Source of the DNA: an uncultured Methanoregulaceae archaeon
GTDB taxonomy: Archaea > Halobacteriota > Methanomicrobia > Methanomicrobiales > Methanospirillaceae
Assembly (NCBI GenBank): GCA_963737635.1
Contig: CAVTTL010000001.1
Span: forward strand, 928,001-992,000
DNA length: 64,000 nt
Direction: 5' to 3'
Shown: positions 1 to 64,000 of the stretch, piece by piece
Layout: the number at the start of each line of letters is the position of its first letter
Numbering within the stretch: position 1 is the first letter of the stretch
The notes under the pieces: model-generated
Told to the model about the DNA's origin: nothing
The model's input: the letters and a program-made list of their open reading frames with translations, nothing else
Databases searched by the model: none
Made by a program: the position numbers and the translations under genes

Positions 1-2
1 TC

Positions 3-838
<836 letters not shown>

Positions 839-881
839 GCCTATCTACAGATTTATGTGGATGCAAACAAGATGATCAACT

Positions 882-1301
882 ATGTGTGACACAAAACCGA
901 TAAAACTGGGATTTGTTGTTGCGGAGTTCAACCGCGACATCACCTACATGATGGAGATCGAGGCGCGGGAACATGCCGCGTTTCTCGGTGCAGAAGTGAC
1001 CGACTGCCTGTACGTGCCGGGTGCCTTTGACATGCCGCTTGCCATAAAAAAGATGCTCGCAGCAGGAAAAGTCGATGCGGTCGTTACCGTTGGCTGCGTC
1101 ATCGAAGGGGCGACGCAGCACGATGAGATTGTCGTGCAGCATGCAGCCCGGAAAATCATCGACCTCTCACTTGAGTTCGGTAAGCCCGTAGCCCTTGGCA
1201 TTTCCGGACCCGGCATGAGCCGGCTCGAGGCAAATGAGCGGATTGATTATGCGAAGCGCGCCGTGGAATCTGCCGTAAAAATGGTTAAAAGATTACAATG
1301 A
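882..1301 (+). CDS. ribH: 6,7-dimethyl-8-ribityllumazine synthase
   Basis: [14 protein letters not shown] and [11 protein letters not shown] motifs. Confidence 0.95.
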
Positions 1302-2437
1302 GGCCTCTTTCGGAGAAGGTTGCGGCGATCGTCCCATCCGCGACTATCGAGATCTCCAACCGGGCAAAAAAGATGCAGCGGGAGGGGATTGATGTCATCA
1401 GCCTCTCGATCGGTGAGCCCGATTTTGATACCCCGAAACATATCCGGGATGCCTGCATCGATGCCCTGAACCGGGGAGAGACTCACTACGCACCCAGCAA
1501 CGGTATTCCCGAACTGCTTACCGCGATCAGCCAAAAGATTACCGCCGAGAATAAGTTCCCCTGCAAGCCGAACCAGGTAATCGTTACCTGCGGGGCAAAG
1601 GACGCCATCTACGAAGGCATGGAAGCAATCCTGAATCCCGGCGACGAAGTTCTCCTTCTTACACCGGCATGGGTCTCGTACGAGCCTTGTGTCCAGATGG
1701 CTGGAGGTAAGGTTGTCAAGCATGCGGTCAACCAGAAGACCTTCCAGCTCGATGACTCCATCCTTGAGCGGGTCAATGCCTCTACCAAGATGATCATAGT
1801 TAACTCGCCATCGAACCCTTCAGGAGCTGTATTTGACCGGAAATCGATGAATCTTATCGCCGATCTCTGTGAGGATCACGATCTCTATGCGATGTCCGAC
1901 GAGATCTACGAGAAACTGGTCTACGGAAAAGAGCATATCTCGCTTGCCAGTATCGATGATATGGCAGAGCGGACGATTACGATCAACGGCTTTTCCAAAG
2001 CCTATGCAATGACTGGCTGGCGGCTCGGGTACGCGGTGGCTCCATCAAAGATCATCAACGAGATGTCCAAGGTGCAGCAGCACTCAGTTTCCCAGGCAAC
2101 CACGTTTGCCATGTGGGGTGCGGTCGCGGCTCTCAACGGGGACCAGCGCTGCGTCGAAGAGATGCGCACCGAGTTTGATCGGCGGCGTACCTATGTCATG
2201 CAAGAACTCGTCCGGATGGGTTACAAGACCGCACCGGCAGATGGTGCGTTCTATGCTTTCGTGAAAGTAGCCAGTGATGACATGGAAATTGCGACCCGGT
2301 GGCTTGAGAAGGGACATGTGGCAGCAACCCCGGGCAGCGCCTTTGATGCACCCGGCTGGATCCGGCTCTCGTATGCAGCCTCCATGGACCGGCTCAAAGA
2401 AGCGATGGACCGGATCAGAAACGCTGGTGGAAACTAA
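1298..2437 (+). CDS. aspC: PLP-dependent class I/II (aspartate) aminotransferase
   Basis: [20 protein letters not shown] and [12 protein letters not shown] (PLP lysine) motifs. Confidence 0.85.
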
Positions 2438-2598
2438 AATCCACCGCGTTGTCATATACTTTTTTTAAAATGATTAGGTCTCAGTGAGGCAGCTTCAAAA
2501 TAATTATTTTTAGAGCCGGGCACGCCAGTGTGTCAGTTGATAGTACAGGTCGACAGGTACATTAACCTGATATGGTAATCTTTCACAAGATACCCACC

Positions 2599-4012
2599 AT
2601 GGACGCGAAGCAGAAGCTCATTATAGCGATTCTCATGCTCGGTACGCTCATGGGATCGGTTGATTCCACCATCGTTATTCTCGCCTTTCCCACTATCACA
2701 TCCTCCCTGCATGCAACCTTCATCGCCACCCTTTGGGTGATCCTGATCTACCTTCTGGTTGTCGCGGTCTGCACAACCCAGCTCGGCCGGATCGGCGATA
2801 TCTATGGCAGGAGCCGGATGTTCAATGCCCGGCTTTGGGATCTTCACGGTCGGTTCACTTTTCTGCGGCCTCTCATCCAGTATCTCGTTGCTAATCGCCT
2901 CCCGGGTTGTTCAGGGCATCGGAGGAGCACTGATGCAGGCAAACAGCGGCGCCATCGTCGCTGATACGTTCCCGCCAAATGTGCGGGGAACGGCATTTGG
3001 CTATATCTCTCTTGGCTGGACAAGCGGGGCGATGCTCGGTATCGTCCTTGGCGGCCTCATCACGACCTATGTGGGCTGGGAATACATCTTTTTTATCAAC
3101 GTTCCCATCGGTATTCTGGCTACCGTTCTCGGATTCCGGTACCTCACGGAGAATCCCCGGGTACATGCAAATCTGGATCTCCCGGGGATGATTCTCCTTG
3201 GTGGAGCACTTACTTCATTCTCTTTTTCCGGGGTAGACTTTGCAACCGAGGGAACGGCCCTCCCAAACATTGTCACATTCTGTCTCGGGATTGTTCTTAT
3301 CGTTCTTTTCGTACTCTTCGAACGAAGTACTGCAAAGCCTATTATCGATTTTTCTGCATTACGCAACCGTATCCTCAGGTATTCCATGATGGCGGCCTTC
3401 TTCCTAAGCCTCGGGTACCTGTCCGTGGTATTTCTTATTACGATGTACCTCCAGGGGATCCGTGCCTTGTCCCCTCTTGACGCCGCACTCCTCCTTACCC
3501 CGGGATATGTCGTGGGCAGCTTCCTCTCCCCGTACATGGGCAGGCTCTCTGATCGGTACGGGGCGCGGATTCTTGCTACCTCCGGAACAGCGATGCTGAT
3601 CCTTGCTACGCTCATCTACGTGACGTTCACCGTTGATACCCCCCTCTGGGAGGTACTGGTTGCATCGGGCATCTCCGGTCTCGGAACGGCGATGTTTTTC
3701 CCATCAAACAACAGTGCGGTCATGGCAAACACACCGGAGGGTTCCTATGGGGGGATATCCGGTATCCTCAGGACCGTACAGAATATCGGGATCCTGGGAA
3801 GTTTCGTCATTGCCATTACGGTCTCCGCGGCCGCAATACCCCGTGAAGTGGCGTTCGAGGTCTTCATCGGCACCACCAATCTCGTGGGCGGGGTCTCCTA
3901 TGCGTTCATCAAGGGCATCGATGGTGCTCTTCTTGCATCGGTTCTCATTATCGGCATTGCCGGGGCGCTGTCGTGGATGAGAGGACACGAAATCCGGGAA
4001 TCAGCGCTGTAA
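2599..4012 (+). CDS. MFS drug/H+ antiporter (DHA2 type); frameshift near 2829
   Basis: Two overlapping ORFs (2572-2964, 2759-4012) join at ttc aat gcc C ggc; GRIGDIYGR and GRLSDRYGAR MFS motifs; the extra base is probably an assembly error. Confidence 0.85.
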
Positions 4013-4070
4013 GAAGAAACAGGAATTCCTGTTCGAAAATCGTTTTACGCTCGTCAAATCGTGAGGGGGA

Positions 4071-4934
4071 TCATTGTCCCTTTTTCCACCAGATCTTCGC
4101 AAACGTCGACTCGCCGGAGATAACAACATCATCGCCATCAGTGTGCAACAGTGACGCCAAGTACGTACCCAGCACCTGTTCCTGCGTCGGGGTCGCTGCA
4201 TCAAACCTCTTACGGAAAAAGTCCGTCATCTCCCTGCGTGACGGGAACCGGTACTCCTTATCGAGCGGGAGCATCTCGACATTTGCATAGATCCCCATCT
4301 GGTACAACACATTCCAGAGGCAGTCCGCTTTCGGTCCAGGATAATAGGGTATTCCATGGAGCGGCATGACCAGATCGGCATACATCCGCTCCCAGAACGG
4401 CAAATCGACGAACCAGTACAAACATACCTCCCCACAGGAGGCCGTGTCCATCTTTAACACCGCCTCCCGGATATCGTGCATCGTGAGGGAAAGTGAGGCA
4501 ATCACAAGGTCATAAGGCACGGAAAGGTCGCGGTCAAGATCCACGTCCTCCCATGTTTTTTCGATACAGGTAATGTTGGCGATCCCCGCTTTTCCTGCCT
4601 TTTCCTTCAGTGCGGCAATCATCCCGGCGCCGGGTTCTACTGCCGTAACATCCTTGACCTTGGCCGCAAGCGGGAGAGCAAGCGTCCCTGGCCCGGCGCC
4701 AATGTCAAGCACACGTGTAGTTTGGCTGACAGAAAGACCGTCAAGGGTCATCCTGATGCGTTTCTGGAACTCTCCATCAGAGCCTGCCGCGTACCGGTCC
4801 GCATTCTCCTTTTTGTCCCAATCGTGAGAGGTATCCCCCTTGATTCGTGCGGCGTCGTGCCAGACCTGCCGCGCCTTCCAGACCTCGTTCCAGTCCACAT
4901 CGCTGCAATCACGAGGAAAAACAGGCCCCGGCAT
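4071..4934 (-). CDS. Class I SAM-dependent methyltransferase
   Basis: VLDIGAGPG motif I, TAVEP and YDLVIAS; start chosen at MPGPVF. Confidence 0.8.
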   Translation of the reverse strand: MPGPVFPRDCSDVDWNEVWKARQVWHDAARIKGDTSHDWDKKENADRYAAGSDGEFQKRIRMTLDGLSVSQTTRVLDIGAGPGTLALPLAAKVKDVTAVEPGAGMIAALKEKAGKAGIANITCIEKTWEDVDLDRDLSVPYDLVIASLSLTMHDIREAVLKMDTASCGEVCLYWFVDLPFWERMYADLVMPLHGIPYYPGPKADCLWNVLYQMGIYANVEMLPLDKEYRFPSRREMTDFFRKRFDAATPTQEQVLGTYLASLLHTDGDDVVISGESTFAKIWWKKGQ

Positions 4935-5076
4935 ACAGGAAAAGGGTAGACGTGGCCGGTAATAGAAGTATGCCCAAGAGCCTTCTCTTTTTTTAGAATA
5001 CCACCGGAAGCCATCCATAAAAATTCGCTTGTATAACGTATAATCGCAGACACCAAAACACAAAAGTGTTCCACAA

Positions 5077-5092
5077 TGTATATATTTGTACA
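5077..5092 (+). promoter_or_regulatory. Putative TrpY operator (two TRP boxes) overlapping the trpB2 TATA region
   Basis: TGTATA-tatt-TGTACA; matches the TGTACA-N4-TGTACA TRP-box pair known from Methanothermobacter; ends 17 nt before the trpB2 ATG. Confidence 0.55.
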
Positions 5093-5109
5093 AAACAGAA
5101 TATCCGGGC

Positions 5110-6468
5110 ATGCAGACTAAGATCCTCCTTGATGAGGAGCAGATCCCCAGGAAATGGTATAACGTTCAGGCGGACCTGCCCACTCCTCTCGACCCCCCTC
5201 TTCATCCTGCCACCCACAAACCGGTCGGCCCGGATGATCTCAAGGCTATTTTCCCCATGGAACTCATCCGCCAGGAAGTCACGACAGACCGCTACGTGGA
5301 CATACCAGAAGATGTGCGTGAGGTGCTCAGGCTCTGGAGACCGAGCCCCTTGTACCGCGCCCACCGGCTGGAAAAGTTCCTCAAGACACCGGCGAAGATC
5401 TATTATAAGTGGGAGGGTGTGAGCCCGGCCGGGAGCCACAAGACCAACACGTCTGTCCCGCAGGCCTACTATAACATGAAGGCAGGTATTGAGCGGATTG
5501 CCACTGAAACCGGAGCCGGGCAGTGGGGTTCAGCTCTTGCCTTTGCAACGATGCTCTACGATCTGGAATGCACCATCTACATGGTGCGGTCCAGTTACAC
5601 CCAGAAACCGTACCGGAAATCAATGATGCATGTCTGGGGTGCGGAGTGTATTCCCAGCCCCAGCACAAAGACGAAGTCCGGGCAGGCAATCCTGGAAAAA
5701 GATCCTGAGACTCCCGGGGCACTTGGCATTGCCATCTCAGAAGCGGTTGAAGATGCAGCAACCCACGAAAACACTAACTATGCGCTGGGGTCGGTGCTGA
5801 ACCACGTCTGTCTCCACCAGACCGTTATCGGGCAGGAATGCCGGGAGCAGCTTGCTCGTGTCGATGAATATCCGGACATAGTGATCGGGTGCGTGGGCGG
5901 CGGTTCCAACTTTGCCGGCATCTCGTTTCCGTTCGCCGGGGACAAGCTGAGCGGAAAACACAAGGATATCGATATTATCGGCGTCGAACCCGCCTCCTGC
6001 CCAACGCTGACAAAGGGACTGTATACGTACGACTTCGGCGATGTAGCCGGCCTCACACCCCTTCTCAAGATGTTCACGCTCGGCCATGATTTCATCCCGC
6101 CGGCCATGCATGCAGGGGGTCTTCGCTATCACGGTGATTCACCGATCGTTTCGCGCCTGGTGCACGATGGTGTAATGCGGGCGGTAGCCTACCACCAGAG
6201 TGAGGTATTCGACGCAGCCCAGACCTTTGCCCGGACTGAAGGAATCATCGTTGCGCCGGAGACCTCCCATGCCGTGAGGTCCGCCATCGACGAGGCTCTT
6301 GCCTGCAAAAAGACCGGTGAGGACAAGACCATCCTCTTTAACTGCTCCGGTCACGGCAACTTTGACATGACGGCCTACGATGCGTTCTATAGCGGCGAGC
6401 TGGTTGACTACGAATATCCGGACGAGCTGATTAAGCAGGCAATCGGCCGGATCCCAAAAATATCCTGA
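5110..6468 (+). CDS. trpB2: Tryptophan synthase beta chain, TrpB2 type
   Basis: [20 protein letters not shown] (PLP Lys), [15 protein letters not shown] and HAGGLRYHG motifs. Confidence 0.93.
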
Positions 6469-6482
6469 AATCTTCCTTTTTT

Positions 6483-7583
6483 ATGCGTCGTATCGGTTTC
6501 CTCATCAACCCTGTTGCCGGTATGGGCGGATCGGTTGGACTCAAGGGAACTGACGGGAACGTTGACGAGGCACGCCGTCGCGGGGCAAGACCCCGGGCGC
6601 AGGAACGGGCGGCGATTACTCTTCGTCTGCTTTCATCCCACCAAGAAATCTTTTTCGTTACGTGTTCCGGGGAGATGGGGGCCTCAGCCTTACATGACTG
6701 CGGAGTGTCAAATTTCCGGATCGTTTACCAGTGCGAGAGAACCAGCACAGCCGACGATACAAAAAGAGCGGTGGCCGCGTTTCTCCGGGAAGGCGTTGAC
6801 CTGATCCTGTTCTGTGGGGGGGATGGTACCGCCCGGGATGTTTTTACCGTCGCACAGCGAACGGTTCCGATCCTTGGGATCCCTGCCGGAGTAAAGATGT
6901 ATTCTGCAGTATTTGCTCTCGACCCGGTGACCGCAGCAGCACTTGTTTCCGGCTCTTCCGACATGCAGGATGCAGAAGTGATGGACGTGGATGAGGAAGC
7001 GTACCGGAAAGGGGTGCTTGACACGCACCTGTTCGGGATTGCGCGTGTGCCTGCCCGTGCCCATATGACACAGGCCGCAAAACAGGTGTTCGAAGAAGCG
7101 GACGAAGACCGGGCAAAAGAGGAGATCGCACGTTTCCTGCAGGAAGTGATGATCCCCGGTGTGCTCTATATTGTCGGAGCAGGGACCACTACGGAAGCGA
7201 TCGCGCGGCGTTTGGGAATCGCAAAAACCCTGCTCGGTGTGGATGTAATACGTGACGGGAACCTTGTAGCGGTGGACGCAGATGAAAAGACACTTCTCGA
7301 TCTGGCCAGCCGGTATCCGGAAACCAGGATCATCATCAGCCCTATCGGTGCCCAGGGTTTTATCCTTGGCAGGGGAAACCAGCAGATCAGCCCGGCGGTG
7401 ATCAGGACCGCAGGACCGCAGAACCTCATCGTAGTCGCTACGCCACACAAACTCCGGGAAACACCTTCGCTGTATATGGACTCCGGGGACCCGGCGCTTG
7501 ACCGTGAGTTCGGGGAATCCATCCAGGTTATTTCAGGCTACCGGATCGCCCAAAGGAAAAAAATCTCGCGACCGGAATCATAA
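6483..7583 (+). CDS. ATP-NAD/AcoX kinase family protein
   Basis: GFLINPVAGMGG, GGDGT, GIPAGVKMYS and GQGFILGRGNQQ-like motifs. Confidence 0.85.
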   Translation: MRRIGFLINPVAGMGGSVGLKGTDGNVDEARRRGARPRAQERAAITLRLLSSHQEIFFVTCSGEMGASALHDCGVSNFRIVYQCERTSTADDTKRAVAAFLREGVDLILFCGGDGTARDVFTVAQRTVPILGIPAGVKMYSAVFALDPVTAAALVSGSSDMQDAEVMDVDEEAYRKGVLDTHLFGIARVPARAHMTQAAKQVFEEADEDRAKEEIARFLQEVMIPGVLYIVGAGTTTEAIARRLGIAKTLLGVDVIRDGNLVAVDADEKTLLDLASRYPETRIIISPIGAQGFILGRGNQQISPAVIRTAGPQNLIVVATPHKLRETPSLYMDSGDPALDREFGESIQVISGYRIAQRKKISRPES

Positions 7584-7604
7584 AAAAGGGATTGTTCATC
7601 TGTC

Positions 7605-8210
7605 TTACAGGATGGTTTTGCCGAGAGGTGCAACGGTCTTTTTGTACGTCTCGTTGAGCACCTGCGCAAGACCTGCGTAGATTGCAAGGAACCCGCAGAG
7701 GATCCCGACGTACCCCCCTATCACTGTAACGGTCCCGTTACCGGTAACCGCCCCGATTGCCAGCAGGAAGAACAGGATCGCGAGGGTGCCAAATACCGAC
7801 TGGAGAGCGTAATTTGCCTTGAGCGTCCCGACAAACATGACAAGCGTGAAGATGCCCCACATCGCCAAGTAGGCTGCCATAGAGGTCCCATCCGGTGCAT
7901 CGGCAAGCCCCATCTTCGGAAGTACCAGGAGAGCGACAAGCGTCAGCCAGAACGCCCCGTAGGAGGTAAACGCGGTTGCCCCGAACGTGTTGTTCTTCTT
8001 CCATTCCTCGATTCCGGCAATGATCTGGGCAAGGCCCCCGTAGAATAGCCCCATTGCAAGGATCACGGATCCGAACGCAAAAAAACCTGCATTATGCAGG
8101 TTCAAGAGTACGGTCGTCATGCCAAACCCGAGCAGACCAAGAGGTGCCGGGTTTGCGGTCATATCCAGATTTTTCACATTTGTTGCCTGTGGTGTCGTAT
8201 CACTTTGCAT
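7605..8210 (-). CDS. satP: Acetate uptake transporter (SatP/GPR1/FUN34/YaaH family)
   Basis: [11 protein letters not shown] signature and [15 protein letters not shown]; directly downstream of acs. Confidence 0.9.
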
Positions 8211-8278
8211 TTAGTCACATCTTCATGTTTTTTTCCCGCTCATATGTTCAATTGTCGTTACCGGAATTCTTTTCGCAT

Positions 8279-10174
8279 TCATTCTTCAAGCGTCGAGATA
8301 TCCCCCGGATCCATCCCGAGCTCTTTTGCCTTCAGGACCCGGCGCATGATCTTGCCGCTACGGGTCTTGGGCAGTTTATCGACGTATTCGATTTCATGCG
8401 GTACCGCTATGGGACCAAGGGTCATGCGCACGTGGTACAGGAGGTCCTGGGTGAGTTTCTCGCTCGGTGTGTTCCCAAGCCTGAGGATGACAAATGCCTT
8501 GATGGCATTGCCTTTGATGGGATCGGGTTTCCCGATCACGGCAGCTTCGGCTATCGCGTGGTGGGAGACAAGTGCGCTTTCCACTTCCGCGGTGCCGATG
8601 TTATGCCCGGAGACGATGATGATATCGTCAGCCCTGCCGATGACCATGATATAGCCGTCCTGCCCTTTGACTGCAAGATCTTCTGCAGCATAGACCCCTT
8701 CGATGGTCTCCCAGTATTTCCGGTACCGTGCGTCATTTTTGTAGATCGTGCGCATCATGGACGGCCACGGTCTTTTGATTACGAGAAAACCTCCCTGGCC
8801 CGGGGGTGTGGAATTCCCTTTCTTGTCCGTGACATCTACCTCAACGCCCGGTATTGCTTTTCCTACAAATCCCGGACGCATCGGTTCCCCGACCATAGTC
8901 GTAATCATCTGCATACCGGTCTCTGTCTGCCACCAGGTATCCACGATCGGGCACCTGCTTTTACCGATCACCCGGTAATACCACTCGAACGCCTCTGGAT
9001 TGAGCGGCTCCCCAACTGATCCGATGATCCGCAGGGAGCTAAGGTCGTATTTATTCGGCCACTCCTCCCCGACTTTCATGAACGTCCGGATTGCCGTTGG
9101 GGCCGTGTAGAATACCGAGATACGCTGTTCTTGGATAAGCTTCCACCAGCTGCCGGGATCAGGGTGATCCGGGGTGATCTCAGAGATAAACACGGTGGCT
9201 CCCACTGAGAGCGGGCCGTACACGATATAGGAATGGCCGGTGATCCAGCCGGGGTCTGCCGTGCACCAGTAGATGTCCCGCTCTTTGAGATCGAAGACAA
9301 TCTTTGTCGAGTAATATGCCCCGACCATATACCCTCCGCATGTGTGGACGACCCCCTTAGGTGAACCGGTTGAACCACTCGTGTAGAGAATAAACAGTGG
9401 ATCTTCGGCGTCCATTTTTTCAGGAGGGCAATCAGCCGGTACATCTTCCATGATACCATAGAAATCATGTTCCCGCCCCCGGATCTCAACCGGGGGTTCT
9501 TTTCGCCTCCGGTAGATAACGACATGCTCCACTGATGGTACATTGACGATGGACTCCTGGACGATAGTAATCAGGGGGATTGCCTTACCGCGCCGGATTG
9601 AAATATCTGCGGTTATCACTACTTTTGCCTCAGCCTCTTTGATCCGCATGTTCAGTGCGGTCGTCCCAAAACCCGCAAAAACGACGCAGTGTACGGCACC
9701 GATACGGGCGCAGGCAAGCATGGCGATCAGCTGCTCGGGTACCATGGGCATGTAGATACAGACCCTGTCACCCTTCTTCACGCCCAGATTCTTGAGGCCG
9801 TTTGCAAACTTCACGACTTCGCCAAGCAGCCGCTGGTAGGAGTACACCCGCTCTTTTCCTTCTTCCCCTCTCCAGATGAGGGCGACTTTGTTGCGGCGGT
9901 CACCGGCAACATGACGATCGAGACAGTTGGTGGTAATGTTGAGTTGTGCATTCACAAACCATCTGGCGTAGGGATACTTCCATTCGCAGACCTGGTCCCA
10001 AGGCCGGATCCATTCGAGCTCCTTTGCGATCTTGTCCCAGAACGCATCAGGATCCGAGAGGAACTGCTGGTAGGTCTTCCCATAGTCTCCTATCCACGAC
10101 GAACGCTTGTACTCCGCATCTGGCGTGTAGTACTTTGCATTCTCGACGAGTTTGACATCGAATTCATCGGTCAC
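8279..10174 (-). CDS. acs: Acetyl-CoA synthetase (AMP-forming)
   Basis: [32 protein letters not shown] and [12 protein letters not shown] motifs. Confidence 0.96.
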
Positions 10175-10390
10175 ATCTCATCCACTCCATATTCTACATA
10201 ATTAATCATGTTAAATCTTAAAATACATTTTGGTTGAATGGGTTTCTCCCGACCAATGAGTTCATTTTCATATATTAAAATGTCCTCATATCGCCAAGTA
10301 CAGTCTTCACTTCATAAATTGATAATGAAATTCGCGAAAAAAGACAAATACAAGAATCATTATCTATCGGAGTCTTTCAATATTGTATCA

Positions 10391-11302
10391 ATGCTGGAAC
10401 GCATAAAGGGGTGTATGCTCGGGGCGGCAGTGGGTGATGCCCTTGGCATGCCAAACGAAAGCACCACGCCCAGCCTTTCCAAGATGCGGTACGGGTTCCG
10501 CAAAGCATACAAGGGACATCCTAACGATGGCCTGATCCCCGGTCAGTATACTGACGATACCCAGACCATGCTCATCGTTGCCACACTCCTTGCCGACGGA
10601 CGATATACCGACGAGCGGTACGGCCTTGCCTTAAAGGAGTTTTATGCCCGCGAGTTGCTCCGGTTCCCTGACGGTTCGGTAACTGCTGCCTGTGACCATA
10701 TGGTTTCAGGTCAGGCACCTCCGTGCGGGGTAAAATCTACAACCGCTGGCTGTCTCCCCCCGGCACTCCCATTTGCCCTTGTTTATCCCGATATCCACGA
10801 GGGAATCGAACGAGCTGTGCGGGCGTGCTCGGTAACCCACACCCACCCCGCAGCCCATGCAGCGGTCTCCACGTTTTTGACGCTGCTGTATTGCTCCATC
10901 CATGAAATTTCCGACCCGGTCAAGACAGCTTGTCTGCAGGCCAACCGTGAGGATGAGGTGTTGGGTGGCAAGATCCATAACGCGATTAACCTTGAAAAAG
11001 AGGGTGTAGAGACGGAAACTGCCATTCTCAAAATTGGCAACGACGTGTCATTGTACCAGACGCTCCCCATCGCTTTTTTCCTGATCGGCAGGTACCAGCA
11101 CCCTGCCGACCTCTTGACTGTCGCCGCAAATGTCGGTGGAAACACGGACACGATCGGTTTTCTCTGCGGGGCATACCTTGGGGCGAGCAAGGGCGCCAGT
11201 GCAATTCCGGAGGATCTCCTGAAGAGTCTTGAAGATCGCCAGCGTATCGAGATCCTCAGCCAGAGGCTCTTTGATATTTACACCCGGAAACTTGAATCCT
11301 GA
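10391..11302 (+). CDS. ADP-ribosylglycohydrolase family protein
   Basis: GAAVGDALG, YTDDT and GGNTDT motifs. Confidence 0.88.
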   Translation: MLERIKGCMLGAAVGDALGMPNESTTPSLSKMRYGFRKAYKGHPNDGLIPGQYTDDTQTMLIVATLLADGRYTDERYGLALKEFYARELLRFPDGSVTAACDHMVSGQAPPCGVKSTTAGCLPPALPFALVYPDIHEGIERAVRACSVTHTHPAAHAAVSTFLTLLYCSIHEISDPVKTACLQANREDEVLGGKIHNAINLEKEGVETETAILKIGNDVSLYQTLPIAFFLIGRYQHPADLLTVAANVGGNTDTIGFLCGAYLGASKGASAIPEDLLKSLEDRQRIEILSQRLFDIYTRKLES

Positions 11303-11491
11303 TTTCCATTATGAATTTAAGTAAAAACTATTTTTTGTGATCCTTCAATAATCTAAATGAAGCGATCAACAACAACCTTGAAAATTCGTCCTTCAATTTT
11401 TTATCGAATTTTATGATTTACGTATGAATGCTGTTGATTTATGCATGGCACTCAAGAAAGAGTCCAAAAAAAAGAAAATTAAGAGAGCTCA

Positions 11492-11992
11492 TTAGCCCAG
11501 TGCTGCTGTAATACCTACAACACCTGACTGGATGATCAAGGCAACTGCGATGATGACGCCGGCAATTTCAAGCGCGACCGCGACATTGCCATTTTTAAGT
11601 TCTTCGAACGCCTTGATCTGCTTGGTGAGCCTGTCAAAGATGTTTATGGCAAGGTAGATGGAGCCGATTGCAAGGAGGACGCCCAGCACCAGCTGGACGA
11701 TCGCGACAACGATCACAATCAGACCGTCAACTGATGTAAATCCAAGGGCTGAAGCCTTGCTGATGCCAACCGAAATACCGGTAACACCGGACTGAACAAC
11801 AATCCCAATCGCGACAAAGATTGCAGCGACAATAATACCGAATGCAACATTACCCTTCGCAAGTTCCTTTTGCTCGTCAATGTCTCTGGTGACTTTGCCA
11901 AAGACAGAGAATCCGATATACAGTGCCACCACAGCAAAGATGACTGCTATGATCAACTGGATAATTCCAACAGCTACTGTTAAAAGATCCAT
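11492..11992 (-). CDS. DUF350-type membrane protein (two repeats)
   Basis: Four hydrophobic helices with duplicated EL.KGNVA motif. Confidence 0.75.
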   Translation of the reverse strand: MDLLTVAVGIIQLIIAVIFAVVALYIGFSVFGKVTRDIDEQKELAKGNVAFGIIVAAIFVAIGIVVQSGVTGISVGISKASALGFTSVDGLIVIVVAIVQLVLGVLLAIGSIYLAINIFDRLTKQIKAFEELKNGNVAVALEIAGVIIAVALIIQSGVVGITAALG

Positions 11993-12158
11993 AATCAAAC
12001 CTCATTTTTAATATTTGATTGTAGGCTATGTGGTACATAAATATATCTAAGACAGGAGACGCTAAAAATTTTGGATTTTACGGCATTTTCACAATATTTT
12101 TGGAGAGCGCCGGCATTCCCGCAAAAGGTTAAGTTTTCAGGAATGGAAAGATTCATGT

Positions 12159-13145
12159 ATGAAAGTTGCGATTGTCGGTGCATCCGGGTACGCCGGTGGC
12201 GAGCTGGTTCGTCTCCTGTACCATCATTCTTCTGCGGAAGTTGTCTGCGTCACGTCGCGGACACTCGCCGGGACGCCACTGGATGAGGTACACCCCCACC
12301 TTAAGGGATTTTCCTGTCTCAAATTCGAGAATCCCGCACCTGATGCCATTGATGTGGATGTTGCCCTCCTCGCTGTTCCGCACACAGCTGCCATGACGAT
12401 CGCAGGAAAACTGCTCTCGCGGGGGATCCGGGTTGTCGACCTGAGCGCCGATTACCGCCTCCCAAAGCTAGTATTTGAGAAAGTATACGGCGTCACTCAT
12501 GCGGATTATTTCTCTGCCCCGTACGGCATCCCCGAGCTGCACCGGAAGGAGTGCATCAACGCAAAGTTTGTCTCAAACCCCGGGTGTTTCCCCACCGGGG
12601 CAACGCTCGCCGCCGCACCGCTCGCACAGGCTGCACATACCATCATATTTGACTCGAAGACCGGTGTAAGCGGAGCTGGTGATAATCCTTCGGCAACGAC
12701 GCACTATCCCAACATCGGGGATAACGTCAACCCGTACAAATGGACCAGCCACCGCCACCTTGCGGAGATGAAACAGGAACTGGCATTCCTTGGTTCGAAA
12801 GCGAAATGCTACTTCACGCCTCACCTTGTCCCGGTAAACCGCGGCATCCTCACGACTGCCCACATTCTCCTCAATGAACCCATGGAGACAAAAGAGGTCG
12901 AAAAGCTCTACCGGGATTTCTACAAGGATGAGTTTTTCGTCCGGTACCAGACGCCAATGCTCGCTGCTGTGCGCGGGAGCAATTTCTGCGACATCAAGGT
13001 CGAGAGCGAGGGCCTGCGGGTTGTGGCGATCTCCGCGATCGACAACCTCGTAAAAGGTGCAAGCGGACAGGCAATCCAGAATATGAACATCATGTGTGGG
13101 TTTAAAGAGACAGACGGCATTCTTGCAGCAGGGATGCTACCCTGA
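12159..13145 (+). CDS. argC: N-acetyl-gamma-glutamyl-phosphate reductase
   Basis: [22 protein letters not shown] and [14 protein letters not shown] motifs. Confidence 0.96.
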
Positions 13146-13160
13146 ATAAGGTGATACCCG

Positions 13161-13637
13161 ATGCTTGTTTCAGAAGCCATGACAAAAAATCCATTGACCT
13201 GCACTGTTGATACCCCGCTCCGCGATGCGGTGGCAATCCTGCGTAAGCACCATATCGGGGGATTGCCGGTACTGGAAGGTGATACCCTTGCCGGAATTCT
13301 TACGGAGTCCGATATCATCGCCCAGCTGGAGACTGAAAAGCTGTCTAATGATCTCTGGCTCCCGTCCCCCCTTGAGATCATCGAAGTCCCGATACGGGAA
13401 TATGTTAACTGGGAGAAGACCAAGAATGCCCTGCGAAACATCGGGGATACACCGGTAAAAAAGGTGATGACCCACCGGGTGGTCACCGCAACCGGGGACA
13501 TGGATATCGAGGCCGCTGCCGCCCTTATGCTCAAGGAGGGCATTGCCCGGCTGCCGGTTCTTAACGGGAAAAAACTTGTCGGTATTCTCACCCGTGCGGA
13601 TATCGTCCAGGCAGTGGGCGCGTCTTATTCAACCTGA
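13161..13637 (+). CDS. CBS-domain pair protein
   Basis: Two LPV...GILT..DI CBS motifs; lies within the arg cluster. Confidence 0.9.
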   Translation: MLVSEAMTKNPLTCTVDTPLRDAVAILRKHHIGGLPVLEGDTLAGILTESDIIAQLETEKLSNDLWLPSPLEIIEVPIREYVNWEKTKNALRNIGDTPVKKVMTHRVVTATGDMDIEAAAALMLKEGIARLPVLNGKKLVGILTRADIVQAVGASYST

Positions 13638-13681
13638 TACATCAGACACTCAATAACAGCAACTCTCGGAGGATTACGAAT

Positions 13682-14839
13682 ATGGCCTATAAGAGTTTGT
13701 GTGCGGTAAAAGGAGTCACCGCAAACGGTATTAAGGAAGGAAAGTTCGGTCTCGCCCTTATCCGGGCAAGTGGAACAGCGGCAGGCGTGTTCACATCGAA
13801 TCTTGCCAAGGCGGCACCGATTGAACTGATGCGAAAGCAGATTAAAAAAGGAAAACTGGACGCGGTGATCGCAAACAGCGGTTGCGCCAATGCCTATACC
13901 GGCAAGAGGGGATACGAAGACGCTGTTACCATGACAGACTATGCCGGATCCGCACTGGGCGTGGATGGTACCTCGGTCGGCGTGGCAAGCACCGGTGTTA
14001 TCGGCAGGTACCTTGATCTGCCCTTAATCCGGCGCCAGTGCGCGGATGTTGCGCTCAACCTTACTTCAACGCCGGATGCAGAGGACCGGGCGGTCCGGGC
14101 GATCATGACCACGGATCTCCATCCCAAACATGCGCTGGTCGAAAAGGAAGGTTTCACCATCGGGGCGATTGCCAAAGGAAGCGGCATGATCGCACCCAAC
14201 ATGGGTACCATGCTCGCGTTCATCTATACTGATGCGGAGATTGGGGCAAAGCCTCTCAGGGAGACGCTCAGGCAGGCGACAGCCCGGACATTCAACCGTG
14301 TCGTTGTGGACGGCGACACGAGTACCAACGACATCGCACTCTGCATTGCAACTGGTGAATCCGGGAAAGTAAATCTCGGGGAATTCTCCACCGCGCTCGA
14401 GGCGTGCTGCCGCTCGCTTGCGCAGCAGATCGCAGCCGACGGCGAAGGTGCAAGCAAGCTGCTCGAAGTCACCGTCCGGGGCGCCCCAAAAGAGGAGGCT
14501 GCCGCAAAAGTGGCCCGGGTCGTGATCGAATCGCCGCTCGTGAAGACGGCGGTATACGGTGAGGACCCCAACTGGGGCCGGGTCATTGCTGCGGCAGGCC
14601 GCGCCGGCGTAAAATTTGACCCTAACGCGGTCTCCCTCTGGATCAGCGATGGGAACAACCAGTATCCCCTGGTAAAATCCGGCGAGATCATTGCCGATCT
14701 GACAAAGGCCAAGGCTGCGATGCACGGTGACAAGGTTATTTTCGTGCTCGATCTTGGGGCCGGAAAAGAAGAAGCCACAGCATGGGGCTGCGACCTCACG
14801 GAAAAGTATGTCGAGATCAACGGGAGGTACACAACATGA
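13682..14839 (+). CDS. argJ: Ornithine acetyltransferase / N-acetylglutamate synthase
   Basis: [30 protein letters not shown] and DPNWGR motifs. Confidence 0.96.
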
Positions 14840-15711
14840 TGAAACGCGAGGACGTCCTGATGGAAGCCCTTCCTTACATCCAGCAGTTCCACGGTAAAAC
14901 GATCGTTATCAAGCTCGGGGGGCACGCGATGGTCGATCCGGTCGTCCTTGAAAACGCTATAAAGGACGCCGTCCTCCTCCATTATGTCGGGATCCACGTC
15001 GTGCTTGTCCATGGCGGGGGACCGGAAATCACCGAGAAGATGAAGGCCCTCGGAAAGGAATCGGTCTTTGTAGGGGGGCTTCGGGTCACCGATCAGGAAA
15101 CGCTCGAGATCGCCCAGATGGTGCTCGTCGGTAAGATTAACAAGGGAATCATCTCCCTGATTGCAAAATGCGGTGCAAAAGGCGTGGGGCTCTCGGGAAG
15201 CGACGGGAACATTATTATCGCAAAGAAAATGGATCTCCAGAAGATCAACGTGGAGGGTGTGGAACAGGAAGTCGACCTTGGGCGTGTCGGTGAGATCGAA
15301 TGGATCGATCCCGAGCTGCTCAATATCCTTCTTGAACGGGGGTATATCCCGGTTATCTCCCCGATTGCTATCGACCGGAATGGGGGGAATCTCAACATTA
15401 ACGCAGATACCGCCGCAGGGGACATTGCTGTCGCACTCAAGGCATACAAGCTGATCAACATGACCGATGTCGACGGCGTGATGGATGCGAAGCGAACCCA
15501 TGTTTTCCGTAAGCTCTCCATCAATGAGGCCCATTCTCTTCTTTCATCTGGCGCCATCGGCGAGGGAATGATCCCAAAAGTGACTTCGGTGATAAAAGCA
15601 GTGGAGAATGGTGTCCGCTATGCCCATATTATCAACGGCAACGTGGAGCACAACCTCATCCTCGAACTCTTCACCCATGAGGGTGTGGGGACAATGATCT
15701 CCCTCCAGTAG
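14836..15711 (+). CDS. argB: Acetylglutamate kinase
   Basis: EALPYI, VIKLGG, VHGGGP, NINAD and GMIPK motifs. Confidence 0.96.
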
Positions 15712-15788
15712 GTTTTTTTGCCGCTGCGGCAACATTCATGTGCCAAAAGATCAATATTCCAGCACAATAAGCGGACAGGTGTCACCGG

Positions 15789-16193
15789 ATGGACAAGGTC
15801 ATAAAATTCGTTATTGCACTGTTTGTGATTATCGCTCTTGGAAGCCTTGCGTATGTTCTTTTTTCCGCCCCGGCATCTTCTTCCGGTACGACCTCGGCCG
15901 CAAACGATACTATCGTCTATTATTTCTATGGCCAGGGATGCCCGCACTGCGCAAAGGTTGAGCCATTCATGGAGAATATGACAAAAGAATATCCTGATGT
16001 CGATATCCGGATGCTCGAAGTCTGGTATAACCAGACCAACCAGCAGATCTATGCTCAGGTGAATGCGCAAGCAGGCATCTCCACACCACCGGGAGTACCT
16101 GAAATTGTCATCGGCAAAACGGTCCTTGTTGGAGAAGTTGATATCCCTGCAAAACTCGAAGGATACCTCCAGGCCATCGAAAAAAAAAAGTAA
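15789..16193 (+). CDS. Membrane-anchored thioredoxin/glutaredoxin-like protein (CPHC); possible N-terminal part of a frameshifted fusion
   Basis: N-terminal TM helix, YFYGQGCPHC and GVP cis-Pro motif; ends on an A10-G run followed by TAA. Confidence 0.8.
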   Translation: MDKVIKFVIALFVIIALGSLAYVLFSAPASSSGTTSAANDTIVYYFYGQGCPHCAKVEPFMENMTKEYPDVDIRMLEVWYNQTNQQIYAQVNAQAGISTPPGVPEIVIGKTVLVGEVDIPAKLEGYLQAIEKKK

Positions 16194-16201
16194 CCCCTGA
16201 T

Positions 16202-17271
16202 TTGTCAGGAGCGAAAAACCAGTCCTCAATCTCATCCCTCGGAACAGATCTGAATCGCACGGTTGTCGGGTACTTTTTCTACGGCGACGGGTGCAGCCAC
16301 TGCGATAATATAAAACCGTTTATTTCGGAAATACAATCCCGCTACCCGGATCTCGATCTCGAGCAGCTCGAGGTCTACCACAACGCCACCAACCAGGCCC
16401 TTTTCCTTGGGATGGATCAAAAGCTTGGCATACCTTCCGCAGGAGTCCCCACCATCATTATCGGCGACCATGTTCTCGTTGGCGAGGATCAGATCCGGAA
16501 CCAGCTGGAGCAGGTAATTCAGGAGGAACAGGCATCTCCCGCAAGTGCGGCACAGGGAAATGTAACCTCAGCCAAAAACTGCCCGGTACCTTCACGACCC
16601 TGACCGTGCCACTGGTGATCTTCTGTGCAGGAATAGACAGCATTAACCCCTGTGCATTCTCGGTCCTGATCATTCTCCTGCTCTCCATCATCGCTCTCCA
16701 GACCCGCCGACAGGTGCTGATGGTAGGAATCACGTACATCGCCGCGGTTTTCTTGTTTTATTTCATCTCCGGTATCGGTGTCCTCTCCTTTGTGCATGTT
16801 TCCGGGGTTTCAAGCCTGATATCACAGGCAGCGGCGATTATTGCCATCGTCCTTGGTTTAGTTTATATCGTTGATGCAGCGGTGAAGAAGGAGGGATTTA
16901 TCCTTGCCATTCCCGCCTCGAAAAAACCGGTAATCGAGCGCTATATCATGACTGCAACGCTTCCCGCTGCTTTTGTCCTTGGCGTCCTTGTGGGTATCTT
17001 TGAACTTCCCTGCACCGGGGGAATCTACCTGACTATTCTCAGCCTGATAAGTAATACCCTTACCCTTTCAGAAGGAATTCCCTACCTGCTCCTCTATAAC
17101 TTTATCTTCGTCATGCCGCTCATCCTGATCCTTATTGCTGTTGTCGTAGGTATACCTCCCGAACGGGTCAATGCGTGGAGAATGGAGAACCGCCGGAAGC
17201 TCCGGTTTGTTATTGGCTTCGCTATGATTCTTGTTGGGATCTTCATCTTCTTTGGCCCCCTCTTCTTGTAA
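16202..17271 (+). CDS. Thioredoxin-like (CSHC) domain plus CcdA/DsbD transmembrane domain; frameshift near 16583
   Basis: FFYGDGCSHC domain followed by DSINPCAF and FELPCTGG CcdA cysteine motifs; one missing base joins the two ORFs; no ATG start or signal peptide of its own. Confidence 0.75.
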
Positions 17272-17338
17272 AAAATGCCGGGGAAATTCCCGTTTTTTCC
17301 GGATAAAAAAAACAGAGAATAAGGTTTGTAAATATTAT

Positions 17339-17636
17339 TTACGGGCTGTTTTTTTTCGGCATGGGTTTTTCCAGGGCAGCCCGTTGTGCTTTCTCGTTCA
17401 TGGCGATAAGGGTCTCAAATATTGCCTTGATCGGGACTGGATCGATATGGTTTGCCTTTGAGAGTTTCATCACGTATTCGAGTACGTCGAGTTTGCGCTG
17501 GTTGTCATGGACCGGTATTCCCCGCTCCTGTTTGATGGCGGCGATTTTTCCGGCAAGGCTCTGCCCGGTGTGCGATGAGGTGGATAATCTCCTCATCGAT
17601 CTGGGTTATCTCCGCCCGGATCTCTTCAATTGTCAT
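17339..17636 (-). CDS. Chorismate mutase (AroQ type); frameshift near 17565
   Basis: MTIEEIRAEITQIDEEIIHLIAHR joins QSLAGKIAAIKQERGIPVHD..R when one G is removed. Confidence 0.8.
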
Positions 17637-17739
17637 AGGGAAGTACATTGCAGGAAAAAGTGATAAACGTGATGATGCGCTGTGGTACCCTACACGAAAA
17701 CACATATGACAGAAACGCACTATCTGATCCAGTGGTTTC

Positions 17740-18393
17740 ATGCTTGGAAAAATTACACGGCGCGAGGAATATGATCTTTTTGCTGCATGGCTGGCAGTAT
17801 CCCTTTCGTTTGCAATCATCAAACTGGCACCATACGGTGTTCTTGGTCCTATACAGCCCGTCGAACCGATGATTGCCCTGACTTATCTTGTTATTGCCCT
17901 TCTCACCGTGGGGATAGGTCTGGTGCTGCATGAACTGGCGCATAAATTCGCCGCCATAAAATACGGGTTCTGGGCTGAGTTCAGGAAAAGCAACTTCATG
18001 CTGCTCGTGGCAATTGCCCTTGCGGCGTTGGTGGGATTTGTGTTTGCTGCACCAGGCGCAACCGTGATCTCCAGCGTCAGGCCTGACGGAAGGCAGCTCA
18101 GCCGTGAAGAAAACGGGAAGATATCTGCAGCCGGGCCACTCACGAACCTCCTTCTCTGTATACCGTTTGCCTTCCTTCTTCTTGTCAGCGGAGGCCTCTC
18201 CCTCTCTCCGGGAAGCCTCCTCAGCCAGATTGGTATATTCGGGATCCAGATCAATGCCATGATCGCCGCATTCAACATGCTTCCGATCAGTATCCTTGAT
18301 GGGAACAAGGTTTTGTCCTGGAACATACCTGTTTTCGTGATACTGCTCGGGGTGTCATTCAGCCTGCTTGTGAGCTCTTTTTATATCCTCTGA
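17740..18393 (+). CDS. Site-2 protease (M50) family zinc metalloprotease
   Basis: HELAH, AAGP and FNMLP..LDG motifs. Confidence 0.9.
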   Translation: MLGKITRREEYDLFAAWLAVSLSFAIIKLAPYGVLGPIQPVEPMIALTYLVIALLTVGIGLVLHELAHKFAAIKYGFWAEFRKSNFMLLVAIALAALVGFVFAAPGATVISSVRPDGRQLSREENGKISAAGPLTNLLLCIPFAFLLLVSGGLSLSPGSLLSQIGIFGIQINAMIAAFNMLPISILDGNKVLSWNIPVFVILLGVSFSLLVSSFYIL

Positions 18394-18422
18394 TACATCT
18401 TTTTTTGTCTGCTTTTGCGTTT

Positions 18423-19031
18423 TTAGTTGCTTCCAATGATCTTCTCCAGGTCCCGCACGCTCTGCTGTCCCATTTCATACGCCTCTTTTAATGCGGTCGG
18501 GTGATTTTTGATACCGTTATAACCGTCCATGTTATTTGCAACGATATTGAGAGTATAGTCAAATCCCACATCATGGAAGAGGGCGGTAATCGCCGGGAAT
18601 GCGCTGTCAAATACCTTAGTGGAGTTCTGCCCTGCAGTCGAAATGAACACACCCTTATGCGTCTTTGAGTGATTTTCTGAGAAGTCCAGTGTTTTTAGGA
18701 TAAACTTCCGTGCCCAGAGATATTGCGCCCGGTCGATGAACCCTTTGAGTTGGGCGGTAATCCCCATGCTGTAGATGGGGGACGCGACAGCAACGCAATC
18801 GGCTGCCAATATCTTATCATATAAACCCGGGGCATCATCCTTCACGATACACTGGCCGGTCTTATGGCAGGCGTTGCATCCCCGGCAGGGAGAATAATTG
18901 AGCTCTTGGAGCACCACTTTTTCCACAGATGCCCCGGCGGCTTTGGCTCCTTCAAGGAAACTGTCAAGGAGGGTTTCAGTATTTCCGTGGCGGTGCGGAC
19001 TTCCTGAAATACCGAGTACTTTTACGGTCAT
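18423..19031 (-). CDS. Iron-sulfur flavoprotein (flavodoxin-like, FMN reductase family)
   Basis: GISGSPHRHGNT, CRGCNACHKTGQC and ASPIY motifs. Confidence 0.9.
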   Translation of the reverse strand: MTVKVLGISGSPHRHGNTETLLDSFLEGAKAAGASVEKVVLQELNYSPCRGCNACHKTGQCIVKDDAPGLYDKILAADCVAVASPIYSMGITAQLKGFIDRAQYLWARKFILKTLDFSENHSKTHKGVFISTAGQNSTKVFDSAFPAITALFHDVGFDYTLNIVANNMDGYNGIKNHPTALKEAYEMGQQSVRDLEKIIGSN

Positions 19032-19654
19032 GTCTTTGGCCCTTCTGCCAGTCTTTTTTTCAGTTCAGCAATGACGGTCTTTCCCAGTTTTTCGGCATCG
19101 GAGCGGGCAGTGGGGTGGCTGTTGATCGCACCCTTCTCATCTACACCGTTTATCATGAGGTAGCTGATATCTGCGTCCCTGATATCGATCACATGGTAAA
19201 AACATTTGACCGACGGTACCGCCGCATCAAACACATTCGGCCACGTTTGTCCCGCGGTCGCAAGAAAGACCCCTAGGCGTTTGCCCTTTCTTTCCGGCGG
19301 GACAATCGGTAGTTTAAGAACATATTTCCGGGACCGGAAAACCTGTGCACGATCGACGAGAGCTTTTACCTGCGAGCAGAGCCCCATGCAAAAGATAGGG
19401 GATGAAAGAACGATACAATCTGCTTCGACAATCTTGTCATGCCAGATATCCATCCCATCGCGCTGGACGCACTTGTTGAGTTTTTCGCACGCGTTGCACC
19501 CCCGGCAGGGATTGATATTGGCCTCGGACAGCGGGACCTTCTCGATAGTGACGTCCTGTTCTCCTGCCATGGATGCAAGCATCCAATCGAGCAGCGTCTC
19601 CGAATTGCCAAACCTGCGCGGGCTGCCGGCAAACGCGAGGATCTTTATAGGCAT
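19028..19654 (-). CDS. Iron-sulfur flavoprotein (flavodoxin-like)
   Basis: AGSPRRFGNS, CRGCNACEKLNKC and SSPIF motifs. Confidence 0.9.
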   Translation of the reverse strand: MPIKILAFAGSPRRFGNSETLLDWMLASMAGEQDVTIEKVPLSEANINPCRGCNACEKLNKCVQRDGMDIWHDKIVEADCIVLSSPIFCMGLCSQVKALVDRAQVFRSRKYVLKLPIVPPERKGKRLGVFLATAGQTWPNVFDAAVPSVKCFYHVIDIRDADISYLMINGVDEKGAINSHPTARSDAEKLGKTVIAELKKRLAEGPKT

Positions 19655-19798
19655 GGATGATGCTTGGATACGGATGGTGAAAAATCATTGGATATGGAAT
19701 CTGCCACATACAGGAGCATATGCGATCCAATCGGATCAGCGTAGTAAATTGGACGAAAATCTCTGAAAAACAAAAAAATGATCTGACCTATCGCGGTA

Positions 19799-20182
19799 TT
19801 ATTTTTTCATGACTTCATCCAGCTGTGCCTTCCCGTAGACATACGCCGGCATCCCTGAAAGAAGGAAGGTAACCCGGAGTGCCTCTTCTACCTCAGCCTT
19901 AGTGACACCGAGGTTTGCAGCACCCATAAGTTGGGCACGGACGGCATGCTGGTCGCGAAGGGCCGCTGCTATTGCAATGGCAATCAGCTTCTTGGTCTTT
20001 TTCGTAAGCTTACCATCGTCCCAGATGTGGTCTTCCATCTTTATGACCAGCTTGTACATGTCGGGATCGCTTACGGTCAGTTCTCTGAAGAATTTGGGTA
20101 CTTTCCCGATCTTCTTTTCCAGTCCGTCAAGTTCTTTTGTGGTTTTGCTTTTTGCAACAGGCTTTTTGACAACCATACTCAT
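19799..20182 (-). CDS. Carboxymuconolactone decarboxylase / AhpD-like protein
   Basis: [15 protein letters not shown] and A..LGVT.AEV.EAL pattern; no CxxC. Confidence 0.8.
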
Positions 20183-20307
20183 TCACTCACCAGTATCATT
20201 GGTTCCCCGCAGCAGACCAGTTCTCCGCCGCCGGCTTCTTTTACAACTACAATATTCCCGCAGATCTCACATTTGAAGACCTGCCCTTCTGCAGAAACAT
20301 TCACCAT
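20179..20307 (-). CDS. Desulforedoxin (42 aa; not in ORF track)
   Basis: Manual translation [42 protein letters not shown] has the CxxC...CC iron motif; its stop overlaps the CMD start (ATGA). Confidence 0.9.
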
Positions 20308-20424
20308 GCTGAATCTTGTCCTCCGTCACGTTACGCTTACTGCAATACCGGCCCCCGGAAAACCTCTCAAAGGACCTCTCCGGGTATTCATAACTAGCAG
20401 TACAGATACCGGAAAAATAAGAAA

Positions 20425-20664
20425 TTACTGAAAGCTCTTACCCCGTCGTGGGGGATTCTTGGCATCATCTGGAGTCTTAATATCCGGCCGTATATGGGTC
20501 ATTGGAAAACACTGGTACTCCTCGCAGGAACAGGCCGGGCATTTACGGAGATCCTGTTCGCTCTTGTCCAAGGTCAGTTCCTTTCCGCAGTCAATACATA
20601 CGTATTTTCCCGGTCCAACCTTCTGGCCTGCCGTATACGTCTTTTGTTCGGTCAGATATATCAC
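20425..20664 (-). CDS. Small zinc-ribbon protein
   Basis: YTAGQKVGPGKYVCIDCG...CPAC. Confidence 0.75.
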   Translation of the reverse strand: MIYLTEQKTYTAGQKVGPGKYVCIDCGKELTLDKSEQDLRKCPACSCEEYQCFPMTHIRPDIKTPDDAKNPPRRGKSFQ

Positions 20665-20913
20665 CAGACTTCACTTTCATGTCAAAGATATTTATCAGTT
20701 GTGTTAGTAGCTTCTGTCAAGTCTTAGGAGGTGGAGAGTTCTCAGGAAACTGCCAAAAAACTCGGCACATATGTGGGGGAGGTGGATCCCTTTCCCTCCC
20801 AACACTTTTTCCCGGGTGGTACCGGGCCGACGGCTTAGCAAAAGGGGATAAGTTGTAAAGTCTCCTGAAACTATCGAAGTCTTTAAAAGTTAAGATTCTA
20901 TAATCATCCACAA

Positions 20914-22599
20914 ATGAATGTGGAGCCCAAATCGACACCTTTTGATCAGATACTCTTTTTGATCTTCATCGCCACGTTTGCAACGATGACGGTCTTCGAA
21001 TTGGCCGGGCAGGCTTTCTATCCGTACCCTCCCGATTGGCGTTCGAACCTGATTACCAGCCTCTTTACAAGCGGGCTCGCTGTCATCATTGCCTACTTTC
21101 CCCTCAACGCCTACTATGCCAAGAGTGTTGAGGTACTCTCGGAGATAGAGAGACGCCGCTTGGTGGAAATAGAATTACGGGAGAGCGAGGAGAAGTTCCG
21201 GGGCATCTTTGATACGATAAATGACGGAATCCACATCCACGAGATTGAACCGGACGGGAAACCCGGAAAATTCATAGAAGTAAACGAAATCGCCTGCCGG
21301 ATGCTGCAGTATACCCGTGAGGAACAGCTGGATCAGGGGCCCCTTGATATTGTCACCCAATACCATAGCCGGCCTTTCAAAGATATTATCGGGGAATTAT
21401 CAACGACCGGTCATGCCATCTTCGAGACCGAGCACCGGAGAAAGGATGGGATCATTGTTCCTGTCGAGATCAATGCCCACGTGGTCAGTCTCCAGGGAAA
21501 AAAGGTAATGGCATCAGTAGTCCGGGATATCACCGAACGCAAGAAAGCCGAAGAAGCACTCCACGAAAGTGAGGAGAAGTTCCGGACGGTCGTTGAGAAT
21601 ACCTTGGACGGCATACTGATTGTTACCTTGACCGGGGTAATTATTTTTCGTAATCGGGCATTGGCGAACATTTTCGATATTAAGGGAGACTCGTACCAGC
21701 TCAGTCCGAAAAACGTCATGGAGTTCATCTCCCCAGGATCGAGATCTCAAGTCCTCCATGACTTCAGTCAGGTTGCGCAAGGGATTGATAGCTACCCCAT
21801 GAATTACCAGGCTACAACAGCCGCAGGACGGCAGATCTGGGTTGAGAGCATCGGGAAGCGGATTCAGTTCCGGAATTCTCCTGCCATACTCATTTCGATC
21901 ACGGATATTACCTCGAGGAAACTCATGGAAGATGCGATACTGCGGGCAAACAAGCAGCTCAACCTCCTTTCAAGCATCACCCGCCATGACATCAACAACC
22001 AGCTTCAGGCACTGAACGGGTCGGCCGAAATGTTACATATGAAAATGGTCGATTCCTCATTTGAAAACGATTTCTCCCGTATCATGGAGGCAATCGGCCG
22101 GATCACCGCCATGATCCAGTTCACCAAAGAATATGAGGAAATTGGTGTACGTGCTACGGTCTGGCAAAATCTTCAGACTCTGGTGAACAGCGCAGGAAAG
22201 AGTGCCACACTCGGACAGGTCACACTTAAAAACGATATTCCCGCAAATACGGAAGTGTTTGCCGATCCGCTGATCGTTAAGGTTTTTTTCAACTTGATAG
22301 ATAATGCTCTGCGGCATGGAGGTAAAATCAGAACAATCCGGTTCTATCTCGAGGCACGCGATGAGAACTGGATCATTGTATGCGAAGACGATGGGGATGG
22401 TGTAGTCACTGAGGTGAAAGAGAGGATATTCTATCGAGGGTTCGGGAAGAACACTGGTTTTGGACTGGCCATTTCCAGGGAGATTCTTGATATCACAGGC
22501 ATCACGATTCGTGAGACTGGTGAGCCGGGCAAAGGTGCTCGGTTCGATATGGTCGTGCCAAAAGAAGCATATCGTGTAGTCAATCTAACAGAGAGATAA
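20914..22599 (+). CDS. Membrane PAS/PAC sensor histidine kinase
   Basis: Two N-terminal TM helices, two PAS domains, ITRHDINNQL H-box, NLIDNA N-box, DDGDG and GFGL G-boxes. Confidence 0.93.
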   Translation: MNVEPKSTPFDQILFLIFIATFATMTVFELAGQAFYPYPPDWRSNLITSLFTSGLAVIIAYFPLNAYYAKSVEVLSEIERRRLVEIELRESEEKFRGIFDTINDGIHIHEIEPDGKPGKFIEVNEIACRMLQYTREEQLDQGPLDIVTQYHSRPFKDIIGELSTTGHAIFETEHRRKDGIIVPVEINAHVVSLQGKKVMASVVRDITERKKAEEALHESEEKFRTVVENTLDGILIVTLTGVIIFRNRALANIFDIKGDSYQLSPKNVMEFISPGSRSQVLHDFSQVAQGIDSYPMNYQATTAAGRQIWVESIGKRIQFRNSPAILISITDITSRKLMEDAILRANKQLNLLSSITRHDINNQLQALNGSAEMLHMKMVDSSFENDFSRIMEAIGRITAMIQFTKEYEEIGVRATVWQNLQTLVNSAGKSATLGQVTLKNDIPANTEVFADPLIVKVFFNLIDNALRHGGKIRTIRFYLEARDENWIIVCEDDGDGVVTEVKERIFYRGFGKNTGFGLAISREILDITGITIRETGEPGKGARFDMVVPKEAYRVVNLTER

Positions 22600-23109
22600 T
22601 TGACGAGAGCATTCCTGGTGCCAGTGGGGGCCCGCTGGCGTTGTTCCCCACTCTTGCCGAGCTTCTGCCGAGCGAGCTTCACGATTGCCTTGAAGCGAGG
22701 CTTCTATCAAGTTGCCGGGAGGCGAAGAGCGCTCGGGAAACGCTATTCAAATTTTGATAAATGAGATGAGCATCGCGAGATTATTTATATATAAAAAACG
22801 ATATCCAAGTATGCGTTCGGAATTGGTTCCGCCGACAAATCCGAAAAACCGGGGAACGATCATAGATACTCCACTCAGTTCATTTAAACGAAAATTTATG
22901 GGTCTACCCTATGTTTTGTGGTTATCGAATAAACAGGATAAAGAAAAGAAATAATTTTTTACCATATTTCTGCGGAGTCAGCATCATATTCGCGTTTCTC
23001 TCCGTTAACTACAATCTGGTTGTATATCCGTTTAAGTCGTCATCAGAAGTTATTGGGCCTCTCTTTTCCAAATGCAAAACTATATCGGGTTTTTTCTCCT
23101 AATGCCGGT

Positions 23110-23710
23110 ATGGTTTCAAAGGTCATCGGCCTCCTTGGCAGTCCTCTCCCCGAAGGCAACACGGCACAGCTGCTGGCGCGGGCTGTGCAGGGTGCCAAGG
23201 ACGCCGGCTGTACCTGTGGAACTCATCCCGGTGACCGGCCTGGATTTCCAAGGCTGCCAGGAAATGTTTTTTTGTCGGGATCACGAGACCTGCATTCTCG
23301 ACGATGCTATGCAGCAGATCTACCCGAAATTCGTAGATATGGACGGCCTGATTCTTGCAACCCCTGTAATGACAATGGGTATTCCCGGTACCCTCAAATC
23401 GTTTATGGACCGGTTCCAGGTCTTTTTCATGGCTAAGTATCAGCGGAACCAATCCCTCGTCTCCCCGGAACGAAAGGAGACGCGTGCTGGCCTTTTTATC
23501 TGCATCTCCGGCATGGACATCCCGGAAGTGTTCGTCGGCGCAAAACTAACAATACGGGCGTTCTTTGATATAATTGATTGTAAGTACCGGGACGAGCTGT
23601 TTATCAACGGTATGGACCGCATCAGGGATATCACGACACAACCGGATCTTCTCGAGTCGGCGTACAAAAAGGGATTTGCCCTTGGGAAATCACTTACTGC
23701 GCGTGAATAA
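23110..23710 (+). CDS. Flavodoxin-like / iron-sulfur flavoprotein; frameshift near 23214
   Basis: GLLGSPLPEGNT joins ELIPV...CQEMFFCRDHETC, ATPV and LKSFMDR. Confidence 0.8.
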
Positions 23711-23721
23711 TCCCCAAGAGA

Positions 23722-24384
23722 TCAGACCAGTCCTTTTTCTTTCATGCTGGAGAAGCCGGCCCGTGTGACGATGAGATGGTCGAGGAGCTGGATGCCGAGC
23801 AGAGCTCCAGCCTCATTGAGCTGCTGGGTGATGGCGATGTCCTGGGGGCTTGCTTCGAGGGTTCCTGAAGGATGGTTGTGCACACAGATGACTGATGCCG
23901 CCCGATCGGTAATTGGCCCGGCAAATACTTCCCGGGGATGGACAAGGCTGTGGTTGAGGATTCCAATAGTAACAACACGACTGCGGATCACTTCACCGGC
24001 TCCGGTCAGCGAGATGCAGATAAAATGCTCCTGCGGTTTTTCCCGGTAGGAACTCACCAGCGGCAGCACATCCTCCGGTTTCTGGATTTTTACCGTTCCG
24101 GTAGGTTCGTACCTCCGGCGCCCGAGTTCGAGGCAGGCCATGATCTGGGCCGCTTTTGTCGGTCCGGTACCTCCGATAGCAAGGAGCTCTTCATACCGGA
24201 TCTGCCGGAAAGGATCCTCAAGCATCGAGGCAATGTCGCGGGCAATTACCCTGACGTCCCGGTTTTGCACGCCTCTCCCAATGATTGCTTCGATAAGCTC
24301 CGTGGTGGTGAGTGCACGTACACCTTTTTTTGCGATTTTTTCTCTCGGGCGGTCATATTCAGGGACATCTTTCATCTTTTTCAT
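23722..24384 (-). CDS. radC: RadC/UPF0758 JAB-domain protein
   Basis: DRPREK, VHPREVF, HNHPSG.LEAS..D and LLDHLIV motifs. Confidence 0.92.
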   Translation of the reverse strand: MKKMKDVPEYDRPREKIAKKGVRALTTTELIEAIIGRGVQNRDVRVIARDIASMLEDPFRQIRYEELLAIGGTGPTKAAQIMACLELGRRRYEPTGTVKIQKPEDVLPLVSSYREKPQEHFICISLTGAGEVIRSRVVTIGILNHSLVHPREVFAGPITDRAASVICVHNHPSGTLEASPQDIAITQQLNEAGALLGIQLLDHLIVTRAGFSSMKEKGLV

Positions 24385-24564
24385 GGTACAACCCGGCCGG
24401 GTAAAAAGATCTATGAGCCTGCACTTTTTCACTCATGTGTATGTGTGGTGTTCCAAAATCTATAACCTCTTTTATAGTTCTTTCAGCAAGTTCCGGGTTC
24501 TCGTCGGCGTCTGGCTGTGCAGCATAAAGAATCTTTAAGTAAAAATCAAACTATACGTTCCCTT

Positions 24565-25068
24565 ATGACAACCCAGAAGAATGCAATGGACGCATTTGCC
24601 GGAGAATCCCAGGCCAACAGGAAATACCTCGCGTTTTCTGAAAAAGCTGCTGCCGAAGGATTTACTAACATCGCCACACTTTACAAGGCGGCATCAGAGG
24701 CCGAGGCAATTCATGCGGCGAAGCTCTTGAAAGTTCTGGGTGCAGTTAATGTGACCGAGAAGAACCTTGAAGGGAGTATAGAAGGGGAGACGCATGAGTA
24801 CACCTCCATGTATCCCGGATTTATTAGGGAGGCTGAGGTGGAGAAGAAGAGTGATGCAGTGCTTGCGTTCAGCCAGGCTATGAAGGCAGAAGAAGTCCAT
24901 GCAGGACTGTACAAAAAAGCGCTTGCTGCCCTTAAAGCCGGTCACGATCTCGAGCGGGAAAAGATTTTCCTCTGTCCAGTCTGTGGCAATATCGAGATCG
25001 GAAAAGCTCCTGATAAGTGCCCGATTTGCGGGGTATTCGGGAAACAGTTCCGTGAAATTACGTTCTGA
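24565..25068 (+). CDS. Rubrerythrin
   Basis: AFAGESQA, two ExxH motifs, GETHEYTSMYP and C-terminal CPVC...CPIC. Confidence 0.95.
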   Translation: MTTQKNAMDAFAGESQANRKYLAFSEKAAAEGFTNIATLYKAASEAEAIHAAKLLKVLGAVNVTEKNLEGSIEGETHEYTSMYPGFIREAEVEKKSDAVLAFSQAMKAEEVHAGLYKKALAALKAGHDLEREKIFLCPVCGNIEIGKAPDKCPICGVFGKQFREITF

Positions 25069-25110
25069 TCCTTTTTTAGCGCCTGCCGACTTTTAGTCCT
25101 GACAAAGAAG

Positions 25111-26391
25111 TTATTTTTTTGTGCGTCGCATGTGGGCCCAGACGATAACTACAATAAGAGCGATCAACGTTACCCACGAAGCTGAATAAAACACGATGAT
25201 CGGGTATTCAAGAATTGCTTTAGGCAGGGAAGACGCCGGATTCTCTTGTACTGCGCTGCAGGCAAAGGTAATAATCGTGCTTGCGGGGAACCGGCCCGGG
25301 CCGCCAAAATAGTGAACGAACACGGTGGCATTTCCGGACGCAATGGTCCCGGTTGCCGGAGCGTTATACGGGACCGGGAACGCGACAACACGTGTGAGCC
25401 GGGTATTCTGGTCTTTGAGCTCCACATACCATTCATCAGCATATACGTCGGGATAGGCATCCGCGGCACCCACCGTCAGCTGGGAACCGGGTGGAACTGC
25501 CACATGCCAGGTCCCCTGCTCGCTCTGGTTTGAAAAAGTCAACCTCTCAGTGGCCGTATCTCCGGTACCCAGCATGAGCGAGCCCGAGGTGAGAAATATC
25601 GGTGGAGTTCCGGTGGGAAGCGACAAAATGTCGGTACCGGCGGCAGCGGTACACTGGTACCGGTCATCCATCTCCTCCCCGTACGAAAGTGCCCTGTTGT
25701 AAATCCTAACTTCGTCTATTCCTCCGGTAAGGTAATCCGGGGAATTCTGATCGGGCGATTCAGCTGATCCTGCGTTAGCGCCGAGTAGGACTGCGTTGTC
25801 ATCTGCGTACCGGATGGGGCCTGACGCATTCACCCGGTCGCGGAGAACACCGTCGAGATAAATGCTGGTGGTCTGGCCGTCATAGGTTCCGGTAACCTGG
25901 TGCCATTGAGCGGGAGCAATGTTTTCGTGAGGAATAACTACCGAAATACTTCTTGCGGGGGTGTCAAGGCCGAGTGTCCACAAGAGATCATTTCCCTCAT
26001 CGAACCCAAGCCGGTATCCCCCTCCATTATTATACGTCGATATTAGTGTCTGGGGAGTCGTGTCGTTCACGTAGAACCAGAGAGATACGGTGATGGCATC
26101 CTCCGGATGATTTGCGGATGTATAAGGTATGGATATGTAACTCCCATTTCCGGCAAGTACCAATGCTTTCACGCATCCGCTGTTATCAACCCGGTATGCG
26201 TCCCCATGGATAGTCCCGGTATTCCCCTGCCCGGATGTGTCAAATGCGAGATTGCCACTCCCTTCGTTGAATGTGAGATACACTACCGGTCCGCTTTGGG
26301 TGGATGTAGTTCCCGATGCAGCGGTTGCATACGAGGTGCCGAGCAGCAGCACAATTATGATCCCCCAGAATAGGTCACGTCCGGTATGCAT
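25111..26391 (-). CDS. Secreted, C-terminally anchored LamG/ConA-like lectin domain protein
   Basis: Signal peptide; WHQVTGTYDG...IYLDG and GGIDEVRIYNRAL motifs; C-terminal TM helix. Confidence 0.85.
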   Translation of the reverse strand: MHTGRDLFWGIIIVLLLGTSYATAASGTTSTQSGPVVYLTFNEGSGNLAFDTSGQGNTGTIHGDAYRVDNSGCVKALVLAGNGSYISIPYTSANHPEDAITVSLWFYVNDTTPQTLISTYNNGGGYRLGFDEGNDLLWTLGLDTPARSISVVIPHENIAPAQWHQVTGTYDGQTTSIYLDGVLRDRVNASGPIRYADDNAVLLGANAGSAESPDQNSPDYLTGGIDEVRIYNRALSYGEEMDDRYQCTAAAGTDILSLPTGTPPIFLTSGSLMLGTGDTATERLTFSNQSEQGTWHVAVPPGSQLTVGAADAYPDVYADEWYVELKDQNTRLTRVVAFPVPYNAPATGTIASGNATVFVHYFGGPGRFPASTIITFACSAVQENPASSLPKAILEYPIIVFYSASWVTLIALIVVIVWAHMRRTKK

Positions 26392-26510
26392 AATGCGGTC
26401 CTGTTCCTGAATGGGTATTAGGTTTTGCTGGAAAAGAAATTTGCGCTTAATGCCGCTTTCTTCTGAGTCTGTTGCAAATCTTTATATTTGTCGCAAACCT
26501 CTTCGCATTC

Positions 26511-27662
26511 ATGAGGACGGTCACGGTATATTCCACCAAGAACTGCCCGTACTGCCGGATGGCAAAAGCGTTTCTTGAGAAGCAGGGGATCTTGTATACC
26601 TCCATTGACGTTGGTGCCGATGCAGCTGCGGCACAGAAGATGATCGCACTTTCGGGCCAGCGTGGTGTACCCGTTATTACCGTCGACGAAGAAGTCATTG
26701 TCGGCTATGATTCTCAGCGATTGAATGAACTGTTCGGTACCCACCCATCAGACCAGATCTATGATGTTGTTATCATAGGTGCGGGTCCGGCCGGGTTGAC
26801 TGCCGGGGTATACTGCGCGCGCAAACTTTTAAAGACCCTCATCGTTTCGGAGAATATCGGCGGCCAGGCACTGGAGTCATGGGCGATCGAGAACTACATG
26901 GGCTACCGGATGGTCACCGGAGAAGACCTGATGAAAAAGTTCGAGGAGCAGGTGCGGACTCTCGATGTACGGCTGGAGCTGGATCGCGTGAGTGGGATCA
27001 TGCCGGATCAGGATCTGTTTGCGGTCTCGACGGTATCCGGGATAACCGTAAAAGCGAAAAGCCTGATCCTGACCCAGGGAAAGCAACCGAGAAAACTCGG
27101 GGTTCAGGATGAGGGAAAGTATCTCGGGCGGGGACTCTCTATCTGCTCGACATGTGACGGTCCACTCTATAAGGGTAAAAAGGTCGCCGTAGTCGGTGGG
27201 GGTAATTCGGCGTTTCAGGCAGCGATCGAGCTGAGCGGGATTGCGACAGCGGTAAGCCTGATCGTCCGCAGCACGATTAAGGCGGATCCTCTCTATGTCA
27301 AAAAGGTAGAGGGAATAAAAAATATCACGGTGCACACCCATGCGCAGATTACCGCGCTCGCCGGTGAGCCGTTCCTCCAGCGTATCACGATAAAAGCAGA
27401 AGCGCAGGGCGAGCAGAGTATCGATGTGGACGGGGTTTTTATCGAGGTCGGCTGGACGCCGAACACAGATGCACTCGAGGGGCTTGTGGCTCTTAATGAG
27501 AACAAGGAAGTCGTGGTGGACGTCGACTGCCGGACGAGCCGGCCCGGGGTTTTTGCAGCCGGGGACGTTACCTCAGTCAGAAGCAAGCAGATTATTATAG
27601 CGGCCGGAGAAGGGGCAAAAGCGGCTCTTGAGGCATACGAGTACGTGATGAAACACGGCTGA
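26511..27662 (+). CDS. Glutaredoxin (CPYC) - thioredoxin reductase fusion
   Basis: N-terminal CPYC...GVP domain; GAGPAG, CSTCDG, GGGNSA and GVFAAGD motifs. Confidence 0.9.
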   Translation: MRTVTVYSTKNCPYCRMAKAFLEKQGILYTSIDVGADAAAAQKMIALSGQRGVPVITVDEEVIVGYDSQRLNELFGTHPSDQIYDVVIIGAGPAGLTAGVYCARKLLKTLIVSENIGGQALESWAIENYMGYRMVTGEDLMKKFEEQVRTLDVRLELDRVSGIMPDQDLFAVSTVSGITVKAKSLILTQGKQPRKLGVQDEGKYLGRGLSICSTCDGPLYKGKKVAVVGGGNSAFQAAIELSGIATAVSLIVRSTIKADPLYVKKVEGIKNITVHTHAQITALAGEPFLQRITIKAEAQGEQSIDVDGVFIEVGWTPNTDALEGLVALNENKEVVVDVDCRTSRPGVFAAGDVTSVRSKQIIIAAGEGAKAALEAYEYVMKHG

Positions 27663-27703
27663 AACGTTTTTGTCCGGCATCATTGGTAATGGGGATATGC
27701 CTG

Positions 27704-29171
27704 TTATCCGGCTGCCGGTTTTTTATTTTGCCGGTCCTTCTCCCGGTACCCTTCCAGCAGTACAGTCATGACGTTTTTCACCGGCTTTTTGGTATGGCTT
27801 GCGATATGGTACTCGCAGAACGGGCACGAGGTAATCACGATATCGGCCCCGGTCTTTTTTATCTCTTCTCCCCGGCGCCTGCCAGAGAGCTGCCGCCTCG
27901 TCAGGCACACCTGCCTTCACGCCACCCCCAGAGCCGCAACAGATAGATGGCATCTCGACGAGGTCGACGACCTGCCGGATCAACTGACGCGGCTCGTCCT
28001 GTATGCCCTGCCCCCGGAGCAGGTGGCAGGGGTCATGGTACGTAGCTTTCAAGGAGAGCCGTGCAGGACGTTCGATACTATAGTGCGTGAGCACCTCGTT
28101 GATGTCCATGACCTTAAACGGTGTTATGTAATCATGCTTGAGAGTCGAGCCGCAGCCGGCACACATGGTCATCACGGTATCGATCCCACAGAACGCATCG
28201 ATGTTTCGTTTTTTGAGCGTATCAATGAACGCCAGCTGGCCAGTCCGAATGAGCGGTGAACCGCAGCACACCTGTTCCCTCGGGATGATTACGCGGATGC
28301 CATTCCTGCGGAGTACTTCCATGGCATCGAGCGCGGACTGCTGTTGGCGCAGATTGTACATGCAACCTACGAAGAAACCGACGGTTGCTTTTACCGGGCC
28401 GTACGGTTCGAGGACCTCAACGGTCTTTTCGAGGAACGATTCAGAGGTGCGGGGGACGCTCCTGCCGGTCTTTTCAATGAGTGCAGCGACCTCCTGGTGC
28501 CTGGGGAGTGTGAACCCCTGTTCGTTTGCGAGCGCCCGGAGTTTCTCAATCGCCTTTGCCGGGATCCTGATCTTCTTTGGGCAGACTGCGAAGCAGGCTT
28601 GGCAGCTCGTACAGGTAAAAAGGCCGTCCCTGACCGCATCTGGTACGCGATTGCCGGTGTCCCGGGGATCGAGTACAAGCCGCATATTCTGTCGCATCGC
28701 GGTAGGCCCCAGGAAACTGGTCACTTCCATGGCCGGGCAGACCGAAACACACGCCAGGCATTCAATACACTCCCGTAATGGTTTTATCTCGTCGATCTGA
28801 GCCTTTGTTGGCAGCTTTATGTCTTGACCGGGCGCCGGTGTGAGCGATGCGATCGCCTCAATTTTCGGGAGAAGGTCAACGACAAGGTCTTTTTTGACCG
28901 GGAGGTTTAACGGGGTGATCGTGATGCCGTCTGTTGCCTCCTTCATACACGCAAGAACCGGCTCGCCGTCGACCCGGACAGCACAGCTTCCACACTGCCC
29001 GGACCCGCAGCAGTACCGGTAGGAAAGCATAGGATCGATCTCGTCGTGAATTGTGTGCAGGACATGAAGGATCCGGGCTCCTTCATTAACTGGTACGGTA
29101 TAGGATTCAAGGTGGGGCCGAGGATCTTTTTTCGGGTCAAAACGCTGGATCTTCACATGAACGCTTTTCAT
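27704..29171 (-). CDS. tfrB: Thiol:fumarate reductase subunit B; frameshift near 27884
   Basis: 2Fe-2S CGSGQCGSC, two 4Fe-4S motifs and CCG domains; downstream of tfrA. Confidence 0.88.
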
Positions 29172-30795
29172 GCGGGTGCCTCGTGTTTGATGATACCCTC
29201 GCGGTCCTTGGAGATGTACGTGTGCCCGTAGGGAGAGTGTTTCGCATCCCAATCCTGCACAAGGTCCAAGCGCATGTCAGCACCCCGTGATTCCGGCCGG
29301 ATAAGGGCCGAACGGCAGATGAGCACCGAAGTGAGACACATGTTCCGGACAATGCAGCATTCAGCGGGACCTGAGGAGCTGACCGCCCGGAGCGGGGCCT
29401 GAAGAAGACGTTCTGCCACGGCAAGCGCACCTCTGAGCCCGGCTTCGTCCCGGAATATACCGGCTCCCTGCCACATCGCGCACTGGAGCTCTTTTCGGAC
29501 CTGTGCCGGGTTTTCATTGCCGGAGAAGAAGCTCGAAATACACGCCTGTACCCGGGATACCTGTGCGGGATCGATCCTTTTGGTCCGTTTCTCGTTCTGC
29601 CCGGCAAACGCCCCGGCGCGTTTCCCAAAGACCTGTGTTTCGGCAAGGGCATTGCCTCCCAAGCGGTTTGCCCCTTGCACGCCGCCGGCCGTTTCTCCAC
29701 AGGCAAAGAGGCCGGGTACCGTGGTTTCGCACGTGGGGGTAATCTTCAGGCCGCCCATAATATGGTGGGCTGTCGGAGCGACTTCCATGGGCTGAGTCCG
29801 GATGTCTAGGCCAAAGGTCAAAAACTGCTCGAGCATCACCGGTAACCGGGTCTCGATCTGCTCTTTTGGGAGGTGCGTGACATCGAGATAGACCCCCCCA
29901 TGGGATGTGCCCCGGCCGTTTGCAATCTCGGTTGCAATCGCCCGGGCCACGATGTCCCGGGTCGACAGCTCCATGCGTACCGGATCGTATCGCTCCATGA
30001 AACGCTCTCCGAGAACATTTTTCAGGATGCCGCCCTCTCCACGCACCGCTTCCGTAATAAGCCGCCCCCGGGCATCGTACGGGTAGACCGCACCGGTCGG
30101 GTGAAACTGCACCATCTCCATATCGATCAGTTCAGCTCCAGCGCGGTAGCCCATGGCAAAACCGTCACCGGTGCCGCTTGAGGAGTTCGTGGACACATCG
30201 TAGACCCGGGACCCTCCTCCGGTGGCGAGGATGGTGCTGTCGGCAGTTATGAAGGTCATCTCCCCGTTTTCATCGAGGGCAATAGCACCGATCACCCTGT
30301 CGCCTTCTTTGAGCAGATCTATCACGGTGACTTCTTCCATTTTTGTGGCACCGGAAGAATCAAGACGCTCGACCAGCGTCATCATCATCTCGTGGCCGTC
30401 CGGTCCCCGGCGTAGCAGGTCCGGGGGAACCGCTGGCCGCCAAACGGGCGCTGGGCTACTTCGCTCTCCCCGGAGAAATCGAAAACCGCTCCCCACCGGA
30501 TCAGATCCTCGATGCGCTGCGGGGATTCCCGCACGAGGATCTTTACGAGATCGGGATCGTTAAGATACGCGCCTCCCCTGAGTGTATCTTCGTAATGGAT
30601 CTCGCAGGAGTCCTCCTGCCGCAGCACCGCGTTATAGCCCCCTTCGGCCATGGGGGTACATCCGCCTTTTCCCGCGATGGTTTTTGAAACGAGAACAGTC
30701 TCCCCACACCGGGCTGCCTCGATTGCCGCCCGTACGCCAGCGCCGCCGCTACCGATTACGAGTACGTGGCAATCCACCACGTCGTCTGCACGCAT
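29168..30795 (-). CDS. tfrA: Thiol:fumarate reductase flavoprotein subunit A; frameshift near 30397
   Basis: GSGGAG, QFHPT, LITEAVRGEG, HHIMGG and GANRLGGNAL motifs; GDRTGHE restored by one base. Confidence 0.88.
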
Positions 30796-30854
30796 ATTAT
30801 AATTCTGTGCGTCGTATAGTTACATAAATAAATGGTACAGCCGAGTGGACCAAT

Positions 30855-32252
30855 ATGAGATTTCTGATGAAATTTGGCGGGACGTCCGTCGCTGATGCAC
30901 AGTGTATCAGGAGCGTCGTTGACATCCTCGAAGAACACCATAAAGCTGGCGATGAAATAGTGGTCGTGGTCTCCGCCCAGCGGGGCGTTACCGACCAGCT
31001 CATCGCTCTTGCGGAAAAACTCCCTGCGGCAAAAGACTGCTCTGAGGTTCCACCTCTTATCGCGCACCTGCGTGAACGGCACATGACCACACTTAAAGGG
31101 GCTGCACCGGATCACATCAGGGAGGTTGAGGAAGTCATCGAAAAGCGCCTCGCGAGCCTCCAGCACATCCTTTTTGCAATCTACAATCTCAGGGAGCTCA
31201 CCCCCCGATCAAAGGATTACGTCATTTCGTACGGAGAGCGGCTGCTTGCGCCGGTACTAGGCGCAGCCCTACGCCAGCGGGACATCCCGTCGACCGTTCT
31301 TGACGGATGCGAGGCCGGTATCCTCACTACACCCCATCATGGCGAAGCGACCGCCCTCTCCCGGAGCGATGAACGCATTAAAAAGAAGATTGGGCCTCTT
31401 CTGAAAAAGGAGATCCCGGTCATTATGGGGTTTATGGGCTGTACGGAGGACGGGATTGTCACAACTCTCGGGCGGAGCGGTTCGGATTATTCTGCGTCCA
31501 TTGTCGGCGCCGGTATCGATGCCGATGAGATTTGGATCTGGACCGATGTCGATGGGATCATGACCTCCGATCCGCGAGTGATCAACGATGCCCGGGTACT
31601 CAAAAGCGTATCGTACATCGAAGTTATGGAGCTCTCGTATTTTGGAGCAAAGGTTATGCACCCCCGGTCGATTGACCCGGCCATGAGAAAGAACATCCTT
31701 GTACGGGTGAAAAACACCTTCAATCCTTCTGCCCCGGGCACCCTGATCGTAAGGAATGGCCACCGCGACAGCCGGATCGTAAAAGCGCTCACATATATCG
31801 AGAAGGTCGCCTCGATCAATATCAACGGCGCCCAGATGATCGGAAGGCCGGGGGTAGCAAAGGCGATCTTCTCCGCACTTGCTGACCGGGAAGTGAACGT
31901 GATGATGATCTCCCAAGGCTCATCGGAAGCCAACATCTCGCTCATCGTTGACGAATCCCACCTTGACGCTGCAGTGGACGCGCTTGAATTTCTCGTAACT
32001 GACGGTATCGTACGGGAAGTGACCAGCAACAGGGACGTCTGTGCCGTCGCTGTAGTCGGGGCAGGAATGGCCGGCGCGGCAGGCACAGGTGGCCGGATCT
32101 TTACCGCACTCGGCCGTGCCGGTGTGAACGTGATGATGATTTCGCAGGGATCGAGCGAGGCGAACATCTCGTTTGTAGTCCGGCAGGAGGATGGTCCGCG
32201 GGCAGTCAGGGTGCTGCATGACGAATTCCGGCTCTCGGAGGAATGCAATTGA
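30855..32252 (+). CDS. lysC: Aspartate kinase
   Basis: MKFGGTSV, TTLGRSGSDYSA and WTDVDG motifs; two ACT domains (MISQGSSE). Confidence 0.93.
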   Translation: MRFLMKFGGTSVADAQCIRSVVDILEEHHKAGDEIVVVVSAQRGVTDQLIALAEKLPAAKDCSEVPPLIAHLRERHMTTLKGAAPDHIREVEEVIEKRLASLQHILFAIYNLRELTPRSKDYVISYGERLLAPVLGAALRQRDIPSTVLDGCEAGILTTPHHGEATALSRSDERIKKKIGPLLKKEIPVIMGFMGCTEDGIVTTLGRSGSDYSASIVGAGIDADEIWIWTDVDGIMTSDPRVINDARVLKSVSYIEVMELSYFGAKVMHPRSIDPAMRKNILVRVKNTFNPSAPGTLIVRNGHRDSRIVKALTYIEKVASININGAQMIGRPGVAKAIFSALADREVNVMMISQGSSEANISLIVDESHLDAAVDALEFLVTDGIVREVTSNRDVCAVAVVGAGMAGAAGTGGRIFTALGRAGVNVMMISQGSSEANISFVVRQEDGPRAVRVLHDEFRLSEECN

Positions 32253-33241
32253 CCACGAATGCGTACCGCGATGCGGGCGTCGATATTGATCTTGAAGCAA
32301 CGGCAATTAAGGCACTAATCAAAAACCTGACATTCCGCAGGAAAGGCAATCATACGATGCTCGGGGACGTTGGTCACTTCGCCGGCCTGATCGATTTTGG
32401 CTCCGCAGCCCTTGCACTGGCGACCGATGGGGTAGGGACAAAGATGCTAGTGGCAGACAGGATGCAGGACTGGAGCACAGTCGGGATCGACTGCATCGCG
32501 ATGAACGTGAACGATCTCTATGTGATGCACATGGAACCGATCGCATTTGTCGATTACATTGCGACCGATCAGCTTTCGATAGAAAAGATGGCACAGATCG
32601 GTCTTGGCCTCAACGAGGGAGCACGGCAGGCAAATATCGATATCGTGGGCGGGGAGACGGCATCGCTTCGGGGACTGGTAAACGGTCTCGATCTCGCCGG
32701 TACCTGTATCGGCGTACAGGAGAAAGACCGTATCGTTACCGGTACGAAAATCCGGCCCGGTGACAGAATTATCGGTGTACCGTCCACTGGTGTCCATAGC
32801 AACGGGCTCTCGCTTGCGAGGATGGTTGTGGAGAAATATGCGAATTACGATGAAAAACTCGGCAATGGAAAAACACTCGGCCACGAACTTCTTACCCCGA
32901 CACGGATATACCATGAGAGCCTGAATGTTGCTGATACCTGTACGGTGCATGGTATGTGTCATATCACGGGGGGAGGATTGTTGAATTTCCTGCGACTGTG
33001 CCCCTACGGGTTCCGGTTTGACTCCCCTCTCCAGCCGCCTGAGATCTTCCGGTGGATACAGGAAACCGGCAACATATCTGACACCGAGATGTACCGGACC
33101 TTCAACATGGGGATGGGATATGCCTATATCGTGCCGTCGGCATCTGCGGACAACGTACTTAAAAAAGTGAAGGGTGCACGGATTGTCGGTGAGGTAACGG
33201 AAACACCCGGGGCTTGGCTTGGTGATGAACAGGTTACATAA
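32243..33241 (+). CDS. purM: Phosphoribosylaminoimidazole (AIR) synthetase
   Basis: YRDAGVDI, TDGVGTK, GGETA, HITGGG and TFNMG motifs; start may be TTG 32249. Confidence 0.95.
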   Translation: MQLTTNAYRDAGVDIDLEATAIKALIKNLTFRRKGNHTMLGDVGHFAGLIDFGSAALALATDGVGTKMLVADRMQDWSTVGIDCIAMNVNDLYVMHMEPIAFVDYIATDQLSIEKMAQIGLGLNEGARQANIDIVGGETASLRGLVNGLDLAGTCIGVQEKDRIVTGTKIRPGDRIIGVPSTGVHSNGLSLARMVVEKYANYDEKLGNGKTLGHELLTPTRIYHESLNVADTCTVHGMCHITGGGLLNFLRLCPYGFRFDSPLQPPEIFRWIQETGNISDTEMYRTFNMGMGYAYIVPSASADNVLKKVKGARIVGEVTETPGAWLGDEQVT

Positions 33242-33408
33242 CTGCTGGCTTCACCATCAGCCGAAAAAAATAAAAAAATTTTGGATATGAAAGGGAAAAT
33301 TGAAAACTCAAACGCCGTTCATAGTCCATAAAAACAGGGGTATCGCCTCAGCTGGTTCTTCTCTTTTTGATCGAATCGGGCAATTCCCGGAAATAAAAAA
33401 GCTCGGCC

Positions 33409-33948
33409 TCACTCCCCGCAGGCATCCGGTTCATCGGGCACATAGTCATTCTTCTGTGCCTTTTCCGAGACGATCAGACTATTTCCCATCGGGTCCTGAA
33501 GTATCACGGTTACAGGAAATCCGCCGACCTTGATGGATTCGATCTTTTCGAGAAGCACGCGCCCGTTTTCCCGTTCCTTTTCGTCGCCGTCTCTCACCGC
33601 GGTTTTAATGGCCTGTGCAATCCGGTCGAGCACTCCTTCCACATTCGTCACAAATCCTTCACAGGCCGGACCCGGATCTATACGGACGCCGAGCTCCGGG
33701 ATCTCGAGACTCGCCGTCATGCTTCTCACCACACGAATGTCAAGATCTTCGCGTGCAGTTATGCGCATCTCGTATCGGACAGGATCAGCATTTTTGAGAA
33801 GCTGCGTATCGACAAAACGGTACCCGCACGAAGGGCAGGTGGCAGAGATAATCAGGATATCAGAAAAATAGGGAATATTTTCAGTCTGGTAGAGGTATTC
33901 TATCTCATTATTGCAGTATGGACATGGTCCCGGGACGATAGTGCGCAC
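33409..33948 (-). CDS. ZPR1 zinc-finger protein
   Basis: CPYC...IPYF...CPSCG, TNVEG and DPMGNS motifs. Confidence 0.92.
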   Translation of the reverse strand: MRTIVPGPCPYCNNEIEYLYQTENIPYFSDILIISATCPSCGYRFVDTQLLKNADPVRYEMRITAREDLDIRVVRSMTASLEIPELGVRIDPGPACEGFVTNVEGVLDRIAQAIKTAVRDGDEKERENGRVLLEKIESIKVGGFPVTVILQDPMGNSLIVSEKAQKNDYVPDEPDACGE

Positions 33949-33952
33949 CGCT

Positions 33953-34318
33953 TCATGCCCCGATCTTATCGCGTGATATCTTAACGGACATGGGCGTCAG
34001 AACGACATACCGCTGGTCGCCAAGTCCGATAATATCTCCGTTGACGTCCTTTGCAACTTCCTTTAAGTCCTTTAAGACGCGCTCATACGAGATCTTGTCC
34101 ATCTTCAGGCGGGAGATATCGACGATCACTATGTTCCCGTTGTAAACCTCGTCCTTGACCCGCGGGGTATCCTTGAGATCAGCGATCGTTGCAATCTTTA
34201 CCAGAAGCGCCGGGGAATCCCTGCCATGCTCCTCGTAGGAACTGAGGTCCAGATCCATGTATTCATCATCGGAACTGGTGGAATTTTTCCCTAAAAGTGT
34301 GTCTATGATCTTAACCAT
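33953..34318 (-). CDS. sepF: Cell division protein SepF
   Basis: VYNGNIVIVDI and GDIIGLG...LTP archaeal SepF pattern. Confidence 0.85.
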   Translation of the reverse strand: MVKIIDTLLGKNSTSSDDEYMDLDLSSYEEHGRDSPALLVKIATIADLKDTPRVKDEVYNGNIVIVDISRLKMDKISYERVLKDLKEVAKDVNGDIIGLGDQRYVVLTPMSVKISRDKIGA

Positions 34319-34410
34319 AAAAAAACTGTACGAAGAAACTTATTTAATAGTATCGATGTTTAAGACAGAATTGGCCTAATTTTTCATCTTTGTTTCCCAT
34401 TTCAGAAATG

Positions 34411-34908
34411 TTAAAATTCAAGATTCCAGAGTTCATCGCCGACATGGTGAAAATTCTTGCACATCTTCCCGGATGCGCTCGCCCGGATGGCGGGCCCGTC
34501 CATGAGCGCCACTCCAATCGCAAGAGGTTTTTTATGCCGTTCGTCAACAATCTGGACAGGCCCCCCTGCGATGACATCATCGCTGACTGCGACGATTCCC
34601 GGTCGCATTACATCTGCCCCGTTTACTACGTACGGAATCGCACCGGCGTCTACGGTGACCATTCGTTCGGGAAAGGGGCACTGCACTGCTCCACGCAACG
34701 TCGGAAAAACCCATGTGCTGGCATCCATCAGTAACGGTTTTTTGTTCACCAGATAGAGTGCAACAGCCGCATTTGTTTCAAGTATCTCGATCATTTCGGC
34801 ATGGAAGAGCTTGGCAGACGGGCCAATCTGGAGAGCAAGCCGGTCAAGCAGGTCCTGTGCCTGACTTTTCCGGATAGAATGCCGTTTTTTTGCAATAATT
34901 TTTTTCAT
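34411..34908 (-). CDS. PUA-domain RNA-binding protein (DUF1947/MCT1-like)
   Basis: FPTL, VDAGAIPYVVNGADVMRPGI and HHVGD motifs. Confidence 0.88.
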   Translation of the reverse strand: MKKIIAKKRHSIRKSQAQDLLDRLALQIGPSAKLFHAEMIEILETNAAVALYLVNKKPLLMDASTWVFPTLRGAVQCPFPERMVTVDAGAIPYVVNGADVMRPGIVAVSDDVIAGGPVQIVDERHKKPLAIGVALMDGPAIRASASGKMCKNFHHVGDELWNLEF

Positions 34909-34961
34909 TGTCTTATTTCTACAATAGTTCTGGCAAAGGCTAAATTTTTTCCCGGCACTAG

Positions 34962-35324
<363 letters not shown>

Positions 35325-35335
35325 GGTGAAATACT

Positions 35336-35518
35336 ATGTCTAAAGGTACACCGTCAATGGGTAAGATGAACAAGATGACCCATATCGCCTGCAGGCGCTG
35401 TGGTAAGATCTCGTTCCATGCTCAAAAGAAGGTCTGCTCTGCCTGTGGGTTTGGCAGAAGCACCAAGATGCAAAGCTTCAAGTGGAACACCAAAAGACCA
35501 AAAATCCCGACGCACTAG
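35336..35518 (+). CDS. rpl37e: 50S ribosomal protein L37e
   Basis: [19 protein letters not shown]...CSACGFG. Confidence 0.96.
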
Positions 35519-35527
35519 AGCAGTACC

Positions 35528-36959
35528 ATGTGTGGTATCGTTGGCATCGTCGATGCTGGCGGTGTATCCATCCAGCTCTACTATGCCATGTATGCTCTCC
35601 AGCATCGTGGCCAGGAGAGCGCCGGAATATCCACGTTTGACGGGACAAGCCTGCGTAAATTCAAGGGGCAGGGTCTTGTCGCCGACGTTTTTTCACCCGC
35701 TGTTTTAAAAGATCTTAAAGGTACGGCCGGTATCGGCCATGTGCGTTATCCTACGACCGGTGCAAACCTGCCGGAGAATATCCAGCCCTTAAATTTCCAA
35801 TTCCAGGATCATTTCATATCAGTCGCCCATAATGGGAACTTGGTCAATACTTGTGAGCTCCGGCGGGAGTATGAACAGGCGGGCCAGATCTTTACGACTA
35901 CCACCGATACGGAGATCATAGCAAAAATCCTCATCGGGGAGATTAGCACTTCGGGGTGCGTTGAAGATGCAGTCCACCTCTGCATGAAAAGGATGGAGGG
36001 CTCCTACTCGGTGGCAATTATGATCGACGGGGTCATTTACGCGTTCCGCGATCCCCTTGGCATCAAGCCGTTCTGCCTCGGGAAGATCGAGAACGGGTAC
36101 ATCGTGGCTTCGGAGAGCGTTGCAATCGATGCACTCGGGGGACGGTTCCTCCGTGATGTAAAACCTGGCGAATTGATCCGGATGGATAATGAAGGGGTCC
36201 GCTGTACGCAGATTGCAGTTCCCGGCAGGCGCGCACATTGTATCTTCGAGTACATCTACTTCGCACGGGCAGATGCGATCATCGATGGAGTACTTGTGTA
36301 TGATGTGCGGCGGACCATCGGCCAGAAACTTCACGAGGAAGCACCGGTTTCTGCCGATTCTGTCTGTTCGGTGCCTGATTCCGGAACAGCATACGCGATC
36401 GGGTATGCGGAACGATCCCGGATCCCGTTTGTCGAGAGTCTTATGAAGAACCGGTATATGGGCCGGACCTTTATTATGCCGACGCAGAAGGAGCGCGAGC
36501 GGGCAGTCAGGATCAAACTCAATCCCATCCCGGCTCATCTCCGGGGGAAGTCGGTGGTTCTCATAGATGACAGTATCGTACAGGGGAACGACATCAAAAC
36601 GAATCATCGAGATGATGCGGGATGCGGGAGCCCGGGAGGTACATATGAGGATCGGATCACCGGCGATTAAGGCTCCCTGTTATCTTGGCGTGGATATGCC
36701 TACCAGAAAGGAGTTGATTGCAAGCGATAAAATGGAAGACGATGTCCGGAAATCTATAACTGCAACCTCGCTCCACCACATCTCGCTTGATGCTCTGGTA
36801 AAAGCAATCGGGTTTGATCACGATGATCTTTGCACTGGCTGCCTTACCGGCTGCTACCCGTTGCTTATCGATGGCGAAACCGCAAACCCCCGGCAAGTGG
36901 ATTTTGTGGATGGGACATTCCAATCGAAACTCGAGTCTTTCGAAGCAGAGACCACATAA
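35528..36959 (+). CDS. purF: Amidophosphoribosyltransferase; frameshift near 36581
   Basis: MCGIVG, QHRGQESAG and CIFEYIYFAR motifs; VLIDDSIV/RGTTS is split by one extra base. Confidence 0.92.
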
Positions 36960-37086
36960 TCTTTTTTATTTTTCATTCATTTTTTACGTTTAAGACTGGA
37001 ATTGCCGCGGTACTATTTTTGCCATCAATGATAATTCGTTGTATGCAGACCGGCAATGGTTGTTGAGAGGTCTTAACGGGGGGATC

Positions 37087-37764
37087 ATGGAACATATCAG
37101 GAAAGCTTTCGATGCGGTTGCAACGGAATATGATGCACAGCGTACATTTGTTATCCCTGATATGCGGAACTATTACGGGACTGCAGTCTGGGCTGCCGAA
37201 AATCCGGCCGATGCTCCGGCGATTCTCGATATTGGTGCCGGGACCGGCCTGCTGAGCGCCATGCTTCTAGAAAGATACCCATCGGCGACAATTACGTTAC
37301 TGGATATTTCGGAGAAAATGCTTGCCGTCGCCCGTGAACGATTCCGTAACCGGGAAAATGTCTTTTTCCGGAGTGGGGATTATTCCAGGGCCGATCTTGG
37401 TGGACCGTATGATCTTGTCTGTTCGGCGCTTTCTATTCATCACCTCGATTCTCACGATAAGTGCCGCCTGTTCGGTCGGGTGTATCATGTTCTTGTGCCA
37501 GGCGGGTTGTTTGTTAACGCCGACCAAGCTGAAGGAGAGACCCCCTATTTCAGTAAAAAATACCTCGCATATTGGGACGAATTTTTAAAAAGCGGGCCGC
37601 TTACGGCTCCAGAGGTTGCCGAGATCCGCAAACGCCGGGATACCTTAGATAAAAACGAGAAACTCTCGGCACAGCTCCAGTGGCTTGCGAAGGCGGGTTT
37701 TTCCGATGTCGATGTTGTCTATAAGAACCGGACATTCATCGTCACGGTGGCACGGAAAGAATAA
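37087..37764 (+). CDS. Class I SAM-dependent methyltransferase
   Basis: ILDIGAGTG, YDLVCSALSIHHL and L.PGG motifs. Confidence 0.88.
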   Translation: MEHIRKAFDAVATEYDAQRTFVIPDMRNYYGTAVWAAENPADAPAILDIGAGTGLLSAMLLERYPSATITLLDISEKMLAVARERFRNRENVFFRSGDYSRADLGGPYDLVCSALSIHHLDSHDKCRLFGRVYHVLVPGGLFVNADQAEGETPYFSKKYLAYWDEFLKSGPLTAPEVAEIRKRRDTLDKNEKLSAQLQWLAKAGFSDVDVVYKNRTFIVTVARKE

Positions 37765-37805
37765 TTGCTCCTACGCAATGACGCATTTTCATAAAAGAAG
37801 AGAAG

Positions 37806-37880
37806 TAGCGAGGGATGGATTTGAACCATCGATCTACGGGTTATGAGCCCGTCGGGATATCCTGACTACCCTACCTCGCT
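37806..37880 (-). tRNA. Initiator tRNA-Met (CAU)
   Basis: Reverse complement AGCGAGG...ACGGG CT CAT AA CCCGT AGATC GATGG TTCAAAT CCATC CCTCGCT A folds as a cloverleaf; A1-U72 pair and three G-C pairs in the anticodon stem; CCA not encoded. Confidence 0.95.
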
Positions 37881-37998
37881 TCCTATTAATCAGGGTTATA
37901 ATATAGATGGCAGGCGCAGATATACTTTACTCACCGGACAGTCGGGAAATCTGCCCTCTTCGTTAGATTCAATTAGCAGCGCTGTCTTATTCACAGAT

Positions 37999-38400
37999 AT
38001 GGATGATAATGAGCTTAACGAAATCCGCGAGAAACGAATGGCTGCACTCAAAGAGAAGATAGAATACCAGAGTGTCGCTGGTAGCGTTATCCAGATCGAT
38101 CAACAGCATATTGACGACCTCCTGCAGAAACATCCGGCACTGGTTATCGATTTCTGGGCCGAGTGGTGCGGACCATGCCGGCGAGTCGGGCCTGCAATTG
38201 AAGAACTTGCACAGGAGTTCGCGGGGAAGGTCACGTTCGGGAAATGCAACACGGATGAGAATCAGCAGCTGGCGGTGCAGCTCAATATATCCGCTATCCC
38301 AAACATTGTCTTCTTCTCGCACGGGAAAATGGTAGACCGGGTAATCGGTGCGTACCCAAAGGAAGCGATCCGGGAAAAAGTCCTCCGGAATTTCCCTTAA
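37999..38400 (+). CDS. trxA: Thioredoxin
   Basis: [10 protein letters not shown]; start moved to MDDNEL because the longer ORF overlaps the tRNA. Confidence 0.93.
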
Positions 38401-38444
38401 CCAGAACAGACCGGGACTGAGCCTTTTGTTAAAAATGTTATCAG

Positions 38445-38705
38445 TTATTCACAATAGGGATCGTTCGCCCATTCTTCGTAGACTTTCTTGACCGGCCTAC
38501 CGCCACGGTGGCCGCCTCCGTGCGACCGGTGGCGGGACTCTGCATGTTCTTCCTCATCTTCTGCCGCGTCGAGATTGTCGCCCGCTGGCTCCTGTGGTCT
38601 CTGTTCTTGTGCCGGACGGGGTTGCGGGTTATGGCGGTCCTGCACGTGACGCTCCTTGTCCTGATGCAGGTGGGGCGGTTGTTCCTGATGCGTCTCCTCA
38701 GCCAT
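38445..38705 (-). CDS. Small hydrophilic His/Gln/Glu-rich hypothetical protein
   Basis: 86-codon ORF filling the intergenic gap; low complexity; ends VYEEWANDPYCE. Confidence 0.55.
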   Translation of the reverse strand: MAEETHQEQPPHLHQDKERHVQDRHNPQPRPAQEQRPQEPAGDNLDAAEDEEEHAESRHRSHGGGHRGGRPVKKVYEEWANDPYCE

Positions 38706-38823
38706 GGGTATCAACTATCATACGGGTCAGAATACAGAAAAACTTATTGTTTCAGGCTCTCAGTTCATGGCCGTTCAATATTGTCCGGATAATCGATCCT
38801 CCCTGTCTGAATGGGTTCCGCAT

Positions 38824-39384
38824 TTATTCACCGGCATAAAGGGTGCCTTCCTGGATTTCAATAATGATAGCACCAAGTTCCTCGACAACCTTGAGCAGGT
38901 CCGGACCAGCAACGATCGCCGGCCTTATATTTTCGAATTCACCAATTGAGAGAACCCAGGTATTCCCCCGGATCTCAAACCGCAACAGGTTCTTTTTCCA
39001 GAGAACTCCTGCAATGATCAGGATAATACCGGCAATGAGGCACGCAGTCCCGGCAACTTCAAAGAGTGTGTTCTTCGCCAAACCGATGACTGTGATCAGG
39101 ATCCCTGCCAGGGTAAGGGCAATTCCGAAAATGACTGGTACGACACGGAACCGCGTCGATTGTACGACACCAATGCCCTTAATGTCTGCGATATTCACCT
39201 GCTGGTAGAGCGATTCTTTTTTTGGGTCAAAGAAACTCTTGATCGTAGAATAAGCGATGAACCGTTTGCTTGTTGCGGCAAGACCGATTTTGGCCCTCAC
39301 CGGATAATACATCCGCAGGCCATCATATTCTTTGATTAACGTTTCATTCTGCGCAAATCCGATAAAATTCCGAATATCCGCCAT
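38824..39384 (-). CDS. Hypothetical protein with two TM helices
   Basis: 186-aa ORF with a central hydrophobic hairpin. Confidence 0.7.
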   Translation of the reverse strand: MADIRNFIGFAQNETLIKEYDGLRMYYPVRAKIGLAATSKRFIAYSTIKSFFDPKKESLYQQVNIADIKGIGVVQSTRFRVVPVIFGIALTLAGILITVIGLAKNTLFEVAGTACLIAGIILIIAGVLWKKNLLRFEIRGNTWVLSIGEFENIRPAIVAGPDLLKVVEELGAIIIEIQEGTLYAGE

Positions 39385-39538
39385 GGCCGTACCCTTCCCT
39401 TACGATTCATTTGGTGAGCAATTATTACAAAATTGTGGTGACCAAACCCTCTTTTTCCTGCCGTTAGTGACCAGAACATAAAATGAACACCTAAATACAT
39501 CAAGGTCTCATTCGTATCATCAGATCGTTTCTGCGACC

Positions 39539-41092
39539 ATGTCCAACGTTACTACACTCCTTGACGCAAAAAGCGTACCCGAAGCAAACGCGGCACTTAT
39601 CTGCCCATCCCGGAACGAGACCTACAGCTACAAAGAACTTCGTGAGGAGATGAACCGCGTTGGACATGGTTTGGCCGGTCTTGGCATAAGAAAAGGCGAG
39701 AGGGTCTGCATCTACCTTGATAGTTCTCCTGAATACCTTATCAGCTACTTTGCAATCTGGCGGATCGGATGCGTTGCGGTTCCCACAAATAGTGTGTACC
39801 AGGCTGAGGAACTGCTGCACGTAGTAACCGATGCCACTGCATGTGCAATCATTACCGATAAACGGGGTGTCCCTATCGTAACTGAGGTTCAAAAGAAGGC
39901 CCCCTTTCTGACACAGGTCATTTGTGTTACTGATGATGGCACACACTACGGCCCCGGAGTTGTTCCGTGGTCGTCATTTCCTGGCGCATCTTCGTCAATG
40001 CGGGCGGCCAACTGTGCGATGGACGATCTCTGCCATATCCAGTATACGGCCGGCACAACCGGCAAGCCCAAGGGTGCCATGCTCTCCCACGGCAACTGGA
40101 TGACAGCGCTTGACGCCGAGCGGGAAGCCCTGCGGCTCAGGCCCGACGATGTATATCTCGGGATTTACCCGATGGGACATGTCGGGTTGTCCTGGGGTAT
40201 TTCCGTCCTGCGCGCCGGTGGGACTTTTGTGATGATGGAGCGTTTCAATGCGCCCGAATATCTATCTCTTGCCCAAAAGTACAATGTAACGGTCCTTGCC
40301 GGCATGCCTCCGGTCATCCACACGCTCACGCACAGTGACCCGGGAACGGAGAGGTACCTTAGCACGGTCCGGGTCATCATATCGGGAGGGGGGCAGCTGC
40401 TACCTTCGGTATGGGAGGCTTTCGATAAACGATATCATATCCCTGTAGCGAATTCGTACGGTCTCTCAGAAACGATCGTGATCGGTTCGGGCACCACTAC
40501 CTTACCCGAATACCCGGCACTCACCCGGAACTACCGAAGTGTGGGAGTTGCAGTGGGGTACACAGAAGTCAGAATCGTGGATGTGGACAATCCGGAAAAG
40601 GAGATGCCTCCTCTGGAGACCGGGGAGATCTCCCTCAGGGGGCCTTCCGTAGCGCAAGGGTACTGGAATCTTCCCGATGCAACAGCAGCAGTATTCCGGC
40701 ATGACGGTTGGTTTCTGACTGGTGACATCGGGTACATGGACGCTGACGGTATTCTCTATATAACTGACCGGAAAAAAGACATGATTATAATGTCGGGGTG
40801 GAAAATTTACCCGACCGAAGTAGAAAATGTGATCGTTCGCCACCCATCCGTTGCAGATGTGGCAGTTTTTGGGATTCCCGATGAGAGAAGGGGGGAATCT
40901 CCGGTCGCCGCTGTTATCTTGAAAGCCGGGACTACCCTCTCGGAAGCAGAGTTGGGATCGTTCTGCCGCATGCACCTAGCCGGCTATAAGGTCCCCCGAA
41001 GGCTCATTATCGTGGATGAGCTTCCCCGGGTACATGGCTGGAAACTCCTGCGCCGCACCCTGAGGGAAGAATTCGGCGAAATGGGTTCCTGA
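39539..41092 (+). CDS. AMP-binding acyl-CoA ligase
   Basis: YTAGTTGKPKG, YGLSET, WFLTGDIG and DRKKDMI motifs. Confidence 0.9.
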   Translation: MSNVTTLLDAKSVPEANAALICPSRNETYSYKELREEMNRVGHGLAGLGIRKGERVCIYLDSSPEYLISYFAIWRIGCVAVPTNSVYQAEELLHVVTDATACAIITDKRGVPIVTEVQKKAPFLTQVICVTDDGTHYGPGVVPWSSFPGASSSMRAANCAMDDLCHIQYTAGTTGKPKGAMLSHGNWMTALDAEREALRLRPDDVYLGIYPMGHVGLSWGISVLRAGGTFVMMERFNAPEYLSLAQKYNVTVLAGMPPVIHTLTHSDPGTERYLSTVRVIISGGGQLLPSVWEAFDKRYHIPVANSYGLSETIVIGSGTTTLPEYPALTRNYRSVGVAVGYTEVRIVDVDNPEKEMPPLETGEISLRGPSVAQGYWNLPDATAAVFRHDGWFLTGDIGYMDADGILYITDRKKDMIIMSGWKIYPTEVENVIVRHPSVADVAVFGIPDERRGESPVAAVILKAGTTLSEAELGSFCRMHLAGYKVPRRLIIVDELPRVHGWKLLRRTLREEFGEMGS

Positions 41093-41186
41093 TTCTAAAT
41101 ACACCAACCATTTTGCGACAAAAATGCAGACATCTCCAAAAACCTTTTAAATATCCGTTTAAAAATATTAGCGGGAGCGTATAACT

Positions 41187-41807
41187 GTGGACACAAGAAG
41201 CCAGATCGTTGATATTCCCATCACTGGTAAACCAAAGAGGAGATCTACCGGTATTATCGGGCTCAACCTTCTTCTGGATGGAGGGTTTCCCTCAGGCTCT
41301 ATTATCATGGTATACGGGACGCCCCTTTCCGGTGTCGATCTTGCGGCGGTACAGTTTTGGAAAGTGGAAGGCGAAGAGGGGACATACCTGATGAATGACG
41401 GAGATGTGGAGACCGGCATGCAGGATGCGTCAGATCTTCACCCCGAAATGTACCTCCCCCAGATGGTCGGTGGCAGGATCGTTATTGATTCCCTTTCAAC
41501 CATCATCATCAAGTACGGGATTGATGCCGCGCTGAAATTGATGCGACAGGGACGTGAAACCATGCGGGACCGTGGTTCAAACCTGATGATTATTGTCTAC
41601 ACCAACGTCCATACTCCGGTCGAGATGACAAGGATCATGCGTGCAGCAGATATCGTACTTGAACTCAAAACAGAGATCCACCAGACTGAGATCGAGCGTT
41701 CGCTTGCTGTGCATAAGATCCGCGACGCCGCCGCACCCCAGCGCCTCCTGCCATTTATTATCACGGATCACGGGATCGAAGCATCGACAACATCAAGAGT
41801 TGTTTAG
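41187..41807 (+). CDS. RAD55/KaiC-like RecA-fold protein with degenerate Walker A
   Basis: STGIIGLNLLLDGGFP, GTPLSGVD (no GKT), IVIDSLS and R.L.VHKIR motifs. Confidence 0.75.
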   Translation: MDTRSQIVDIPITGKPKRRSTGIIGLNLLLDGGFPSGSIIMVYGTPLSGVDLAAVQFWKVEGEEGTYLMNDGDVETGMQDASDLHPEMYLPQMVGGRIVIDSLSTIIIKYGIDAALKLMRQGRETMRDRGSNLMIIVYTNVHTPVEMTRIMRAADIVLELKTEIHQTEIERSLAVHKIRDAAAPQRLLPFIITDHGIEASTTSRVV

Positions 41808-41841
41808 AAAAGATCTTCTGATTTTGGTTTGGGGATCGGTT

Positions 41842-42744
41842 TCAAAGAGCAAGCCGCACTTCTTTTGCCGCCTCAGCCATATTTTTCAGTTTCCAGAATG
41901 CGGACTCCCGGGATCGCATACGGAGGCCGCAGTCAGGATCGACAAGCATCGACCGGGCATCAAAGACCTCAACACCTTTCTCTATACGTTTTTTAATCTC
42001 TGAAACAGACTCCACGGTCTCCGCACTTGAATTGACACAGCCGTATCCGATCATCCTCCCGGCAAGGTCCCGGGATCCGAAGAGTTCGAGATTTGCGGGA
42101 TTCTTCGAGAACTCGAAGTCCAGCACGTTTACATTAATCTTGAGGACATCGTCAATGACGTTTGCGAGGTTACCGCAGACATGCATGCAGGTTGGGATCT
42201 TTAAGGAGGTGGTAATCAGCTCGATTGCCTGTTTTCCTACGGCGAGGTCGGCCACGCCCGTGGAGAAGATAGGTTCATCGATCTGGATCAGAGTGGCCTT
42301 GGCCGCTTCAAGATAACGGGCCTCTACTGCCAGTGCGGCCGCGATATCGGGTACAAGTTCCTCCCGATCCCGGTACATTGGCGTGCTGATATGGAGGCCA
42401 TGGGCGAGCGTAGACGGGCCGGTGATAATACCCTTGACATACGGAGATTTTGAACGGGCATATTTTACATCTGCAACCGTGATGGGCCCTGATGCTGGTT
42501 GGATCTTTCCGATAACGTCCTGGCCCTTGATTCCTGGCATTTTGCCGGAAAACATCCCGATCATGTCTCCCCGGACCTGGCCATCGGAGATAATGTCGAT
42601 ACCGGCGGCAATTTGGTCAGAGACTGCGGTCTCGACCGCAGGTCCCAAGGGATCAAAAAAAGATTTCAGGCCGGTACCTTTGACTACAGGGTAACTACCC
42701 ACGACCGTCGTAGCAAGGACCTTGTTAATGAAATACGCTTTCAT
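41842..42744 (-). CDS. metE: Cobalamin-independent-type (core) methionine synthase
   Basis: TTVVGSYP, IQIDEP, HVC zinc ligands and PDCGL. Confidence 0.88.
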   Translation of the reverse strand: MKAYFINKVLATTVVGSYPVVKGTGLKSFFDPLGPAVETAVSDQIAAGIDIISDGQVRGDMIGMFSGKMPGIKGQDVIGKIQPASGPITVADVKYARSKSPYVKGIITGPSTLAHGLHISTPMYRDREELVPDIAAALAVEARYLEAAKATLIQIDEPIFSTGVADLAVGKQAIELITTSLKIPTCMHVCGNLANVIDDVLKINVNVLDFEFSKNPANLELFGSRDLAGRMIGYGCVNSSAETVESVSEIKKRIEKGVEVFDARSMLVDPDCGLRMRSRESAFWKLKNMAEAAKEVRLAL

Positions 42745-44033
42745 GGAACGAGCCGGTGCATGTCACGCGGGAATAGTACTGCTTCACGGACATTTGAAAG
42801 TCCGAGCATTGTCATGATAAGCCGTTCGGCACCAAGTCCCCACCCTGCGTGGGGCGGCATCCCATACCGGAACGGGCGAAGGTAGAACTCGAAGTTCTCG
42901 GGGTTGAGGCCCTTCTTTTGGATTTGCCGGACAAGAAGATCGTACTGGTGGATACGCTGGGCACCGCTTGAGAGCTCCATTCTCGGGTGCATCAGGTCGA
43001 ATGCTTTACAAATAGACGGATCATCCTCATACGGCATCGCATAGTAAGGGCGGATCTCGGTCGGCCAATCGGTGATAAAATAATGGCTTCCCATCTCGTC
43101 CCCAATTGAATGTTCTGCAGCAGCAGAAATGTCGTCGCCGTACTTGATCGATTCGCTGCACGTCTTCTGTGCAATCTCGATCGCTTCGCGATATGGCAGC
43201 CGGGTGAACGGAGTTTTTGGCACCGCAAAGTCCGTGCATTCGAGGTTTGCCAGCTGGTCGCTGCAGCTCCTGTTCACGTACTCGTAGGTCTTGACGATAA
43301 GCTCCTCAAGAATTTTCATGACCTCATGATGATCCGCATAGGAGACCTCGATGTCGATGCTGGTCGCTTCGTTGAGATGCTTGGTTGTGTTGTGCTCCTC
43401 GGCACGGAAGATCGGCCCAATTTCGCAAACCTTCTCAAAACCACCTGCCATCATCATCTGTTTGTAAAGTTGCGGGCTCTGGTTAAGGAACGCCTCTTTA
43501 TCGAAATATGCAATAGGAAAGAGTTCTGTCCCACCTTCGGTTGCGGCAGCGACAACCTTTGGGGTAGTGATGCCTATAAAACCTTCTTTGTGGAAGAAGG
43601 TGTTGACAGCGTGCATCGCGGCGCTACGAATCTGGAAGACAGCGGCGACCCTCGGCCGGCGCACATCAAGGAACCGGGCGTCAAGCCGGGTGTCGAGCTC
43701 TGCCCCAACTTTCTCTGAAACATCAAGCGGAAGGGGCGTTTCGGCAAGATTGATGATCTCAAAAGATTCCGGGATAAGTTCCCTTCCTCCCGGCGCCTTC
43801 TCCATTGCCTTTACTATCCCGGAAATCCGGACGACGGATTCCCTCGACACTTTTTTTGCAGCGGTGAGAACTGCTTCGGATGCCTTCTTTTTCGGGATGG
43901 TTACCTGGATGATCCCGGTTCTGTCGCGGATCAGAAAGAATGCGAGCCCCCCAAGGTCCCTGACCTCGTGGACCCATCCGCAAACTTCGGCATGGCCGGT
44001 ATCAGGTATCACTGATTGTATAGGTACACGCAT
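42741..44033 (-). CDS. aspS: Aspartyl-tRNA synthetase (archaeal, probably non-discriminating)
   Basis: [24 protein letters not shown] and [12 protein letters not shown] motifs. Confidence 0.96.
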
Positions 44034-44224
44034 CAAAATCATAGTACAATGGTACGGGGGGGATAATGGATTTTATGGGAAGGATCAAGAACCGATCTCC
44101 TACGTAACCGGACCCGGGCAAGAATGATCCGATTATAGGTAACATGCACTCCCAGAACGATTCGGTGGCTTTTCATTCTTCCATCTGGATTTATCGCTAG
44201 ATCCGCGAAATATATGATGGTATG

Positions 44225-44732
44225 ATGGATCTATCCCCCCATACGTCCGGCCGCGGCGATGGCAGCATACCTGACAGAACGAAGATCCTGCTCGGTATCG
44301 TCGCCGGTATCATTATAATAGTCGCTATTGCCGCAATCCTGACCTTCACGATGACCGTCACCCCCAGTAGACTCTAGTGTAAGGCTTCCGTTTGAGACGC
44401 ACTACGCGGTCTCCTTCCCGGACGGAAATGCGGTCACGATTGGCAGCAGCCACATAGCGGTTATGGCATACAACGGTTCAATCACCACCGATGTAGATGG
44501 CGATCGAGAGCAATTGGTCACCGGTCAGACACGGATCATCAGTCCCAGGCATGCGACGATCTCGATATTTGGGGTCCCGCTTTATAATACCGATTTCCAG
44601 ATCACCCTGCAGTACCTGGGGTCGACTAGCCAAAAAGATAATTTCGATCTGACCGTAGCGACGTCGCAGAAGATACCGTCATTCCTTCTTGACCGTCTCC
44701 TTCCCTCTTCTGTGACTACCCATCAGATGTAA
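44225..44732 (+). CDS. Hypothetical membrane-anchored protein; frameshift near 44363
   Basis: N-terminal TM ORF (ILLGIVAGIIIIVAIAAIL) continues in the frame of ORF 44463-44732. Confidence 0.55.
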
Positions 44733-44773
44733 TACCGTTTTTCCGTAAAACGAAGCGATAAAAGGGATATAAT

Positions 44774-45727
44774 TTATTCTTTTTCGAGTTGCTTTTTTGC
44801 CTGTGTGAGATGCCGGATCTGATCATCGGAGAACACGGGGTACGAAAGGCTGAGCCCCCTAATTGCTGAAGTGACTGCTTCGGCAACAAAGGTGCGAGCC
44901 ATCCACTTATGATCTGCAGGCACGATAAACCACGGTGCATACGCCGATGATGTCGCAGCGAGCATCTCTTCATATGCGGCCATATATTCATCCCAGTACT
45001 GCCTTTCTGCAACGTCGGAAAAGGAGAACTTCCAGTACTTTTCCTCATGGTTGAGCCGGTCGAGCAGCCGTCGTTTCTGCTCGTCCTTCGAGATATTAAG
45101 GAAGAATTTTAAGACAATGGTGCCGTTCCGGACGAGATGCTTCTCAAAGGCATTGATATCTTTATACCTTCCCTCCCAGAACCCTTTCACGCCCGGCCCG
45201 ATTGCCTCGGGAAGTTCTTCCATGCGCTCCGGATGCACATGAACGACGAGGACGTCCTCATAATAGGAACGGTTGAATATGCCGATCATCCCACGCTCAG
45301 GGAGTACTTTTTCGTATCTCCATAAAAAATCGTGTGCATGATCCTCGGCCCCGGGTACTTTGAATGAATGAACGTCGCAGCCTTGGGGATTCACACCGGA
45401 CATCACATGCCGGATTGTGCCGTCTTTTCCCGCGGTGTCCATTCCCTGAAGTACGATTAAGATACTGTACCTGTGGGATGCTGCGAGGAGCTCCTGCGCA
45501 TCAGTAAGCTCTTGGCGATCTTTTGTCAGGAGATTTTTAAGGAAATCTTTTGTCTCTTCTTCACTTTTCGTTTTCAGGGACTCATGCTGCACCCAGCCCG
45601 TATCGTAATTTTTTAAATGGATCTTTTTTTTCGGCTCTGCAATGAACCTTTTCAGGTATTTTTTAAAGTCGGGTCCGTTAATGTCCATATCGTATGCCCG
45701 TTTCCATCTGTCCCTCTCATTGTTCAA
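44774..45727 (-). CDS. ppk2: Polyphosphate kinase 2 family
   Basis: QGMDTAGKDG Walker A, VNPQG, HDFLWR and FNRSYYE motifs. Confidence 0.93.
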   Translation of the reverse strand: MNNERDRWKRAYDMDINGPDFKKYLKRFIAEPKKKIHLKNYDTGWVQHESLKTKSEEETKDFLKNLLTKDRQELTDAQELLAASHRYSILIVLQGMDTAGKDGTIRHVMSGVNPQGCDVHSFKVPGAEDHAHDFLWRYEKVLPERGMIGIFNRSYYEDVLVVHVHPERMEELPEAIGPGVKGFWEGRYKDINAFEKHLVRNGTIVLKFFLNISKDEQKRRLLDRLNHEEKYWKFSFSDVAERQYWDEYMAAYEEMLAATSSAYAPWFIVPADHKWMARTFVAEAVTSAIRGLSLSYPVFSDDQIRHLTQAKKQLEKE

Positions 45728-45767
45728 ATTTTCCGTTCGTACCAGCGTTACTCAAAAATGTGTCCGG

Positions 45768-46361
45768 TCAGAACCAGTAATTCTTTACAAAGACTTTTGT
45801 TTTTGAGACCCGGGCGGTATAGTGATGGAGTACCAGCGGGACGATAATGATCGTAATGACTGCACTTCCGACAAACCAGGGCAGGAATGCTGACATGAGA
45901 TTGTTCCACCTGATGACCCCTCCCATCGCAAGCGAAAGCGAACCCCATGCTGCCCCGATAACGTTGTTGAGGATAACTCCGAACAGAATGAGATGGAAAA
46001 GATCGCGGCGTGATTCGATGCCTACATTCACGTCAAAGATGCGGAATGCGGCCAGCGGGATAAGCACCATCCAGAGACTGGCAAACGAGAAGTAGATCGC
46101 CACAGATGCAGGCATTCCGGAGACGAGCCCGGAACCAAAGAGGCCTCCAATATACGCGGCAATTCCTCCGTACATGCCAAACCAGAGCGTAAAGATCAAC
46201 ATGAACGCAGCACTAATCGGGATCAATGCGACTCCTGGTGAAAGAGAGGGACTGATGATATGGGAAATCAGGAGGGAAAACCATGCCAGCAATGTGTTGA
46301 TGAAAATAAGCCCAATCACAAGGATGAGAAACGAATACGTCGGACGTGTAACAGTCTTCAT
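45768..46361 (-). CDS. Integral membrane hypothetical protein (MASE1-like)
   Basis: About six hydrophobic helices; LWFG..G motif. Confidence 0.6.
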   Translation of the reverse strand: MKTVTRPTYSFLILVIGLIFINTLLAWFSLLISHIISPSLSPGVALIPISAAFMLIFTLWFGMYGGIAAYIGGLFGSGLVSGMPASVAIYFSFASLWMVLIPLAAFRIFDVNVGIESRRDLFHLILFGVILNNVIGAAWGSLSLAMGGVIRWNNLMSAFLPWFVGSAVITIIIVPLVLHHYTARVSKTKVFVKNYWF

Positions 46362-46495
46362 AAATAACCACTATCCCCATATTATCATCACCCCTAAATA
46401 GAATTTATCCTCTCTTTCCTAGAGGGATTCCTGTAAACAGAGGATTTTATGGACGCGTATCGTAATCATTGGGTAATGCCGGGGGTCACGCAACG

Positions 46496-46966
46496 ATGAT
46501 GATAATAGGAATTGATCCCGGGCTTGCACGGCTTGGCTACGGGGTGATCAGGGTGGACCGGGGCATCGCCACACCGGTTTGTTACGGCTGTATGGAGAAC
46601 CGGGCCGGGGCTCGCCCGGCAGAGCGCTTGCTGGAAATATACGACAGCCTTGTTTCCTTGTTCAATCGTTATCCCCCGGATGCCCTCGCGATGGAGAAGC
46701 TCTTTTTCTCAAAAAATATTACCTCTGCGATGGGAGTCAGCGAGGTACGGGGGATCATTTTTCTTGCCGCGGAGCAACGCCGGATACCTGTAACAGAGTA
46801 TACCCCAAACCAAATCAAGCAAGCCATCACCGGATCGGGTCGTGCTGATAAGGTACAGATGCAGTACATGATTACCCGGCTTCTTCATCTTGACGAAGTG
46901 CCACAGCCGGATGACGCCGCAGACGCCCTTTCGATTGCCTTATGTCATATCCACGTCATGAGATAG
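46496..46966 (+). CDS. ruvC: Holliday junction resolvase RuvC
   Basis: IIGIDPG, EKLFF.KN, YTP..IK.AITG.G.A.K and DDAADAL motifs. Confidence 0.95.
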   Translation: MMIIGIDPGLARLGYGVIRVDRGIATPVCYGCMENRAGARPAERLLEIYDSLVSLFNRYPPDALAMEKLFFSKNITSAMGVSEVRGIIFLAAEQRRIPVTEYTPNQIKQAITGSGRADKVQMQYMITRLLHLDEVPQPDDAADALSIALCHIHVMR

Positions 46967-46970
46967 TACT

Positions 46971-47576
46971 ATGATCGCGCATCTGAACGGAACGCCGACC
47001 GCTACCGGCGACCGTTGGATTGTGTTGGAGGTTAATGATATCGGCTACCGGGTGCATATGCCGGAGCCAGAGGTATGCGAGCTCTCCCATGCTCCCGGCA
47101 AAGTAAAAATTCATACATACATGGCGGTGCGTGAGGACGCGATCACCCTATATGGGTTCCTGCACGAAAGTGAGCTCGAGCTCTTCACTGTCCTTATAGG
47201 TGTCTCCGGCATAGGGCCGCAAATCGCCCTTAACATCCTCTCCCAGATCTCTCTTGAGGATTTCGTTCTTGCCATTCTTTCCGGTGATGAAAAAAGTCTG
47301 GTAAGGATTTCGGGCATCGGACAAAAGGGCGCGCAGCGATTGATTCTCGAACTCCGGGACAAGATGAAAAAAGTTCAGGGATCTATGACTCAACCTCTGT
47401 CCGGAAAACAGGATCAAACTATCCGGGATGCGGCAAGTGCCCTCATTTCCCTTGGCTTTGCCGAGACTGCCTCGTACGAAGCGGTAAAAGTGGCAGCCCG
47501 GGGATTGACTTCCGCGTCTGTACAGGATGTCATCAAGGCCGCGCTCAAGCATCTTAAGGAGGCCGAACGAAGGTGA
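46971..47576 (+). CDS. ruvA: Holliday junction branch migration protein RuvA
   Basis: VREDAITLYGF, VSGIGP..AL and ALISLGF motifs. Confidence 0.95.
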   Translation: MIAHLNGTPTATGDRWIVLEVNDIGYRVHMPEPEVCELSHAPGKVKIHTYMAVREDAITLYGFLHESELELFTVLIGVSGIGPQIALNILSQISLEDFVLAILSGDEKSLVRISGIGQKGAQRLILELRDKMKKVQGSMTQPLSGKQDQTIRDAASALISLGFAETASYEAVKVAARGLTSASVQDVIKAALKHLKEAERR

Positions 47577-48580
47577 GCGAACGGGTCATCTCCCCGGAAC
47601 CAGCTGCATGTGATTCTGACGAGATCACGTTACGGCCGGCAACACTTAATGCCTTTATCGGGCAGGAACCGGCAAAAGACGCGCTCCGGATCGCGATTGC
47701 GGCCGCCCAGCAGAGAGGCGAGCCGATCGACCATATCCTGTTTGCCGGGCCGCCGGGTCTTGGGAAGACAACTCTCGCGCATATCATCGCGCGAGAAATG
47801 GGAGCGGCGATACGAACCACAACAGGCCCGGTGCTTGAGAAACCCGGGGATATTGCAGCACTCGTTACCGCACTCCAAGAAGGCGATGTGCTCTTTATCG
47901 ATGAGATCCACCGCATGAACCCGGTCGTCGAAGAGATCCTTTACCCGGCAATGGAGGACTTTTTTATCGATGTTATGATAGGTGAGGGGCCCAGCGCCCG
48001 ATCAATCAAACTTACGCTCGAGCACTTCACATTGATCGGAGCGACAACCCGGCAGGGTCTTCTGAGTTCGCCATTCAGAGACAGGTTCGGGATCATCATT
48101 CGCCTGAACCTGTATTCTCCCGGGGATCTTGTCGAAATCGTAAAACGGAGTGCGACGATCCTCAATATCCCGATAACACCGGATGGTGCGGCCGCGATCG
48201 CTGCCCGGAGCAGGGGAACACCAAGGATCGGCAACCGGCTCCTGCGACGGGTGCGGGACTACGCCACGGTGAAAGGGAATGGGACAATAACTGCCGAAAT
48301 TGCAGATGAAGGTCTCACTCTGCTCCAGATCGATGAACTGGGGCTTGACGATATCGATCGCCGTATCATATCGGTTATCGCGGACGATTTCGGTGGAGGC
48401 CCGGTCGGCGTAAAAACGATTGCAATCTCAGTAGGCGAAGAGGTCAGGACAATAGAAGAGGTCTACGAACCCTATCTTATCCAGATCGGGTTTGTGAAGC
48501 GCACCTCTCAGGGCCGGGAGACGACCCCCGCAGCACTTGCGCACCTTAAACTGAACCATACCCAGAAAACCCTCTTCTGA
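47573..48580 (+). CDS. ruvB: Holliday junction helicase RuvB
   Basis: GPPGLGKT, FIDEIHR, LYPAMEDF and SRGTPRI motifs. Confidence 0.96.
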   Translation: MSERVISPEPAACDSDEITLRPATLNAFIGQEPAKDALRIAIAAAQQRGEPIDHILFAGPPGLGKTTLAHIIAREMGAAIRTTTGPVLEKPGDIAALVTALQEGDVLFIDEIHRMNPVVEEILYPAMEDFFIDVMIGEGPSARSIKLTLEHFTLIGATTRQGLLSSPFRDRFGIIIRLNLYSPGDLVEIVKRSATILNIPITPDGAAAIAARSRGTPRIGNRLLRRVRDYATVKGNGTITAEIADEGLTLLQIDELGLDDIDRRIISVIADDFGGGPVGVKTIAISVGEEVRTIEEVYEPYLIQIGFVKRTSQGRETTPAALAHLKLNHTQKTLF

Positions 48581-48698
48581 ACGAAGAAAAGATTCATAGT
48601 TTTTTCCCGGGGCTCGTCTGACTCATCCAAAAGATCCGGAATTCGGGGTGCAGACTAAAAAATGCCAAAGGGCATTCCCTGAAGTCTCATTAATCCTG

Positions 48699-49349
48699 CT
48701 AAAGAATCCTTGCTGTCCGATTGGAATGGACATGCCACATCACGACCCTCATCAGGAAGGGGAAGATCAAGTACATGTACATTGAGGAGAACGGTGCACT
48801 AAGAAGGATAAGTGCCATCCCAACAACTGCCGCAAGGATGATGGGAACCCGATCCATAACTGCATCCAGCACACGATCAGGATGCACCGGCCCGGTGAGG
48901 AGCGCCGGGCGGTGGATGATGTACTGCCACTGGATCAGGAAGAGACAACTGAGGGCCAACATATTTGCATGGAAGATAAGAGGTGCAATTGGGACATGTG
49001 AATAAGATCCAGAGAGGTTGGTCGAAAATGGCACCAGCACCACAAATATCAGGATCAGAACATTGAGCCAGAGCACGATTTTATCGACAGAACGGAGGAA
49101 ATGGAAGTGTTCGTGGTGTACGATCCAGAGACTTGCCAAGATAAAAAATGCGATAAGGAAACTGAGGAACTGCGGGAACATTGTGGCAAGATACGCGGGC
49201 AGCTCGGTAGCGGCCTCCGCTTTAGGAATGGCAGGTACATTAAGGCCGACCACAAGCAGGGTCATAGCAAAAGCAAATACCCCATCGACCAATGCCTCAA
49301 GCCGGCTTTTCGAGATCAAGGTATTGTCCAAAATTTCTTCTGACTCCAT
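48699..49349 (-). CDS. TMEM175-family potassium channel (DUF1211)
   Basis: RLEALVDGVFAFAMTLLV and W..HH motifs. Confidence 0.88.
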   Translation of the reverse strand: MESEEILDNTLISKSRLEALVDGVFAFAMTLLVVGLNVPAIPKAEAATELPAYLATMFPQFLSFLIAFFILASLWIVHHEHFHFLRSVDKIVLWLNVLILIFVVLVPFSTNLSGSYSHVPIAPLIFHANMLALSCLFLIQWQYIIHRPALLTGPVHPDRVLDAVMDRVPIILAAVVGMALILLSAPFSSMYMYLIFPFLMRVVMWHVHSNRTARIL

Positions 49350-49531
49350 CAACCATCCTCAATAAATGGATTTTTGCATGTTTTACTTGTTTTCTTTTAA
49401 TTTCGATTGGAATGTCTAGGTATGTTTTTTCCGGGATTATTTCACAATCCTGATTATGCACCGAAATGAAAAAGGTGGTTAAGTCTCGCAATGGGGAATC
49501 CGGTTCTTTTTACTAAAAAAGATTTTGAGAA

Positions 49532-50719
49532 TTAGCAGGTATCGCGTTTCTTGATCATTTCCAGTGCTTCGAAGCCCTCGCGTCTCACGGAAACATTCTC
49601 GTCGGATAAAAGGCCGGTGAGGTGGTCAACCGCCTTCTGGTCACCAATTTCACCGAGGAGAAGAGCAGCCCGCTTCCGCACATCGCTCTGATCATCCTTG
49701 AGCACCATAATAAGCGGTGTCGTTGCCGGTTGCCCCAGCATCCAGAGTGCTTCCATGGCGCCTGTGCGTGTGCGCACATCGCCTTCACGGAAGACCTGCA
49801 TGAGCGGAGCAATCGCAGGTACTCCCAGTGTTGCAAGTGCCTTGACAACTTCGATCCTGACTGCCCTGTCAGTATCTGCGAGCGACTCAATGAGTGCAGG
49901 AATTGCAGTCGTATTCCCGATCTGGCCGAGAACCGCCGCGGCCTCTTTGCGGATACCCGGGTTCTGGCTGGACAGGGCGGCGATTAATGGCTCGACGGAA
50001 ATCTCCCCTATAGTGGTTAGGGCCAAGGCAGCCCTGCGGGAAACATCCTCATTTCTGTCGACGAGGGCCTGTATAAGGGGTGAAATCGCCGATTGACCTA
50101 GGGAGCAGAGTGTTGCCATTGCCGCCATCCGCACATGTTCCAAGGGATCGTTGAGGCTCTCAATCAGCGGAGCAACTGCACGCTGGTCACAAATCCTGCC
50201 TAGAGCGACAGCAGCCTCGTGCCGGACCCACGGGTCGGCATCTTTCAGGGTTTCAATCAGGTTTGGTACCGCCCGGGTCTCCCCCATGATCCCGAGGGCT
50301 TGGACGGCACCACGGCGGATAAAGGGATGGTTGTGCTTGAGCGATTGGATGAGCGGATTGACCGCCGGATCACCTATGAGCTGGAGTGCCCTGATGGTCT
50401 CCTGCCGGACATCTTCGCCCGGCTCGGTGAGTGCCCCGATCAGCGGTACGACCGCAGGTTCCCCTATTTTGCCCAGAGTATCGGCAGAGCCCCGCCTGAT
50501 AATCCAGAACTCGTCTTTGAGGCCATTGATAAGCGGCTCGATAAATGGTTCCCCGAGATCTCCAACAGATCTGACGGCATTCCACCGAGTATCAAGATCA
50601 CCGCTGGTCAGTGCCCTGAGGAAATTTTCATAGCGTTCCTTCTGGGCACGCAGCCGGGCCTCCTCCTCCTCACGGTTCCCGGACTTAAATACGTTGAGAA
50701 TTTTTTTAATGATCGCCAT
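49532..50719 (-). CDS. HEAT/PBS-lyase repeat protein
   Basis: About 11 tandem VR..A..ALG.IG..AV.PLI..L repeats. Confidence 0.92.
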   Translation of the reverse strand: MAIIKKILNVFKSGNREEEEARLRAQKERYENFLRALTSGDLDTRWNAVRSVGDLGEPFIEPLINGLKDEFWIIRRGSADTLGKIGEPAVVPLIGALTEPGEDVRQETIRALQLIGDPAVNPLIQSLKHNHPFIRRGAVQALGIMGETRAVPNLIETLKDADPWVRHEAAVALGRICDQRAVAPLIESLNDPLEHVRMAAMATLCSLGQSAISPLIQALVDRNEDVSRRAALALTTIGEISVEPLIAALSSQNPGIRKEAAAVLGQIGNTTAIPALIESLADTDRAVRIEVVKALATLGVPAIAPLMQVFREGDVRTRTGAMEALWMLGQPATTPLIMVLKDDQSDVRKRAALLLGEIGDQKAVDHLTGLLSDENVSVRREGFEALEMIKKRDTC

Positions 50720-50771
50720 GGATTTTCTCCCACGGGTTCATTGTTTGTATAAAATCCTTCAAATAGGTATC

Positions 50772-50780
50772 GGATGCCCG
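50772..50780 (+). repeat. Target-site duplication, left copy
   Basis: GGATGCCCG immediately left of the left TIR; identical to 54456-54464. Confidence 0.92.
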
Positions 50781-50840
50781 GGCTTTGCACGTAATGTCGA
50801 TCCTGCACGTAAAGTATTGATCTTGCACGTAAAGTCCAGT
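50781..50840 (+). repeat. Left TIR plus two subterminal TGCACGTAA(A/T)GT direct repeats
   Basis: Motif starts at 50786, 50804 and 50824. Confidence 0.9.
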
Positions 50841-50870
50841 TCTGGTAAGTCTACGAGAAAAAGAAGGAGG

Positions 50871-52277
50871 TTATTTGATTGACTTCAAGAGAGGATCATC
50901 TGCTCTATTAAGGTATAATTTTGCGGAGTTCCAGATCCCGTTAGATTTTGCTTCACGCATTCTTCGAGATTCCTCCGTATGGATCAACCTCATTGGCTTC
51001 GAGCAATTTATCCTGAAATCTCTATCCTTTGTTAATAGTTCCGGAGAGATCTTTTTAGGCAACCCCTCAATCGACGGGAATTCTCCGTGTTTTTTAATGA
51101 ATGTTTTTAGATCTTCAAGATTCATTTCAATGCATTTTTCGATAATCGGAGTTTTCCCAAATTTTGCTTCAGGATTTTTGGGGGCTCCACGTCTTCCATA
51201 TTTTTCAGAACCGCTAAGAAGACAACCGAATCCTTGAGTTGCATAATCCGTTAAATACAGTCCATACCATTTGGAGCGTGGGGTGATCACAGGGAGTTTG
51301 TATTCATGAGCAATATTCACGATATCATTTACAAACATTGCAAGCTGGGTTATCTTTCCCTTCTTTGCGGCATCCTCATACCCTTTGATTGTGACGGCAA
51401 CACCACCGAATCTTCCAGTGTTTATACCCTCTTTTACCATCTGTAATACGGTAGGAACATCATTACCCTGTCCAGGTTCAACGATATTCCAATCTACGTA
51501 AAGGTGGTAGTATGGGAATATGTCCTTTGCCTCAGTAGCATCTGACGCCATTTTGCACGCGAGGGATGCAGCTCTATTAGCCATCTTTATCCGAGATAAA
51601 AATGTCCTACTACTCGATTTTAACAGAGGTGGAACTGGCGGAATTACTATGGCATTAGGCATTTTTTGGGCTTCTGTAACAACTCCAAAAATATATGGGA
51701 AATATGCATCGTTGATTCTGGAATCGAGCCAAGCCTCTTCAAGATGCGATGATTTTTCATCATCAGCATTTTCGGTCTTAATATCGAGGTCTGATAATAT
51801 ACTCCGCATTTGCTTTTCAACGAATGGCTGGAAAAAGGGATCAACCATTTCGATTGCGGCCTTTTGATTATCCTTTTTCAAATAATTATTAAATTTTCTT
51901 GCTTTGCCCCTATCACCTTTTAAGGCGTAGGACACAAGAGTTTTTGTCAGAGTATATCTGAATAATTCAGGAGGATCGTAGAACATCACCGGATGTTCTT
52001 TCACAAAGTTTAGTGCCGACTGCAATCCTCTAAATGCATCCCCTTCTCTGAAAAGGGGATTTTCGATTAATTTCGTCCATCGATACGCGGGAACCATCAC
52101 AGGATTCCCGATGGGAAGAACTTTGCTGTTTTTTAATATTACCTCTATATCTTCATCGCCCTTAATTTCAGGGATAAATGAAGGTGCGGGGATTACAATA
52201 TCCCCGATAAGGTAACTTGTTGTTCTTCCTGCTGGCTGATCAAATACAAGAAATTGCTTTTGTTCTTGCTTCATCAT
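50871..52277 (-). CDS. Transposon cargo protein, 468 aa, possible TGT-like TIM barrel, function unknown
   Basis: Intact long ORF; N-terminal GRTTSYLIGDIVIPAPSFIP resembles the TGT start (AR.G......I.TP.F.P); alternating beta/alpha pattern; fold assignment tentative. Confidence 0.6.
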   Translation of the reverse strand: MMKQEQKQFLVFDQPAGRTTSYLIGDIVIPAPSFIPEIKGDEDIEVILKNSKVLPIGNPVMVPAYRWTKLIENPLFREGDAFRGLQSALNFVKEHPVMFYDPPELFRYTLTKTLVSYALKGDRGKARKFNNYLKKDNQKAAIEMVDPFFQPFVEKQMRSILSDLDIKTENADDEKSSHLEEAWLDSRINDAYFPYIFGVVTEAQKMPNAIVIPPVPPLLKSSSRTFLSRIKMANRAASLACKMASDATEAKDIFPYYHLYVDWNIVEPGQGNDVPTVLQMVKEGINTGRFGGVAVTIKGYEDAAKKGKITQLAMFVNDIVNIAHEYKLPVITPRSKWYGLYLTDYATQGFGCLLSGSEKYGRRGAPKNPEAKFGKTPIIEKCIEMNLEDLKTFIKKHGEFPSIEGLPKKISPELLTKDRDFRINCSKPMRLIHTEESRRMREAKSNGIWNSAKLYLNRADDPLLKSIK

Positions 52278-52828
52278 GTTCCTCCGTAATTTTCTTTTAA
52301 CTCTTTCAAATCTTCTATAAATCGTTCCAATTGTTCAATTGGAACCATTATAGCGCCTTCTGAAGTCTCCCCCTCAAGAACAGAATATCTTTTTTCAAGA
52401 ATGTGGAAAAAGATATTATCATTTTTTCCTTGGGCGATAGTACTTTCGAGGATTGTGTCTTTGCAATCCAGTCTTCTCTTTCCCAAGTGATGTAGTGGTT
52501 TTCCGTTATGATAGTACAGTATTATCTTGTGGTTCTTTTTCTGAGAGTAAACTTCCCTTAACCCGATTAGTTTATCGAGATGTTTTTTAATCGAGACGCG
52601 ATTCAGGTGAGTAAGAGTAGATATTTCTTCGATGGTGAGCCCCGCTTTTCCGAATTCTCTAACGGCACGTCGAACCTTTTCTCTTGTGAAAGTCTCTCGA
52701 ACTTCGGGACTGAGATGTTTCCAGTTTTCTGAATCAAAGTCAAAGTAGTCACTAGTGACCGGGTTATCCAATTCTTCCAAGTCGCTTAACCTAATTGACG
52801 GTACAACATTTTTCGAAATCATTGCCAT
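52274..52828 (-). CDS. Transposon cargo protein: winged-HTH plus PUR/PC4-like C-terminal domain
   Basis: GLTIEEISTLTHLNRVSIKKHLDKL..LREVY wHTH; C-terminal FFHILEK...AIMVPIEQLERFIEDL; ATGA overlap with the downstream ORF. Confidence 0.65.
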   Translation of the reverse strand: MAMISKNVVPSIRLSDLEELDNPVTSDYFDFDSENWKHLSPEVRETFTREKVRRAVREFGKAGLTIEEISTLTHLNRVSIKKHLDKLIGLREVYSQKKNHKIILYYHNGKPLHHLGKRRLDCKDTILESTIAQGKNDNIFFHILEKRYSVLEGETSEGAIMVPIEQLERFIEDLKELKENYGGT

Positions 52829-52853
52829 CTCGAATAGATATTTGCATATGTTA

Positions 52854-52870
52854 TATTTAAATTTTACTCG
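52854..52870 (-). promoter_or_regulatory. Putative BRE/TATA promoter of the cargo operon
   Basis: Minus strand CGAGTAAAA-TTTAAATA ending about 25 nt before the ATG at 52828, consistent with a leaderless archaeal transcript. Confidence 0.5.
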
Positions 52871-52908
52871 AATGGAGGGAAAATCAAAATAAATCCAGAG
52901 GTTTTATT

Positions 52909-53058
52909 TTAGTTTGTTCTCTTCTCTTTTTTCGGAGTATTCCAATATGGACTCTTACACTTCGGACAGACTTTGGGCTCGTCAGTGCCTCTGGCGATCC
53001 ATTCGTGCCCACACCGTTCACACTGGTAACCATCGACTACGAGTTTCACTTTAGCCAT
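52909..53058 (-). CDS. 49-aa zinc-ribbon microprotein (not in ORF track)
   Basis: Manual translation MAKVKLVVDGYQCERCGHEWIARGTDEPKVCPKCKSPYWNTPKKEKRTN has CxxC and CPxC pairs. Confidence 0.85.
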   Translation of the reverse strand: MAKVKLVVDGYQCERCGHEWIARGTDEPKVCPKCKSPYWNTPKKEKRTN

Positions 53059-53071
53059 GATGCATAATATG

Positions 53072-53166
53072 TTACTTTGTTAGTATATAATTATGTAAGA
53101 TATTACCAACTAATCAACAAGTATATATGCAATGCTTACGTATATAGTAATATACCAACAAGGTAA
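53072..53166. promoter_or_regulatory. 17-bp imperfect inverted repeat across the divergent promoter region (putative operators)
   Basis: TTACTTTGTTAGTATAT (53072-53088) versus reverse complement of 53150-53166 TTACCTTGTTGGTATAT: 15/17 identical. Confidence 0.6.
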
Positions 53167-53185
53167 GTTTAAGGAGTGAAAAAAG

Positions 53186-54421
53186 ATGCAAACCAACAAA
53201 CCCCTAACCACCAGCCGCGAAGAGAGGGGGCGAGCAATCGCAGAAAAGAGCGGTATGATTCAGAAAGTCAAAGACAACCAGTACAAGGTAAAGTCACAGT
53301 CTGGGAATGGTTCGTATGAGATCAAAATCGGCAAGAACGGAGCAGAATGTAGTTGCCCGGATTTCCAGAACCGGCACCAACCGTGCAAGCACATTCTAGG
53401 GCTTCGCTATTACCTCGAAGTGCAGAAAGATACGCCTCAGGGAACAGTCACCGAGAAGGTACGCTTAACATACTCTCAGGCATGGAGCGCGTACAACGCC
53501 GCACAGACTGAGGAGATCAAGATATTCGATGCTCTCCTGAAAGACTTGGTAAAAGCAATTCCTGAGCCCGAACAGAAGATGGGAAGACCACGCATACCGA
53601 TAAGTGAAAATCTGTTCTGCGCCATTCAGAAGGTTTACAGCCAGTTATCCAGCCGTCGCGCTCACAGTCTGTTCCAGAACGCGGTAGAGAAGAATCAGAT
53701 CGACCATGCGCCGTACTTCAATGCACCGTCGGCTCTCTTCAACAAACCCGAAATAACGCCCATTCTTCAGGAGTTAGTCACACTCTCAGCGTTACCCGTC
53801 GCTGAGCTGGAAACTGACTTCGCGGTAGATTCTACCGGGTTCAGGACGACAACTTTTAGTGAATACTGCGGGATGAAACACGGTCAGAAGAAGGCGCACC
53901 GGTGGATCAAGGCACACATGGCGACCGGCATTAAGACCAACATCGTTACCAGTATCGAAGTGACTTCTGAGAACTGCCACGACTCCCCGCAGTTCAAACC
54001 CCTCGTGAAAGACATTTCAAAGAACTTCGCTATCCGCGAGATTTCCGCCGACAAAGCATATTCATCGCGTGATAACTACGAAGCTGTAAATGAACTCGGC
54101 GGTACTGCTTATATCCCGTTCAAGAACCATGCAACCGGTAAGACACGTGGATCTCCCATCTGGAAGAAGATGTACCACTATTTCCAGCTCAACAAAGATG
54201 AGTTCATGGAGCACTATCACAAGCGGAGTAACACTGAGTCAACCAACGCGGCAATCAAGCGTAAGTTCGGAGAGACTCTGAAATCAAAGAACCATACTGC
54301 TCAGATCAATGAACTTCTGGCAAAGATCATCGCTTATAATCTGACGGTAGTAATCCACGAGATGTACGAGAACGGGATCACACCGGATTTCCTGCACGTA
54401 AAGTCCGGTGTCTGCACGTAA
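53186..54421 (+). CDS. DDE transposase (IS5/IS903-like) with N-terminal SWIM zinc finger
   Basis: SWIM motif CSCPDF....PCKH; catalytic AVDSTG and SADKAY, and YHKRSNTESTNAAIK (YREK) motif; AAGGAG RBS; stop codon lies inside a subterminal repeat. Confidence 0.92.
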   Translation: MQTNKPLTTSREERGRAIAEKSGMIQKVKDNQYKVKSQSGNGSYEIKIGKNGAECSCPDFQNRHQPCKHILGLRYYLEVQKDTPQGTVTEKVRLTYSQAWSAYNAAQTEEIKIFDALLKDLVKAIPEPEQKMGRPRIPISENLFCAIQKVYSQLSSRRAHSLFQNAVEKNQIDHAPYFNAPSALFNKPEITPILQELVTLSALPVAELETDFAVDSTGFRTTTFSEYCGMKHGQKKAHRWIKAHMATGIKTNIVTSIEVTSENCHDSPQFKPLVKDISKNFAIREISADKAYSSRDNYEAVNELGGTAYIPFKNHATGKTRGSPIWKKMYHYFQLNKDEFMEHYHKRSNTESTNAAIKRKFGETLKSKNHTAQINELLAKIIAYNLTVVIHEMYENGITPDFLHVKSGVCT

Positions 54422-54455
54422 TGTCGGGTCAAATCCCTACTTTACGTGCAAAGCC
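54393..54455. repeat. Right end: two direct TGCACGTAA repeats plus inverted right TIR
   Basis: Motif at 54393 and 54413 on the plus strand; TTACGTGCAAAGCC at 54442-54455. Confidence 0.9.
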
Positions 54456-54464
54456 GGATGCCCG
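54456..54464 (+). repeat. Target-site duplication, right copy
   Basis: GGATGCCCG identical to 50772-50780. Confidence 0.92.
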
Positions 54465-54587
54465 TGACATGGCCAAAACTCTTAATCAGAAAAAATAAAC
54501 GGACGCTTCCTTTTCTGAGGCGTATTATACATTATTTAGTTTAAACAAGTTCAGATTATTATTTTTCTCAAAATTTCTGCGGTACAC

Positions 54588-55535
54588 CTAATTGCTACCA
54601 CCTGTTAGCGTTATTATAACCGAACTAGATGCTGTGTTCTGTGCATCAGCTACAACCATAGTATAAGTTCCAGTGGGTCTTGTCACATCGAACGTATATT
54701 TATACGACCAGGTATTGTCCGCATTCAAGGGGAGGGTCGCGATAAGTTGGCTAAGTTGACCATTAGTCGATTGTTGAGGAGTATATAATGTGAGGCTCAC
54801 GCTTGTCGCACCCGTAGTACACAATCCGGTAAAAGTTACCGTTCCACCCTGGCTTAATTTAGATGTGCTTGGCACAATACTGATCGTCCCGCCGCCAACA
54901 ACGGAGAATGTTGCAGTAGCCGAACTAATTTTCTGTGCATCGTAGGCAGTCATGGAATAAGTCCCCGAGATTACCCGGTTCCCGGGGTTCCATGTGTAAC
55001 TCCATGAATTTGCCCCGTTTACTGCTACCTGAGCTACCTGCACGCCGTTCGTGTAGGCACCTGGCCCATAGAGCACCAGTAAAACGGTATTACTCCCCGA
55101 ACAGGTACCGTAAAAAGTCTGTGTGCTACCTATTGTCATGACCGTTGTGCTCTGCTGAATCGTAACGGTGGGCTGGGATCCTGTTGTAGATGCCGGTGGC
55201 TGCGTCACTGTTCCTGCCTGCGTCTGGGCGGGCTGCACAGTCTGAGATGTAACCGGCGTGAGAGCGGCATAGTAATTGGCGGTTTCCGTGGTGACCGTGA
55301 TATTGGTAATCCAGCTTTGGTAACCGGGATCACGGAATTCAAGTGTATGGGTCCCGGCCGATACACCGGAGAGGGTGCTAGGCGTCGTTCCCTGGTACAT
55401 TTTGTCGAGATATATCTGGGCGCCTTGCGGTGAGCTTGAAAACTGGAGAGTACCTTTGCCTGATGTCTGGCTCGATGTGCACCCGGTAATAAGAATACAA
55501 GCGATTAGGGCTGAAATAATAAGAAGCCGCTTCAT
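54588..55535 (-). CDS. PEGA-domain surface lipoprotein with Thr-rich linker and two Ig-like repeats
   Basis: Lipobox ITGC; SSPQGAQIYLD..Y.GTTP PEGA motif; duplicated F.G.C...L.LY.P...N.WSY...GTY modules. Confidence 0.8.
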   Translation of the reverse strand: MKRLLIISALIACILITGCTSSQTSGKGTLQFSSSPQGAQIYLDKMYQGTTPSTLSGVSAGTHTLEFRDPGYQSWITNITVTTETANYYAALTPVTSQTVQPAQTQAGTVTQPPASTTGSQPTVTIQQSTTVMTIGSTQTFYGTCSGSNTVLLVLYGPGAYTNGVQVAQVAVNGANSWSYTWNPGNRVISGTYSMTAYDAQKISSATATFSVVGGGTISIVPSTSKLSQGGTVTFTGLCTTGATSVSLTLYTPQQSTNGQLSQLIATLPLNADNTWSYKYTFDVTRPTGTYTMVVADAQNTASSSVIITLTGGSN

Positions 55536-55643
55536 TCCGTTTCCCTTATACTGGAGAGGTTATCATGATTATCAATTAAAATACTTGTGCAATTGCTTCA
55601 GGATTACAGAAATACCCAAGGTCATTCCCGAAAAAAGGGCATT

Positions 55644-56546
55644 TCAAGTTGTGGGTGCCAGGGACAGGATGTGTTTTGCAAGTTCGATGCTTTTTTCTTC
55701 TCCGGTCATTAGCGTATCAAGGCGTATCGCGTCCTTTACCTCAACTGGATCGCGCACGTCATGAATGAAAAGATCGACCAGATCCTTGTAGCACGCCGCT
55801 GTCCCCGCCGAAGTCGGTTCAAAGCCCGACGCCTTCATAAGGGCAGCTGCCGGACCGCTCACCGGTGCATCCCCGATAAACGGGCTTACGGCAATAACAA
55901 ATTTGTCCTTAAGGATATCCTTGAGGCCCCTGCATTCAAGAATGGGGGTAATGCTCGTGATCGGGTTTGACGGCCCGATGACCACGACATCGCTTGCCTC
56001 GACCGCCTGAATCACTTCTTCGGTACTTTCCGGGGGAGTTTTTGACCATCGCACGACATCGTCGATTCTGATCTGGCCTTTAGACCGGATCCAGTACTCC
56101 TGATAATGAATCAGGCCTAAGTCTGTTTTTACTTTTGTCGTAACTTCGGTATCGGACATCGGCAGGACGTTTTCCCTGACCCCGAAACGCTCGCAGAGGG
56201 TCCGGGTGACGTTTGTGAGCCTCGTCCCCTCCCGAAGCATGTTCCCCCGCGCGATATGCACTGCCCTATCCCGGTCGCCGATTGCTATGTACTCTCCAAG
56301 GCCCATATGGAGAATCTCATCGTGAGTGGTGAAGGTGTCGTTCCTTATCCCCCACCAAGTATCTGTGTTAAGTACCCCGGCAAAAAGGTACATGACGGTA
56401 TCGACGTCAGGCGATATGTGGTTGCCGGATATCCAGATATCCTCCGCCGTGTTCACAACGACCGAGATCTCGTGCCGGTCCATCACTTTTTGCATTCCGC
56501 GCAATAGCTTGGGGGTACCGGTCCCACCAGAAAGGAACGTAATCAT
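55644..56546 (-). CDS. cofD: 2-phospho-L-lactate transferase (F420 biosynthesis)
   Basis: [29 protein letters not shown] and GPSNPITSI motifs. Confidence 0.95.
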
Positions 56547-56586
56547 TACTCAATACTTTTATGCGATGTATATGAAGATTCTTTTA

Positions 56587-57790
56587 GTGAATTCCAAGAT
56601 CATAAAAGATCCGGTCCATGGCTATGTGGAAGTGGATGAAGAGATCCTGCCGCTCCTTGATTCCCCCGCGATCCAACGTCTACGCTATATCCATCAACTC
56701 GGGTTTTCTTATCTTGTATATCCCGGTGCCAACCACACTCGTTTTGAACATTCGGTGGGCACAATGCACTTGGCCGGTGTTGCCTGCCGGCAATTCGGTC
56801 TTTCAAAGGAGGAGCGCCGGTTGGTGCTGGTCGCTGCGCTCCTGCATGATGTAGGGCACGGTCCGTTCTCGCATGCCAGCGAACCCCTCATGGAAGCATA
56901 TCTGGGCCGGACCCACGATGATATTGCCGGGATTGTAGAGAAACAGTTCAAAACGTTGTTGGAACCGCTGGAAATAAGTCCTTCTGATGTGTGTGCGATC
57001 GTAAAGGGCAGTCACCGGCTCTCGGGTATCATTCACGGAGATCTCGATGTAGACCGGATGGACTACCTACTCCGTGACGCGTACTATAGCGGAGCTCCAT
57101 ACGGCACGGTGGATGCACATCGCCTAATCAGGAACATTCACCTGACGCCGGAAGGGATTGCTCTCGACGAGAACGGCCTCAACGCTGCAGAATCACTGCT
57201 CATCGCAAGGACATTGATGCGGCCAACCGTTTACTTCCACCATGTAAGCCGGATTGGCGAGTGCATGTTCCAGCTTGCAGTGTTGGATCATATAGCAACG
57301 TGCCCGGCGGCGGTTTCGAGCGTATCTTTGCATTCGACGACGGAGAATGCATGCATGAACTCAAAAACTCGAAAAGTCCTCTTGCCCGTGAGTTGGCAGA
57401 TCGGCTCTGCGGCCGGCGGCTCTATAAACGGGCCGTGTATGCCGGGCAAGATCAGGTTAATGCAGCTGTGTTTCAGACTGGCTGGTCAGTTGAGCGAGGG
57501 CGAAAGGTCGCGGGAGAAATTGCTGATCTGGCGGGGTGCGTGGATGCCGATGTGCTGGTGGACGTCCCCCCGGTTCCGGGGACATGTCGCTCGAGGTCCA
57601 GGTAAAAAACCGGCATGCGCTCGTGGGTTTTTCTGAGTTATCTCCCCGTCTTGGAACACTCAACCAGACCCGGCGCGAGCAGTGGCGGCTGGGCGTGTAT
57701 ACCCTTCCCGAGTACCGCGATAAGGTTGCCGATGCCGCGGCGGAAATACTACACATCAAAAAGCCTACGCATCAAAACACTCTTTTCTAA
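56587..57790 (+). CDS. HD-domain phosphohydrolase (dNTPase-like); frameshifts near 57303 and 57578
   Basis: IKDPVHG, QRLRYIHQLG, HTRFEHS, LLHDVGHGPFSH and DVDRMDYL motifs; C-terminus continues in two other frames; start uncertain (56566-56587). Confidence 0.85.
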
Positions 57791-57883
57791 TTGTCAGATC
57801 CTCAGGTCAGGAGGGTTTTGCAGGTGAGGGCGTCGTGATAAAATAATAAACTCTAATAGGTGTCTTCTCCAAAACTATCTTTA

Positions 57884-58364
57884 ATGAAACTCTATCTTAT
57901 TCCCTGCTTGCTTCTGGTGATTCTAGGTGTTATAGGGGCGGGATGTACTCAAAGCAGTCTAACCGGGCAAGCCGGTCCTGTCACTCAGGGTACTTTCTAC
58001 AGTGACGACAATGCCAACGACTGAAATTACGACGACACAGCCAACCCTTGCCCTTGGTGATCAATATCTCCAGAACTCCTATCCTTTCACCAACCAAAGT
58101 AATAAGTTCACCGAGCAGATCCGCATTGCCGACCCATCATGGGCAATTGCGTATACAATACAGCCCCTGAGTGAAAATCTGCAAAATTGCTGGTTTGAAA
58201 TGACCGTGACCAATCTCGATACTCAGGAAAACCAGACTTTTAACTGGACATATCTTAATGAGACATACCAGCAATATCCCATGTATACGACGGGGCCTTA
58301 CCAGATCCAGATGACAGGAAATCTTGTCATGGTAAAACTGGATGTGGCAAAGCGTCTTCCATGA
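57884..58364 (+). CDS. Hypothetical lipoprotein; frameshift about 57960-58000
   Basis: Signal/lipobox MKLYLIPCLLLVILGVIGAGC in one frame, Thr-rich and globular part in ORF 58002-58364. Confidence 0.55.
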
Positions 58365-58375
58365 GGTGAAATAAA

Positions 58376-58828
58376 ATGGCTGATATTACCAGCGACTTAG
58401 TTGTTATTACCTGCGGTGTCATCATCGTTATTATCGTACTTGCGATCAGTTTCTTCAGGCTCCGCTCCGCCGAGCGCAGGATGCAGGAAAGCAACAACAA
58501 ACTCAAGGCATACACGGATCTACTCAATGCCGTTACCGAAATCAATCTCTCCGGTGGTGACAGCTACAAGATGGATATAGCAAAAAAGAACCTGGCGCTC
58601 ACTCTTAACCGGCTTAATCTCATTGCTAGTTCCGGTGTTCTTAAAGGTGTCAGCGACCTTTTGGATTTCTTTAACGAACACAAAGACAAGGAATTTGACA
58701 CCCTCAGGCTCCACAATATCCTCAATACCATTGTCATCGAAGCCCGCCGGGATCTTAACCCGTCCCATGCACGCCGGGTGGAAGAGTCCCAGGTCAGGTA
58801 CCGGTTTTTTGGTCCTGTCCGGAAATAA
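58376..58828 (+). CDS. Hypothetical protein with N-terminal TM helix
   Basis: 150-aa ORF with a GAGGTGA RBS upstream. Confidence 0.7.
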   Translation: MADITSDLVVITCGVIIVIIVLAISFFRLRSAERRMQESNNKLKAYTDLLNAVTEINLSGGDSYKMDIAKKNLALTLNRLNLIASSGVLKGVSDLLDFFNEHKDKEFDTLRLHNILNTIVIEARRDLNPSHARRVEESQVRYRFFGPVRK

Positions 58829-58916
58829 CACCGTTTTTCGCCGGTTTCGACTATTGGTTTTTGCATAAACGCTTTTTACCTAGAGGCTCCGACATTGGTA
58901 TCACAGGAGGGGACAA

Positions 58917-59480
58917 ATGGTGCAAAGGGAAAAGGAGTACGTGGTCGGGGTGACGGGCGCAAGCGGGATCTGCTACGCCAGACGCCTGCTCGAGGTGTTA
59001 TGTCGGGATGCCTGCGTGCATCTTATCATCTCTGATGTAGCGCAGGAGATTGCACATCATGAGAGGATCGATCTATCAGGTTTTGAAGCGACGTATCACG
59101 ATGTCAGTGAGATCGGTGCGGGGATAGCCAGTGGATCTCACCGACACGATGGAATGGTCATTATTCCCTGTAGTGCAAAAACCCTCGCTGCGATAGCATC
59201 CGGCTATGCCGATAACCTGATCACCCGGACTGCCGATGTTTGCTTAAAAGAGCGCCGGAAATGCATCCTTGTCACCCGCGAGATGCCGCTCTCGCAGATT
59301 CATCTAAAAAATATGCTCGCGGCTCATGAAGCTGGCGCAACCATCATGCCGGCATGCCCTGGGTTCTACCAACATCCGGAGAAGATTGATGACCTCGTAG
59401 ATATGGTAGTGGCCCGGGTACTCGATCATCTTGGGGTCGCCCACACACTTTCAGAACGCTGGAGTGGTTATGATGCGTGA
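58917..59480 (+). CDS. ubiX: Flavin prenyltransferase
   Basis: VGVTGASG, IASGS, PCSAKTL, LKERR and REMPL motifs. Confidence 0.93.
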   Translation: MVQREKEYVVGVTGASGICYARRLLEVLCRDACVHLIISDVAQEIAHHERIDLSGFEATYHDVSEIGAGIASGSHRHDGMVIIPCSAKTLAAIASGYADNLITRTADVCLKERRKCILVTREMPLSQIHLKNMLAAHEAGATIMPACPGFYQHPEKIDDLVDMVVARVLDHLGVAHTLSERWSGYDA

Positions 59481-60712
59481 GTTTATCGCAAAGATGCGCG
59501 ATGAAGGGCTCGTTATCGATATCAACGAGCCGTGCTCTCCTGATATGCAGGCAGCAAAAATGGCCGCGGGAACGGACAAGATCCTGTTTTTCCACAATCT
59601 TGGCGGATCACGTGCGGTCATGAACCTGACTGCGGATCGGCACGCATTGTCCCTTTCGCTTGACTTAAACGAGAAAGATATGGTACAAAATCTTGCACAT
59701 GCGACATTTGAAGGTACTATAGTCCGGGAAGGAACATTTGCGATGAAAAAGCCGGATCTTTCCTGTATCCCGGTCATGCACTTTTTCCCAAAAGATGCCG
59801 GCAGATACTTCACTGCCGGGATTGTCTTCTCGAAATGGGATGGTGTGGAAAACGCGTCCATCCACCGTATGCTGGTTCTTGACGATCACCGTGTTGCCGC
59901 CCGGCTCGTTGAAGGGCGGCATACCCATGTGATGCTCAAAAGAGCACTCGCCTGCGGTGAGCGCCTGCCAATTGCAGTGGCCATCGGTGTTCATCCGGCA
60001 GTAACGTTTGCAAAGCTGCACCCGTGTGCCGGACGGAAAAGAACTATCCTATGCGGCTGAACTGCTGGGAGGGACACTCCGGGTAAAAGAGTGCAGTAAT
60101 GGCGTTCTTGTCCCCGCCGATGCCGAGATCGTTCTCGAAGGGTACATCGGTGCAGACGTAACAGACGAAGGGCCGTTTGTCGATATAACCGGTACCTATG
60201 ATCCGGTCCGACGCCAACCGGTAATCGAGTTCACCGGTATGTACACTAAACCGGACTTTATCTATCACAGCATCCTTCCTGGAGGAGACGAGCATAAAAT
60301 CCTAATGGGATGCCCGTACGAGCCCAAGATCTATCGCGCGGTTGCCGGCGTAACCGAAGTGAAAAATGTTGTACTTACTAAAGGAGGTTGTGGATATCTC
60401 CATGCAGTGATCCAAATAAAAAAGAGTACGCAGGGTGACGGGAAGAACGCAATCATGGCAGCTTTTGCCGCCCATACGTCGCTCAAACACGTGGTCGTTG
60501 TCGATGAAGATATTAACCCGTCGGATACCACCGACGTCGAATACGCTATTGCAACCAGGGTAAGCGGCGACGTGGATGTCATGGTTATCACCGGTGTCCG
60601 GGGGTCATCGCTTGATCCCTGCCAGAAGGAGGACGGCACTAACGTGAAAATCGGTGTCGATGCAACTATGGTATTGGGCCACGAGGACGAGTTCCGGCGT
60701 GCCACATGGTGA
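59470..60712 (+). CDS. UbiD-family decarboxylase (probable anhydromevalonate-phosphate decarboxylase); frameshift near 60012
   Basis: DAGRY, NASIHR, EIVLEG, EGPFVDITG and VVVDEDI motifs; between ubiX and acnX. Confidence 0.85.
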
Positions 60713-60717
60713 CCGGC

Positions 60718-61881
60718 ATGCACCTTGATCCCGAAGACGAGCAGATTCTTGCAGGTGAGCGGGGTGAGACCCGGCAGAAAATGCTTGAGCTACTTGTAGC
60801 TCTTGGGAAAGTGTTTGGCGCAGAGCAGCTGATCCCGATTAAGAGTGCGCAGGTAAGTGGGGCCTCCTATAAAACGATAGGAAAATACGGTCTCGAATGG
60901 CTTGCAAGCCTCGATGCAAAAGCGGTGGTCCCAGCAGTCCTCAACCCGATAGGCATGCCCCGGAGCCGGTGGGAAGAGATGGGGATTGCTCCGGATTTCG
61001 CAGAGAACCAGCAGGCCGTTGTGGCTGCCTATGAACGTCTGGGTATCCGGCTTGACTGTACCTGCACCCCCTACTACTTGTACAATACCCGGTATGGCGA
61101 TCATCTTGCCTGGTCGGAATCGTCGGCGGTTAGTTATGCGAACTCCGTGATCGGGGCCCGGACCAACCGTGAGGGAGGCCCAAGCGCCCTTGCCGCGGCC
61201 CTTATCGGGAAGACTCCTTGTTATGGGTTACATCTCGCCAAAAACCGCGTGCCGCAGATAGTGATCAGTATCCACGACGACACTTCCGGGTGGGGCATCG
61301 CCGAATTCGGGGCACTCGGATACCATGCAGGAAAAATCGTGGGAAACCGGATCCCGTATTTTCGCGGCATCCACCCGGAACCCGACCAGCTCAAGGCGAT
61401 CGGCGCCGCGATGGCGGCAACCGGGGCGGTGGCGTTATATCACGTTGAAGGCACTACCCCAGAGGCACAGAGAAACCGGTACGACCTTTCCGGCCTCGAA
61501 GTCATTCCGGTCGAAATGGCAGAGATATCACGTTTGTTCCTGGAGATTCCGGTTGATGCCGTTGCAATCGGCTGCCCACATTGCTCTGCCGCAGAACTAC
61601 AAGAAATTGCCCGGCTCCTTACCGGGAAAACGGTCACAAAACCCCTCTATGTCTTTGCCGCTCAGGGTGTCATTGACCGGAATGCGGAGATCGTCGGTCC
61701 CATCGAAAAGAGTGGGGCCAGGGTTTTTGCCGATACCTGTATGGTCGTTTCACCGGTGATGGAACAGTATCATGGCATCATGGTCAACAGCGGCAAGGCC
61801 CTTGCCTACGTACCCAACATGTGCGGCGGACAGGCACGGATCGGGACACTTGAGGATTGTATACGGATGGCTACCGGGTAG
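60718..61881 (+). CDS. Aconitase X catalytic subunit (probable phosphomevalonate dehydratase large subunit, DUF521)
   Basis: SGASYKTIG, CTCTPY, WSESSAV.YANSV.GARTNREG, GCPH and DTCMVV motifs. Confidence 0.88.
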   Translation: MHLDPEDEQILAGERGETRQKMLELLVALGKVFGAEQLIPIKSAQVSGASYKTIGKYGLEWLASLDAKAVVPAVLNPIGMPRSRWEEMGIAPDFAENQQAVVAAYERLGIRLDCTCTPYYLYNTRYGDHLAWSESSAVSYANSVIGARTNREGGPSALAAALIGKTPCYGLHLAKNRVPQIVISIHDDTSGWGIAEFGALGYHAGKIVGNRIPYFRGIHPEPDQLKAIGAAMAATGAVALYHVEGTTPEAQRNRYDLSGLEVIPVEMAEISRLFLEIPVDAVAIGCPHCSAAELQEIARLLTGKTVTKPLYVFAAQGVIDRNAEIVGPIEKSGARVFADTCMVVSPVMEQYHGIMVNSGKALAYVPNMCGGQARIGTLEDCIRMATG

Positions 61882-61921
61882 TATCAGATTTGGGTAAACC
61901 CCCGGATTGCGGAGAGAAGAT

Positions 61922-63040
61922 ATGAACGTTTTTGTGATTCTTGGCCTTTTTGTCATCTTCTGTGCAGTCCTGCTCGTTCCTTTTGCAACGAGAAAAGTCG
62001 AAGAAAATCTTGAAATGTTCCTGTTCTGCTGCGGGATCCTTGCACTCACGCTATCTGGCTTTGCGACCATTCCCGGAGAACATACGGGCTGGAGCGTTGC
62101 AATTGTCATCGAAGCCCTTACCCGTCCTTTAAACATTGTATCGGTGGTGGGTGTCCCAATCGGGATTGTACAGATTGTTCTTTTTATGGGTCTCCTCATT
62201 TACTATTTCCATCACCACCTGGAGCGGGCGATGAATGTTCTTGCCAGTACGTTTTCCCTTGCGGTGATGGTGCCGGCTTTGATCATCATCCTTGGCCTCG
62301 TTTCCAGTATCATATCAGCGATTCTCGCAGCTATCGTCCTTGTGGAAGTTGTTAACGCCTTACCTCTGGTAAAAGAAGCGAAGACTGAGATCACAGTCAT
62401 TGCCTGTTTTTCCATCGGCCTTGGTGCCGGTCTCACCCCGCTTGGCGAACCGCTCACCACGATCGTCATCTCCAAGCTCTCCGGCGACCCCTATCACGCC
62501 GGCTTCTCTTTCCTTGCCGACAGGCTTGGGATCTATATCGTGCCCGCCGTCATTTTCCTGGGTATTCTCGGGCTTTTTGCCCTAAAAAAACGGCAGGCGG
62601 ACGAGACAGACCTGAAATGCGTTGTCGGGCGCGAGAATATTACTGACGTGATCATACGGGCGGGAAAAGTCTACCTTTTCATCATGGCCCTTATCTTCCT
62701 CGGCGAAGGGTTCAGTCCTCTCATCCTTGGCTACGTAGTCCTTATTCCGCCGGAAGCCCTCTACTGGGTCAACATGGTCTCCGCAGTGCTCGATAACGCG
62801 ACCCTTGCCGCTGCCGAGATCAGCCCGGCACTCTCCTCGAGTCAGATCACCAGCGCCCTCATGGCACTGCTCATCTCGGGGGGGATGCTCATCCCGGGAA
62901 ACATTCCCAATATCATCGCCGCCACAAAAACGGGGATCACAAGCCGGGAGTGGGCACGGCTTGGCGTCCCCTTGGGTCTCTTCCTAATGGCGATATTCTT
63001 CGTTCTCCTCTTCATTCCCTCCCTCCTGGGTTTTGCGTGA
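61922..63040 (+). CDS. DUF1646-family putative cation transporter
   Basis: VEENLE.FLF, GAGLTPLGEPL, DNATL and GGMLIPGNIPNII motifs. Confidence 0.8.
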   Translation: MNVFVILGLFVIFCAVLLVPFATRKVEENLEMFLFCCGILALTLSGFATIPGEHTGWSVAIVIEALTRPLNIVSVVGVPIGIVQIVLFMGLLIYYFHHHLERAMNVLASTFSLAVMVPALIIILGLVSSIISAILAAIVLVEVVNALPLVKEAKTEITVIACFSIGLGAGLTPLGEPLTTIVISKLSGDPYHAGFSFLADRLGIYIVPAVIFLGILGLFALKKRQADETDLKCVVGRENITDVIIRAGKVYLFIMALIFLGEGFSPLILGYVVLIPPEALYWVNMVSAVLDNATLAAAEISPALSSSQITSALMALLISGGMLIPGNIPNIIAATKTGITSREWARLGVPLGLFLMAIFFVLLFIPSLLGFA

Positions 63041-63124
63041 CGAGCGACACAACTCTATCGAGACCTTAGTCCGGTAGCAACAACCATGAGCTGCGATGCA
63101 TAATATGGTGTATACGGTGATCCC

Positions 63125-63661
63125 ATGACCTCTGCTGACTATAATGGCAATAATGACACCATTGCGTTCCAGATCAGCCAACTCGATGACCCCGTGATCG
63201 ACAACCGCCACCAAGCTATCCTTGCACTGGCTGATGCCGGGGAGGCAGCAGTAGAACTTCTAATACATTCGCTCGCCGATGCAGGTGACAACGATCACCG
63301 ATGGTACCGGGCGATGGCTCTTGCAAAGGTAGGAGTGCCGGCGATCCCCCAGCTCATTGCGGCGATGGAAAAGAACCCGGACCGCGAATTCCGGCGCTAT
63401 GCGGCGGCAGCTCTTGGCGAAATAGGAGAACCGGCAGTTGATCCGCTCATTTCTGCGATGGTAAGCGAAGACCGGGAACTGCGAGGCTTTCTGTCCCGGG
63501 CGCTTTGCCGGATCGGAAAACCTGCGGTGGAACCGCTTACCCGGCGGCTTTCTGATGCAAATGATATCCTCCGGTCATGCGCCACGCTCACGCTCTGGCA
63601 GATGGGTGAGACCGGCCTCCCCTCCATGATCGAGCAAATCCGGGACCACAAACAGCCCTGA
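63125..63661 (+). CDS. HEAT repeat protein
   Basis: Repeated R..AA.AL..IG.PAV.PL motifs. Confidence 0.85.
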   Translation: MTSADYNGNNDTIAFQISQLDDPVIDNRHQAILALADAGEAAVELLIHSLADAGDNDHRWYRAMALAKVGVPAIPQLIAAMEKNPDREFRRYAAAALGEIGEPAVDPLISAMVSEDRELRGFLSRALCRIGKPAVEPLTRRLSDANDILRSCATLTLWQMGETGLPSMIEQIRDHKQP

Positions 63662-63734
63662 TATCCTCTTCTGAAAATCCCGGTTTAAGACAGGATACCA
63701 CACTATAAATTTTCAGCCACCGGAGTGTACCACA

Positions 63735-64000
63735 ATGCTTGTGCTCTCCCCTGAGATGGAAAAGTACGGGAATACCCTTATGGACGGGCTGAACCGGGCG
63801 ATTGCACTTGCAAAGGAAGCGCGGTCCCGTGGTCTTGATCCAAGCCTCGATGTCGAAATTCCTATAGCAAGTGATCTCGCAGATCGAGTCGAAGCACTTC
63901 TTGGAATCAAGGGAGTAGCAGCAAGGATCCGGGAACTCGAATCGCAGATGTCCCGCGAGGAGGCGGCGCTCCGGATTGGTGACGATTTTGTTGCACGACG
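63735..64000 (+). CDS. polC: DNA polymerase D large subunit DP2, 3'-truncated by window edge
   Basis: Manual translation ...[32 protein letters not shown]...SREEAAL matches the DP2 N-terminus. Confidence 0.92.

Follow-up and report, generated by a model that had tools for sequence, protein, structure and literature searches.

A conserved A run at the frame junction of a thioredoxin–CcdA-like locus in Methanoregula, a candidate site of programmed recoding

Organization of the thioredoxin–CcdA-like locus

The window, a stretch of 64,000 nucleotides, belongs to a genome of 2.46 Mb (51.6% GC, 90% completeness, 4 contigs). The locus lies on the plus strand downstream of a presumably argB-like gene (14782..15711, plus strand, named from its sequence), which is conserved in relatives and served as synteny anchor. 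Its first ORF (15789..16193, TAA at 16191–16193) is the product of standard decoding and codes for a 134-aa thioredoxin, hereafter Trx1, with the motif CPHC, a PF00085 score of 26.3 bits (cut-off 23.5) and, by hydropathy, a single N-terminal hydrophobic segment at residues 7–25. Stand-alone equivalents with the same end point are found in two relatives, G013 and G010. As the initial annotation had described, the ORF ends GAA AAA AAA AAG TAA. The ten A's, read directly from the sequence, occupy positions 16180..16189 of the plus strand and are followed by a G at 16190; the heptamer A_AAA_AAG (16184–16190) lies inside this run, in phase with frame 0, and the run is the proposed slippage site. 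Among the 45 A/T runs of at least nine nucleotides in the genome, it is the only one that links a pair of open frames, each 80 aa or longer, at a -1 offset. Another A-run junction, at C1:1984669 with a +1 offset, was rejected, as it apparently joins chance ORFs adjoining a real minus-strand gene.

The -1 frame (16181..16600, plus strand) reads KKKVTPDLSGAK..., that is, KKK and an S/T/P-rich linker continuing into a second thioredoxin domain, Trx2, with the motif CSHC. Trx2 scores 19.2 bits against PF00085, below the cut-off; its CxHC motif is invariant nonetheless. The first ATG does not occur before +222 nt and hydropathy detects no hydrophobic segment within the 140 aa of this frame, which bears out the initial view that the downstream ORF has neither ATG nor signal peptide of its own. 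One TTG is present at 16202, 12 nt past the run. The frame had also been read as open through both Trx2 and CcdA; this holds for Trx2, but in the window as assembled the frame terminates at a TGA (16601–16603) upstream of CcdA, and the CcdA-like membrane domain (16585..17271, plus strand, TAA at 17269–17271) is in the third frame. This second frame break, at 16584, had gone unremarked. Read-derived contigs of sequencing runs X2 (depth 12.6) and X3 (depth 6.18) carry an extra G behind 16584, so that CCCGG (16582..16586, plus strand) becomes CCCGGG. The extra G brings Trx2 and CcdA into a common frame, matching all clean orthologs, which read ...NCPGTFTTLT... in a single frame across this position. 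Since the two contigs restore the frame, we conclude that the break between Trx2 and CcdA is an assembly error. A further assembly indel is probably present at 17564–17566, and the frame of a minus-strand ORF resembling chorismate mutase, intact in orthologs, is broken in this genome.

With the G restored, Trx2 continues into a membrane domain, putatively of the CcdA/DsbD superfamily, that has 6–7 hydrophobic segments by hydropathy. Two cysteines, C159 (NPC) and C279 (PCTGG), are invariant among 19 sequences, and we take these Pro-Cys motifs to be the CcdA signature. Against PF11139 (SfLAP/GAP), a family distantly related to DsbD, the window piece scores 36.3 bits (cut-off 35) and the orthologs 31.7–34.9 bits; no match to PF02683 was obtained in a family profile scan. 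An AF2 model of the in-frame fusion of relative G036 (mean pLDDT 63.3) shows beta-alpha-beta units in both thioredoxin domains (pLDDT 76–89) and is poor in the membrane part (32–71), and PDB searches by sequence and by profile matched only Trx/DsbA-type chains. DsbD, and CcdA together with ResA/CcmG-type partners, likewise couple a two-cysteine membrane domain to extracytoplasmic thioredoxin-fold domains. Unlike DsbD, the Methanoregula membrane domain is at the threshold for PF11139 only and far below the cut-off for the NCBIfam DsbD model NF001419 (21.8 against 330 bits), and its function is a predicted one.

Conservation of the junction across Methanoregula

An explicit list of 82 verified loci, on which all junction counts rest, comprises 69 distinct junctions. 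All come from Methanoregula-type genomes and have a membrane-anchored Trx1 in frame 0, followed by Trx2-CcdA in the -1 frame; as the orthologs are related by common ancestry, the counts overstate the number of independent cases. The run is A9 at 42 junctions, A10 at 25 and A11 at two, and is never shorter. An in-phase A_AAA_AAN heptamer is present at 69/69 junctions and a G follows the run at 48/69; the frame-0 stop begins 0–16 nt past the run, and the overlap between the two frames is only 10 nt at its shortest. The locus occurs in at least 66 of 108 Methanoregula genomes. With a stricter pattern, 57 of 103 genomes of the genus were positive versus none of 298 genomes from 43 other genera of the order, and control hits were zero. 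Six of the 32 pattern matches fetched within the genus lacked the frameshift layout: four were chance matches (G066, G085, G091 and G094) and two were in-frame fusions (G074 and G126). Judging by record names, the ortholog assemblies are of both the MEGAHIT/SPAdes and the long-read type. Across the out-of-frame lineages the CcdA domains are only ∼45–50% identical. Taken together, these comparisons make it most likely that a recoding site at the A run is conserved across the genus. The initial annotation had asked whether orthologs are simple in-frame fusions or independent genes with their own start; overwhelmingly, they are neither.

The length of the run is kept whatever the codon phase. Its first A is at codon position 1, 2 or 3 at 15, 23 and 31 junctions, respectively, and its extra A's are often provided by rare codons, namely TTA at 22 junctions, ATA at six and CTA at two (TTA makes up only 5.4% of Leu codons). 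The rare TTA codon is also kept in relatives in which the run has become dispensable, which weakens the argument from rare codons.

Conservation does not extend to the hairpin CCTGA-TTTG-TCAGG (5 bp; 16196..16209, plus strand) that follows the heptamer after a 5-nt spacer. It is present in the window, as the initial annotation had reported, and was there taken, together with the heptamer, for a dnaX/IS3-type signal. The heptamer and the stop proved to be conserved; the hairpin did not, being shared with only one (L086) of 46 other distinct junctions and disrupted in the next closest. The 50 nt past the window run fold with -5.9 kcal/mol (z = -0.63 versus dinucleotide shuffles), and over 47 junctions the corresponding segment gave a mean z of -0.27 versus -0.49 for a control window, with z below -2 in six versus five cases. 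A role as dnaX/IS3-type stimulator was rejected, and because the hairpin is weak and not conserved it is probably irrelevant.

The stretch between the run and the first Met of the downstream frame evolves as coding sequence. Among the orthologs, variability upstream of the first Met at codon positions 1, 2 and 3 is 0.31, 0.24 and 0.56, like that of the remainder of the gene, and the residues F, Y, G, C, H, C and P in this start-less stretch are invariant. The 360 codons downstream are intact at 58/69 junctions. At 51 of 67 junctions the -1 frame holds no ATG, GTG or TTG ahead of the Trx2 CxxC motif, and at 65 of 67 no ATG; the other 16 have some GTG or TTG before CxxC, and an ATG is found at two junctions. 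The upstream limit of the -1 frame in six close relatives is a TGA that overlaps the first A of the run. Public gene calls at these loci are 305–390-aa proteins named 'CcdA', 'GAP family' or 'hypothetical' that start within the thioredoxin active site or downstream of it. The annotated proteins of 305–315 aa begin after CxxC and would therefore be without an active site.

In-frame fusions and split-gene forms are nested within the out-of-frame clade. Relative G036 has an in-frame fusion of 492 aa with a run of A7, and its linker frame corresponds to the -1 frame of its sister locus L016. The in-frame fusions of G074 and G126 retain runs of A11 and A10, and stops occur 1–9 nt off in both other frames. 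G013, G010 and G014 each have a stand-alone Trx1 gene and a separate Trx2-CcdA gene that carries an anchor itself, and their runs are interrupted (TTA AAG AAA, TTA GAG AAA and TTA AAA AAG ACC, respectively). Thus, where recoding is not needed, the three split-gene relatives have an interrupted run, one in-frame relative has a run reduced to A7 and two keep A10 or A11. Every non-recoded relative has a Trx-CcdA with its own N-terminal anchor. Database entries include in-frame two-Trx CcdA fusions of 488–530 aa and apparent three-Trx forms of 600–643 aa, and the relatives are named there 'cytochrome c biogenesis protein CcdA', 'thiol-disulfide isomerase' or 'thioredoxin'.

Alternative readings and the proposed slippage

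That dozens of related genomes keep this arrangement suggests that the cell most likely slips by one base at the A run and makes both proteins, an anchored Trx1 and a Trx1-Trx2-CcdA fusion. The initial proposal that one locus yields, through a -1 shift, both an anchored short thioredoxin and a longer fusion is strongly supported by comparative genomics. A homopolymer error, with a true run length giving one in-frame gene, has in its favour that the assembly contains indels (the G missing at 16584 and the broken chorismate-mutase-like ORF) and is 90% complete in 4 contigs. The indel caution of the initial annotation holds for the assembly but not for the A run: the contigs of four sequencing runs from four studies (X2, X3, X6 and X7) retain the A10 run and its G (16180–16190) without indel while mending 16584, giving neither A11 nor A8. 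A search for sequencing runs that contain the stretch listed 13 DNA runs and no RNA run. The contigs are consensus sequences, in which minority run lengths are invisible, and X2 and the window perhaps share a source sample; the X6 contig differs from the window at 16 of 578 positions and the X7 contig at 30 of 440, and the three diverged strains represented in the four runs all have A10. The same -1 offset also recurs at the 69 distinct junctions, in many assemblies including single-contig and short-read genomes. We therefore reject the artefact reading, which is close to refuted and scarcely credible at this point. The gene thus holds one erroneous frame break and one that appears to be biological, a caution for long-read assemblies.

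If the run length is real, the out-of-frame consensus might instead be the OFF state of a phase-variable gene, or a broken gene that is tolerated. A9–A11 runs are hypermutable, G074 (A11) and G126 (A10) are in frame and one A from the out-of-frame state, and minority alleles would escape detection in contigs. Yet the 69 distinct out-of-frame junctions outnumber the in-frame cases (two long runs and one A7), lineages with diverged CcdA domains share the out-of-frame state, and the diverged strains agree in run length; the intact downstream codons and the coding constraint argue against an OFF-state pseudogene. We consider this reading very unlikely. Still less probable, in our view, is that the locus consists of two ordinary genes, with Trx2-CcdA translated alone from the TTG at 16202, from a non-canonical codon or by reinitiation, and Trx2 remaining cytoplasmic. 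Gene callers do annotate the downstream ORF on its own, and the window TTG and the minority of junctions with a GTG, TTG or ATG before CxxC offer possible starts; however, an independent start was rejected for most orthologs, 51 of 67 having no start codon there, and the short annotated proteins would miss the active site. Relatives with a true start all provide a thioredoxin anchor or signal, in-frame fusions occur, and a TGA in the six close relatives keeps the -1 frame closed up to the first A of the run.

Programmed recoding at the A run is thus the most likely reading, and what remains to be weighed is whether RNA polymerase or the ribosome slips. Tandem -1 slippage of ribosomes on A_AAA_AAG (or A_AAA_AAA/C/T), with the mRNA faithfully A10, would yield the same two products, after the manner of E. 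coli dnaX, IS3 elements and Saccharolobus fucA1; as every run holds an in-phase A_AAA_AAN heptamer, genomes and protein would look alike under either mechanism. The heptamer at every junction (of the form X_XXY_YYZ), the G that often follows the run and the nearby frame-0 stop all fit ribosomal slippage. So do the only proven archaeal frameshift, which according to PMC8211752 uses A_AAA_AAT (the heptamer of locus L077), and the poly-A sites of archaeal Mg-chelatase genes, for which PMC3711429 gives shifts of 10–63% in an E. coli reporter. Against it, downstream structure is not conserved, and the run is never shorter than nine although six or seven A's suffice for the ribosomal heptamer. The window genome codes for both tRNA-Lys(UUU) and tRNA-Lys(CUU), so that the rationale for A_AAA_AAG in E. 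coli does not carry over. In-frame relatives retain A10 or A11, an argument tempered by E. coli dnaX, which shows that ribosomes, too, can act at a slippery site whose long form is in frame. We regard ribosomal slippage as the main event as rather unlikely.

We favour recoding in which the archaeal RNA polymerase is mainly responsible for the shift, an assignment that the comparative data leave evenly balanced. Besides the minimum run length and the absence of conserved 3' structure, it fits the occurrence of the first A at all three codon positions and the rare codons that supply A's. According to PMC1088944, selection against A/T runs appears at nine nucleotides in many bacterial genomes, and a homopolymer of at least about nine at a frame junction marks candidates for transcriptional realignment; a run of A9–A11 stands at 69/69 junctions. 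Transcriptional slippage, an aside in the initial annotation, is accordingly rated here as the likelier mechanism.

In the proposed scheme, standard decoding of a single transcript would yield the 134-aa Trx1, anchored in the membrane and exposed outside the cell, with translation ending right after the run. A fraction of expression would enter the -1 frame within the A9–A11 run and give a membrane-anchored Trx1-linker-Trx2-CcdA protein. Here the polymerase would slip on the template T run and add one A (A10 to A11), creating an mRNA subpopulation in which the frames are joined. Only the -1 shift would give Trx2 and the CcdA-like domain a start codon and an anchor that places Trx2 outside. We infer that the fusion acts as a DsbD-like relay, in which electrons may pass from a cytoplasmic reductant through two membrane cysteines to Trx2 and on to Trx1. 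Anchored Trx1 on its own would serve as a diffusible acceptor or partner, with the slippage rate governing the proportion of the two products.

Comparison with known systems and implications

Close parallels exist in bacteria. In Thermus thermophilus dnaX (A9) and the two-ORF dnaX of the Chlorobi type (A10), an A run in a cellular gene likewise yields two proteins, one short and one long, as described in PMC1088944 and PMC3711429. These accounts have the long form in frame in some species and out of frame in others, as in G074 and G126 versus the 69 junctions, and stops near the run in the other frames, as at the Methanoregula locus. dnaX is a bacterial replication gene in which slippage is proven, whereas the Methanoregula locus codes for an archaeal extracytoplasmic redox protein for which slippage is proposed; unlike in dnaX, the long product would also gain a membrane-targeting N-terminus through the shift. 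Shigella flexneri mxiE (T9), as presented in PMC1088944, has overlapping ORFs and needs one non-templated nucleotide for the longer protein. It codes for a bacterial transcription activator and is known from few taxa, in contrast to the distinct junctions found genus-wide in Methanoregula together with in-frame and split derivatives.

Saccharolobus solfataricus fucA1, the only -1 frameshift demonstrated in Archaea according to a 2021 review (PMC8211752), is likewise a two-ORF gene with a -1 offset, a short overlap and an A-rich heptamer (A_AAA_AAT). Its site is 7 nt long and its frame-0 product is a non-functional fragment, unlike in Methanoregula, where the run measures 9–11 nt, frame 0 codes for a complete domain protein that has homologues standing alone, and many species share the arrangement. 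The Mg-chelatase genes of Methanocaldococcus, Methanococcus and some bacteria (A_AAA_AAR, poly-A 7–11) likewise have a conserved poly-A ORF overlap in methanogens; reporter values of 10, 40 and 63% for 7, 9 and 11 A's are given in PMC3711429 and PMC5009743. They represent another protein family and other archaeal orders, and have been tested heterologously only. A full-text literature search turned up no -1 frameshift in a methanogen redox system or in Methanoregula, and two of the three GeneTack cluster supplement files of PMC3711429 list no thioredoxin, no cytochrome c biogenesis protein and none of four Methanomicrobiales genera.

To our knowledge, transcriptional slippage has been demonstrated for no cellular archaeal gene. 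The locus may represent the first conserved programmed case, in which the polymerase adds one A and thereby fixes the stoichiometry of free Trx1 and relay, a possibility that we would place slightly short of an even chance. The recoding site is backed by 69 distinct natural junctions and by natural in-frame and split controls, and provides a testable system for asking whether slippage on A runs occurs in archaeal RNA polymerases or in ribosomes, and how frequent it is. Since public gene calls begin inside or after the active site, the extracytoplasmic thiol-reducing machinery of the genus is currently mis-described, and the correction concerns a dominant methanogen genus of peatland and soil. 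If the proposal is true, a Pol-II-like archaeal polymerase would slip at A9–A11, and the shift would deliver the only start codon and membrane anchor of the relay. The genus would then show repeated resolution of the recoded gene into in-frame, split-gene and single-domain forms, a natural series for the birth and loss of a recoding site.

Two frame breaks in the thioredoxin–CcdA locus

The 134-aa product of the Trx1 ORF (15789–16193) has a single hydrophobic segment near its N-terminus (residues 7–25), and its thioredoxin domain, with the motif CPHC, scores 26.3 bits on PF00085 (cut-off 23.5). As described in the initial annotation, the ORF ends GAA AAA AAA AAG TAA, with the heptamer A_AAA_AAG (16184–16190) in phase with frame 0; part of this heptamer lies in an A10 run at 16180–16189. 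The −1 frame at the junction, KKKVTPDLSGAK..., leads to a second thioredoxin domain (Trx2, motif CSHC) and contains no ATG over 222 nt and no hydrophobic segment. It had been read as open into CcdA, but in the window it terminates at 16601–16603, and it is the third frame that encodes the CcdA-like membrane domain, up to 17271. Two −1 offsets are thus found in succession, Trx1|Trx2 and then Trx2|CcdA. The source genome as a whole contains 45 A/T runs of at least 9 nt (longest T11), about five of them within or between long open frames; one candidate +1 A-run junction, at position 1984669 of the same contig, was rejected, as it looks like chance ORFs beside a real minus-strand gene.

The stretch is contained in 13 DNA sequencing runs (soil or other metagenomes) and in no RNA run. 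Logan contigs of four DNA runs from four studies (X2, possibly the source sample, X3, X6 and X7) were aligned to the window. Their only indel is a G inserted behind 16584, where the window has CCCGG (16582–16586) and the contigs of X2 (depth 12.6) and X3 (depth 6.18) have CCCGGG; X6 and X7 have no coverage there. With this G restored, the frame reads ...AKNCPGTFTTLTVPLV..., matching orthologs, and in relatives Trx2 and CcdA share a single open frame of about 356–382 aa. An error in the length of the A run, which the initial annotation had allowed for, is not borne out: the contigs of all four runs keep A10 and cross it gap-free, even where the strain has diverged (two such strains, differing at 16 of 578 and at 30 of 440 letters), a result that, with consensus sequences, covers the majority run length and leaves room for minority lengths. 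We therefore conclude that the Trx2|CcdA break in the window is an assembly error or a rare variant, and that the A-run break, Trx1|Trx2, is genuinely present in the DNA.

A minus-strand ORF at 17339–17822, which from its sequence we take to be chorismate-mutase-like, is likewise split into two frames (MTIEEIRAEITQIDEEIIHLIAHR... and ...SLAGKIAAIKQERG...) around 17564–17568; its orthologs in G020 (164 aa) and G003 (176 aa) are unbroken. Since this break, like that at 16584, falls at a CCCGG string, a motif-linked systematic indel error of the assembly is suggested. Trx2 and CcdA are also in separate frames in G033 (L013/L106), where the −1 frame ends at 139 aa. Two relatives of low completeness, G026 (locus L012) and G017 (L043), share one more break, located in Trx2 where the FFFYG codons contain a T9 run (−1 frame ...SAFFFMV... 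for the expected ...SAFFFYGDGC...); either a homopolymer error or a second slippery site that is real may account for it.

Conservation of the junction and its natural alternatives

A same-genus search with the CcdA part as query covered 36 genomes. Trx1 and Trx2 are in different frames in 22 of these, as well as in the source genome, and in every frame-split locus Trx2 is −1 relative to Trx1, with an A9–A11 run exactly at the junction. The same architecture was found in 33 of the best 80 loci of a named species-representative collection (31 by script, 2 by inspection); their labels are Methanoregula, Methanoregulaceae or Methanomicrobiales MAG, and the contig names point to a mix of short-read and long-read assemblies, with several single-chromosome records among them. 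A pattern search over all 108 genomes of the genus, with 32 regions retrieved, added 26 cases. Taken together, the 82 loci represent 69 distinct junctions, and each has the run (A9 in 42, A10 in 25, A11 in 2, none shorter) and a frame-0 stop starting 0–16 nt 3′ of it. Immediately 3′ of the run, 48 junctions have G, 16 have C and 5 have T. The overlap from the opening of the −1 frame to the frame-0 stop is at least 10 nt (median 37 nt), and the −1 frame is unbroken through CcdA in 58 of the 69, the others reaching a contig edge or having more breaks. At least 66 of the 108 genomes carry the architecture (23 + 26 + 17, the last being pattern matches identical in sequence to a verified named locus when compared by eye). 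A stricter pattern (A9, a gap of 62–92 nt, then FYG[D/E]GC codons) matched 57 of 103 genomes of the genus and none of 298 from 43 other genera of the order; its reversed control gave no match. The arrangement is far beyond chance.

We take the start-less stretch of Trx2 to be translated, as judged from the sequences. From the upstream stop to the Trx2 CxxC, the −1 frame has no ATG in 65 of 67 junctions and no ATG, GTG or TTG in 51, and in six close relatives it is opened only by a TGA overlapping the first A of the run. Among 19 clean orthologs, variability at codon positions 1/2/3 is 0.31/0.24/0.56 before the first Met of Trx2, compared with 0.40/0.33/0.62 in the remainder of Trx2 and 0.35/0.17/0.60 in CcdA; no variation is seen in the pre-Met stretch at F, Y, G, C, H, C and P. 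Public gene calls for the downstream ORF are truncated, with internal starts (285–315 and 360–390 aa), and those of 305–315 aa would start 3′ of the active-site cysteines. The names (P0003, P0100, P0113 and others) are CcdA family, GAP family or hypothetical, and none of those shown marks a slippage product.

In a maximum-likelihood tree of the CcdA domain (118 rows, IQ-TREE quick, SH-aLRT support only), all frameshift loci fall in one clade (support 97) with a few non-frameshift forms inside; a second tree of 73 rows agrees, with a minimum of five changes between frameshift and non-frameshift forms. G036, sister to the frameshift locus L016 (support 95–96), encodes an in-frame TM-Trx1-Trx2-CcdA of 492 aa with only A7 (CTA AAA AAA GAA CTG), and the reading frame of its linker corresponds to the −1 frame of L016. 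Fusions that are in frame yet retain the run, as A11 and A10, occur in G074 (open frame of 508 aa) and G126 (521 aa), and both other frames close 1–9 nt past the run. In G014, G013 and G010, Trx1 is a separate gene with the same end point, the Trx2-CcdA gene behind it has a start and a hydrophobic N-terminus of its own, and the run is broken (TTA AAA AAG ACC, TTA AAG AAA and TTA GAG AAA, respectively). G006, G001, G031 and G023 have a single TM-Trx-CcdA in the same place, adjoining the upstream neighbor. These in-frame, split-gene and single-Trx relatives indicate that each of the two predicted products has a stand-alone counterpart in nature; Trx2-CcdA lacks an N-terminal anchor only where a shift at the A run alone could supply one. 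That two products would arise from such a shift, as initially proposed, is so far well supported by comparative evidence, which is strong.

Polymerase slippage or ribosomal shift

A −1 shift by the ribosome and insertion of one A by RNA polymerase would lead to an identical protein (...EKKK-VTPD...), and each is compatible with every junction. Polymerase slippage is favored, though not decisively, because the run is never below 9, whereas the heptamer needs only 6–7 A's, and because the first A falls at codon positions 1/2/3 in 15/23/31 junctions, counts that come, like those below, from related rather than independent orthologs. Rare codons often furnish the extra A's: TTA (5.4% of Leu codons in 545 long ORFs of the source genome) in 22 junctions, ATA (13% of Ile) in 6 and CTA (2.8% of Leu) in 2. 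TTA persists, however, where the run has decayed. Slippage is also favored by the lack of a conserved downstream structure (mean z −0.27 over 47 junctions versus −0.49 in a control window placed 150 nt beyond). The hairpin at 16196–16209, assigned a role in the initial annotation, does exist, but it is weak (−5.9 kcal/mol for the 50 nt 3′ of the A run, z = −0.63), and among the 47 junctions L086 alone shares it, with L087 having a disrupted version; we consider it irrelevant. In E. coli, the special slipperiness of AAG is ascribed to a single tRNA-Lys; the presence of both tRNA-Lys(UUU) and tRNA-Lys(CUU) in the source genome thus again favors polymerase slippage over the ribosomal shift. So does the retention of A10/A11 by the in-frame relatives G074 and G126, since an in-frame run with nearby stops in the other frames resembles the geometry of Thermus dnaX (PMC1088944).

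Predicted products and place among known recoding sites

The membrane domain comprises 6–7 hydrophobic segments, and the cysteines of its NPC and PCTGG motifs are both invariant. It reaches threshold only for PF11139; its match to the transmembrane part of the DsbD model is weak (21.8 bits, cut-off 330), and its relatives are named 'cytochrome c biogenesis protein CcdA/thiol-disulfide isomerase/thioredoxin'. AlphaFold2 models the G036 fusion with a helix at the N-terminus and two thioredoxin-type domains at good confidence (pLDDT 76–89), but the membrane part is poor (pLDDT 32–71; mean 63.3); PDB sequence and profile searches gave matches only to thioredoxin or DsbA chains. The most economical reading is that the Trx1-Trx2-CcdA fusion would act as a DsbD-like outward electron relay. 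Free anchored Trx1 may be a mobile partner of this relay, and the slippage rate would then set the ratio of the two.

In-frame versions comprise two-thioredoxin forms of 488–530 aa and apparent three-thioredoxin forms of 600–643 aa. The latter (P0005–P0027, one named for an unclassified Methanoregula) have several thioredoxin-type Pfam matches and a CcdA-like domain, and look like a paralogous three-thioredoxin relay. Close homologues of the single-Trx-CcdA form (40–47% identity; L092, L093, L097, L099, L102, L108, L116, L121 and others) occur in MAGs labelled Woesearchaeota, Pacearchaeota, Nanoarchaeia, Nanohaloarchaea, Aenigmatarchaeota and Heimdallarchaeota; in the tree their position is beside a paralogue group from Methanomicrobiales, which hints at horizontal transfer or binning carry-over.

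We found no description of the site in the open full-text literature. Antonov et al. 2013 (PMC3711429) do not name thioredoxin, DsbD or cytochrome c biogenesis in the main text, of three supplements the two covered gave no match, and the available text of Atkins et al. 2016 (PMC5009743) does not mention thioredoxin, CcdA or DsbD. A 2021 review of archaeal recoding (PMC8211752) lists a single reported archaeal −1 frameshift, fucA1 of Saccharolobus solfataricus, and cites the Mg-chelatase of Methanocaldococcus/Methanococcus as a presumed case. We conclude that the site is a new, well-populated member of the A-run recoding class already known, in archaea, a domain of life with very few such cases.
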